Assembly (NCBI GenBank): GCA_051942245.1
Contig: JAVECL010000017.1
Coordinates: 1 to 64,000, forward strand
DNA: 64,000 nt
Source: Trypethelium eluteriae
Taxonomy: Eukaryota
Direction: 5' to 3'
Of this stretch, positions 1 through 64,000 are shown in pieces (positions within the stretch are counted from its first letter, which is position 1; each line of letters opens with the position of its first letter). The notes under the pieces were generated by a model. The model was given only the letters and a program-made list of their open reading frames with translations. It was not told where the DNA came from and searched no databases. Both the position numbers and the translations under genes were made by a program.

Positions 1-415
1 GGATGAGGGGCAGGACGAAGGAGGGGATGAGGGGCAGGACGAAGGAGGGGATGACGAGGATGATGATCCTGAGGGGAAAGGTGGTGGGCAGAAGGAGCGC
101 GCGGAGGGAGTCTCGCAGAAGGAGAAGAAGCTAGAGAAGCCGTTAGAGGCGGAGGAGTTGAGTCGGGCGACGCCACCGAGGGATCTGGGGCCCAGCAGTC
201 CGTCTGTGAGGGTGGCACCGCCGAGTCCCAGTACGGAAAATGTGACGCCGAAGTTGAAGATGCCGGGAGTAGGAGAGGCGAAGACGGGGACGAAAGCGAG
301 TGCACCGCAGACGAATGGGAAGGCGGAACCGAAAAGCAAGAAGGGCGATGGTCCAGGAGGAAAAATTCCGGACGTTGATGAGTTAGCGCGGAGGTTCGCA
401 CAGTTGAAGAGATGA
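1..415 (+). CDS. IST1: 3' end of IST1-like ESCRT-III/Vps4 regulator (DUF292 family), partial at window start
   Basis: Frame is open from the window start through an acidic and Pro/Ser-rich tail ending IPDVDELARRFAQLKR*, resembling the C-terminal MIT-interacting motif of Ist1 proteins. The N-terminal domain is outside the window. Confidence 0.65.
   Translation, partial: DEGQDEGGDEGQDEGGDDEDDDPEGKGGGQKERAEGVSQKEKKLEKPLEAEELSRATPPRDLGPSSPSVRVAPPSPSTENVTPKLKMPGVGEAKTGTKASAPQTNGKAEPKSKKGDGPGGKIPDVDELARRFAQLKR
2..49 (+). repeat. 24-bp tandem duplication inside the CDS (DEGQDEGG x2)
   Basis: GATGAGGGGCAGGACGAAGGAGGG occurs twice in tandem. Confidence 0.85.
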
Positions 416-705
416 TGATGATGCTTGCTACACGTGATATGAATGCATTGAAAAGGGTGTTTTGGCGTATAGGACATTTTAACTATGAACATTACTCCCA
501 ATTACCCTTCGACACCGAGATCCTGTAGATACTCCAAAACATTTTCAACCCTCCAGATCATTTAACATAACACATAAGGCTCCAAGCCGTGCATATTCGC
601 TTTCCAAAGATACACGTGCTCCAAGTATGAATATCGTGTCAGGACGCCTCCCAGTCATCAAGCTTTGCGCCGTGATAATAAGACATAATCATTATGCAGA
701 AACTG

Positions 706-1894
706 CTAGGCTGTTTGTCGATACTGGGGCAATGGAGGTACTGGTTCGGGCAGGTTTGTGCGGGACTTGTTTCGGGAGGTCGATTCGCGTAAGTCCTTGG
801 TGCTGTAGAAGAGCGAATGCATTAGTTCGACTCTTCATCTCCACGGCCTCCTCCGACACTCCAGTTTTGAAAGAACCAAACAAGGGACGCACCTTTTCTT
901 TTCTTTCAACCCTCTTTTCATCGAAAAGAACTTTTTCAAGCCCTTTGCCTCGCCCTCGCCCTGCGTACCCGATCTCGGCCGATTCGCCTGTGGAGGAAGG
1001 AGGAAGATGGTAAGCCTTGGAAACGTTTCGTCGAACGGCATTTACAATGATGATATCATTCTCTGCCTCTTCAACTTCTTCCTCAAGATCGTAAAGCTTC
1101 ATAGAAGACAAAGGTTCAGAAAATGAGATATTTGGAGCGGCAAAGATGAAATCAATGGAAACAGAGGATGAGAAACAACGTAGTGTCGTGGTCCCTGCTT
1201 TCATGTCGAGCAACCTCCAACAATGAAAAATTAGACTTACAGATTCTGTTGCTACACTATCCTCAGACGTGACACTCGGCGCAAGTCCATTCTCCCTTGT
1301 ACTACTCGACCTATCGCGCCTTCCATACCTCCCTCGATCCCGGCTTAGGCTACTGCCCGTCGTACTCGGTGCTCCACTCTGATACTCATACCCATACCCA
1401 TTCTCCCTTGGCGAGTTCATACTCCCATTCCCCATCGGACTAACGCCCCCATTCTCCAGCAGCCCCACCGTACTCGGTGCCCATCGCTCCTCGTCTCCAC
1501 ACACCACTATATACCACGAAACTTTCTCATCCGGTGCCAGCTTATCGCGCAACTCCATCAGGCCTGCCCACTGCTCGTTCGAGACGCCCCGCCCACGGAT
1601 TGCATCCACTTCTGCCCCGAGCTTGATCTCTTCCGCAATGTCGGCTACGTACGCATACGGCTGGCTTTTACCGGACTCGCTGACATCGTTGGGGTCGTAC
1701 TGTTCATAGAAGCGGAGGGAAGGAAGCGATTCCATAACCTCAGGGTATAGGTCCTTGAAGTTGCGGAGGAGGGCTTGGGTTGTAGGAGGTGCGATGAGCC
1801 ATTCTGCCGCAGCGTCGTCGAGGTTCTGGAGGATGATATGGATGCGGACGAGGGGTCGGGGCCATCGGAAGCCGTGGAGGAGATAGACTGGCAT
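706..1894 (-). CDS. flbE: FlbE-like developmental regulator family protein (3 exons)
   Basis: N-terminus MPVYLLHGFRWPR...IILQNLDDAAAEW and LRFYEQYDP...SQPYAYVAD resemble Aspergillus FlbE. Predicted introns 988-1240 (GTAAGT..CAG) and 803-892 (GTGCGT..ACTAAT..CAG) give a C-terminus ...EPVPPLPQYRQTA*. Orthology to FlbE is not verified. Confidence 0.65.
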
Positions 1895-2956
1895 AGTGGT
1901 AGTGGGAGAGATGCGCGATTAGCTTATCGATGCCAAACCCCAGGACTTTCAGACCGTAGACTAGAGATGTAGTGCCAGATGTTGAGATAGAAGCTTGAGT
2001 CTTTCAAACGATTTTCCTCAAAATCGACAGGTCTTACGAAGTGGCATGTGTCAGCAAACGTCTATTCCTGTGCTCAACGAAGCGGTCTCGCAATCGACTT
2101 TGAAGGTAGCTCGAGGATGTGCCCTCAAGTCAGTCCGAAATTTTCAAAATTCCCGATAAGCATGAAAGGTATATCAAATCTTTCCCTTTTCCTTGACTCC
2201 AGACGTCCAATACCAGACCTCAACAATAAAGCCGACGCCTTGACAAGCGGTGTACAGTACTCCTATCCTAAGACGGTGTGATATATTTTACTCGTCGGTG
2301 CAGGCCAGTCTGGTGAAGGTGAACCAGTATGTTGATTCAAAACGAGTGACAAAGTCGAGCGGCAGCCGCAGCAAACTAGGATGAATGGGAACGTCGTAAA
2401 GCATTACAGAAAGCCAGAATAAGGCCTCGAGGGTCGCTCAGCCCTAGGGTTCTGGCAGGTGTGTGTACCTGCGTGCGCGAATGAGTTTCGGGTCTCCAAC
2501 GGCCTGCAGACCAGTCGAAGGAATCCCTCCGCAACCTCGTCAAACCATAATTCGGTCAGCTATCTGTTCGTCTACCCAGCCAATTCAGCCAAGACGTACG
2601 CCCTTATTGGCATGTAGTCCCATTTCCGATTATAGTGAGAAGATCTGCGTCGGGTCTCCGAAGTGACCCAGTCTTTGGGCCCGCCACCGTGCCACTACAG
2701 CGGTCAGTCTGTACCAGCGCTTATTCGCATGTGGGTACTACGGCGCCTCGTCCATTGTTTCGATTAAAACACGAACGTCTCATTGCATTGTCTAACGCAT
2801 TTAGATATTCTATCCCACTGGGCAGATCTTGGCAAATCCTCCTGTCACCTTCTACCTGTACAGGCGACAAAGACCTTCTCCGCGCGAATATCATTTTGTA
2901 CCTCCCGTTAATGCTACGCTGCATACGTCAGAGGAAGGTTTGGGCAACGACCAGAA

Positions 2957-4012
2957 ATGCCTTTGTACGCGAGTCCTTCGTCAAACTCGGAGTTCGTTCA
3001 TTTGTTTATCCATTAACACCGAATCAACAGACACCTCCTCGGTAAAAAGTCATGGAACGTCTACAACGCTGAAAATATAGCACGTGTGCGCCGTGATGAA
3101 GCCGAAGCTCAGGCACTCGAGGAGGAGCGCGAGAGGCGCATGCAAGAGATTGATGCTGAGCGGCGATTGGCAATCCTGAGAGGCACCACTCCCCCACCTT
3201 TGCCTGACGAAGATGACCCGAAGGAAGTTTCAAGCGAGCAGAAGAAGCGGGGTCGTCACGATATTGGCAAAGAGGACTACAGAAAACGAAGGCGGCTTAG
3301 AGGCGAAGACGATACAGATCGAGACATCAGGTTGGCTATGGAAGATCGTGAGATTGTAGAGAGGGCGAGGGAGGGCCAAATCGAAGGAGGACACGCAAAG
3401 AGAAAGGCTGCAAGTGATGCACCACTTATCGATCATGCAGGACACGTTGATCTCTTCCCGCAAGAGAAAGCTCCTCGGAAGACTAAGGAGCGCGAGAAGA
3501 ACATCGAAGCAGAAAAGGAAGCCGAAAAGAAAAAACGGGAATTTGAGGATCAATACACCATGCGCTTCTCGAACGCAGCCGGTAATAAGCAAGGCATGGA
3601 GAAGCCTTGGTACTCGTCCAATAGGACTCAATTCTCCACACAGAGCTTCGAAGACGAGATAGGCAAGGACGTATGGGGCAACGAAGATCCGCGTAAGAAT
3701 GAGCGAGCGAAGAATAGGATCGAATCGAACGATCCAATGGCATTCATGCGTAAAGCGCAGACACAGCTGAAAGAGTCGGAAAGGAACAGGAGAAAATTCG
3801 AAGAAGAGCGCCAGACGGAATTGGAAGATTTGAGAAGACGAGAGAGGCGTCGAAGCAGAAAGGACAAGCGTGCTCAGGAAGAAGATGGCATTGAAGGGTT
3901 TAGCCTTGACGCTTCACCGGGAAAAGAGCACCGCTCCCGGCACCGCCATTCACACCATCGATATAGGAGCAAGGATCGCGAGCACTATGACCGAACGCGT
4001 CATGGAAGCTGA
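2957..4012 (+). CDS. CIR N-terminal domain protein (LENG1-like, probable splicing-associated factor)
   Basis: ATG at 2957 and intron 2965-3030 (GTACGC..ATTAAC..CAG) give MPLHLLGKKSWNVYNAENIARVRRDE, typical of the CIR_N/LENG1 family. Highly charged body with an RS/H-rich tail. Confidence 0.85.
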
Positions 4013-4195
4013 AGGAGAAGTTGAAGCATGATTCTTGACTAGGTAAGATGACTTGATTGAGACCTGATCATCATGGAAGGCAAGCTCTTGCCAAACAGAC
4101 TGAAGATGAGTTATAAGTCAAAAGGAAGTAGTAATTTTCACAGGTAGGTAGGTAGTCTCAATGATACCCAATCATTCCTCATTCAAAGTCGTCGA

Positions 4196-5098
4196 TCAAT
4201 CCTCGCTTTCAGCCTTTCCCTTTGCCATCTTTGCATCCCGCTTCGCCTTCATCTGCTCCCGAATCTCTTTGGTCGCATTGATGTTCACCTTACTACCTTT
4301 GATGGCGGCCCAGAGCCGTTTCGCTTCCAATCTGCCTTCGAATCCAAATACAGATAAATCAATTGTCTCCTTCAGAGAAGGCCGTAGTGTAAATACAGTG
4401 CTAGTCCTTCCGTTTTCATTCGGCTGGACTCGATGCGCACCTGCTCGTATCATGCCTTCTGATAAGACTTTGACTGTTTCTCCAACGAGAAGCGTCGGGC
4501 CTTCGACATCTTTCCATTCTGGAGGCTGCTGAGAGGTGTCCAAGACCTGCAGGCCTTTTCCATCGCCAACGCAGAGCGTCAAGAGGCCGATGTCCACATG
4601 CTGAGCAGCGAATCCCCCAGAAGGATAATAGCGGAATAGTCTGAGTAGCGTAGTCGTAGTATCAAGACTTTCTGAGCTCTTCGGAAGTTCCAACGAGTCA
4701 CATAGAAGTTGATCCCACGCTGAGGCAGGAATGTCGCAACTGCGGGCAATGTCGCATAAAACCCGGTGAAGTAACGAGGCAATCTCAAGCCAGACACGAC
4801 CGACTTGCCTCTCTAGCTCTGGTACGGCGCCGACACAATATCGAAATGTGACGTATTCCTTCTCCCCTTCCACAAAGTAGAAGCCGTTTTCAGTACCTTG
4901 ACTAGCTGGGTAAAGACGCTTCTTGTCCTCACCTGGCCTGTCAAAGTATCGGCTGACTTCCTCTGAAAGGTTGTTGATCTGCGTCTGTAGGGACTCTGCT
5001 ATTGGTAGAAACAGCCATCCATTCCTAAGCAGATGCAAAAGCTGCTCCTCTGGGATAAGTGAGGGAGGCCCAGAGGGTGGCAGGAAATCGTCGGGCAT
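4196..5098 (-). CDS. 2-oxoglutarate/Fe(II)-dependent oxygenase (IPNS-like)
   Basis: Intronless 300 aa ORF with LRLFRY, HVDIGLLTL (HxD), AGAHRV (distal His) and RTS (RxS) motifs. Confidence 0.85.
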   Translation of the reverse strand: MPDDFLPPSGPPSLIPEEQLLHLLRNGWLFLPIAESLQTQINNLSEEVSRYFDRPGEDKKRLYPASQGTENGFYFVEGEKEYVTFRYCVGAVPELERQVGRVWLEIASLLHRVLCDIARSCDIPASAWDQLLCDSLELPKSSESLDTTTTLLRLFRYYPSGGFAAQHVDIGLLTLCVGDGKGLQVLDTSQQPPEWKDVEGPTLLVGETVKVLSEGMIRAGAHRVQPNENGRTSTVFTLRPSLKETIDLSVFGFEGRLEAKRLWAAIKGSKVNINATKEIREQMKAKRDAKMAKGKAESED

Positions 5099-6580
5099 CA
5101 GAAGGGAATTAAGAGCGTATCACAGCTTAAGACAACGAATGGCAGAGGGTCAGCTTGCTCAGGGTTTTAAAAATACGACTAACCGACTCTAGTTGGTGGC
5201 TCGGCTTTCGATGGGGTGTGGGATGGGGTTTGGTGCAAACAAAGATAAGTACTCAGCAACAGCGTTCGTTCTAGAAAAGTACCCAATCTAGATCTAATTA
5301 ATCATCCGATCACCTATGATCAGCTTGGCAGTCACTGAGAAGTATATTCAAACCAGCCAAATAAGATCAGGAACGATTGAAGTCATGATCTATCTATGTT
5401 ATCCTTGAACTACTGAGACAAAGATTCGCCTATTTTGACTTCCTTGCTGACTTTTAACTATACCTTGAAGCGAAAAGACCAATGACCGAAGCTCGCTCTA
5501 CAGTGACTCGTCCGATCTTCTGGCAATATGCTGTATGCAGTGGAGCATGCGCAAATTACAGCACAGCCTTCAGACGGAAAAATCTACCTCTGAAAGAGAG
5601 ATTGATACAGGGGCCCTGGCAAATTAGATTTGGAGGGTCTTGTTTAAGCTGTTCCTCGCCAGGCAGCGATTCACCGATTGACGAGTTGCATGCAAGCACG
5701 CTAACGCACGTCATGAAGATCGGATGCAGTAAGTTGGCGTACTTCGTCTCTTACGCTATAATGCTGTGCTGTGTCCCGTTGACAAATCTGCAGCAAACTT
5801 GATATTTTCGACTTGATCACATGTGATTCTGTTTGACTCCTCATCTGATGGTTGGTGTATGAAGCAGTTACCTTGGACAATGTTCGGTGATTCGCTGCAT
5901 ACGCTCTGCTTTAGGAAACCCGAGGCGTCAAATTCCTCGGGTAGATGTAGACCTTCCGCGGACCCGCGCCTACAAATGCACATCCTGGTCTTGACACCAG
6001 AAAATGGGTCGATCGAACATTGAGACAGCAGGCTTCGCGATCGGTAGAGGTACGCTTGTTCATTTGCCGGTTCAGCTTTGCAGGTACTTATATGAATTCA
6101 GCCGCTCGAGGCAAATCAAGAGATAATTGATGCAAGGCCACAAGGCGAATGCTTGACCGTTTTGCACGGTGTCGTGCAACGAAAAAGGTCGATAGCAACA
6201 AAAGAATAGCGTTGCCCGTCTGCTACGAAGGGCCCTGATAGGGCGTTCACGAGTCCGCTTACAGCGCGAACCAAGCTTTAGAAGGCTTGATTCGAAGGAC
6301 TGGCTAAAAGTACAATGGCTTGTGCGCACTCGTCGTTCCACTCCAACCCTTTCGCTTATTTGCGACATATCCAACCTCCTACTTGCATCCAAGCCTCCCA
6401 TCTGTGTAGCCGCACTTGGACGAATGGAACGAGTCGCAAGAGGTGCCGCCAACATCGTCCTGATATTGTGCAAAGAAGTGATGAACAGAGCTACACATAT
6501 AATGCCGCCCTTCGACTTGACACGTCTTTCTGGCAGACATCAGTCAAATATTTCAAAATTCGAGTCTTTGTACAAAATCC

Positions 6581-7768
6581 ATGATGGCTGACAAGAGTCC
6601 ATCGACGCCTGTCAATCCACATAAGTTAGGGCGAGACGGAGTGGCTGCCCTCATTGTCTTCACTTTTCTGACTTTGCTATCTACACTTGCAGTCATTGCT
6701 CGATTTGTAGCTCGTAAGATGCGCGCAGGTATCGGGTGGGACGACTGGACCAGTCTCGCTGCTCTAACAACCTCTTACGGTTTCATAATCGCATCCGTGG
6801 TCGCGCTTAAAGATGGGCACGCGGGATATCACATTACGCAGTATAATGATCAAGAGCTGGAAGTGGGGTACAAGGTGATTTCGCGATCGCGAAGCTGTTT
6901 GAAGTTGTCTAACGCACCTTGCAGACAGATTTGGCCGGCACATGGACGTACACCTTTGCCATTGCGTTGCCAAAGATATCAGCATTGATCATGTATAGTC
7001 GTATATTTCCTGTTCGCTCGCTTCAAATATGGAAGTGGACCTTGGGAAGTATTTTCACTGGATACGTCATTGCAGGTCTTGTTACCAACATGCTCGAGCT
7101 TTCTCCCCTTGAAGCCCAGCGGGGGTCTTGGACACCTCACTTTACGAGCATTCAAGAGAAACCATTCGATATTATTATGTCCATTATCAACATTGTCTTG
7201 GACATCGTCATTCTTGCGATACCTCAAACCCGTATCTGGAAGCTTCAAATGACGGCCCGGCGGAAGATTCTGATATCTCTGCTATTCCTTCTTTGGGGAC
7301 TGTAAGACCTTCGATCTCGTTTAGCATCGGATTAAGCTGACGCTACTAGTGTATGTATCTCTAGTGTAATGCGCACAATTTCGCTAGAAACACTCAATAC
7401 GAGAGATGTTCCCTGTAAGCAAAATCTCATCTTGTTCTTCACTCATACGTTCAAGTTCCACCTGGGTGGTCAATTCTCGCCATTCCGCCTCTTCCGGGGC
7501 AAGAAAAGAACGCAAAAGCTGAATCTCATATCTTATAGACACGATCTTGGATTCTGTGATCTGGTCAACTGTGGAGATAAACACATCGATTATTTGCACA
7601 TGTCTGCCGGTACTTCTTGTGCTCGTGAATTACATGGTCGGCACAACAACTTGGGACGGAAGCCCTCGATCCCGTCAATCAATCTCGAGAAGCAGACTGT
7701 TCACTTCGTCCAGAACATGTGGCTCGAAATCCAAAGCAAGTACATACACAGATCCTGAGGACGGGTGA
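6581..7768 (+). CDS. PTH11-like integral membrane protein (fungal rhodopsin-like domain, no CFEM)
   Basis: ARF...GWDDW, GHAGYHI, KISALIMYSRIF, NIVLDIVILAIP..IWKLQM...K and WSTVEINTSIICTCLP motifs across 4 exons joined by GT-AG introns near 6874, 7302 and 7414. Confidence 0.85.
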
Positions 7769-10700
7769 TCATTACCTGCAACAAGCAAAAGGTTGGACTT
7801 CACTCCAATCGATTCTTTTACCGGGCAAACAGGATATACTTTCCGTATTTTGCAGCCTACACGGATGGGAGAAGGTGCTGATAGCACAGCTATTCTGCGC
7901 CCTGGCGATATCTGAAGGGGCAAATCTCGTTTAAAAGGGAAAGATATCTGTAAAAATGGGTGCTGTTATCATCATGAGTCGGAGATTATTTGTTCCCAAG
8001 CGAGTCTCAGACGTCCCACAATGACCTCCTGAACGATTGCCGAGCAGCTTGCGGCCTGATTGGATCTTCATCCATTGCCATTGAGTCACATTTTTACGTT
8101 CTTAGCCTTGTCTTACGCGCTAGCCCACAACTTTGATGATTGTGTATTGCAGCTTGTTCTTGAGGACGGTCGATCAGGTAAATGATGGGAAAGATATTTC
8201 TAGGTGTGACAAGAAAGCACTTAGTCTCCAGGATAACTCTGAACACCACAAACCGGTCAATATTCAGTGATATATGTTCGATGCCTTGTTTAAACATTTA
8301 AAAAAGTATCCTAGCTAGAAAATTGGTTGCTATGGTGTGATCTTTATGTTGAACTACCTATCCGGGACTCAGCGGCATAAATCATGGCGTAGTAAACGCC
8401 CATATCCAAGTCTGTAGCAGTCACGATGTTCATTGTTGGACCTCGATAGATCTCGCCGGTACGCGATCTACTCAAGCCATCTTGTTGAAGTCATTTCCGC
8501 ACCTAGCTCTGTAGATGTTTCCAAAAGTTCTGAAGATGGAGTCTACTTTACACGGTCGCTGCGGTCTATCTGAGGTATGGATGTTAAGTAAGTACCAGTT
8601 GGACGCTGTACCTGTCGTACCTCAGCAGCCACGCCAACCCACCGACCTTGGACACCTTCCACTTCAAAATCCTAGTACTTGGGATGTTTGAACTTTTCGT
8701 AGCCGAAGTGCAGTGCTGAAAGGACATAAGACGAGAACTGCCTTACCCAGCGCGCACAAGAATTGAAGTCTACCTGTCGAGTGATTTGTCCAAATTTTCA
8801 AAGTGTCAGAAATGAAGGTCAATGTGTGCAAATTTTGAACGTAAGAGATCACTTTCAGTCCACGAAATGCGATCAGTCCACACCCCTTCAAGCCGTTCAC
8901 GGATTGAGCGAGGCTCTCCCAAGCCCCTGTTCTGGAACATACCTTTGCGATCTCAGGCTGGGCAATGAGAACTGGCATGTCCAGCGAGGTTGTCGCCGAA
9001 ATGAGGTTGTTCGATAAGAAAACGTCTTCATTCCCGACTGCTGGCTTCACGCGTGGAAACCTCGTAGCTTTATCGCATTATGCCAAGACCCATTGACAGA
9101 ATCCGCTCATGTTGAGTTAGAATCAGCTCATAAGTAGGACTGATCCAGTGCTTACAGAGGCCTAGTCTCATGCCAGCAGTACCACACTGCTCGAGCCGCA
9201 TCGAGCGTGCTATCCTGTTATGACATGATCGCACCACATAAGAATCTGACAATTGGAAGAGGTATATAAGCATCAGGCATTTCTGGTCTCTGGTTTTGTA
9301 AAAATCAAGGACCGCCTACTTTGACCTTGTTGTCAAGGTGCTGGTCAAGGCTTGAATTGTTCTACGCAGAAGCTAAGCTACAGTGGAGGACCCACGAAGG
9401 GTTAAACTTTGAGGGTCACGTGTATCACTACCGTGGTGCGAACAGGTCAAACACGGGATGCGGGCGATGCGGACTCTAGGGTGCTAGCACGCACACGGCT
9501 AGCTCCTCGGGGTCGGGCACGTCGAGGTCCAGCGTTCACAACTCTGGACCATTTCGATAAGCAGCCACGGCAGCGTCACTACCTGATTGATGCCTAAACA
9601 ACGTACGAAAGTTCTCCCCACTTTTCGGCGTACTGGGCCGTATCCCTGTCTGTACTTGGAAGCACATACAACCTCTTTAGCTATTGTTCCCTGGGGTCAC
9701 GGTATTCACTCAAAGACTCGTACCAGAAATTTAAGACCATCACCCATCCACGGCTGAGCTTCTTGAGAGTCCGGCGTGTCAATAATATCACCTTGAGTCG
9801 GCAGAAATATGCACTAGAATGAACCTTGATGGTGTCATACTTAGGCAACCATGTAGACGACATCATCCGGGTTCACAGAACACGTCCACGTTTGAAGATA
9901 TTCTCCAGTTCTCAGTAATTTTAGATATGCCACAATTGTCATCAATTAATGGACGAGATTCGGGCTCTGATGCTGCAGGTACTTCTCATGCATGGGTCTT
10001 GGCTTTTCAATTCCAATCAATGAAGTACCTTTATCCCTATCAGTTCAGTGCGCTGATATACTCTCGTAACGCTAAGCGACACTGACTGCCAATCACGCCT
10101 CAAATTCCAGTCACGCAATTTGTCATATTTTGCCCTGCTCTTGACCGAATTGAGAACGGCAGTGGCGCATGCGCATAATCAGGTTGCTGAACCATTGTCA
10201 AGCTTTTGATCCTTCTTCAGAATTTTCCAAGTTTCTGAGCCTAGACGCAACCCAGATCCAGGAGATAAACCTCATCCCCTTGTCCGCAGCAAAAAATGAG
10301 CAGGCCAGGCGGGAGTACCGCATGATGGGATACCTAACATTTTTCATACTCTTACTTGCTAGAGAATATGTATTAACCATTCCGTGTGCTGGCATGAGAT
10401 TTAGGTCAGCTTGAGAATACAATTCGAGAGAAATCGCAACTAAGGCCCTATTCTTACAGCTCACGATGGTTGGAAATCTATAGATGCGGCTGATCAACGA
10501 TTGTAGTTCGCCTCAAAATCGCGGCTCGGCGGACTTCAGTCGGTGAGTCTTGACAGAAGACCGATGTCATGCGGAGTTCAGGAGGATTATGCAGTGTATC
10601 CATGTAGGCTTCCCATTCTCCCGGAGGCTATTGCCATGTATGCCTGTTGCTGGACACCTCACTGACCCTCCCATATCCTCCGTGTCGATGTCTAAATCCA

Positions 10701-12614
10701 ACGAGAAACGTCATTTGAAGCGTCAAGTTGAAGGTTGGTTGAGAAGGTAAAAAGCCAATCGACATTAAACTTCCTTCCAGAACGACTGTGGAAGAAGGGG
10801 ACGGCACCTATCTGTGCAGTTCTGATGCGGGAAATACGCCATGCTCTCGGGCTGTAAGCGCCGTGGCGTCATGTGAACGGAGGCCATCAAATCCAAGCCG
10901 CAGCTAGGAACTATCTGGTAACAGGTCTGATGGAGCCTCGTATGAGTCGAAATCTGCAGGAACCTGACACCTTCCACCTTGCAAGATTCGCCAGGCGTTT
11001 TTGCAAATCGGTCGCCTTTCCTCCCGAGGCTAGAAACCTCACACACTCCTTTCTGCTGGGATCAGCACTCATCTGTAATCGGCCCGGTCTCCATGACATT
11101 ACAGGAGAGCTAATAGTCGGTAAGCTGTACATGAACCTACCCCAACATAAATGAACCAAGCGCGCTGATTGCTGACCTCCCATCTGCTCCATAGCACGGT
11201 TCACGTGTATGTCGTTGCTCGTCCGGGCACTCATGTTCTCGGTCTCGCTATGGTGTGACAGATGAGTTCACAACATTACGCTCCTTCGATTCTGCAGTTT
11301 CAGTGCCAGGCTCGATTCTTTAGATCCTTCTATTCTATTGGCCCTGAGCCGCTCACCATTGACAGCGATCATGGGCAGCCAAGCGTCGAATTACATCATG
11401 AAGCCGTCCTCGAACCTTGCTCACAACCTTTTCTAGAACCTTTCGAAGGCCATGGAGCAAGCACATTTAGTGGATAAAGTTTCGGGTAATACAGGTACAT
11501 CTCGAGCTCCGGAGGTCTGATATCTGTGATAGCCTGTCATTCTATTCTACAGGAGGAAGTTTCTTGCCTGTACCTGAGGCTTAATGTACGAGCATTGCAG
11601 AATCTCAAGTGGCGCCCCCTTTTGTTTTTCTTTTTTTCTTTACCCTTACTTCTGCATTAGCTCTGTATCACGAAGCTAAAATAGCCTGCCAGTGGACTGG
11701 TTCACCGACCAATATAGGTCCCACGATAATCATCCCGCACTTTGCCTTTACCCGGCAACTTCAAGACCTTCTCTTTGGATACAACCAGCTTAAAACTATA
11801 AAAGCAGATATATCTACAAACACATTTTCTTGCTAATTTCATTTTATGTATAGGACGCAGAGAGTCGGCAATTACCGGTCTGGCAAAGTCTGTATGGCTA
11901 CTACGGAGATGAATGAGCAGCGCAATTTTATGCGGCTCTAAGAACCAAAATCCATTCAACACAAATGCCAGTGGAGCGCCCGGAAGCCGTTTCATCGATA
12001 GAAGCTTTGTGAGTGCAATCCCGTGCCTCGTCACAGAACTTTAGTTTCTAGTTCATCCTATCCTGGTTCGAAATTCGAAGCACTGCTTGGGAGGGTGGTG
12101 TGGAAGGATGTGCTGACATTGGGCACGGTTCCATCCACAGATCGTTAAACAGTCGCAACGGACTAAAAGAGTGGAAGTGCCGCTGGCCTCCGACTTGACC
12201 TTGCTCCTGATGGTCCGCCTTACCAAATCAAGCCCTTAGGGGTTGACTGATGAACCAGGACTATGCTTTTCTTAACGCACTTAGTTCTTCTTGACTCCGG
12301 GTTCTTGAGATGGCCCGGTTCTTGGGGCGGCGAGGTTCCTCAATCTTGGAAGCACACGATGTATTGTTGAGCTTTGTGATCTCGGTTACTTGTTCAATCT
12401 TGTGGTAAGGATCTCTATGTCACTCCGGTGCCTCCCTCTGATACCATTCGTCCCATAAGATAAAAGCCCCCTTCCAATCCAAACCTCTCTTAGTCCAGTG
12501 TCATTATCCTGTGGAAAGGCCAAGTCATCTCCACGAACGGTATTGGCTAACGTTCTTCACATTCCACCATCTACTTCTTCAGCTATGTCGCGTGCTTTCC
12601 CTGGTCGAGGCTGC

Positions 12615-13450
12615 ATGGACTTGGCCCCCCATCCTCCCTTAGAGGCCGACCGACTCCCAATCGATTCATCGCACCATGACGGACTGCAGGTAATTTCCCC
12701 CGCCGAGGTCTATGGTTTATACTGGGACTAACTTTCTGGGGTGCAAAGGCGAATAGTTTTCCCCCTGTGGATACGTCTGGCTCATTGCCATCCACGTCCG
12801 CGGTGCATGATCTCTGCAATTCAAATACAAACAGAGACCTCAATGAGCAGCAGCGTTCCCAAGGACGGTTTCCCTCCCCAACGAGGCGAATACTCGAATC
12901 TCGCTACAGGGAGAGCCCAAAGCTAGACAAACATAGACGGGAGACCATCCGGGTAGAAGCTGGTCTTCAAAATGAAGATCAAGTTAACAATTGGTTCAAG
13001 AAACAGCGCAAGAGAGAGAGAGATGCACAAGGTGGTGCCACTCATGGAACCGATCCTACAGTGCTAGCGAGCAATGCAAGTCTCCCACTGCAGAATTTAC
13101 ATGGCCGTTCTCAAGTTGACGTGAATTCAAAGGCCTCAAACCAAAACTTCGATGAGATTTTGGCTGACTGGGAAGCTCTGAGACAAATCGAGAGCATGTC
13201 ACAGTATCCCTTGACTGACCCAAGCTTGCTAAGTTCGCTGATGCCAATGACTTACGAACTTGATACCGGTTCTATCATTGACTATACATCTAGTAACGCT
13301 GATATGTCGGCGTCGATGTATGACAATGTGAGGTTCGGCCAAGATCCAGTCAGCGATTTCAATCCAGCGGCTTTTCCCGATGGCACTCTACAGCGCAACG
13401 GAACCGGGGAAATGTATCAAGGTTTCGACTGTGGCTCGGGTCATGGCTAG
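12615..13450 (+). CDS. Divergent homeodomain protein
   Basis: Exon 1 12615-12689, intron 12690-12748 (GTAATT..ACTAAC..AAG), exon 2 in frame with ORF 12767. Contains RFPSPTRRILESRYRESPKLDKHRRETIRVEAGLQNEDQVNNWFKKQRKRER, a homeodomain-like helix pattern. Confidence 0.7.
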
Positions 13451-15522
13451 TCTATGCCGCCATCCTAGACTACTCAGCCAGGGGTGCAGCCGTGTTTACC
13501 ATCGCAATGAGCGTGGTAGTGCTTGCAATCATGATTGGGTTTCGCAAATCTAAACTGCTATACGTCGCACTACACATACTGCCTCTATTTACAAGTTTCT
13601 CTACTCTCAGTCTCTATGAAATACACAGAAGGGTCGGCGCTTCTGTACTAGCAGTTATCTTGTTCAGTCTTCAGACTTAATTCAGGTTGGATGGATGGGC
13701 GCTTTCAGGAGAAAATTATTCCTTTGGGTTGGATGATGATTGAGTAAAGCTTATGAAGAATGAATAGTCCAATAACTTAACATTCGGGCTCTTTTGATAG
13801 GTTAATCAATACATACTTGAGTTACCCCGGAGCTTCGCCATCTCTGCCTTTACTTCTAGGCAGCGCTTGTATTACGGTCATTGGGCTCTGTGCGTTGAAT
13901 TTGGTCTTCTAAACCAGCTCAACACGCGGATCAAGGCACATCCAAATGCTGCTCTGTCGAGATGTTAGTAAATGGATACAGGATAGTCCATCAAGTCGAA
14001 CTGCGAGGGGTTACGTATTTGCCCTTTCAGCCAGTCCAGTTTGCTAGGCCTGTGAAGCCACCACTCCAGTCCAAACAGTATCATCAAGTTGGTCAATGGC
14101 ATGCAATGATTCGGAAGATTGACCGAGAGCCGAGGGCCCCGGAGGGTGGCTGCATAGCTTGCTCTGACAATAACCCACAGACGCCCATGCCAAATATCTT
14201 ATTGACGTGGCAACAAGTCGTTCTGCCGGTGTGGAACAAAGTCCGTAACAGGGGTAAACGAGGTTGCTGCTGTGTAACATGGGAGATGGAGAGCTCGAAC
14301 CGGGTATCTGGATCCGGAGTTACATGCAATCATCATTCCCTGACATTCTCGCGGCTTTGAGTAGGTAACTTTGGCGACCATCCGGGACCCCCAGACCTTC
14401 CGTCCAACCCCTTTTGTCTGATAGAATATCCCAACGAAACCCTCACTGCAATCTTCGAAATATCATCCATCCTTCTCATCCACAACTCACCTTTTTCCTA
14501 TTCAAGGAAAGCGCGTACCGCTTGGTTGATTTCATGTCGCTGTTGATCCCTGACAGCATCAAGCAGCTGCAGTACTGGGAAGCTGTAGCCTCGTCGAGAG
14601 ATATCGAAGAACCTTTGCATCGACGGTGGACAGCTTACCTTTTTCCAGTGAAGGAGATGGGGATTTAGTCGGCTTTCGGCAAGGCTACAATCTGTCCTTT
14701 GACAGTGCGATGCCCACTGGAGGACCTTCCCTCCACCGACCTATTCTGGCGGCAACGTTTCCGGCATGGTCTTGCTCTTCATGGCGTTCGAGAAGAAGCA
14801 CTAGTGACTACGCGAGCGCACAATTTTCCACACTTGTCGCCTACAGGCGTTGCATGCTCCAACAGCATGTCTCTTGTATCTCTTGCCCGACTGTTCCCTT
14901 CCTCTCGATGATGGCGATGATGCCACGGAATGTAGGTACAATGCCTAGCCGCCAGATGCTGCGCTAGGGTATGCTTGTGGGGTGTAAGTCAGATGGAGGC
15001 ACAGGCCGTGCGGTCCGGCCATGCGGGGACGATGCGCGGTGTGGGTTTGTGGCCTGAGCGTCACTAGCGCCACTAGCTTCTAGCCCTCTATCTCTTGCTT
15101 CTAGCTCCCGAGCTTAGCTTTCTAGCTTCACCACCAATCGATCTGTTCTGGGTCCTGTTTTCTCTCTCCACTCACGTGTTCACGCTTCAGCGGTAACGGC
15201 CACTTTCGCCAACCCCCCGGCACAACATCAACATTTACGCCCCTTACCAAGTTAACTACCTTCTTCGACAGTATATGAGTGCAGAGAATCGCAATCTGGT
15301 CAGCCAACGACGGATCGAGTATCAGCCAAGACAGTATAGATTTATCGGCTGGGCACTCGAACGGGTTGTCTCATATTTGCGCGGTCGTCATGGGAGTATG
15401 TAATTATTATTCTAGAGAATCGACATTGCGATTCGCTCTTTGGGACGACCTGTTCTCGCTTCGATAGGTTCGATATCTACTGTAATATATATTATGTGCT
15501 AACAGATTGTTTTCCTAATAAT

Positions 15523-15654
15523 GGGCTCGTGGTCTAACGGTAAGCAATCAAAGGATTACATGTTTGACTACGTGTAGTCGCTAATATATAGTGATGTAGG
15601 TATGATTTTCCCTTAGCATGGGAGAGGTCGAGGGTTCGACTCCCTCCGAGTCCA
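15523..15654 (+). tRNA. tRNA-Ala(AGC) interrupted in the D-loop by a 60-nt GT-AG insert (15540-15599)
   Basis: Removing 15540-15599 gives a full cloverleaf: acceptor GGGCTCG/CGAGTCC with the G3:U70 Ala identity pair, anticodon arm TTCCC-TTAGCAT-GGGAG (AGC at 15615-15617), T-arm GAGGG-TTCGACT-CCCTC and discriminator A73. Confidence 0.93.
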
Positions 15655-15662
15655 TTTTTTTA
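15655..15662 (+). terminator. RNA polymerase III oligo-dT terminator
   Basis: Run of 8 T immediately after A73 of the tRNA. Confidence 0.85.
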
Positions 15663-16305
15663 AAGTATAAATTTTTTTTAATCGCATTGTATCTTTCGGG
15701 TTTTATCTTCGTGCTTTCTAAACATAAGATAGCTCTAGAAATATCATTGTGTGTAGCTAGAATGCAAGAGAAAGCTCAAGCTAAGGAAGGCTGCACACAC
15801 TCACACAACATCGCTCTTGTCTAAAACCTCTCATGCTACAAGAAGAGACAATTCCTATTTTGTTCAATCTGGTTTTTTCTTTGTATCTGAAAACTTTAAA
15901 GTAGACATTTGATGAATACGTTCGCCATGCGTAGATTGTAGATAATTTCCCAATACTGAGAGATTATTACAGGGATGATCGTTGCGCTGGGGATTCTGGG
16001 TGTGGATTTGCCATGTGCGGAAATTGGTTCTCGCTCGGTCAGATTTTGATACGGGGTGTTTGTCGCGAAAGTAAAGAGAAACCGTGCAAAGTAGTTGCCC
16101 GAAGCTGTCCGAATTTGTTGACGTCTGGAAATTATCTAGCACTGCGAAGTCTATAGACGGCTTGTACAAATTTCTCACTTAAAGACTGGTCGACTCAACT
16201 GGAAAGGGCAAGTGACAATACAGAATTTCATGGATGCACTCTTCTATAGAGAAATCTGAGGTAGCCTTGCGGCAATAATAGTGTGACTTTCAAAATCGTT
16301 TCACC

Positions 16306-17088
16306 TCAGTTATGAGGAGGCCGGATCATGTATCTAAATATGGACTGGCCCCATTTTCGATCTGCATAAACTGGACATGGCCCCGGTGAAAACTCGTCTA
16401 GATCTACTTGCAAACTCTCCGCAACCTTGAAGCCATTTTTAGCAAATGCTCTGTGACCCGATTCAGATGATTTCACCCAGCAAAATACCGCGTCAGCGTC
16501 GGCTCTTGCTGTTCCCCATCCGATGAGCGCAGATCCTGCCCCACGGGACTGATATGATGGATGCACAACGAGTGCGACAACATACATACACATAGTACCT
16601 GGCGGCATCACCTTTATCATCCATTGCTGCAGATGCTCACTTGTGAGTGACTCAAGTTGGTTGATTGGGTCTAAAGGTTCTCCCGACTGCAAATTATGTT
16701 TTGGCGGTCGGATCAGCTTCGCTACATTGTCTAGCTGATCTTGTCTCGAAGTCTGTGCCTCACGTATTAGCGCTGCGGCATGTTTCTCGCTGGACTCCTT
16801 CCTCCGAGATCGTTCAGCGTCATCTTCATACTCGCGAGAAGCCCAACAAATCCAACCCAAAATCTGCTTTGTAGCAACGTCTGTGGCTTTGAGAACTGAA
16901 TATCGCGAATGGTCCTGTATCCAGGAGCTTATTGCTTCTCTCATCCCATTCGCAAATCTCTCATTGTTCTGGCCCATCGTCTTCATTTGCGTATGTACGT
17001 CGTTAGCAAAACCGTCCATGAACACGCTGGTAAGCAAAGTCACGTCTTCAGCTATCGCACTTTCGATGGTGAGAGCAGAGTCTGCCAT
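16306..17088 (-). CDS. GNAT family N-acetyltransferase
   Basis: LVVHPSYQSRGAGSALIGWG (Q/RxxGxG/A acetyl-CoA motif) and a C-terminal SSESGHRAFAKNGF. ATG chosen at 17088. Confidence 0.85.
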   Translation of the reverse strand: MADSALTIESAIAEDVTLLTSVFMDGFANDVHTQMKTMGQNNERFANGMREAISSWIQDHSRYSVLKATDVATKQILGWICWASREYEDDAERSRRKESSEKHAAALIREAQTSRQDQLDNVAKLIRPPKHNLQSGEPLDPINQLESLTSEHLQQWMIKVMPPGTMCMYVVALVVHPSYQSRGAGSALIGWGTARADADAVFCWVKSSESGHRAFAKNGFKVAESLQVDLDEFSPGPCPVYADRKWGQSIFRYMIRPPHN

Positions 17089-18413
17089 TATCTCGGTGAT
17101 CAACGACAGCTTGTACCAGGTAGTCGTTCAGGCGCGCCGTACAGGCAATAAGAAGGTCGAGGTCGAGTAACATGGACCCAGGACAAGCGGCGGGGAAATG
17201 CTCGGCGTTGCCAATCGAAGCAACGGCACACCCACACCGTTGTGAGGCAGGAGCTGTGGGTGCACAGGCCAGGCCTTCATGTAGCTAGCTCTAGCTCTAG
17301 GTACCTAGCAGCTCCAGAACCAACCATCCATCCTGTTCTCCGGTATTGATCTCAACGTAAGCTATCTGTAGAACATCTACACGAATCCTCTGCAACTAAT
17401 ACAGCCTTCCTTCATATTAAATTCATGCTCCTTGTGAAGAGGCTCCCAGTCTTAGACTCTATCATTGCTTTCTATCGAGATGGATAATACGACACTTTAA
17501 AGCGAGAAGAATGTCTAGCAGCTACTGCACATAAGACGACGACTGACCCGATAAAGGCTTAGGAAGATGCAACTTCCAGGGCACTGCCTTACTTTTCGCT
17601 CGAGATCGCTCCGCACATTTCCTGGAGTCGTGCAGCCGCCACACGGAGCATCCCATTCCCAGCAATCTCCAGCCTGCTAGCGACAAGCTTCCCCGGCCTC
17701 GCTCCTCTAACAAATCTCCCTCTTCACGCTCGCGCGTATATACCATGTCGTCCCCCTCACAAGACCTCGTTCCGTCCATATCATCCTCCTTCATGATCCA
17801 CGTCTCTACTTCATCATGGACGCTGATGGCAAGTTCGAGTCTGGTACCTTGGTGCAGGACTTGTCAGTGGAATACAGAGACGATGTGCTGCAAGAGACTG
17901 GCAAGTACGGGACAGAGGCCGACAGGCGAGACATGAGGCGGATAAACAAGCGACAGGAGCTACCAGATGTCAGGCGTCAAGCCTAGAAACGTTCCAGAAC
18001 GTGAGGGTATCGAAATCAGTGTTGTATTGTCTGTCTAACCTATCTTTGGTGTGCAGGAGCGAAAAGGCAGCGGGGGATGGTGTATCAGATACGCTAGGCC
18101 CAACTAGGATGATCTTAATTGTTATTGGATGGTCCTCCCGAAGGCTGAGCATATCACACTGCTCTTATTAGAAGACTGCACCATTGTTTCGAACACTCGG
18201 AAAAGTGGTCCAAACCTTGTTCTCGCAATCCCCACCCAACGACTGCTCCCCCATCCGACTGTTAGAAATGACTCTCTGGACTCTTTTAGAAGCCATGCTC
18301 GTTGATTCATCTTAAGGATATAGAACTTTTCGCCATTGCGTAGCTGCATTAGCTCAAATCCGGTCCGGCCACTAAGAGCCCTTCCCGCACCTTCAGAGGT
18401 AGTCGCGCTCAGC

Positions 18414-20061
18414 ATGTCATATACCCCGCCAGTTGCGAAAGACGGCTTCGCCTTTGCAAACGACACTTTCTTCGCTGAAGCAACTGGACATCATCGCCAT
18501 CGCCCTGCCGCTCTTTTGGAGCTTCAGCAGCTATTCCACCCTTCATCCTCGACTACTCGAACCTCTGCGGACAAGGAGTCAGTCGGCCACTGGTACGAAG
18601 CACAGCTCCTGCATTATGGCTTGCCGCCGTCAAAAAGCAAGGCAGTTGCGAAGACGAGGCTGTTGGATGCAGTAAATAAGGGGTCATTGAGTGTTCCAGA
18701 GCATATTCGAAAGCTTGAGGGGGAATTAAAGAAGGAATGGCTGAAGAACGAGAGAGTCGCAAGGAAGTCGGCGAAGGAGCAGAAGACAGGCGTTGTTCGG
18801 AGTGATGCGAAGGTTGACAAAGGTGAGCCTGGTCGTGGAAAGGATGCCGCGATGCGTAAGAGGAAGAGGGATGCGGATGGAGATACGGATGGCGGGGCTT
18901 TGAACATCAACGTGTCGGTGAATCTTGGGTCGAACGGGCTGTCGGCAGGCGAGAGTGCGAGCGCGCAGAGACCAAAGCAGACTGCGAGACGAGGTGGATC
19001 GAAAGCTGCGGATACTGAGTCTGGAAAAGCGCCAGGCAGGCCAAAGCAGACTGCTCGGCGGGGCGGATCAGGTATTGCAGAGACGGGGGTTGGAAGGAGC
19101 ACGACCATCCCTAAACAGACTGCGAGATATTCTGGACCGCCTCGTGGTGCTGCTTCTACCCGAGGAAGAGCGACTTCAACTTCGAGACGATCAGGAGGTA
19201 CGATAGACACACAGCACACGGGTAGCACGCCGAGAAGTTCACAAGATAGCCCATCATCCGGGTCGCTACGAGGTCGATAAACTGCACGACGTAGCCGTCC
19301 TTTTAGTGGACTCCAAGCCAGAGGGGTATCCAATGCTACTCGGGTGAAGCATGAATCTGATGCTGAAGTCGACATCAAAGAGGAAGACTACTTCAAGCAC
19401 GAAGATTCAGATATCGACAACTACGAGAAGTACCACGATTCTGTAAGTCAACCCAATACCGCAATTATCAATTGTTGAATTGTCGAGATCGTGAATATCG
19501 TCAAGGTTCGGACTGACTTTTCTGTGCGTCCTCTAGGACGACAATTCCGAAGGAGACAACGACATCGACCAAAGCCCATCGACCCAGCTCGGTCCCCTGG
19601 GCCTAATCAACGGCATGTACGCAATAAACTCAAATGCCTTGGACGAATGGCCAGACATGTTCGACGCTGACGACTTCTCCCTAATTCTTTGCCTCGAAGG
19701 CAACACCATCTGGGGCGCCTATGATTTCGGCATGCACAGCGGTATCCTCTATCTCGACTCACGCCCTTGGACTTCTTCATGGGACGAATTACCCTTTTCC
19801 TGGCGCGGTCGCGAGAACAGCGAGGGACAGATGTCCTTTGGACCGAGCAATCACGGCTGGATACGCTTTCTTGGGAACGGCCAGATTGAGGGTATGATCA
19901 ACTGTTATGGGGACGCGAGGTTTAGTGGGCAGAGAGTGAGTGGGAATGGAGAGACGAGGGCGCCGAGGGATGCGAGGAGTATGCGGATTGAGTGGGAAGG
20001 CTACAATCAGAGAGAGTATGATAGAGCGAATAGGGCGAGGTGGGGCGGGAGTAGTTGGTGA
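18414..20061 (+). pseudogene. Conserved fungal hypothetical protein with KQTARR repeats, interrupted by an in-frame TAA
   Basis: N-terminal GHWYEAQLLHYGLPPSKSK block and KQTARR repeats. TAA at 19278-19280, after which the frame continues. Intron 19443-19536 (GTAAGT..ACTGAC..TAG) joins in frame to ORF 19615-20061 (IWGAYDFG...WRGRE...GWIRFLGNGQIEG). Confidence 0.7.
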
Positions 20062-20204
20062 ACGAAATGACGATTAAAGCTTGCTCAGTGTGGCTAAGCC
20101 ACAACTAAGGCTACTGACTCAGCTCGAGTTACGCCCCTGGGTAAATCACGCCCAAAAGCAGACATGGACTTTATGTGAGGTTACTTTGTCCTTGAATACA
20201 TTCC

Positions 20205-20636
20205 GCTATCCAACTTGCCGTCACCGCCAGCTATGAAGTCATTTCAAATGCGTCACCGAAGAACTTCAAGTACGTCAAGCGGCTGGGCGCGGTGGAAGTG
20301 CTGGATTACCAAGGCACTACCGTTGGCGACGACTTGCGGAATACCTTCAAGGGGAAGGCGATCGCGGGTGGACCAGACTGCGATGGAGGTGCTGGTTGGA
20401 AAATTTGTATGGACGTCGTGCACAAAACCTCAGGGGCCAAGTGCACATCAACGACGAAGCGCGGCTTCTCGGACCCATCTCCAGGCCCTGAAGGTAGAGA
20501 ATATGACTGGAAGACAGGTTATACGAAGTGTAAGAATGTCACGTTAAAACATGAGCATCTCCAAGATATCATTGACGTCGCTGGGAGATTGGACAGGTAC
20601 CTGGATAAGCTAAATGAAGGATTCACTGAAGACTAG
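20205..20636 (+). pseudogene. Fragment of a zinc-binding/enoyl-reductase-like (MDR) oxidoreductase
   Basis: Reads AIQLAVTASYEVISNASPKNFKYVKRLGAVEVLDY...KGKAIAG, an internal MDR segment. No N-terminal GroES domain or start codon upstream. Confidence 0.7.
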
Positions 20637-21399
20637 TTGGCAGAAGCTGATGGAGTGCGCTTGTCTCGATCAAGTCAGATCTAAGTTCTCACCGTATACA
20701 TCGCAATGACAGAGTGGATTCATGTATTTTGATTTCTCGACAGCTATTCGACGTTAAGCTTGAAGCTGTGCACAAACTCGCAAATGAAGACATTAATGCA
20801 CTGTGACCTTACCTCTGTCGGGACCCGAGATCGCCCATTGCTACGTATCACCACCTACCTTGCGCAGACGACGATCTCTACAAACACTTCATGCAGCATG
20901 CCACCCATTCATCGCGGGCGTTGGCAGAATGACCCAGACGCTGCATTCATCGGGGCTTGCGGCCTCGCGAATCAGGGTAAGACTGTATGCCTTCTGGATG
21001 CCTGCACTCTAAGAAGGAACAGGCTACTACAGTATTTAGCTTCACTTTCAGACCAAGAAATTGATATTATTAGCTTTGCATTTAGCGAGGTATAGCTCTT
21101 TAGAATACGCGAGCCTTTCGATTTCGCTATGACCTCTGGATGCTCGAGCATCATTTCAGATTTTCAATCTCCACCGTCCCTTTCCTAGGTTACCTAGGCT
21201 TGCAATGCTAGTATTTTACCATCCAGCTCGACTTCGGCTCGGCCCGCTCAGGCTCACTCAAGGCCTGCAAACACTTCATCCCGGGTTATCGTTGGCAATA
21301 AAGTGTGCTTATTGCTCTTCTCGGTGAACTTTTTTCGCATAGATGAGAATGAGTTGGGGTCTCATTCCACTCTGGTGCCGGCTCCAAATATCGCCCTCT

Positions 21400-23270
21400 T
21401 CAGACATCGTGCCGAGCGTTCTTGCTCATGTGACGAATTTTATCACCATACTAGTTGGCAGTCAGTTTCGTGCGTTGGCTTGCGGGAGATATCCAAACTT
21501 ACACGGTAGAAAACGAAAGGGATTGGTATGAAGCACGCGGCAATGCCGCCAAGGAGCGAATTACCGGGGCCAACACCGAGATGGTGGAAGAGTGCTCGTG
21601 CCTGGTTACATTTTCTGATTAGCTACGGGCGAGGAGAGAAACAGTCTCTGTGGCTTACGAAAAGTGGGAAGCTTGCACCGAACGAGGCGCGGAAAAGTGC
21701 ATTGCCTGCGAAAATCGACGCAGCGTACGAAGGGTATGCGATCCCTAGATAATTAAAGACCGAATTGAATAGCGTGACCACGGCCACGGTAAACAGACTG
21801 GAGCCAATGATAGGCACGATCCAGTGAACATTCTTCCTTGATGACCAGCCGTACCAGAATAGACAAATTGGAAGTGCAAAACAACCAAAGAATGTCGGTG
21901 GAAGAACCATCTCAGGCTTGAAGTTTGGCTTGTTAAATCTGGACACGATGCCATATTTCACCCATACCAAAAAGAGTGGTACCGTGATGAGGGCACCAAT
22001 GAAGATGCCTAGAAAAACCAGTCCCTGCTGACTGATGCTGAACCCATAGATGTCGCCAAATACGATGGGGAACGACTCGAACCAGGTAAATAAAACTCCA
22101 TACAGAAGGGCGGTGTACGTGTCCATGAGGAGAACAATGGGCTCGAAGAAAGCGAGTGTGAATGCCCTTGCGAGGCCAATCAGATCATCTCTCATGGTGT
22201 GATGGGCGGCATCAATTTCAGACTGGCTTCTCAGCCGATCATTTCCAGTCGCTTTTCTCAGTCTTTTCGCCCTTTTGTACAAGATGTTTGGTGCACTGGT
22301 CTCGGGGAAGAGAAAGAACAGCGTAATCAGTACGCCCGAGCACGCCCACGTGTAAGTCCAAATTGTCCAGCGCCAGCCCTTTGCTGTGGCGACGAATCCA
22401 CCAATGAGGGGCCCAAATACGGGACCACCAATGCCGAATGATGACCAAATGCAGACTGCGTATGCGGACATAGCTGGATCGAGCATATCCGTGATAGTAC
22501 CAGCACCCGTTGCCAGACATGGGCTGCCGCAGAATCCGGATAGTAACCGAAAGACGAGAAACACGGCGACATCTGGGGCGAAGCCGACTGCGAGTTGTAG
22601 CAAAATGAAGACGAGTAGCGTCCAGAAGAAAATGCCACTGCGCCCAAGTTTTGGCATCTCAGACATTGGGGACCAAAGCATAGGACCAATACCATAACCT
22701 CTGGTGTGAAAGACAAGGGACGTCAGCGATAGTCATAATTTCAAATTTTAAACATTTGAAATTCACGTACAGAGTGAAAAGCGAGAGGCCCAGCGTTGCG
22801 ACAGTTTCGCTGGCCCCAAACTCCTGCATAAAACTCTCTTCGCCAGGGGTGTAGATGGAGCTTGCAATGTAGACGGCAAAGTTGAGGATGCACATCTGAA
22901 AAATGATCAAATTCTTCCACCTACTGGACCAATTCTGAGGATTCTAGGTTCGATGTGTAAGAAGCGTATATCATCTAGAACTAGTGGGAGTGCATACCTC
23001 AGGATCATCCGGGCTATACCAGTCTACCAGTTGTATCTCTTGGCCATCTTCGGTCACGTGTCTCTGTGAAGCGGCGCCCTGCGTCTCGGACTCCTTCGCG
23101 AAGCCATTTGCTTCCTCTTCAGTTGGTGTAGATGTTGAGCCTATGTCTTGATGAACAGACTTCTTCCATAATGACGGATCAATCTCGTCGGGATATTGAA
23201 AAAGTTTGTTGCCGGACAGAAGTCGCACCAGCTGGCCAAAGATGGTAGTTTGGAGTTGAGCGGCGGCCAT
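21400..23270 (-). CDS. MFS drug:H+ antiporter (DHA1 family)
   Basis: DWYSPDDPE|NPQNW, PMSEMPKLGR, GPVFGPLIGGF..GWRW and FPETSAP motifs, and many TM segments. Spliced C-terminus YGDKIRHMSKNARHDV*. Confidence 0.92.
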
Positions 23271-23768
23271 GTTGAGCGGCAAGAGGAAGGCTGAGCTAAC
23301 TAGATGAGAGTAGAATAAGCCACACTCGCTTGAGGAATTGTTAGAAGACGGGGCAATTCAAAGTCAGCCAGCTGCAGAGTGCAAATAGCCAACAGCTAGG
23401 TCCCTCTTTTTTTTCGTTGTCCGGTGAAGCAATATGCATCACTGCATCCACAGTTCGGACTTTGCATGGAGCTAAGACCATTAAGCCCGAAGAAAGGCAT
23501 GCAATGATGCAAGTAGGTCGCGATGCGGCTCCAGCCCGATCATTGGATGAAGCAGGACTGACAGTTGCATGTCAGCATTTGAGGGTTCAGTTTACCTGAT
23601 TCAACACCTTTAGAATGCTACCTTATCAATGATGCGACACCCCTCAGGTGTCTGACAGACAGTACATAAGTTTTGCATGGTGGCTGCAATAGATATGGAT
23701 ATGGATATGCATATAAGGTAACTGCGAGATCTTCCACAGCGACACTGGGGACAAGGCGAATTGCGAGC

Positions 23769-25246
23769 ATGGAGACCAATTACATAATAGAGGACGTTCC
23801 AATCCCAATGCTGCACCCCAGTGCCGCAGTGGACACTTCGGTGCCTGAAGCCGCGGCGCATCCCAAGCGCTACACTTCCGAGCCAGCCGACCGTTCCCGT
23901 CTGGCGGAACCACTCACCTTGCCCTTCTCCGGGCGCACCGTTCCGAACCGCTTCATGCACGCTGCAATGACCGAGCAGCTATGTACCTATTATCCTCATA
24001 ACACTCAAGAAAATGGCATCCCCACCAAAAACATTGAGCGTGTCTACGAACGATGGGGACGCGGTGGAATCGGCATGATTCTCACGGGGAGCATTAGTAG
24101 GTTTTATCGGCAACACCCGTAGTTGGACGCGAGACGTGGCGCTGATCATCTCCTCCTACGGTGCTCTATCCCGATCATCTTGAGTCTATCGGAGACCCTG
24201 TCGTCTCCCCCCACCACCCCTTTTCGGGCCCCCGTTTCAACGGCTTCGTAGCCATGGGTAGAGCTGGCAAGGCCCACGGCTCGCTCATGCTAGCCCAAGT
24301 CAATCACCCGGGCCGGCTGTGCGTCTTCCAAGATTCGCCCGTGTCGGCATCTGACGTCGAAGTGATCAACCAAGGAAAAGGCGATGGTTTCTACAGATAC
24401 AAACCACCGCACCCTGCGTCGCATCAGGAGATTCGCGACATTATCAGAGCATTCGCACATGTGGCCGAGTACGTGGCCAAGGCAGGTTGGGACGGGGTGG
24501 AACTGCATGGCGCACACGGCTTCCTCATCGCCCAGTTCCTAAGCCCCAAGACCAACAAACGTACGGACGAGTACGGTGGGAGTCTCGAGAACCGGATGCG
24601 GTTTGTGCTGGAGATTGGAAGAGAGATTCGCAAACGGACTCCACCAGATTTCATCCTCGGCATCAAGATCAACAGTACCGAATTCCAAGACACGGGTTTC
24701 GTGACGCAGGAGGCGGGCGAGTTGTGTAAGAATCTCGAGGAAAATAGATTCGATTTCGTTGAGCTCAGCGGTGGGACGTATGAGAAGATTCTCATGACAC
24801 ACCAGCGCGAGAGCACGAAGAAGAGAGAAGCATTCTTCCTCGAGTTCGCCGATCAGATTGTGCCTGGTTTGTCTAAGACTAAGGTGTATGTTACAGGTGG
24901 CTTGAGGACTGTAGGCGGAATGGTGAGAGCACTAGATACAGTCGACGGCGTGGGTCTTGCCAGGCCACTTTGCGAGGAATGGCATCTTTGTAAAGACATG
25001 CTCGAGGGCAAGGTAGATGGGGCAATCGTCACGGGAATCGACCCGGGCGACTTCTGGCTCGCTCTCATGGCAGGAAATAGAAATATCAGGCTGGTAGGGT
25101 TGGGTGCAGAGCCAGCTGAGTGTTGGAGGAAAGAAGTGATAGATGAACTGAAGGCCACATACGATGAATGGAAGTCCAATAAGAGCACTGAGAAAGAACT
25201 CGGACGTTACAAGCTCATTGATGAGCCCTACAATATGAAGCTTTGA
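23769..25246 (+). CDS. NADH:flavin oxidoreductase / Old Yellow Enzyme family (intron acceptor appears to be GG)
   Basis: NRFMHAAMTE, WGRGGIGMILTG, QVNHPGR and GWDGVELHGAHGFLIAQFLSPKTNKRTDEYGGSLENRMRF motifs. The single intron 24097-24161 ends in CGG. Confidence 0.88.
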
Positions 25247-25794
25247 GTTAACTGTTCTGGTACATATTTTCTACGGATCTTGGTTTTTCTTCGCCAGCTG
25301 TTGAAAATAGATCTTGGAAACTTTCTATATATTTCGATTGTGAACAATCATATTTAAATGATTGATGAATCAAAGACGTTATCCATGTCACTACAATCAC
25401 AAAAATCTCTTCTAAGTTCTTCAACATTTTCCGCAACTTTTATGGTCTGACTAGGCTTCCATTTCTTCCTATTTCTTTCTCTTTTTTTTGTATTTTCCAA
25501 AGTTATTTGATTAGACGTTTAATAAATACTCAACTACTCAACTAATTTACAACATTGATGACATTCGTAAAATGATCAATAGTAAGTGATCCTGAAGATT
25601 TGTCACTTCCAGCTTTCAGCCTGGTGAGCACCACGAGTCAGTGCACAAATGACGTAACAAGTCTTTGCAGTACCATGGCGTATCGCCGACTCAGCACCAC
25701 CTTAGATGACAGCTAGAAGGCAAGCAAAGAGATACTGTACCCACCTAACACACTCTCAGATCAGTGACTAAGTTTTTCGAGGATATTTCTTTTC

Positions 25795-26077
25795 GCTGCC
25801 GGTCAGATCTCATTGTTTACCGACAAGGAATTAGCTGCCGTCAGACATTAGCTACCGTCAGATTATAGTTGCCGATCAGACATCAGTAAGGCGTCCGGGT
25901 GGCTTTTACGGTGATTAGCTGCCGTTGTGCTACTCGGACATTAGCGGGCTATGTGTCCGTCGTGCATTAGCTGCCGATCAGACAGCATTAGTTGCCGATC
26001 GGGCATTACTACCCAAGGTAGCTGACGGCTAGATATCAGCGACTGCGGCTTGCGGTTGCAAATTACCTTAGCTACCG
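25795..26077 (+). repeat. Cluster of degenerate ATTAGYTRCCG(A)TCAGAC repeats
   Basis: Copies near 25830, 25847, 25866, 25914, 25966, 25987 and 26068, plus a partial copy at 25795. Confidence 0.75.
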
Positions 26078-26398
26078 CTCAAATGTCGATCACTGACTAA
26101 ATGTTACCTGGTATCCGTTCTTGGTTCACCACTAACCTGGCAAGGTTCGGCGCTGGAGAACCTCGACAGGGCTATCAAGGTCATGTTAGGTAGCTTTACG
26201 CTTTGAATCGAGATCATTAAGTGAAGATGTCAGTATTAGTTGAGATTGCTAATGCTGTTGCCGAACGAGTCTATTAGAAGTGCAGTCGTGGGGTTGAAGC
26301 CTAGCTCCTAAACGGCCGCGATAGAGATATTGCAAGCGTACCTTCGCATGTTCTCGAAATAATCGAGTCTTTTGTGACGAGTTAGCTCCCTAAAAACC

Positions 26399-27632
26399 AT
26401 GAGGAGCCAAATCACAGTTCTTTTCCCAATCTTTGCCACGGCAGTTTTGGTTCTCGCATCGGGAAGCTATTCAGCCTGCCCTCCGGTATCTGGTAATCTC
26501 AGGGTAAGTCAGCGAGACATATATCCTGAAGGTGTAGAATTCTCTCCATCAAACTGCAAGATATACATAGGGTAAAGTGGTCAATCCAAAACATATCCTA
26601 TCTGATGAAAGTTAATCTTAGGCCAGGTCTTTGAATAACAATAGCGTCGTCGAATTCGACCCCTACACCTCGGCTACGGAAATCATTGAATTTCCCGGTA
26701 TTACTCACAATTGGGAGTATTTCATCTGTGGACTAGATTACAGCTATGCAACAGAAAACATCTACGTGTCTGCGAGTGCCCGGGCTCCCTGGTTCAACCC
26801 AGGCAGCGATGCCATGGGAAAGAATCTCACTGGTCCGAATCGTCTCATAAAGCTGTCCCCTCTCGACCGATCCGTCATATGGCAGGCAGATATCAACCCA
26901 GTCATTGAAGAAATTGGACAACAAATTGGCACACCCATCGGTGGATTCCAAGATTCGGCGGAAGATCAAGACGGCAACGCGTATTTTCCATCTTCCTTCG
27001 GCCACACCATTCTCAAAGTCGATGTGAATGGGCAAGCCAGCAAATTCTACATTGCAGAGTCCGAAAAGCTGAACACAGACGCATATGGGTTCGGTGGCTT
27101 ATTCACAACCGATGAAAATGTTCTGGTGTTGAGTGATGGGGTTACGGGAGGCTTCGTGAGGTTCGATCTCTCGGGACCGAATCCCTCAGAACCACTCTTT
27201 TCTAAACCCACGAACCTATGGACAAAATATGATACCGTCTTGGATTGTGACTCCTTGATTGCGCCTAGGAAATTCAACCAAACAGTCGCCTTGTGTTCCG
27301 ATGTTGTCAATAGGAATTTATCACCGCACGGCATGATCACTGTGTATGCATCAGAAGATGGATGGAAAACTAGTAGATACATCGGCGCCATTCCGGTGGA
27401 GTTTGGCCAGTCGCCAGATGTGTGGTCTACGGCGCAGTTTGCGACACCAGAAGGTGTTTATGCCCTGTCGTCAGCTCTTCCGTATGCAGAAGGGACATTT
27501 CCCAAGACCAACGGCACGACACTTGTAGATATTACGGAAAAGGTTGTCGAGCTGTTGCACAGTAGCGAGCATGATTTACCAGCGGAGATACTCAACTTTG
27601 AGAGCCTTGTTCAGAGCAAGGATGAATTGTAA
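26399..27632 (+). CDS. TRI14-like secretory-pathway protein with C-terminal KDEL
   Basis: Signal-peptide-like N-terminus and IYPEG..F...CKIY motif. Intron 26572-26626 joins in frame to ORF 26631. GFQDSAEDQDGNAY resembles the TRI14 family. Ends SKDEL*. Confidence 0.7.
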
Positions 27633-30600
27633 ATATATCAGGAAAATGTCATTTCAAGTCAATTCTCACCTCCATTTGCTTGTGCTGTGAAATCGAGACC
27701 AAAAGATCGATAGTAGGTAGCTCAGTCTTTCATTATTTTGTTTGGAAACCAATCAAACATCTGTCAAAGATAGGGTTCCACAGAGGTCTCTCGAATTGTA
27801 GTCTAGTGGATTCTCATCCATCGGATCAGCCTGGTTGGCAAGGCTGACATGGATGCCCACTCAGTTACAGTGACGTCAGCAGGGTTTTCGTTTCCTTCAT
27901 TTCAAATTTCTATGATACGGATCTCCATAGCCATCAATAATTCACGGAGCTTTTCCTCTCATGCAGATGTTATCCAGTCCGACAGGTTTTGAAATCGAAT
28001 GATTTCGCCAAGCCACGGCGGGTATGACTCCTCGCCGACATTTTCAGCTTATCTATGTTCCGTCGCTTCAATTTACGCTGTACCATCCTCTCCGAGCCTC
28101 ACTCTGCTCTCTTCACCCTTCCACCTCTCTTCACCCGCTCTGCCTGGCATAAAATCACCAAGGTCATACTACTTCCGAGAGCGAGGTCTTTAGGTTAGAT
28201 GAATTAACAGGAGTCAGAACAGGCCTTGCGGAGCTATAATGGACTCTTGAGATCAGAACAGAGCTCCCAGACTCAACATACTGATGTTGTATACCAGATT
28301 TATTGCAAAGACGGAATTGAGACGCCGCCTTGTAGTACATCCTGTACCTTCAGCCGAAATCATTTCTCTTAGGTCCTCGTCCTCCCCCGCTTGCCGTGCG
28401 TTTCGAGTCGACCATTCCTACGTGCCTCACATGCACTGCATTTATTGATGGTATTTCGACCTACCCGGCCGGGGCTACGAAAAAGTTCTCACATTTGATC
28501 CTTTGCACATTGTCCCTTCCACCTTCACAGTCCCAGAACTAGCTCCTAAGATGAGGAGGGGAAAAAAGAGCGCATATGAGAAAATGCGTATAAGAAAATG
28601 ACATTGAGAATGATATGGCTGGCATCTCCGCCTTGCTCTCTAAAGAGCTCTATTATATGCAATCAAGTATCACAATGAGAGGAAGATGCAGATTTAGCGA
28701 GGGTACGCTCTCCCTAACTGTCGCGTTCCCGATTTCAGGCCTTGCAACACTACTGACAATATGGTGTATCCCTTTTAGGTATCAACGACCTCTTAATAGG
28801 CGCTGTTAGAGGGTCTACCTTTTGACCAAAGCTTATTTTGACTCCATAAAGATACGATACCCAGTAGCTATCCACAGTGAAAGCCCACAGCGCTGGTACA
28901 ACGACCAATTCGTGCGAGAGTATTTGTGACTTGCAGTGAGAAAAGTTGCCGAATCGTTCGACTAACTTGGAGACTGACTGAAAGAGAGGCGAACCATTTG
29001 CATTCTACGTGGAAAAACGAGGAGCTCATATTTGACTACAGCAATCTCATGCCACTGTTTGATGGCCACCATCTGCTACTTTGGAATGTTGGATCAAGGG
29101 TGAACGGCGGCGACAAGGCCAATGGCGAGGTAAGATACGCAGATCGGAGACTACGTGTCCGTGAAGGAGCGCAAGACTATAATGAGGTTAAAGGGTAAGT
29201 GACCGCGTAATTCATAATCAGTACACAGCAGAGTAGAGGGTCTTGCAGCAAACCAGTTATGCTTCAATTTGTCGACGCTTTTCAGCAGCCTGACCGGGGT
29301 CTCTTTTCTCACTCCTGGAGGGAGAAACACCGCTCACGCGCATCCGTCCAGTCGCGTATGATTCAATTGGCTCAAGCTCTGAAGATCTTGGGAGGAGCGA
29401 TGAATATTAAACTTATTCTTTTAAAAATCCATACACCTTGAGGATATTAAAGAACGCCCTCTCAGCGACAGTCCTGCAGGGTCGCTCTGACTCATAAAGT
29501 CACGCTTATTATAAATATTCTTTAATTATCTCTGTTGGGCACGTGCTGGAGATCGGACCCACCTAGTCGGTGTACATTTGACAGCGATCTGACAGGAAAT
29601 CACATAACCCATCTAGGCTCCCATGAGCAATAAGATTGAGCACCTCTCAGCTAATCTGACTCAGAATGGCGAATGGTACCCCGCTTTGGCATCAGGGTCG
29701 CAATCAAAAAAAGACAAACGGCTCCCATTCCGTCGAAGATCGCAGGCAGTCACCCTGACCCATTGCACACGACAATTCAACCCCAAATTACTCTGGCTCA
29801 CTGGAGCGCTTACTCAAAGCGATTAGTTGATACCACGATTGAGTGTAACGATGTAAAATCTAAGCGGGAATGCAGGAATGAATAGTTCGACTTCACTTAT
29901 TATTTAAGATCCTCATTGGTGCCATCCAGCATCTTCAGGTAGCAAACTTCCAATGCCATTGTGGCTTTCTGTTATTGCTGAGGTGTGGTGATGCCGTGAA
30001 ATCTCGGTCGTAGGGCCAAGTGACTCTCAAGGCAGACCGGGCGCACTCCGTTGCCAGATGACGTTTCGGCGTCCGAGGATTATATCGCGTAGGATTGTCG
30101 TAACGCGTAAGTCAGGAAAGGCAAAATGGATAGTGTGGGAAGGGAGAAGAGATGCCACTCACTGGAGGTCATGCGATGCGTTCATTGATATTGTCTAGTA
30201 GCCCCGTTGTTCCAATTGTCTCCGACAAGGCCGATAAACCAATACGACTACATTGATGAAGTACCATGAACAGCCCTACGGTGCCTGGATGATGGCAGAA
30301 GCTCGCTAAAGCACTGCCAAGACACTAATGTGCCTCATAGTCGAGATGTGCCGATCTTGCAGTTGCTCTAGCCCCACAGCCCTCGTGGAAAGTATTACAC
30401 CACGGTGCCACCAAGGTGCGGCGGAATGCTAGCGTAACACTAATTCGGGAGGCCTAGCCAAATAACCTAATGTAAGCGAGACTTCGAGCCCAATTATGTT
30501 CTTGGAAAGCATCCGGTACATAGAGGTTCTCGTAATGATTTCCAGAATTTACCTGCTATGGTAGCCTCTCCGAAGATCTTTACCCCTGCCTGCCATGCTA

Positions 30601-31842
30601 GCGGTCGGCTGCACCTTGCAGGTGACACATGACATGCAGTGGTCAACGTCCAAGCCTTTTGTACGCGCCCACGGCATGCCAATCGCCGCGATATTTGTTG
30701 AAAGGCACGGCGCAGGTCCTCTCAAAGAAATTTGTTATAGCACAGTATCTAGCGCGGAACAACTTGCATTCGCGAGACATTGCTTTTCTATTCCGTCAGG
30801 CGTTGGCGTAGCTGGGGCGGAATCGATCACTATCGTAAGCGATGGCGCAGTGCTCGAGAGGCCAAAAAACGAGCCGCAATGGGTTGCGTTTTCTGTTGCC
30901 TGACATGAGTCCAACCGTAACTCCTTCATCCACCAACATGGCACTTGACCGAATTCTGGCCCGCTCGCGCCCAAAGTTCCCGCCCATATCCAATCGTCTA
31001 ACCGAAGCTATGCGAAAGTGCAGTCAGCTACGCCTTCTACACCGCGTAAACCAGCGGCATGCACACGCGGCTTTAGAAATTTTTGTTGATTTTTCAGTTC
31101 CGTCTTCTAGCCTTCGACTTCGTCCACATGCGCGGGAATCCGGCCGGCAAGAAGGTCAGAGTTGATTCCGCACGTGTACAACGAATTGACCAAAGCTTTC
31201 CGAGGTTGTAGTCAGCTACCCCTTCTGTATCTCGTAGAACAGCGGAATCCACAAGCCGCTCTCAAACACATCTTTTCAGCCTGGGTTTCCCACCTCAGAC
31301 TGCGCTCAGATTGGCGGGATTCGGTGCCGAGGCAGAGTCAAATAACGACTTGTTGTGCATGAGAGAGTAGACACCAGAATGCTTTGAAGTCCAAGATGGT
31401 ACGCTGAGTACCCAATATGCTAGAAACGGGAAACATCTTCATTATTTTCTTCTTCTGAAGCCGGGTAATGATCGGGTGGGACCACGGCGCAAGCTCCAAT
31501 CGGTCGAGCGGCATTTGAACACCCTTTTGACTACTGCCTCTTTTTCACTAAGACGATGAGACCGTCGGCTGAGATGATGAGCTGAGTATCTTTTCCTACG
31601 GCACGGAGCTGCCGGACATCAGATGGATAGTCGAGGCTGTATTCCCCACCCAGGAGGCATATAAATATGTTGATTCTAGTCCCACGCTCTTGGGAAAAGA
31701 TCAATAACCGCGTGTGAAACTTGCATTCTGTCGTTATCCAAGTCGGTTCAAGCTATTCTCCATTAAGCATACTCGTTCTTTCCAATCGAACCATCATTCC
31801 ACATACCTTCTAGAGTTTTCCTTAAGTTTTCACATCCCGAAG

Positions 31843-33825
31843 ATGATGGGCGAGGTCAAAGCCTTGTTCCTGGCAGCTGTCTTGGCTGCAGGAGTGCACA
31901 GCAGACCTTTGGGTAACGTCCCTTTGGGTTCGTCCTTTGGTATACCCGGAACCAATGCAACATATGACTATGTTCTCGTCGGTGGCGGGACTGCTGGCCT
32001 TACTGTAGCAAGCCGGCTAGTCGAGCAAGGCGCCGGGACTGTTGCTGTCATCGAAGCTGGAACTTTCTATGAGCTCACCAACTCAAACGATAGTCAAGTG
32101 CCCTCCAATGCTCCCGCTTGGGCAGGAAACTCAGCCACAGACTGGCAGCCCCTGGCTGACTGGGGATATATGACGACACCTCAAGCTGTAAGTTGAAAAA
32201 TTGAACATTGTCTTTCCTGGACTTCTCTAACCGCTTATCCAGGGAGCAAGTAACAACTCACTGCACTATCCTCGAGGTAAAATGCTGGGTGGATGCAGCG
32301 GCCGGAATTTTTTGATTTATCACCGCTCCACTGTCGGCTCTTTCCAGAGATGGGCTGACCGGGTTGGCGACGATAGTTACACATTTGAGAACCTTCTTCC
32401 TTGGTTTGAGAAGAGTGTCAACTTCACTCCGCCAAATAACGATCTCCGGCTCAAAAATGCAACGCCGTCATACTCAACCACTTCTCTCGGGTCCTCGAAA
32501 GGAACGCTTGGTGTCACGTTCCCCAATTGGGCCTATGCGTTCCCCTCGTGGGCTACAAAGGCCCTCTCGCAGATGGGTATCTCCGTGCGAACGGAGGGAT
32601 TCCTCAACGGCGGTCTTCTCGGACAAGCATACGCCATGTTTACCCAAGATGGAACGACCATGTTTAGGTCGTCTTCGGAAACGGCATTTCTCCAAAACAG
32701 CCTTGGCGACCCCAACTACTACCTCTACCCGTTGACGCAGGCCAAGAAAGTGCTCTTCGACGAGACAAAGACAGCCACCGGCGTTCTGGTGGATTCTGGC
32801 GGTTTTCTGTACACACTATCCGCACGCAAAGAAGTCATCATGGCCGCAGGCTTCATCGGATCGCCGCAGGTACTCCAAGCATCGGGGGTTGGGCCAGCCC
32901 AGCTCTTGCAATCTCTCAACATTCCCATCGTAGCCGATCTACCAGGCATCGGGCAAGGCATGCAAGACCACATCGTCTTCGGCATCTCGCAGGGCATCAA
33001 CGCCATCACAGCCTCCAACTTAGGCGACCCAAACTTCCAGAACGAACAACGCCAACTCTTCGACGAGCACGCCACCGGTCTGCTTACGAGCGTGGCAGCA
33101 GACCTCGTCGCCTGGGAAAAGCTCCCCAACTCAACCCGCGCCGACTTCAGCAACGACACCCTCAGCTACCTCGCCACGTACCCCCAGGACTGGCCCGAGG
33201 TCGAGTATGTCGCCTTCTCCGCCTACTTCGGCAACGGCAAAACCATCACGGGCGAAGACCCCCAGGACGGCACCCCGTACGGCACCATGGGCGTCGCGCT
33301 GCACACGCCGCGCTCGCGCGGCTCCGTCAACATCACCTCAGCCGACACCTCCGTTGCGCCCGCTCTCGACCCGGGCTGGCTGACGGAGCAGGCGGATGTC
33401 GATGTCGTCGTCGGCGGCTTCAAGCGCGCTCGCCAGTTCTGGGCGCAGAGCGCGCTGAGTAACTTCACCGTCGGGCCGGAGAGATATCCCGGGCGCGCGG
33501 TTGCAACTGACGAGCAGATCGCGGAGTCGATCCGGAATAGCTTTCAGACGGAGTATCATGGCTCGTGCACGTGTGCGATGGGCAAGCCGGATGATCCCAA
33601 CGCGGTGGTTGATACGAAGGGTAGGGTGTATGGCGTCAAGGGGGTGAGGGTGGTGGATACGGCTGCGTTTCCTTTGTTGCCGCCTGGGCACCCGCAGTCG
33701 ATCGTGTGTAAGTACATCTCTTGGCTTTTTGATGAGAAAGAAAGGCCGCCAAATGCTAACGCGATACCGAAACAGATGCTTTGGCTGAGAAACTTGCTTG
33801 CGACATCTCTGGTAACTGTCCTTAA
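31843..33825 (+). CDS. GMC oxidoreductase with signal peptide
   Basis: YDYVLVGGGTAGL..A.RL, VAVIEAG, YPRGKMLGGCS, GFIGSPQVLQASGVG, YHGSCTCAMG and GHPQ motifs. Two introns. Ends YALAEKLACDISGNCP*. Confidence 0.93.
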
Positions 33826-33892
33826 GAGTCGAGCTGGCTCAAGTTTCGCGTAGGATCCTATCCTTTGTAGGACTTTCGTTAAGTAAAATCCC

Positions 33893-33947
33893 CTTCTCTT
33901 CTCTTCTCTTCTCTTCTCTTCTCTTCTCTTCTCTTCTCTTCTCTTCT
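33893..33947 (+). repeat. Pentanucleotide microsatellite (CTTCT)11
   Basis: Perfect 55-bp tandem array downstream of the GMC gene. Confidence 0.95.
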
Positions 33948-34593
33948 GCATTTCTGCAATTGTAGGGCATCTTGAGTGGAGTTATTTTAGGCCTTTGGAA
34001 TCGTTGGAATCTGGGCTTCTGGTGTATGTTAGAGTGTAACAGAGTATGAGGCAACTCATTTCTTCTCATGAAGGCTTTCATTCTCATAGACGGGAGTGTG
34101 AGCGACCTACTTGACTTAGTTATAAACCTCAGCATGCTCGAGGCGCTGCTCTCGGCTTTTACGTACAGAAAACAGTTTCCGAGCTGCATAAGTCTCATGT
34201 GCCATTGGACAGGAAAACATAACCTGCATGATCCACAACTCTGATTGAGGTAGGTACTGTCGCAAGTATATCTTGCTGATACTGCAAGTAAGCTTCGGAC
34301 ATACCCAATACAAAGCCGTGGGTCGATTGCGGTCAGCCGGAAAGTGGCTTATCACAATTACAATGGAAGGGTCATGAGATGAGAGACTCTATCACGTGAC
34401 AACCCACTGTTCCTCTTATCAGCTCGCCTCCACCCACCTAGATAGCTCTACTGGCCTACGAACAGTTATTTGGGACGTCTTTCTTTCATTTCGTTCACAA
34501 TCCTTGCGAACACCATTTCTAGGCAAGTTTCTGCCATGGTGGTCACCTCTATGTACATCATCATTCTGCTGCTGTCTAAGTGTGTAGCTAATC

Positions 34594-35532
34594 TCACGCA
34601 GAGATTGACCCATCCCAAAGCCCGTATAGAGCCATAATGCTCTCTCCCAATCCGAGCTCAAAACTGTTTGCAGACTGATTCGCGCTCAGCTGAAGGAACT
34701 TGTGTACGTTAGCCTGCTCCACAGGTAACTGTTCAATGTCATAGAAAGCATTGAAATCCAGATTGAAGGCATTGGCCGGTGGATTGAGATAGCTCAACAC
34801 CGACTTCGTCTGATTCAGGGCAACACGGGGGAACAAGGCAATGCGCTGTGCCAGTTGCAGCACAGAGTTCGTCAGCGTTTGAGAATCGTCGTAGTATTTG
34901 TTGTAGAGACCCAATGCCTCCCCCGTCGGACCATCGAAAGTCTTCGCGGCGAGCAGATACTCCATGGCCTTGGCCTTGCCGACTATGGCGCCGAGGAAGG
35001 TCTGGCCACCGCCGCCTGCAACGAGGCCGAGAGCTTCCTCAAAGGAGACGGTGCGTGCACCCGGTCCGACAAAACGCATGTCCATTTGCGCTGCAATTTC
35101 GTTGCCGGCGCCGGGCGCCAGTCCATCGATCTCGGCGATGAAGATGGTCGATGTGATGCTCTGTAGCATATTCGTGAACTTGACATAATTTGCACCTAGC
35201 TGCTTCTTCTCGTTTGTGATGGGTTTGGCGAGAGAGGTCATGTCAATCTGACCAATCCAGAAATCAGGGTTGGAGGAGTCGAAAATGACCACCTTGGGAG
35301 TGGAATTGGTGGCATTCTGAAGCGGTATCAGAAAGTCCAAAAGGTCATCCACCAGAGGAGCGTCGACGTAGTTGACAGGACCATTGTTGATGGTTACGCG
35401 GGTGACATTTGGGGATGGATCGGTGAAAGTCAAAGTTCCGTGAGGTGAGGCAGCTCGGCGCTGCACAACAGCTGCGTTCGCCGAAGCAGACAACGAGAGC
35501 AGAAGCGATGAGAGAATCAAGAGTGAATGCAT
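34594..35532 (-). CDS. Crotonase/enoyl-CoA hydratase superfamily protein with signal peptide
   Basis: RVTINNGPVN, KVVIFDSSNPDFW, IAEIDGLAPGAGNEIAAQMDMRF and EEALGLVAGGGG motifs. Hydrophobic N-terminus MHSLLILSSLLLSLSASANA. Intronless. Confidence 0.88.
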   Translation of the reverse strand: MHSLLILSSLLLSLSASANAAVVQRRAASPHGTLTFTDPSPNVTRVTINNGPVNYVDAPLVDDLLDFLIPLQNATNSTPKVVIFDSSNPDFWIGQIDMTSLAKPITNEKKQLGANYVKFTNMLQSITSTIFIAEIDGLAPGAGNEIAAQMDMRFVGPGARTVSFEEALGLVAGGGGQTFLGAIVGKAKAMEYLLAAKTFDGPTGEALGLYNKYYDDSQTLTNSVLQLAQRIALFPRVALNQTKSVLSYLNPPANAFNLDFNAFYDIEQLPVEQANVHKFLQLSANQSANSFELGLGESIMALYGLWDGSISA

Positions 35533-36037
35533 TTTGCTTACTTGCCTACTGGCTGGAGATGAGCTTCAGAGCAGCTTCAGAGCATGCGCAGCCTTCTGAC
35601 TGGAGAGCCGCCGACGGGGTTTTCGGTAATCCTTAAGGGACTGCTCCAGTTCCAGTGACGTGTCGCGACTGGTCCGATCTCGAAGTTATCTAAAGCGCGT
35701 ACTGACTGCATGTTTTTGCTTGTACGGGGTGAGGAAAAGGTGGAGCGCAAGAGTGGGTTGAGAGCGGCATGCATCGTAAGCCTTCCCCCTGGCGACGTGA
35801 CGGCAGATATGCATGAATGCATGAAGTAGAGCCTTCTGACAGCTGCAGGAGGTACATGACGGAGTTGCTCCTAAGTCCGGATCGTCACTCGCTGCCTGAA
35901 CCAACCTAACCGGAGGCAACACTGGTCGGCTCGCGTCTTCGCGTCTTCCTCGTAGGACTTGCCTAGCATTGCAATGCATTTTAGATGGTCTGGGAGACCC
36001 TGAATCCGACTTGAGTTTGATACAACAAGTTGCTGCC

Positions 36038-39000
36038 ATGGGATCGAGAACTGAATACGGTCGTCGGCTAGTACCCAATGTCATCGATGAGATCGCATGC
36101 AAGGATCCCCAACGCGAGGCTTTCCAGATTCCACGATCAGATGATCCGAAGGATGGATGGAAAGCCATCACTTTCAACGACTACGCAAATGCAATCAATC
36201 GCAGTGCCCTCGAGATTTTCGAGACCTGTGGCAAAGCCGCAGAGGACAAGTTCCCGACCATTGCGTACATTGGTCCTCAAGATGCGAGATACGTGGTAAT
36301 AATGGTCGCTGCTGTCAAAGCCGGCTACAAAGTAAGTCCGGTCAATGCCATTGCATTTTCAGTACAGTCATAAATGTCAATAAACAGGCACTGTTTATAT
36401 CTCCCAGAAACTCGCAAGAAGGTCAGATAAACCTCTTCGAGCAAACGAAATGCCACATCATAGCCTTTCCTCAATCCCACCACGCCATGGTCCAGCCTTG
36501 GTTGCGGGAAAGAGACATGAAGGCTGTCGAAGTCGGCTCTTTTGAGAGTTGGTTCTCAAAAGAACAGGTGCCTCACGTTCCTTATCATAAGACCTTTGAG
36601 CAGGCTGAATGGGAGCCGTTTTGTGTTCTGCATACTAGTGGTAGTACTGGCCTTCCAAAACCCATTGTCGTCAGACCGGTACGTGTTTCACATCTTTTCC
36701 CATCAAGCTTCCAAGTTCAGTGGTTAACAGGATGACTGAAGGGAATGCTCGCTATTTGCGATGCCTATCATAATTTCCCCAACTGGCAAGGCTACACTCA
36801 TTGGGTTCGCGCGTGGACGGAGAGATCCAAACGACATTTCACCCCTGTAAGCTCGAATTCACAAATCGTGTCAGTCCTCGGAGTCTAAAGCTTTAAAAGA
36901 TGCCTTTATTCCACGCAGCCGCTCTATATGTTTTCATTTTTTTTGTTGTCTACTGGGAAAGCCCTGTCGCCTTAGGAATCCCCGAAAGGGCACTATCCTC
37001 TGACTTAGTTGTCGAGTGTCTAAACAACATGGATGTTGAGTGCGCGGCTCTGCCTCCTTCTGTTCTTGAGGATATGAGTCAGAGTGAGGAATGCATCGCC
37101 GCACTGAAGAAGCTGAAACTGGTTGTCTTCGGAGGTGGTAAGTGGAACCATTAACGAATATTGGTGTTGTTTACTCACTGTCATAGGCAATCTTGTCCGA
37201 GAAGCTGGGGACAGGCTAGTGAAACACGGGATTATTCTCAACAACACTGTTAATTCCACTGAGTAAGCTAGATTCATGCATAGTATAATAGCTGTAGACT
37301 CACATTTGACAGATTTGCTCCATACCCAGTGTATTTCCAGCCAAGGATCGAGCTGTGGCAATATCTTATCATCAACTCTGATCTGTTCGGTTGCGAGTGG
37401 CGCAAGGCAGATGATGACGTGTACGAGCTCGTCGTCGTGCGCAAAGACAAACAGCCAGGCCTACAAGGCTTCTTCTACACATTCCCAGACCTAAATGAGT
37501 ACAGCAACAATGATCTCTACAAGCCCCATCCGACGCTGCCCGACCACTGGATCTACTATGGCCGTGCCGACAATATTATCGTATTTTCGAACGGCGAAAA
37601 ATTGAATCCTGTCACGATCGAAGATATTGTCCAAGATCATGCGCAGGTCAAGGGAGCTCTGGTGGTAGGCTCAAATAGGTTCCAGCCTGCCCTCCTGCTT
37701 GAACCTTCCACGCACCCCAAGGGTGAAACGGAGGAATGCGAATTTATCGACAGTCTGTGGCCGCTTGTGGTGCAAGCCAACAGCGAAACAGTAGCTCACG
37801 GCCAAATTGGCCGAGATTTTATCGCTATTTCAAACCCGGACAAGCCCTTCGTCAGGACTGGAAAGGGTACAATCCAGCGAGCTGGCACAGCTAAGCTCTA
37901 CGCGGACGAAATTGATCGACTCTACGAGAATGCGGAGCAAGGATCTCATTTTGGAGCGCCGCAATTGGATGTAAGCTCTGAAGGATCGTTGATCGAATCG
38001 ATCCAAAAAACGCTCGAATCACACGTGCACGCATCAAGGCTCCATCCAGAAACCGACTTCTTCTCGGCGGGCATCGATTCCTTGCAGGCCATGAATGCGT
38101 CGAGGCTCCTCCGGGCAGGTCTGAAGGCTTCCGGCTATGCCGCTGACTCTACCTCGCTAAGCGCCCGAGCTGTCTACAACAACCCAACACCTCGTCGGCT
38201 TGCCCAATACATACTCCGCTCAATCATCCACGGAGGAGGAGCTGTAAATCATGAAGATGAGGAGAGGCACGAAGTCCAAGTCATGAAGGCGCTCCACGAG
38301 CAATACACCCGCGACCTCATCCAAGCCAAGCCCGGCCGTCCCAATCCCTCCACCCAGAACCAAACCGTCCTACTAACCGGCTCAACAGGCACCCTAGGCT
38401 CCCACCTCCTCGACCAGCTCGTCCGCCACCCCGCCGTCCACAAAATCATCTGCCTCAACCGGGCCGCCGACGGCGGCGCCACCCAGCAAGCTTCAGCGAT
38501 GGCCTCGCGCGGCCTCGCACCCCCAACCTCGTACGCCGCCAAAACCGAATTCCACCACCTCGACGCATCGCAGCCCATGCTCGGCCTCTCCGCAGACGTG
38601 TACGCTCGGCTCCTCAGCGAGGCAGATCGCATGATCCTCGCCGCCTGGCCCGTCAACTTCAATCTCTCGACCGAGGCGTTCACGCCGTCCCTGCATGGCG
38701 TGCGCGGCTTCGCGGACTTTGCGGCAGCGGCGGAGAAGCGGGTTGCCGTTGTGTTCGTCTCCTCGGTGGCGACGGCGGAGCGCTGGGAGCCGGGGAGAGG
38801 ACCGGTGCCGGAGGAGAGGCTCGACGTCGACGATGGTGATGATGGCGGCGGCTGGCGGCTCCCGAGTAATGGCTATGGGCGCAGCAAGATGGTTGGCAGC
38901 TTGATCCTTGAGGAGGCGGCGAGAGTGGGAGATTTCCCCGCGGCATCGATTCGGGTGGGACAGATTGCTGGGCCGGAGGCGGAGGCGGGAGCTTGGCCGC

Positions 39001-39503
39001 GCCAGGAGTGGCTGCCGAGTTTGGTCGCGAGCAGCTTGTATCTGGCGGCTTTGCCGAGAGAGCTGGGCCGGGTTGATCGCGTGGACTGGACGCCGGTCGA
39101 GCGCGTCGCCAGGCTGGTGTTGGATGTGGCCGGGGTCGTCCAGCATGCTAAAGACGCGAGAGAGATCAGCGGCTACTTCCACGGCGTCAATCCGTATGCG
39201 ATTTCCTGGCAGGAGCTCGCTCCGGCGGTGCAGCATTTCTATGGGGGCCGTATCAAGGAATTGGTCAGCTTTCAGGAGTGGGTGGGCCGGCTTGAGAAGA
39301 GCCAGACGGATGATGCGAAGGCGATCGATGCTAATCCGGGTCTCAAAATCCTCGACACGTACCAAGCTATTGCCCGTGACTCAGATGCCAAACCTGTCAT
39401 CTTTGATATGCAACGTGCAAATGCCACGAGCCCGGCGATGAAGGAGGCTGGGGCTATCACGCCGGAGCTAATGAAGCATTGGTGTACACAGTGGGAATTT
39501 TAG
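36038..39503 (+). CDS. NRPS-like A-T-R enzyme (carboxylic acid reductase type)
   Basis: A domain HTSGSTGLPKP, PLFHAA, DLYKPHP and GRADNIIVFSNGEK. T domain DFFSAGIDSL. R domain TGSTGTLG, YGRSK and RVGQIAG. Five GT-AG introns in the 5' part, all restoring frame. Confidence 0.93.
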
Positions 39504-40046
39504 GCGAAACCGTATTTTGACGCTAGAATTTCTTCTATGTAGAGAAGATAGACTGATGTCAACATGTGATGGGCTTTTCAAAGGCAGACTTCCATTTTGA
39601 GGATGTGAATGGAGTCTCGTAAGCAACGTTCGACTATGCATCTTTGGATGGACTTCTCGTGACTTGTAGACGCTGGACTCGGTGGTCAGTTGGCCAGCGT
39701 TAAGACTTTATTCAGTCCTGGTCACAGAAAAATCATTGGGTTTGTGGTGAAGGACAATGCAGAGGTTTCAGCATGGCAGCTCGGTTGAGCTTGGCAACAA
39801 ACTCCAGCCCTAGCTTACTCATTTCCACGCCGGCCAAAATCTAGAGCAGTTGTGCCACACGAATACGGTACTTAATTACGCTCAGGTTATAACACATTTC
39901 TGGACATCAGCACCTATTGTATCTGAGATAACAAATGGTTATTCTCGAAATGGCCGACTTGTTCAATTTCTGTTTCTATCGCTATGTGGCAGCCGGATTC
40001 TATCAGGCGAACATGCTAAAATGAGCACTCAAGACGTTCCAGTTGA

Positions 40047-41188
40047 TCATTCCTCTACTGTGTCTGCGTAGCACTGTGACAGGGCGGCCTCTATGGTTCT
40101 GTGACCAGCAACCTGATTCTGAACCAATTTCCTGACCTCTGTTGCTTCGGCGTCCGTCAGCTGAACCTTGAGAGAATTCCAGTTTTCCTCGAGATATTTA
40201 ATTCTCTTGGTCCCAGGAATTGGGATGATGTCCTGGCCCTGTTTCATCACCCAGGCGATGCATAGCTGAGCCGCCGTGCAACCCTTCCTATCGGCAATTG
40301 CCTTGAACTGGTTGACCAGCTTCACGTTCGCGTCGAAGTTCTCATCGCTGAAGCGCGGAAATACGGAGCGCCAGTCACCCTCGCTCGAGACAGACTCCTT
40401 CGAGTTGAGGGTACCAGTCAGCAAGCCTCGTCCCAGCGGTGAATAGGCGACGGTAGTGACACCAAGCTCACGGCAGGTCGCGAGGAGGTGAGTACCCGAC
40501 GGACCCTCGATGTCTAGGTCAAAAGGCGAATATTCAATTTGGACGGCATCGACGTGGACGATCTTTTCCGCACGACGTAGCGTGGCGGAGCTGACTTCAG
40601 ACAAGCCGATATATTTGATCTTCCCCTGTCTTGAGAGACGTTAGACTGAGTTCGACTTGGTGACCCGAAACATGCAGGACTTACTCCTTCAGCTCCTTCA
40701 TAGCCCGCATGGTCTGCTCAATTGGAGTCTTGGGGTTGGCGCGATGCATATAGTAAAGATCAATGTGGTCGGTACCAAGCAGCCTCAAACTCTCTGCACA
40801 AGCCTTTTTGCAATACTCCGCCGAACTGTCAAGCTCGGAGAAGCCGGGGGCACCCTTCACAAAGCCAAACTTGGTCGCGAGGAAAATTTGATCCCTCTTT
40901 CCCGTTCGCTTGAACCACTTCCCCAAGAGCTCTTCGTTGTCCCCGTAAAGACTGAAAAAATGAGGACGTCAGTGAAGTCGTGCGGAGAGAGAGACTGAGA
41001 GTTACTTACTCGGAGCTATCCCAGTTGGTAGCGCCTAGTTCCAATGCCCGATCGAGCACTTGGAATCGCTCCTCATCGCTTGGTGGTTGTCCGTAGAGCA
41101 TGGACATGCCCATGAGACCGAGACCCAACGCGGGGATTTGTGGTCCATTCTTGCCGAGTTTACGAGTAGGTACGCTGGTGTTCGACAT
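40047..41188 (-). CDS. Aldo-keto reductase
   Basis: LGLGLMGMS, IFLATKFG, SLRLLGTDHIDLYYMHR, QIEYSPF, AYSPLGRG and IPIPGT motifs. Three exons. Confidence 0.93.
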
Positions 41189-42602
41189 ATTGATGTATTT
41201 CGTTTGCTTTGGCTGCGATTTGTTGTCCAATTGCTATGAATCCGAACGTGAGGCTTCAGTGTCTTGGCAAGTTTTATATATTAGAGAGCCCATGGTCCTA
41301 CAATAGGTACCTGAGGTAGGTATCCAGCACTCGAGTCAATATTAGGCACTTGTGCTACCCATTTCGTCATTGGTCTGAACGAGCCGTTTGCAGCGGAGTT
41401 TAGGTCGGAGCTGACATCTTAATGCCGACCCGTACATTACTGAGGCAGATCTCGAGATGACCTGGATCATACCGTATGCAGTGCCGTTGCAGTGGGTATG
41501 TGGTCACGGATTGGCCGCGAGCTTGCGTCCATATCTTCGTGTGAGGGTTCGAAGGTTCGGAGCTAAGGACACGTACGGTAATGATAGCATGGCTGTGGAG
41601 AGTCAAGTCTTTCACCGAATTTTAGCCTATGCTTATTTCTTTTCGCCAATCAAGGCGGAAGGGGCAGCAGTCGTTACTCTTCCTAACATTTGTTTTGTAC
41701 CTTAGTAATGCGTAGGTCCGTGCAGCTTTGGTCAGTGCTTTGGGTCCCGCCGCCGTCTTACGCCGTCTCACGCACTATTTCATCATGGCAGTCCAAGCGA
41801 CTCCAATGCATTTCAGCCTTACGATCCTTGCTCCGCTTGTCCTTGTCTGGGGCCAAAAGATTCGGGAGCGACGGGAAGGCATGCAGCACCTGCTTCCGTC
41901 CGACCGCTAGAGTAGCGTGGATCATCTAAAACCAACTCTAACCAGAAACGGGAATTCCGAGGAGTGGAAGTCAAATTGATATAGCAGGTGTATTTTAATC
42001 CTTTCGATCTGGATTACGGATTATGCTGGGACTAACTCCGACTTATAGGTCTCTTCTAAAGTTAGAGATCCCAAGGTACTCTATGGTATGAACATGACAT
42101 TGAGTATTTCGATATATCTTTGTCCTTTTCTAATTGGATTAGATATAAACTGTATCAATACCATACGACAGTCATTGACCGTATAGCATAGCTCTGCAAA
42201 TTTCCTTACGATGCCAGTGGTAGAAGCACTAATTCCAGCTCCGCGATCCACTATCGGCGCAGTTCCTCCAAGCGCCACGTGTTCCTCCTAATGTCAATAT
42301 TTCATAAGACCCATTGATGAGAAATAAGAGTTGAGATTCTCTAGCAGATACCCATAGCGGTAGAAGAAGCGTCAGACCAATGCGGGCTTTGAGGAGCTAG
42401 AATGAACGGGATGTTTACTATCGTCAACCAACTGAGCAACTGCGAGGCCATAACCCATGATGCAGCCAACATGAAGCCACAATCAGCTCTCCGCGGGGGA
42501 ACAACTTGATAAGACTGCAGACATTATCTTTTGGTATTTACATCGAAGGCACGATCCAGCGAGATACACGCCCCCTCTCCTTGCATGCATGTGGTATGGC
42601 CC

Positions 42603-43200
42603 TCAATCATCACACAACGGCCCCGACGTAACTTGGCTCAGCCGATAGTCGATATACGATGACGTATTCTTGTTGTCGGACGGCCCCATACGAAGGTTAG
42701 CGACAAAGGTCGACTCAGTCAGCGCGGCGTACTTGCTTGACGCCGCTGCCTGAAACGTCCATGTGGTGAAGGTGTTGAGCTCGCCCCATTTCAGCGGCTC
42801 CACTCCAGTTTCGTTGGCGAGGATTGCCTGAACGTGCGGCGTGTTGGCGAGCAGACCCGTCCCCGTAAGTCCGATGTAATCGCCGTCGTCCGTCGCCAGC
42901 AGGCCGCGCGCATTCAGCGTATACGGCCCGCCCGTGTTAAGATAGTTGAAGTCGTCAATGTGTATGGTTGTGGCGTTCACCGTCGGGTTGTATCCCGGCA
43001 GGGATGTCAGCGTACCGACGCCATTACCGTTGGACCAGAGTCCGCCCGTCGAGAGGTTGCCTACGGGATACAAGGAGAAGATTCGTAGCTGGTTTAGCCA
43101 AATTGATTAGCTGCCTGGAAGGGCAGAGTAAATGTGGATGATTTGTACTAACATTGAACACCAATGCGGGAACAAGCGTGTTAAATCCGCACCGAACCAT
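42603..43200 (-). CDS. DUF3237/UPF0311-like small beta-barrel protein
   Basis: LNARGLLATDDGDYI...G and TFQ...KYAALTESTFV resemble DUF3237. A short exon 1 (MVRCGFNTLVPALVFN) is joined by a GTTAGT..CTAAT..CAG intron. Start codon uncertain. Confidence 0.6.
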
Positions 43201-43792
43201 TTCGAGCGCCACTAAGGAAGTCCACGTTTACTCGAGTTTATTGTGATGGGACGATTTGGGTGAGGATCAGCCATGCCTAATGGCCCTTCAAATGGGCTTT
43301 ATATATTGGCCATGGTTCGCTTTCCAACGTCACTAGTATTAGTAGAATCTCAAACCAAAAACTCCCACTACGACTCTGACTTCCCCGTTGTTCCTGCTCC
43401 CACGAACGGCGGGCCCTGACTCGAGCACAACCATAGCTTGCAGATCTACGTAGACCAAGCTAAGATGCCGGCAGAGGCGTCTGACAGTTGCTGCGGAGCT
43501 TGACAAGCATGCATAGCGCCTTCGGAAGGAGACGGGTGTACCACCTGTTCCGAGTCCGACCTGACCGTCTATCTCGCCGTCCATGGAATCTAGCTATCTG
43601 TAACTGCGCAAATTAAATCCTTCAAGTTGCTTATCATCCTTACTGGAATAGTAAGGGGGATGGGGTTCGAACCGTCAATAGATATACAGCTGTTTTCCTA
43701 CAAACTTAGCGAGCATAGCTCTTACTTATGTTGAAGAAAGTGGCTCACTGGGGGAATTTCATATTTTCTGCTATATTTTGTTCAATATTATT

Positions 43793-43889
43793 TGAGTTGG
43801 GTCTAGTCTGTACCCCTCTTATCTCTAGACCTGTGGAAAGATAAGAGATCCATAAAGAGATGTGAGGGGCACAGACTAGACCCAACTCA
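43793..43889. repeat. 34-bp inverted repeat with 29-bp spacer (hairpin or MITE-like remnant)
   Basis: Left arm TGAGTTGGGTCTAGTCTGTACCCCTCTTATCTCT (43793-43826) matches the reverse complement of 43856-43889 at 31/34 positions. Confidence 0.85.
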
Positions 43890-44776
43890 GCTCTCATTGG
43901 ATAGTGATGGCCACGGCCCTAGCCAGCATGGACTATGACAGGCTCCGAGCGTCTAAGCTTGCTGAGATACTCTCTCCGCTCGGGGCAAATCAGTACAGAA
44001 CGTGTACCAGCCTTTGAAACAGCGCTTTCACAGCATGACTATGGCTTCTAAGCACCTTGCTCATGATTTGCCCCGCAAAATTGGCGCGTCCATGTTGAAA
44101 TGTTGAGCGTCGTTACTAAGCCAGGTAAGCTAGAGTACAGGCACTGGCAGGCGCCAAGGCTCAAACGGGTACTGTAGATGTATTTTAGGAGGATTTGCAT
44201 CCCTCTTCATCCAATTCAGGCGATCAGAGACGCCTGACTCGTTTCAGCTTGACAGGTGAAAATCTACTCATCGCACTAATTGGAAGATACCGTAAACGCC
44301 TGGAGGCTAGATTTAATCGCACGATACCAAATAACATTGTTCAACTTGGGAACGGCTGCTACTGCTTATCATTCACTAGGTATGTATGACGACTTCTAAC
44401 TCGTCGAAACTGAGATATCAATAGACGGAATCAGACAAAGGCAGAAGCGCTATATCAGGCTCTCTATCAGGCATAGTCATTTATTTTGTCAAAGTCTACC
44501 CCAGGCACCATTGGTATTGTAACCGCCGCAGACAGCATGTTGTCACGAAACATTTCGCGATTCCATTTCTTGTCGCTCAGTTCCTACCCGAAAATCTATT
44601 CTTGCAAGACAGATAAATCGATGAGCATTTCTAACATCCAACACATTATTACAGCCTACGTCGCGTTGAGTAAGCCTTCCAGCACGCTATACATATACCA
44701 AATCACCCATTGATTTGCCTTTGCGCTGCTACTGTGAGCGGATTGACGCACCGTTTGTCTTCTATATCTGTCCGCC

Positions 44777-47700
44777 ATGTCTTTTGTCCTCCCATATCCA
44801 ATCGGTTCCGACAAAGAGCCAATTATTGTCCCATACCTTGTTAAAGAGCCGTATGACTACACCAATGCTTATGGCTATAGAAACTTTCCCGCCAAATGTG
44901 GGATTTCAGTGGTTAACGGTCACTTCGATCCCACTATTCCCCACGATGACCTTGCTGCGCTTATGCAATCATGGCTCTACTTTGGTCTGATCGACGAGGT
45001 TCTACAAAAGAAAGTCTCCCCGCATCTGAGTCTCGATATTCGGCTTGAGTCACGCCTGTCTGACGAGATTCGGGAATTTAAAAGTCATTGCCTCCATTTC
45101 GACTGGCCTGGATGGATGAAGTCTCTAGTAGACTCTTCCTACCGGGGCAATCGTCTTCTTTTTCGAGAGAGTGTGGTCCCTCTCGTGTATGCGGTAAACC
45201 AGAATCTCCCTCATCCCCACATGACCTGGCGTCTCTCGCGTCGTGAAGAAAACGCTCGTGACTTGGGGCCATATTCGTCCCGCCAGAAATTGCGGATTCA
45301 GACGTGTCTTAGTGACGCAGAAGAGTTTTTTTCTTTATTTGATAATGTCAACGGCGCGGCAGATTCCAATCTTGCGAGCGTAACTCTGTCAGTTGCTATC
45401 CTTATCAGCTACTTACGGTCTGTCTGCAACTCGAAGACATTTCTCTCGCGACACTCAGTACCAATTCATGGGACCAATGATAAACAGTCGACCTGGAATG
45501 TATTTCGACCATTGCAGAACCCTCAGGGATCCCTCACTGCTAAGCTGTTACTCGCGCGCTTTCAGCAAAGTGGAAGATGCACATGGCGAGTCATAAAGGA
45601 ATTCCCCAACCTGGATTCGATCTCGCTTTATTTTCTATCTTCTGTGCGATCAAATCCACGTCTGAATCAACATAACCATTGTTCGAGTGCCGCATGCATT
45701 TGGAACATCGGAAGACGACAGGAAATCAATGCAAATGCTTCCAGTGGCAAAGCTCGCCATCGCTCCGAGGGATGCTCATGCAGAGCCGTTGAATCACCCA
45801 TTGATCGCGTTACTCAGCTCATTCAGAATGGCGATATACCGCTCATGTCTATCACCCGTGATACGAGTCCTACATGTCAACTCAAGCTTGATGTCATCAA
45901 GTATCATAGCTCCCACATGTATACCGCGATATCTCATCTTTGGGCAGACAGGAATTTGTGCTCTGTAGATGGCCTGAACAACTTGTATGAATGCCAGCTC
46001 GACCACATTGATACATCGCTAGGAAAGCTGTCAGAGGGTTATTCTGTTGCTGCCACCGGCTCTGGCATGGAATCTGGAAGCTCCAATCGACATTTGTTCT
46101 GGCTAGACACACTGTGCATTCCTGAACTGCAGACTGGCCCAAAGAAGAAGGCGATCAACATGATGAATGTTGTATATTCCTGTGCCAAGGAGATTTTAAT
46201 TCTTGACGACGAGCTGCAAAATCTATACCCCAGAGTAGAGAGGATACCAATAGACCGAGGAAAGGGCAGAGCAATGTTCCTCAGCGCACCTGCTCTGAGT
46301 CACCTACTGACTATCATAGCCCATGTAACTCTTTCGGATTGGGCAGGTCGAGCTTGGACATATCAGGAGAGCCGTCTTGGTCAACAATGTTTTGTTCAGC
46401 TTGGAAACTCTCTCGCGATCCTTGACGACAACATTCTCACATCGTATGCCAACCGTGATGCCGATACATGGATAGGGCGTTCGATTTCTAGAATCTGGAT
46501 ACACGAGCTGGTGAATTTTGTGCACGACTTGTTCCGGTTTCTGAAAAACCTAGGTCTCGTAGAGAAGCTCTCATACACTTGGATTGCTTTCTATGTGGCC
46601 TTAGACCATATACTAGCAGTAGTAGTGAGGCTGTTTGGCCCATTCCCATTTCGCGTATTCGCGAAACAGATCATCAAGAACCAGGTTTTCAACAATCCGG
46701 TCTGGCTTGCACAAGAGCATCGAGAAAACTGGGGATACTACTACGTGTATGACGATCTGTATACCAAAGTTGAGGGCTCTTTAGAAAAGCTTCACCCCCT
46801 TTTCAGAAAAGTTAAAAGCAAGGAAGAACGGTTCATTGCCATTTGGAATGCCCTTTCTGGACGATCGACTACAAAACCGGAGGATCTCCCTATCATTATC
46901 GCAAACCTCATAGGCTTTGAAACAAAGGACATTCTTAACATCCCTGACAGTAGCGAAAGGATGCGACGAATATTACTGAGTTTCGAGTGGCTTCCTGTAA
47001 GCATTATGTTCGTCAGCGGCGAGAAATTGCGTGATAAAGAATCACACGGAGATAGCTGGATACCCTGTGCACCTGAGGACACTCTGTCCTACTCCCAAAA
47101 ATACTTGACCAACTATGTAAGCATTACTAAAGATGCTACTACCCTGGAGGTTACAGATGACACCTTGTACCAGCTCGATAACTTAAGTCATCATCAAATC
47201 ACCAACTTCAACTTGGTGACAATCGGTTCACCAAATAATAGTGTCCAATCAATGGAGGTGCAGTCCAGTTTCCATGTGGAGAGTCTTGCGGTCAAAGCGA
47301 CACAAAACATTTCTCCACGGACAGATGATCTTCAAGAGTCTCAAGTCCACTACTTATTACTGGAAAGAACTCTACCACAAAACCGAGCAGAAGCCCTCGA
47401 CAGCATCAAGGGCGCAGTCTTTCGGTGCCATAGTAGCGACGATACGAATATGCTTCTACAATACGAATGTGCAGTCAGGGTGACATTACAAAATGCAGAA
47501 ATGGAGAAAACTCTACCAACCTCTATCCTTAAAAGACCTGGAAGAAGGCGGAAAGTATCTCTGATACGCGGTATGTTCGGACGTCTCTTTAGCCTGCCCG
47601 TACTAATCTAGATGTTCGCAAAGGTTTTAGCGAGTACAACCGACTGCCAATCCAGCTTTCGCCTCTAGACCCACTTAATTTCGCCCATGAGATATGGTCT

Positions 47701-47922
47701 TTTCCATTCATACTCAAGTCTACATTGACCGTGTACGCGACCATAGGATTATTTTTCCTCGGAGGCATGATCTTTTGTAATGATTCCGTCCCCGTTGCGG
47801 CGACTTTGGTTTTCGGATTGGTGGTCAGTCTTTTTGTTGTATCTTGGGGATTGCCCTTTCTGCACGACTGGATCATAGATACTCGCGAATCGGATTTAAT
47901 GCCTGGTCGTCGCTACATCTAG
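44777..47922 (+). CDS. HET-domain (heterokaryon incompatibility-type) protein with hydrophobic C-terminus
   Basis: QSWLYFGL, YTAISHLWAD, FWLDTLCIP, AINMMNVVYSCA..ILILD, WAGRAWTYQE and RSTTKPED motifs. Intron 47571-47623 joins in frame to a final exon encoding two TM-like segments. Confidence 0.88.
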
Positions 47923-48723
47923 ATAATGAGACACCATGGAGTCGCAGAAGAAACCATATCTACATATGGATGACAGATGATGATTCTTGAATTATTTTTT
48001 GCAGGAAATGTGTAATATATTGCAGAAAGATTAGAGAAGTATGGCAAAGTTCTGAGAAAGTTAGATGGCCAGGTCTTACAAGGGAATATGGATACTCTGT
48101 AGGGAGATAATTATGGGTTGATACTTGTTGGAGCCAAAAGAAAAGAAAAAGAAAAAAGTAGGAGGCAAAATGAGGAGAGTAATGTGTCTCAATTGTGAGC
48201 TAGTGTACCAAGTTCATATTGGTATATGTAAGTAGTCACCTTTTCCTCCACTTCGCGGGCTCAGCTTCTACAATCAACCTCTTTCATTTCAACTAATTTT
48301 GTTCGTTAACAGCTTGTATCCCTAGTTCAATACTGTCATTTCATCGTGTTCACGTATACTAAATTGCGTCCCCATTAAATCAAGGTGATGATGTCTGTGT
48401 GAGTATCAATCGTACTCTATCACATGATCAGGTGTGGAAATCGGGCCCAAATACCTGGATACCCAGCCAAGTTGTTCCTCTTACCCACATGGTAAATCTA
48501 TAAGGTCTTATCGCTTTCAAGCATCTTCCTCACACAGTCATCAGGTAGAAACAGGTCTCCTCGATCAAGATTGCAAATTCATAATTGTCTTACGGGTGCC
48601 CCAACCCGTCATCAACTATACGCAAGAAAAAACAATAAAAACAAAAGAAAGAACAGCTTCCGTCAACTCGTGGATATCATCGATTTCCCTGTCTCCCTGC
48701 TAAAGGAATCTTTGGGTATCCCC

Positions 48724-50156
48724 TTAGCTCTCTGATCTCCTCCCGTTGAACCGCTGCGCTGCTACCAGTGGAACGGTCAACAAAACTACTGCAGCAGCCA
48801 TGACCGCACCAGCAAAAATTTGCGCATGCGCGAACTGAGCCTTGCCAATATCCGCCAGGGCCCCAGCAATCGGGGCGCCGATGAGTACACCCACCGCAGC
48901 TGTTGCCCAGCTCATACCCAGCCGCGCACCGATGACATCGAGACTGGGGCTGAGCGTCGGGTGCGAGGTGCTAGCAGCCGGCGCAGTGACGAGGACTCCC
49001 GACAGAAAGCCCCATGCGATGGTCCACACGACCATGCCAGCCGTCGAGCTGACCGAGATCCAGCTGAACAGCAGGATGATGCCGACGGCATCCCAGAAAA
49101 TGAGGATCTGGATCGGGGTGACGCGAGCGCCGAGCATGTAGGGCATCGTGCGGCCGAAGAATGAGGCTGCGTTGCTGATGGCCAGGAGGTAGAAGGCGAA
49201 GTTGGTGCCCGTGTGGACTCTGGCCCGGGCATATGTCGTGAGGTAAAAGAGAGGGATGTAGTAGGCGAGGAACTGGAAGAAGAGGGCGGCGGCGAACATG
49301 CCGAAGATCGGTTCGCGAAAGGCTCGAGGATCCATGACCATACGCGCCTTGGGGGCTCGAGTACCCGGCTTGCGGCAGAGAATGATCAGGGTGGGAATGG
49401 AAATGCCCAGATTGACGAAAGCGATGGCTCGCACTGCCCATCCAAAGCCCGAGTCTGGAGTCAATCTGCGGAACATGATGGGAAAGATGATGCCACCGAT
49501 ACTTGCGCCGGTAGAAGCGCAGCCAAGTGCCAATGGCCGCCGCGTAGTGAACTTAGACGAGATGATGGCGAAGGCAGGAATGTTAATCGCCCCAGCCCCC
49601 AGCCCAACGCAAAACCCCTGAGCGAGCAGAACTTGGTAGTACTCTTTGGCAAGAGAGAGCATAAACATGCCGAATACCACCATGAAGTGACCGACTATCA
49701 TGACGGGTCGAAGCAGACCACGATCAGTCAAGGGGCCGGTAAGGATGCCGACAATGGTGACAAATGTCGATTGAACGCTGCCAACCCATGACAGTGTTGA
49801 AGCAGACTTCCCTGGTAATAGTTCTGTCTGATAGTATTCCAGAAAAACACCAAAGGTGCTGGAGAGCCCCCTCGAAGCCTGTCAGTAACGAGGCAATGTC
49901 AATCTGAGATGGAAAATTACCAAGAATTTGCGAAGATGAAAAAGCCGGCAAGAACGAAGAGCCAGGCCTCGGCGCCTCCATTAGGAGGTTGGATTGGGGC
50001 TGCAGTTGGTGATGGCTGGGCGGCTTCAGGAGGGGTTACAGTTTGGCTTTCTCTCTCCGATTCCCCTGGATGGTCCTTATTCTCATTAGCTCTGGTGGTC
50101 CTCTTAATCTCCTCTAGGCCCAGTCCACGACTTACTTTTTCTACGTCAGGCACCAT
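48724..50156 (-). CDS. MFS transporter, monocarboxylate-porter-like
   Basis: PPNGGAEAWL.V...F...NSW|GLSSTFG, YYQVLLAQGFCVGLG, GASIGGIIFPI and GFGWAVR motifs. One intron near 49871-49921. Confidence 0.9.
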
Positions 50157-50540
50157 TTCGATTTCGTTAAATCAATACAGACAATTTTTACTTGGTTTGC
50201 ATACGATGGTAGTCGAGCATTCGAACTGTTGCATATGGAGTTCAGGGCAATTTCGATATCGGATGGTATACTTTATTACTATGACTACAGTAAGTGGACG
50301 CGCTATTGCAGTGACCAATGGAAATAAGGTTCCGATGAACTCCATGGCTTCTTTGATCAAATAGACGTTTAATGGCTACAAAACAACAGATTTCTGACCG
50401 GTATCTCCCTTTTCTTCGGCGTTAACATTACTCTAAGTCCTCGGGAGCTCCCGCCTCTGGGACGCTACGTACGGGAAGGGCTTCAAGAGGTGCCTTAGCC
50501 TCTGATCCTGCCGTAGTTCCCATTCCCGTAAGCTGAAATG

Positions 50541-51021
50541 TGACTGCAGAGATCTCTGCCTGACTGCAGCGTAAGAAGGGACTTGGAAGTTGACTGCAGA
50601 GACTGGACGAGCTCATCAACTAAAACATGTATATGCATAGGAATGCATAAACCTGACTGAAGATGTGGGGATCCTTTCCTTGGCTCGGCTCCGCAAAAGA
50701 ACCGGCCCGCAGGCTGACCGCAGAAGGTAAGGTAGACAGACCCTTAAACCAGATGTGCAGCCTACAGGAAACGCTACTGCAAGCATTGGTGGCAGAAACT
50801 CAACCGAGACAACCGGTGAAGTTGAGTGCCTGACCGGTCACTAATTTCCCTGTGGATTACAAAGAGCTGACTCGGATTTACGAGCCCGAATATATCCATG
50901 TTTGCAACTGCCTTATCTACACATCAAGGGCTGCACGTTGGAAACCAGTGATTTTGAAGTACCAAAGTATCGCCGCCGGTGCCAACGGTCTAAACTCCGC
51001 ATGACAGAATGACTGACTGCA
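50541..51021. promoter_or_regulatory. Four TGACTGCA sites in the MFS/P450 divergent promoter
   Basis: Exact copies at 50541, 50561, 50591 and 51014. Confidence 0.6.
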
Positions 51022-51208
51022 TTTCCTCCAGAGCGTTTGACATCATGTCTGCTGGGCTATGTCGTCGTATTGCTAGTTGATTAAGATTTGAAGGGGTAAT
51101 CTTCGGCCGTGACCTAACGAATGGGAATGTGCGGTAGTATTAAAGTCTTGTGATCAAGTTTGAATTAGAGAAGAAAGCTTTGCCTTCTCTGAAAAGAAAC
51201 TACACGAC

Positions 51209-53186
51209 ATGGCACTCAGTCTGAAACAACTATTCCTTGAGAATAATTGGCTTGCCTCTCCTCTTGGAGTGGCAGCCATCATAGCTTTGGGACTAACACT
51301 AGTGGTGGGTTCACATTCCTCAACTAGAATACTAGAAAGTCGTCGATTTTGATGCTCTGCTCAATCATTGAAAAAGAAGACCAAAAGAGGACCAAAAATC
51401 TGACAACTTTCTAGCTATCCTTCATCGCTTTCTATCGTTTGGCCATACATCCGTATAAGAGGTATCCAGGACCAATCATCTCAAGAATCTGTGGACTTCC
51501 AGTGTTGTACCACGCTTGGAGAGGTGACTTTCATCATTATCTCTACCGTCTGCACAATCAATATGGTAAGACCCACGGACTCATCAAAAAAAAAAAAAAC
51601 TCATTTACGCCAAATTGACCAAAACAAAAAGGAGAGAAAGTCCGCTATTCACCCAATAAGCTATCCATCAACAATGTCGAGGCTCTCAACGGTATGCAAG
51701 CAAAGAATCAACATTGATTGCAAAACTTACGCGAGACAGACATTTATGGGTTTAACAAGAATGTCTCCAAGCCCGAAGAATTCTACTCGGCATTCAGAGT
51801 CAATAAGCACGCGAGGAATGTTTTTAACACGGCAGATAAGGAAGAGCACCGAAGAAAACGCCGCATTATGAGCAAGGCGTTTTCTGCAAAAGCCCTACCG
51901 AACTACGCGCCTTTTATTTCATCCAAGGTTGAAGAACTCTCCACGAAACTCAACGGTGATCAGCCTCTTGGGGTATCCGGTCATTGGAGAACTTTCAACA
52001 TGGCTGATGAGCTCAATTACCTCATGCTCGATATCATGGGAGGTCTCTGCTTTGGTGAGGCATTCGGCTTCATCTCCGGGAAAGGTAAAGAGACAATGGC
52101 GAATGTGCATAACCGGGCCGTTAGAATCTATATGGTAAGAATCCTGGCTGTGTATTTTCTGTGAATACTGACGCTTTTTGCAGACTGGACAAGAGCCTTT
52201 GTTGAAGCGATTGTCGCTGGATAGACTGCTTTTTCCGCATTTATTCAAGGCCGCAAATGCTTTGGGTCAATACACTCGATTTTATACCCAGAAGCGTATC
52301 CAGAGCAGGGGTGATCTGGAGACAGATAAAGAAGCGGTAGAGGAGCGGGGGTACGAAGATATTCTCGCACACCTCATTAACAACAAGGACGATGAGACCG
52401 GAGCTGTGTACAGCGAGAATGAGTTGCTTGGAGAAGCAACTTTGCTGATGATGGCTGGTAAGCTCGCTAGAAGATCTCCAAGCCTTTCACCGAGATCAGT
52501 CATTGACATTTCTGACTTCAGGATCTGACACTTCAACAACTGCAATCAACACCACGTTATTCTACCTGTCCAACCATCCTCGCGTTCTCCGAAAGCTGGA
52601 GGGCGAGTTGAGAAACTGCTTTCCCAAACTCGAGGACATTCACCCCAACACCGCCGAAAACTGCAAATACCTCCGCGCCTGTCTCGATGAAGCGATGCGT
52701 CTCTGCCCCTCGGTACCGTCCAACATTCCCCGCGTCATCGGCGAGGGTGGCCTCATAGTGCTCGGCGAAGAGCTGCCCGCCGGAACATGGGTCTCTGTGC
52801 CGAATTTTACGCTATTTCGCAACGCCAAATATTTCGACCGGCCCCATGACTATGTTCCCGAGCGCTGGATCGTGGACGAGAGCAGTGGCAATACCGCTGA
52901 GGATGTCAAGCGGTCGCAGGCAGCTTTCCAGCCCTTCTCCATTGGGCCCAGGCATTGCATTGCGCGTAACTTGGCTCTGCGGGAGATGACGTTTGCACTG
53001 GCTCGCATCTTTTACCTGTTCGATGTGGTACCGGTGGAGAATAGCGGGCGGTGGATGGGGTCTTTGTTGGGGGTCGATACAAGGAACAGCCATTTCGTCC
53101 AGGAGCAGTGGGATGTCTTCACGTCGTTGGAGAAGGGACCGACAGTGAGGTTGAAGGTGAAGGAGGGTGTGGAGTCGCGTCTTTGA
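51209..53186 (+). CDS. Cytochrome P450 monooxygenase
   Basis: N-terminal TM anchor, HPYKRYPGP, AG|SDTS (I helix), EAMR (ExxR), PERW and the heme motif FSIGPRHCIA. Several GT-AG introns. Confidence 0.95.
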
Positions 53187-55081
53187 GTGATTTGAAAAGA
53201 GTCGCTTACCGAAGCCTTCATCACGTAAGCGCAGAGGAGGCAGGAATGCTGTTGCGGAGATGTAGAGTGTAGAGAGATGTGCGAGGCATTAATGTCTCCT
53301 TCTCCGGGACCAATCCAAGCAAAGGCCATACAGCGGGCTATATGAGTATTCTATGAGAAACCTAGGAGTATGTTAGGCAAATGAATCCTGATTTTCGTTT
53401 TTCTGCAAGACTTTCACTACCATTTGCAAATATTCTAGACTGAAGTCTTGCCACCCTCGTGCCTTCTCGCTACACTTGCTACACATGCTGCTCTCGTCAT
53501 CTTCGAGATTAGCGGGGTTGTATGCTTCCGAGCTGGCTATTGTGGAGTTGCTGAACATGATTTGAGAGAGAAACAGTGAAAACATCTTCGATCGTCAGAT
53601 TGGTAGCGAGCTCGCTACCCTCTGAGATGCTTTGATGTTACTAAGATATTCGCCACTCGGCTGAGATACCGGGAATAGCGCCTTTACTGCGTGGATTATC
53701 GGTTAAGTTGCTTTACTACGACAGCCACTTACGACTCTTGGGGCGGATGCAGGAGAGCGGTACTCCAGTCTACCGTAGTCGAATGACTTGTGTTGGAAAT
53801 TGTTTGAATGTGAGGCTACCACGACTCGGCATGTACGTGCTGCAGCCTCAACCCTCCAATCAGTTGAGAGAAACAATTGGATTGCCGGAGTTAGTTCGTA
53901 TCATCTTGCTTAAGATCTTATGAGGTGATCTGTGTTCTGGTTCATTCCGAGGGAAAGGTCTCGCGTAGGATGTAATGTGCAGCGTTGTAAGTGACCAGGG
54001 AGTGGCTAACAAAGTAGGCACCGAGCCGCGTGGCAGATCGTCTACCAAGATGGAGGATTAAGCGATGTCCTCAACTAGTTTATTGGACCTCAGAGGCTTG
54101 ACAGCGCATGGCGAGCGGGAAGTGTTACCTGTCTGTCTATTACTAATCCGGAAGTGTGCTGCGCGCTGGCCCTGATCTCCGCGAGATTAGTGGTAGCGTA
54201 CCCAGAGTCCCCGATCATTGGCTTTTCATTTCTCCGATCACCTTAGCGTTATCATCACTACGCTTCAGGATACCATTCCCTATCCATCTTATAGGTGTCT
54301 CAGGCGGGTGGCTGATCAAGACTCCTAGATTTCTTCGTGTATCAAGTGGGGTACGGCCCCAATTGACCCCCGCCTTCATGTGCCATCCTCTACGGCAATC
54401 GGCTGTACGGCTAATCCTTCGCTGCCTTCCCGCTCTCCACTCTCGCCGGGCAACTTACCTTACCACTCTTGCCAATGGTGACCCCCAAGAACCCCACCCT
54501 CCGCACACGTCCACACGTCCACACGCCTCATCCACCCGAGACCGGTCTTGAAAGTATATTTGAAGATCGTTGATCAGTCCACACTTCTTCCTCTCCCTGT
54601 TCCAAAGCAGGCCGTACTGGGTCTTGTAGAGAGATATGTACCGTAAGCACTAGAGCCAGACTTGAGCTTGTGGCCCTAAACGACTAGAAGAAAGGGGCGG
54701 TGTGAAACATGGCCCGTTTGCGTTCAAGATTGCAGAGTCCCGTGGCACCGATTGGAACTGTATACTGCGTATGCCAATGTATGTAATACTGCAAATGTAC
54801 GCTTCTCCTTATGTTGGCTATCTACATGCCCGTATCAAGTGGGACCTGAAAAGCAAATCTTTAACTTTTAGGTCCTAGCGACAGCATACTTCTTAAAGTA
54901 TAGAACCAGCTTTATCATCCAAACAAATTCAGTCAATAGAGTTTCATCATTTTGTCCCAATTTCTCGGTACAAGAAACTGCCGTGTGTGCAAGAAGCTAT
55001 GATTAAGGAGTAATAGAAGACTTCGAAGTACTGCGCCAATTCGAGACCCACGGTCTAAGCTTTCTCGACCAGCATTACCGG

Positions 55082-56320
55082 ATGGATGAAGACTGGACTG
55101 AGATTACAGACACTGCGCTTCGCAAGAGAATTCAAAATCGTCTTGCCCAGCGGAAGCATCGTGAGGTAACCCTTAGCTCCTGGTATATTGCATTTCTAAC
55201 ACGATCAGCTGTAGGCCAAAGGATACAAGCGCAAGCCAACTACCCGGCGGAAAATGCACAGAGCCCAGCCTCGAGTCCCCCCAGCCAAACATCAATGCCT
55301 TCATCGAACCAGCCTTACTTTCCGACCTCATTGGTCTCTGCGGCAGGAACAGCCCCTGACCCAAGGGCCCAGTGTCAGATTGATCATGGCTGTGAGACTG
55401 TGGGGCTGGAAGACTTTGCAGGCGACGATTTTACGTTCTCGGGCTTCGCAGGTCAACAATGGAATATGGGTTCTGGTGCTGGCACCGATGGGGCTGGCGG
55501 TGTTGATGCTAGCAACGGTGCGGGTGCAGGCATCCTACCTGATTTAGAGGGTAGCGGGCATGCAGTATCAAGTTCATCAAAGCCTCCCGAGCCTTGGGAT
55601 CCTGGTCTGAGATCTGCAGTTCGGCCACAGGGCAACGGACATGGACAACTTATGGGAATCCAGCAGAGCAACCAGCATGTCGGTGTCGGCGGTGAAGCCA
55701 TCCCAGCATCTGGCTTCGGCCCACCGCCTACTTGGACCACACCCATGAAGCAGCCGGAGAACACTCAATGGCAGCAAAGGCAGCAGCAGCAACGTCTCAC
55801 TGCTATCAACTCCTCAACTCTTCCGAAATCATCCGCGCCATCAATTCCAGGTAGCCAAAAGAGGCGGTCTAGCCTTGAATTAGATACGAGGCACGGTGAT
55901 GGCCATCTTTGTTCTGAATGTGGTGTGCCAAGGCGCCACGGGGACTATCGTAATAGCAAATCAGCTGGAGCCACCCGTGAAACCACAACCCCGGAGCTAC
56001 CGTCACCCTCCCCAAGTACAACGCATATTCCTAGGTCCGACATACTCCGAGAACATGGCATCGATCTTGCAGAAGTACTGTCGCAGCCACCTTCTGCAAG
56101 AAGACAGTCAATTTCGACGACAGCGTCGCCAAGAGCCTCTCGGATTCGAAGCGAAACCACTCCCTCTAGCCATTTTACCCATCATCGCGAGCATTCGACC
56201 CGCCCGGAAACTTTTGAGGTAGAACGAGATGAACGTAATCAAGCATATACCGATGGATCAGACCCGAGAGTGACTAAGGTCGTTGTCATATACATGCAGG
56301 AAGGTAACTCTCGAAACTAA
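55082..56320 (+). CDS. bZIP-type basic-region transcription factor (probable cluster regulator)
   Basis: EDWTEITDTALRKRIQNRLAQRKHR basic region and an in-frame 54-nt intron 55161-55214. Low-complexity body with C-terminal VTKVVVIYM. Confidence 0.8.
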   Translation: MDEDWTEITDTALRKRIQNRLAQRKHREVTLSSWYIAFLTRSAVGQRIQAQANYPAENAQSPASSPPSQTSMPSSNQPYFPTSLVSAAGTAPDPRAQCQIDHGCETVGLEDFAGDDFTFSGFAGQQWNMGSGAGTDGAGGVDASNGAGAGILPDLEGSGHAVSSSSKPPEPWDPGLRSAVRPQGNGHGQLMGIQQSNQHVGVGGEAIPASGFGPPPTWTTPMKQPENTQWQQRQQQQRLTAINSSTLPKSSAPSIPGSQKRRSSLELDTRHGDGHLCSECGVPRRHGDYRNSKSAGATRETTTPELPSPSPSTTHIPRSDILREHGIDLAEVLSQPPSARRQSISTTASPRASRIRSETTPSSHFTHHREHSTRPETFEVERDERNQAYTDGSDPRVTKVVVIYMQEGNSRN

Positions 56321-57420
56321 AGTCATACAGAGATGCGAAGGTCCGAAATATATTAGATTGTAGATTATTAGACCATTAGCTAACCTCGTTAGCGTTTCTA
56401 AATACTCAATAGATATAGCAGCGACGGTAGAGTTCTCTACCCCTCAATTTCACGCATTATCAAATAGATCTCTATAGCTCTGAATAGCAGAGTTAGAGGT
56501 TTCTATATCGAGCAGATGCCTCCAAGTTCGGTTGTAACTGCGAATTTATATAGATTAAAGGCGCAGTTTCTCATCAGTCTAAACGTCCTGGCCCACTTGC
56601 ATCACTCTCATATCAAAGGTCCTAGGGCCTACACGAAGACAAGATTTCAGACCAAACTTGAATAGAATCGCTTTGGAGGTGGCATCTTCTCGCTCTCTTA
56701 GTTCTTCTGTGGACGCATGTAGGCTATCATTGTTAGATGCCATGTCTTTTGGAGTTATGAGCTCTCTTCGTCCTTGAATTGAGTTTTCTGCACTCTAGAT
56801 TGATTGAATACATCTTTTGGTACTATGGGTACTCGAGGGGAGTTTGTTATATTCATGACAGCACAGTTGAGGTGCATTATTGTCTAGAGTTAGGCCAAAT
56901 AATATGACTCGTTCTATCACCAGTTGAGGGGAGAGGCGAGACATGGACGGTAGTATATCGACGCTGAGCCAGCACTCACGCCTACTGTTAATAAAGAGCC
57001 CGCGCTTCCTGTATTTCTATTGCAGCAAGGGCAGATAGTTGTCAATGAGATTTTTATCGATTCTGCGTGCGCCGTGACCAAAGATATATGAACGATAGTA
57101 AGAGAAAGGAGCCGGCATGCAGAATTGCCTTGCCGTAAACAAAACTTCCATTAGGTAAAAAGGGTTGCCCAACAGTCGCCACAAGAAAAAGAGCGCCAAT
57201 GAAAGGCCCAGGCTCTGAAGCGCAAAATTCTTGCTAACTTCGGAGACCCTCAAGTGGTGGCCAGCGTACCGCAATTACGAGGATACTGAGGTCGTGCCTA
57301 GACTGCTTGCAAACACATCTTGAAGACGTCTCTATTGACTATCACTAGATAAATAGCAATCATGTCTTCTGTAACTTAAGTAATTTCAACTGTATCTCTT
57401 CAACTGTCTATCACATTTGG

Positions 57421-59367
57421 TTATATCTGGGAATTTCCCATCCAAATTTGCAGCTTTTCCATTTTCGCTGCTCTGAAACCTTTCTGCTCACCATCCAACT
57501 CAGCTGCCTCGACAAAGGGCTGGTATCCATTGAACCAGCCTTCAGGATCGAACTCTTTCTTCAGTCGTCTAAGCCTCTCGAGTCTCCATGGTTCATAGCC
57601 ATATAGTGCTTCTGGAGGGTCTTTAGAACCATGTCCATAATTGATATATTGTTGGAGACGTCCGTAACCTGACGTTTCGATAAAGGCATCTTGTTGTTCC
57701 GATAACCATTCATCGACCAAATCCTCGTCAACTGGATTCTTGTATGCAGCCTCAATCATCCTGAACCATTATGAGTTTGAAGGCTTACTTGATCAGCAAG
57801 AACCGAGCACTTACAAGAAATGATCGGATCCATGACGCCATGGATAGGCTGTTGCATTGTCCATTTTCTCACGGACACCTTGCTGAGGGAAGGACTCAAA
57901 CATTACACTAAACATAGCTTTTCCCTCGTACCTTTGGTTCAAGTCTCTCCATCCATCGAAGTAAGAGCGCATAGTTGGGATGTCGTACTTCTTGACATTT
58001 GCAGCATAGAAATTCTTGATAGGGAACCTTGCCCATCCTTCTGGTGTGCAAAGGATATTATTTAACCCATTGTATGTCGACCATGGCAACGCATCCCAGG
58101 CAGCCGTTTTCGCATCCTTCCAGATAGGTGATATCGCATCAAACGGTTCGATGAAAGGTGCTGCATCATCTTCCGGGCCAGAGTATACTACATTGATGTT
58201 GATAGTAGGCTATATGATTGTTACAACTTCATTAATCATTGGTGGGTTGGGTGACTGACGCCTCCATTTGCTCCTCGCCTGCGACCAATTACGAATATCG
58301 CAACTTCTCTCGGCATTGGGCTAGAGATATTGTTCACTACCTTAAAGATAGCTTCTACCTTGTCCAGTTCGAATTCGAAGTCGACAATGAAGTGTTTGCC
58401 ATCATTGCCCTGCGGGTACACTTGATACGTAGCCTCAAGCGCAATACCAAAGTTGTGCCCCGCGCCACGAAGAGCCCAGAATAGATCTTGGTTGTTGTCT
58501 TTGGATGCTTCCACAACCGTACCGTTCGCAAGGAGTAGCCGAATCGAAACCATGTTATCATTTAGGTAACCATACTTTCCTTGAAGGCGACCAATTCCCG
58601 CACCGAGCGAAATTCCAAGAACGCCAGTACACGGACAGGATCCAACAGCTTTAGATAGTCAGCAAGACCCATGGAGCTTGAATATTGAAATGCAGCCGCT
58701 GTAGCCTGGTTTTGAGATCTTGAACGAACATGGAATGGGTCCAACTTACTCACTTCCATCCCTTTTGCAAATGTTGCGTTCGCAAACTTTCCTGTCGTGA
58801 TTCCACCACCAACAGTCATCTGCTGTTTTTGTTCACTATACTTGATGCTATCCAATTTCCGCATGTCAATAGCGATGGCATTTTGGATGCGCCGATGAGA
58901 GGTTGTCAGAGAATGACCTCCTGATCGAGCTGCAAACTGAATTCCTCTCGAGCGCGCGTAATTTACCTAAAAGAGTGAGTCGAATATCCAAGCTTTCCCG
59001 AAATCGAGAGCCTCACGGTTTCAATGACATCCTTTTCTTCCGCGACCTGGACAGCGGCAATGTGCCGGGGTCGTTTGTAATCGGTATAGCGGGCATCAAG
59101 GGCCGCGAACCCCTCTTCCCCTTCCAACACAATCCACGCGTCTGGTGACAACCGCTTTTGAAGTTCACGCTTGAGCGATAGTTTCAGATAGTCGGTGTCG
59201 ACTGAGACATCCTCCTCATAGCCTCCGGTCCAGCCGAGAACTTGTTGCTCTCCCCTTGTCAGGGGAGAATATGCGACCGATGCATTCTTTGCTAAAGAGA
59301 GGCGTGTCCAGTGTGACAGGATCAACAAGAACAACAATTTCAACCCCAACACGTGTACGGACATCAT
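57421..59367 (-). CDS. FAD-linked oxidoreductase (FAD_binding_4 / berberine-bridge-enzyme-like) with signal peptide
   Basis: ARSGGHS (covalent FAD His), DLFWALRGAGHNFGI and C-terminal YINY..G....LYG...WRLERLRRLKKEFDP (BBE). Multi-exon. Confidence 0.92.
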
Positions 59368-59756
59368 GGTGCAAAGACGAAGCGATAAATTAGGTCATAT
59401 CCAAAATGCTCGAATGGCGATACTACAACTACGATTTTACTGTTCTGCCTAATAAGAGGGAAGGAGCTTCGCAAGAACGCCCCCGCCCTTGTCATTCTCC
59501 GAATTCATGGCCGAGAGAATCTCGAGACGAAAGTAGAGCGAGCTTGCCATATCTGACCGACTTGGGCGGAGCGGTTTGGTGCAGCAAGTCTGCCATGTGA
59601 ATGTCAGTTTGAGGATTCTCCATACGGTCTGCCGTCAGGACGATCGTGATCGGAACATAGTGATCACAGGACCTGGGTAAGTGTTGCAGCAACTCTCCGG
59701 TAAAGCTGTCAGATTACAGAGCACTCATTGTGAAGATTTCGCCTTCAAATCCAAAT

Positions 59757-59929
59757 ATGCAGATGCAGTCATTCTCCGATATCGCCGGCACATTACTCAG
59801 CGTTCATTGCGAAATCCTCAGCCTCAACTTCAAGCATGCAGATGCAGTCATTCTCCAAGCTACTTGTCAGAGTACGGATCATCCTCCGTAACGTCTTCAG
59901 TCTCAAGTTCCACCTCCGAAATGCAGTCA
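59757..59929. promoter_or_regulatory. Three TGCAGTCA sites, two within a 21-bp direct repeat, in the FAD-oxidase/PKS divergent promoter
   Basis: TGCAGTCA at 59764, 59843 and 59922. ATGCAGATGCAGTCATTCTCC at 59757-59777 and 59836-59856. Confidence 0.6.
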
Positions 59930-60466
59930 CCCTGCGGCCTGCAAGAGTATTGCAGCAGGAAACTACGCACAAAGACGTCAGTGTTCCTATGCGATCCCCT
60001 GACTTGCAGTCCTATCTTTGTTCGATGCTTTGGCCAATGACACTACAGATTTTGAATGCAGCACTCCAGCCGGTGTGTATACGCGGTAATAGGTAAGTAC
60101 CTATGCAGGAGAAGCGAAGTCATTCTGAAGTCATCTTCTTGGTGCTTTCTTGCTCCAGAGATGAGAAGATTGAGTAAGTCATGGATGACAACACAGATGA
60201 TAGGTTGAGATATCGTTGATGAAGATAACAGTTAAATGTGCCCCAGTATAGACCGAAAAGTTAGGGGGCCTCCAATCAGACATTGCTTCATTGCAACTGC
60301 TTCTTTCTGTCTGTAGTCCTTTGCAAAGCCAGATGCTTGTTTCATTTCTCATACTTTCTGGCCTTTACTCAGGATTCATATCCGGAAACCTTCACATGAT
60401 ATTACGTTGTAATTATCTGGCAGTGGGATCAATTTCGCTTTGGCAACTTCCTTTACAGTGGTCAAT

Positions 60467-63400
60467 ATGGCACCTATCGCAGTCGCAGAACCATATGCAT
60501 CAGAGGCTTTAGAGCCTGTCGCCATAATCGGCATGGGTGAGTTCCTATCTTCCGAAAGAACGTGATTTGTGTATCTCTGATAATTGTGTGTTAGGGTGCC
60601 GATGGCCCGGTGATTCGGAGTCTCCTTCTGAACTATATGACTTCCTCGAGGCGAAGAGGAACTCTTACAGCAAGTTTCCAGCGGAGAGAATCAATGGAGA
60701 TGCATTCTATCATCCCGATGGAAACAGACCAGGCTCCTTCAAAACAGAGGGAGGCAGCTTTCTGAAGTCAGATGTGCGGAAGTTCGATGCAAACTTCTTC
60801 GGAATCCATCCGAAGGAAGTTCTTACCTTAGACCCTGCCCAGAGAAAGTTTCTAGAGGTTGTCTATGAGGCTTTCGAGTCTGCAGGCATTCCTCTTCACA
60901 AATTGAACGGCTCCAACATTGGGACATTTGTGGGGAACTTCAACTACGATCACCAGTTAATGCACTATCGCGACCCGGAGAATGCGTTACCGTACTCTGT
61001 CACTGGTAGCGGTATCACCATACTTAGCAACCGCATCAACTACATCTTCAATCTCAAGGGCCCTTCTATGACTCTGGACACAGCTTGTTCGAGTTCCCTC
61101 TACGCACTCCACCTCGCTTGCTCGGCGATTCAAACTGGAGATTGCACAGCTGCAGTCGTCGGAGGATCGAATCTAATTCTGACTCCAGAGTGCCAAATCT
61201 TTTCATCTGTCCTGGGAGCTGTTTCGCCTACTTCAGTCTGCCATACCTTTGACTCACGCGGTTAGTGATGACGTTAATTCATTAGTTCATTGGAAAAGTC
61301 ATTAACATCATCTAGCGGATGGATATGCTCGTGCTGACGGGATTGGTGCGCTCTTCATTAAAAAATTGTCCCAAGCAATAGCCGATGGCGATCCGATTCG
61401 TGCAGTGATTCGAGGCACATCATTCAATGCGAACGGTCGAACGGGTGGGATCACCCATCCTAGTCCTGATGGCCAAGAGGCTTGCATGCGACGGGCGTAT
61501 GAGCGTGCCGGTGGTCTGGATATGTCACTCACAGGTTATTTTGAATGTCATGGAACCGGGACTCCTGTTGGGTAAGCAACAAATTAATCTAAAAAAAAAA
61601 GGGTACAGTGGTAATGGCATCAGTGATCCTATTGAAGTGTCCGCCATCGGAAGATTGTTCGCCGACGCGAAGAGCTCTTCAAATCCGTTGTTAATTGGAT
61701 CAATCAAGTCCAACATGGGGCATAGCGAGCCATCTAGCGGTATTGCAGGGATTATGAAAGCTGTGTTAGCAATAGAGCGAGGTGTCATTCCACCCACGAT
61801 TGGCATCGAGACTCTAAACCCGAATGTTGACTTGAAGGATGGCCGACTGAAGATCGTTACCGAGAGCACGCCATGGCCAGATCTACCGGTTCGAAGAGCA
61901 AGTGTCAACTCTTTCGGATATGGAGGTTCAAATGCACATGTAAGCGCTCCGATGGATTCTTTTTATGTACCGTCAAGATCTAATCAGGGTAGGCCATCAT
62001 TGAATCTGTCGAGACGCTCTTACCTGGATACAGGTCACATCACCAGGCGAGCAAAGAATCTTCCAGTATCGAAGCCTTCGCCAAGGCAAACGGAATGTCT
62101 CAGGGACCGTTGCCTCCTGTGACGAATGGTCGAGTCAATGGCCATATCAATGGTCATACCAACGGCCATGTCAATGGTCACGCCAATGGCCACGCCAATG
62201 GTCACGCCAATGGTCACATCGATGGCAATGGCCGTGCTCAACTCAGCGGAAACAATGATTCTATGATCAATGGAAATGGTTATAGGTCAAGGCCAACCAA
62301 GGACCGTTTCCTCCTCCCATTCTCGGCGCATGATGAGAAGACACTACAGGCCAATTACGATGCGTTAGCTAAATCCGTTACCAATTGGGACTTGATGGAT
62401 GTTGCGTTCACCCTCAGTGCTAGGCGTAGTTTACTAACTTACCGGTCGTTCATTATAACGAGCGTCAACGAGGCCGAACAAGATCTCCCAGAAGCAAAAC
62501 TAAGCATCGCGAAGAAACGTTCCGCTGCCACCCCGGTTCTTGGTTTTGTCTTCACTGGACAGGGCGCTCAGTGGCCTCAGATGGGGAAATCACTCATGAA
62601 AGAATATCCGAGCTATCTAGCAACAATCCGGAGACTCGACAAATACCTTGACGATCTTGATGAAGCCCACGGCCGAGACTGGAGTATCGAAGGAGTCATG
62701 AATCAAAGTCCGGAAGAAAGTCTGGTCCACAACGCGGAGCTTTCGCAGCCTCTAGTGACTGCATTGCAAATTGCGCTTGTTAATCTAATTTCTCAGTGGA
62801 ATGTGACGCCAAGCGCCGTTGTCGGCCACTCATCTGGTGAAATCGCCGCCAGCTATGCTGCAGGCTTACTGACTGAAGAAGAGGCTATGATCGTAGCTTA
62901 TCTTCGAGGAAAGACACTCGCGCACAACAATAAAAAGGGATTGATGATGGCTATTGGTGGCCACCTCTCCGAGATCCAACCTTTGGTGGATGAATTTGAC
63001 GGCCAAGTCACCATCGCGTGCCATAACTCCCCAGAAAGCTACACATTGAGTGGAGATGCCGACGCAATGGTTCGACTCAAGGAAGTCTTCGACGAGAAGA
63101 AGATCTTCTGTCGTACACTCGTCACAAACAATAACGCCTACCACTCGCATCACATGAAAGCTCTTGGTCCACAATACGAATCGGAGCTCGAGTCTTCCAT
63201 GCCTAAGAGCTCGGCTGTCAAATCTCTCAAGCAAAGTTCAAAGAGCCGTTCTGTCCAAGCTGTTTTCTTCTCATCTCTCTATGGTCACGCCGCACCCTGG
63301 TCATTGCTAGGTCCTAAGTACTGGCGCCAGAACCTTGAGTCTCCGGTACTATTTCATCAGGCCGTCGGGGAAATGGTCTCGCAGCTACCCGTCGATATTC

Positions 63401-64000
63401 TCATAGAGATTGGGCCTCATGGGGCACTCCAAGGACCTCTTCGACAGCTGTCCAAGACGATGGACAAAGATATCAAGTTTCCCGAGTATCTCACGGCTAT
63501 ATTCAGGGGCAATGACAACGTGAAAGATGTCCTTTCACTCGCGGGTAACCTTTTCAATAAAGGCTATGATGTTGACCTCGCACGTGTCAATGCCATTGAA
63601 GGCAGAGGAGGGAACCAGTACCAATTTGGTAAGGTCATCACCGACTTGCCTCAGTATCAGTGGCAGTATCCAAAGGAAATCCTCCTTTATGAGAATCGCT
63701 ACACTCGGGAATGGCGATTGCGCATGCATCCGCGTCATGATTATCTTGGGAGTCGCATTCCAGGTGCAAACAAGACCGAGCCAACATGGCGAAATATGCT
63801 CTCCATGAACAACGTCCCGTGGCTCACGGATCATCGCGTGAGTAGTCTTTCCATGTCTTCAAACGGAATCTGACATATTGTTATAGCTCGGAAAGGAGAT
63901 TGTGTTCCCCTCCACTGGCTACCTTTGCATGACCGTAGAGGCAGCTACTCAAGTTGTCGAGTTGGGAGGCTATAGTGCCACTGACGTCGAGTATTACGAT
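60467..64000 (+). CDS. Reducing iterative type I polyketide synthase (KS-AT-DH...), partial at window end
   Basis: EPVAIIGMG|CRWPG start. KS motifs DTACSSS, HGTGT and KSNMGHSE. AT motifs GQGAQW, GHSSGE and AYHS. DH motif WLTDHR|LGKEIVFP. Later domains lie outside the window. Confidence 0.95.
62124..62231 (+). repeat. Degenerate 12-bp coding repeat (NGHx)n in the PKS KS-AT linker
   Basis: AATGGYCAYRYC-type units encoding [36 protein letters not shown]. Confidence 0.85.

Follow-up and report, generated by a model that had tools for sequence, protein, structure and literature searches.

A putative spliceosomal-type intron in the D-loop of a fungal tRNA-Ala(AGC) gene

The sole U6 snRNA gene of Schizosaccharomyces pombe, which is transcribed by Pol III, contains an intron which the spliceosome excises, as related in the available text of PMC5855946 (citing Tani and Ohshima, 1989/1991). 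The same text describes unrelated U6 introns in many fungi, which number up to four per gene and carry canonical signals within otherwise unconserved sequence (PMC5855946, citing Canzler et al., 2016). It further lists spliceosomal introns in the U1, U2, and U5 snRNA genes (Rhodotorula hasegawae) and in ascomycete rRNA genes (PMC5855946, citing Takahashi et al., 1993, 1996; Bhattacharya et al., 2000). For tRNA, splicing that is independent of the spliceosome is given as the general rule in the accessible text of van Hoof et al., and pre-tRNA splicing is contrasted with the spliceosome in the accessible passages of Phizicky and Hopper (2023; PMC10275265). The string "spliceosom" does not occur in the available sections of Yoshihisa (2014; PMC4090602), and the portions at hand of PMC11146597 and PMC11782384 make no mention of a spliceosomal tRNA intron. 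A preliminary description of the locus discussed here knew of no earlier account of a tRNA gene with such an intron, and full-text literature searches, which leave most subscription journals outside their scope, likewise returned none.

The locus lies in a 64-kb window, which is the whole stretch of DNA that was analyzed. On the plus strand of this window, positions 15523–15654 hold a tRNA-Ala(AGC) gene in two pieces, with a 60-nt insert between G18 and G19. Exon 1 (15523–15539, plus strand) is 17 nt long and covers tRNA positions 1–18, comprising the 5′ strand of the acceptor stem, U8, G9, the 5′ strand of the D-stem, and the D-loop as far as G18. Exon 2 (15600–15654, plus strand) is 55 nt long and covers positions 19–73, comprising G19, the 3′ strand of the D-stem, the anticodon arm with its AGC anticodon, the variable loop, the T arm, the 3′ strand of the acceptor stem, and A73. 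The preliminary description had already placed the split at G18/G19 and the insert at 15540–15599, and both the coordinates and the 60-nt length are confirmed.

When the two exons are joined by script, a 72-nt cloverleaf results that ARAGORN calls as tRNA-Ala(agc). Among the 21 stem pairs of the joined tRNA, 20 are standard or G-U, the odd one being a U-U at 13:22, and all of the invariant positions that were checked are kept (U8, A14, G18, G19, A21, U33, G53, T54, T55, C56, A58, and C61). The features of a tRNA-Ala are likewise present, with G-T at 3:70 (G3:U70 in the RNA), A at position 73, and AGC as the anticodon. G3:U70 is the identity pair of tRNA-Ala and the basis of its recognition by AlaRS. 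A nuclear-tRNA cloverleaf is obtained solely after excision of 15540–15599; the unspliced locus gives no ARAGORN call. Two further statements made at the outset, that excision restores a complete cloverleaf and that the flanks are undecayed, hold up on these results, with the ARAGORN call, the 20 of 21 pairs, the invariant positions, G3:U70, and A73 on the one hand and intact tRNA exons and Pol III signals on the other. The D arm of the locus presumably resembles the tRNA-Pro or tRNA-Glu type, unlike that of the usual fungal tRNA-Ala. A run of four T is also present in exon 2 at 15606–15609 (tRNA positions 25–28), where the top of the anticodon stem is U-rich and the 27:43 pair is U-G.

In its genomic form, the gene is passed over by the programs that were run. 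ARAGORN reports no tRNA gene in the unspliced 64-kb window, and Rfam gives no match in the window at the gathering threshold, as had been anticipated when it was suggested that standard tRNA scanners would miss the gene. Under permissive settings, the Rfam tmRNA model aligns with the acceptor and T arms of the locus while skipping the middle, with a score of 23.5 bits where the gathering score is 47. By permissive Rfam and ARAGORN together, the split locus is the sole tRNA-like signal in the window.

The insert (15540–15599, plus strand) is 60 nt long with 65% A+T, lacks T runs of four or more, and is laid out in the form of a spliceosomal intron. Its first six nucleotides, GTAAGC (15540–15545, plus strand), fit the 5′ splice site GTRNGY, and the same hexamer opens two of the five high-confidence mRNA introns of the window. 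The branch-site motif CTAAT (15581–15585, plus strand) fits CTRAY, placing the presumed branch A at 15584 with 15 nt following it to the end of the intron, and the terminal TAG (15597–15599, plus strand) fits the 3′ splice site YAG. These are the signals that had been read at first sight, as a GTAAGC start, a GCTAAT at 15580–15585, and a TAG end, and all three are confirmed in the sequence. An earlier AG ends at 15591, only 7 nt past the branch A. AGs so near the branch A are usually skipped. This one could nonetheless compete as a 3′ splice site, in which case the product would be a non-tRNA.

Because GGTA stands at both junctions, the insert can be excised in five equivalent registers that leave an identical 72-nt product. 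Only one of the five, 15540–15599, begins with GT and ends with AG, which agrees with the initial argument that the GGTA repeat lets the boundary slide and that GT-AG fixes it at G18/G19. The likelihood of such signals arising by chance was gauged from 60-nt segments on both strands of the window, with GTRNGY at the start, CTRAY within 8–40 nt of the 3′ end, and YAG at the end. The full signal set occurs in 2 of 127,880 segments, one of which is the insert itself; with the five registers allowed, 10 of 127,870 five-register segments pass. The splice signals of the insert are non-random. Filler DNA would not be expected to carry them, and the insert either descends from a real intron or was kept spliceable. 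The fold of the insert, by comparison with its shuffles, is ordinary (−12.9 kcal/mol, z = −1.51), with 16 of 200 shuffles folding as well.

The mRNA introns of the window offer a local standard for comparison. These were defined as GTRNGY…CTRAY…YAG segments that interrupt a reading frame and whose removal fuses two open stretches, each of 70 codons or more. Five high-confidence introns are found, with lengths of 53–64 nt, GTAAGT at the start of three and GTAAGC at the start of two, and YAG at the end of all. A relaxed screen yields 15 candidates; several of these overlap as alternatives to one another, and those of 52–64 nt carry the same signals. At 60 nt, the insert falls inside the range spanned by the five high-confidence introns, and the early remark that it shares both signals and size with the mRNA introns of the window agrees with all five. 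In length, splice signals, and A+T content (65%), the insert resembles the ordinary introns of this genome. Judged by its sequence, it is very probably an intron of the spliceosomal type in form.

The window is that of a filamentous ascomycete. Read from their translations, the genes of the window include a polyketide synthase, an NRPS-like reductase, a HET-domain ORF, a GMC oxidoreductase, and MFS transporters. The NRPS-like reductase ORF, the long HET-domain-like ORF, and the polyketide synthase, split by short introns, are found at 37284–39503, 44747–47611, and 60528–63873, with names again taken from the translations. Such content is typical of the secondary metabolism and incompatibility genes of filamentous ascomycetes. 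A flavin oxidoreductase of the window belongs to a cluster that is 89% eukaryotic, in which Ascomycota is the commonest phylum. Of the ORFs with Pfam support, the nearest to the locus are one with a homeodomain, which ends at 13450 on the plus strand, and one of the GNAT kind, which ends at 16306 on the minus strand. The intervening stretch of about 2.8 kb (13450–16306) contains several open frames of 80–153 codons that have no Pfam match. Seven other ORFs between and around the two are without a Pfam family, and no recognizable coding gene is found that would host the locus.

Other classes of intron were also considered for the insert. A bulge-helix-bulge (BHB) intron was drawn in 80 ways, from five registers and 16 bulge placements, and in the best arrangement the central helix has 4 bp but the helices that flank it have only 1 and 0 pairs. 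With regard to an endonuclease-type (BHB/TSEN) intron in general, the insert lies at position 18/19 and not at 37/38, and there is no BHB at its junctions. No Rfam intron family matches the locus at E ≤ 10 or the window at E ≤ 0.5. A length of 60 nt is too short for the ribozyme core of either a group I or a group II intron. With an introner-like or other repeated mobile sequence in mind, a second copy of the insert was sought in the 64-kb window and none was found, the best other match being 10 nt long.

The promoter elements and terminator expected of a Pol III tRNA gene are present around and within the split gene. The A box, TGGTCTAACGG, occupies 15530–15540 on the plus strand, with its final G supplied by the insert. 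Since the insert begins with G, the A box is intact in the DNA; it had been proposed from the beginning that the A box survives the insertion, and TGGTCTAACGG does stand whole at 15530–15540. The B box, GGTTCGACTCC, occupies 15633–15643 on the plus strand and starts 92 bp past the end of the A box. A spacing of 92 bp between the two boxes is long, yet tolerated. A T7 run that would serve as the Pol III terminator follows directly after A73 (15655–15661, plus strand), and a second run, T8, lies 11 nt after it (15672–15679, plus strand) as a possible back-up terminator. On this point the preliminary description requires correction, as it gave the tRNA a T8 terminator, whereas the run at 15655–15661 is T7 and the T8 at 15672–15679 is separate; the latter is probably the source of the earlier figure. 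Upstream, an AT-rich, TATA-like stretch is found at 15483–15496 on the plus strand, 27–40 nt 5′ of tRNA position 1, and includes the palindromic TAATATATATTA at 15483–15494. This stretch may serve Pol III as an upstream promoter element. A sigma-70/terminator scan re-found the T arm and the T run, and nothing more.

Little can be read from the lack of T runs of four or more in the insert, as 3473 of 5000 of its shuffles lack one too. The T4 run of exon 2 (15606–15609) could act as a weak internal stop for Pol III, with read-through weakened as a result. In yeasts, efficient Pol III termination needs at least five T, a rule that may differ in this fungus.

The 132-nt precursor is predicted to fold with its acceptor, anticodon, and T arms in place (z = −3.14), and none of 200 shuffles folds as well. 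The acceptor-T minihelix is what RNase P and RNase Z use, and since the acceptor and T arms both form in the predicted precursor, this minihelix would be untouched by the insert. In the lowest-energy fold of the precursor, a structure with an ensemble frequency of 0.0075, the region of the 5′ splice site is paired. G18 and G19, between which the insert lies, contact the T-loop at the outer elbow of the L-shaped tRNA.

Sequences related to the locus were sought by pattern in metagenome, prokaryote-genome, and viral contigs. A pattern for the 3′ half of the D arm, the anticodon loop, and the variable region matches no stretch in any of the three. A pattern for the T arm and acceptor matches at least 119 loci in metagenome contigs. 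Among the 119 matches listed, 96 are ordinary bacterial tRNAs, of which 95 are tRNA-Ala with CGC, UGC, or GGC anticodons and one is tRNA-Arg, and the 23 without an ARAGORN call are 3′ fragments of bacterial tRNA-Ala or cuts at contig ends. Neither an AGC anticodon nor a split 5′ half is found among the 119 matches listed, so that this second pattern has no bearing on the question of relatives. As a separate observation, in at least 16 gut-metagenome loci a bacterial tRNA-Ala(CGC) lacks its 5′ half, and one of two conserved non-tRNA sequences precedes the remaining 3′ part (about 160 nt before the match). The sequence downstream is the same in all of these at least 16 loci. These 3′ parts look like the duplicated tRNA end at the junction of an element integrated at tRNA-Ala.

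The reading that we favor, with a probability of about 0.5, is that the locus is a nuclear Pol III gene for tRNA-Ala(AGC) whose D-loop holds a U2-type GT-AG intron, and that removal of this intron by the spliceosome would yield a working tRNA. Under such a scheme, TFIIIC would bind the intact A and B boxes, 92 bp apart, and Pol III would read through the 60-nt intron and stop at the T7 run, giving a precursor some 140 nt long. The acceptor, anticodon, and T arms would form in this precursor, with the intron jutting from the elbow of the L-shape. The spliceosome would then recognize GUAAGC, the CUAAU branch site, and UAG, and the intron would leave as a lariat, with …ACG joined to GUAUG… and the D-loop restored. 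End processing and CCA addition would complete the tRNA-Ala, which AlaRS would charge via G3:U70. In favor of this reading are the anatomy of the split gene, its non-random splice signals and their agreement with the local mRNA introns, the lack of a BHB motif, the intact Pol III features, the lack of a recognizable coding gene around the locus, and the precedent of fungal U6, a Pol III transcript from which the spliceosome removes introns. Against it count the T4 run of exon 2, the AG that ends at 15591, the pairing of the 5′ splice site region in the lowest-energy precursor fold, and the presumably unusual D arm. As to how the intron arose, we can only infer an origin by reverse splicing. 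It may also be that many tRNA-Ala(AGC) genes exist and that the split one is dispensable. Whether the locus represents one case of a wider, undescribed ascomycete habit of mRNA-type tRNA introns, with tRNA maturation that would depend on the spliceosome, is nearly an even question from what the sequence offers, and is judged slightly the less probable answer.

The main rival is that the locus is a dead copy, in which an insert derived from an intron, for example one that was reverse-spliced and retro-copied, recently broke a redundant tRNA-Ala(AGC) gene that gives no functional tRNA. Two variants of this account are that the Pol III pre-tRNA is not a substrate of the spliceosome in this fungus, or that the gene is silent. 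The dead copy is a serious contender, with the odds somewhat against it. The T4 run of exon 2 and the D arm, which we take to be atypical for a tRNA-Ala, speak in its favor, and a relative that shares the split turned up in none of the metagenome, prokaryote-genome, and viral scans (for the T arm in metagenomes, among the matches listed). Furthermore, D- and T-arm insertions in one of many synonymous eukaryotic tRNA genes are presumed to be pseudogenes in the available text of Yoshihisa (2014; PMC4090602), and reviews, in their accessible passages, place tRNA splicing outside the spliceosome. The undecayed state of the gene is equally predicted by a recent inactivating insertion, which would have left too little time for decay. 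Weighing against a dead copy, however, is that the invariant positions checked, both promoter boxes, the terminator, and the three splice signals are intact together. An insert that came from a real intron would, moreover, probably still be recognized by the spliceosome, which splices the Pol III transcripts of U6 in fungi. A donor copy of the insert is not found within the 64-kb window, a result that also counts against the dead copy but says little about the rest of the genome.

Efficient recruitment of the spliceosome would be explained if the locus were part of a Pol II transcript, either a long 3′ UTR or a non-coding RNA that is unannotated, in which the intron would be spliced co-transcriptionally and the tRNA then released by RNase P and RNase Z. 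In favor of such a transcript, the stretch of about 2.8 kb around the locus (13450–16306) is devoid of Pfam-supported coding sequence and contains several open frames that may or may not be coding. Given that a full Pol III set is present, with the A box, the B box, the T7 directly after A73, and then the T8, and that no host gene is recognizable around the locus, an origin from Pol II is improbable. The insert might instead be an intron of the endonuclease type (BHB or TSEN) that lies outside the canonical position, in which case the tRNA splicing endonuclease would excise it and tRNA ligase would seal the exons; non-canonical D-arm introns that are independent of the spliceosome do exist in some algae and nucleomorphs, according to the available text of Yoshihisa (2014; PMC4090602). 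That text, however, quotes nucleomorph introns of 3–24 nt, against the 60 nt found here (Yoshihisa, 2014; PMC4090602). None of the five registers allows a BHB, even a relaxed one, the insert is not unusually structured, and the spliceosomal signal set would have to be a coincidence at a rate of about 1 in 10,000 or less. An endonuclease intron is thus very unlikely, far down the scale of the readings considered.

If maturation of this tRNA by the spliceosome is true, its consequences would reach beyond the locus itself. Textbooks and current reviews, in the portions available, separate spliceosomal introns, which belong to Pol II transcripts, from tRNA splicing, which is carried out by protein enzymes, and this divide would be broken by a tRNA whose maturation requires the spliceosome. 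tRNA would join the substrates of the spliceosome, and the two splicing systems of eukaryotes would be linked in one class of RNA. The non-coding RNAs known to hold mRNA-type introns (U1, U2, U5, U6, and rRNA) would then extend to the most abundant product of Pol III, and the locus would serve as a natural example on which the gain of introns via reverse splicing into abundant RNAs could be tested. Since both ARAGORN and Rfam miss the gene, fungal tRNA gene sets may lack members in genomes that carry introns of this kind. Even as a dead copy, the locus would still record the insertion of an intron-derived sequence into a tRNA gene and bear on the movement of introns.

Among the described systems, the introns of fungal U6 genes come closest to the insert. 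Like it, they are short GT-AG introns with canonical 5′, branch, and 3′ sites inside a small, structured Pol III gene with internal promoter elements, and reverse splicing is their proposed origin as well, as far as the available text of PMC5855946 describes them. Here, in contrast to U6, the host is a tRNA, and exon 1 amounts to only 17 nt plus the leader. In S. pombe U6, splicing has been shown, according to the same text, whereas for the tRNA-Ala gene it is predicted from the DNA sequence. The argument from "proximity to the active site," which is made for U6, is inapplicable because a tRNA is not part of the spliceosome. The introns of U1, U2, and U5 snRNA and of rRNA, in the account accessible in PMC5855946, resemble the insert in being of the spliceosomal type and lying in fungal non-coding RNAs, including RNAs off the catalytic center. 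They differ in that other polymerases and classes of RNA are involved, with Pol II for U1, U2, and U5 and Pol I for rRNA, and none of the hosts listed there is a tRNA.

In Cyanidioschyzon merolae and in the nucleomorphs of cryptophytes and chlorarachniophytes, nuclear tRNA genes are cut in the D arm, as is the locus described here (PMC4090602, available sections). The BHB motifs that are critical for the endonuclease in C. merolae are, however, lacking from the insert, which instead carries GT, branch, and AG signals (PMC4090602, available sections). Canonical introns at 37/38, which are handled by TSEN and tRNA ligase, likewise resemble the insert in that they must go if a functional tRNA is to form, but differ from it in position (18/19 in the present gene), in recognition signals, and in the presumed machinery. 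Ultimately, fungal genes for non-coding RNAs are already known to harbor spliceosomal introns, and what would be new here is a tRNA as the host of one.
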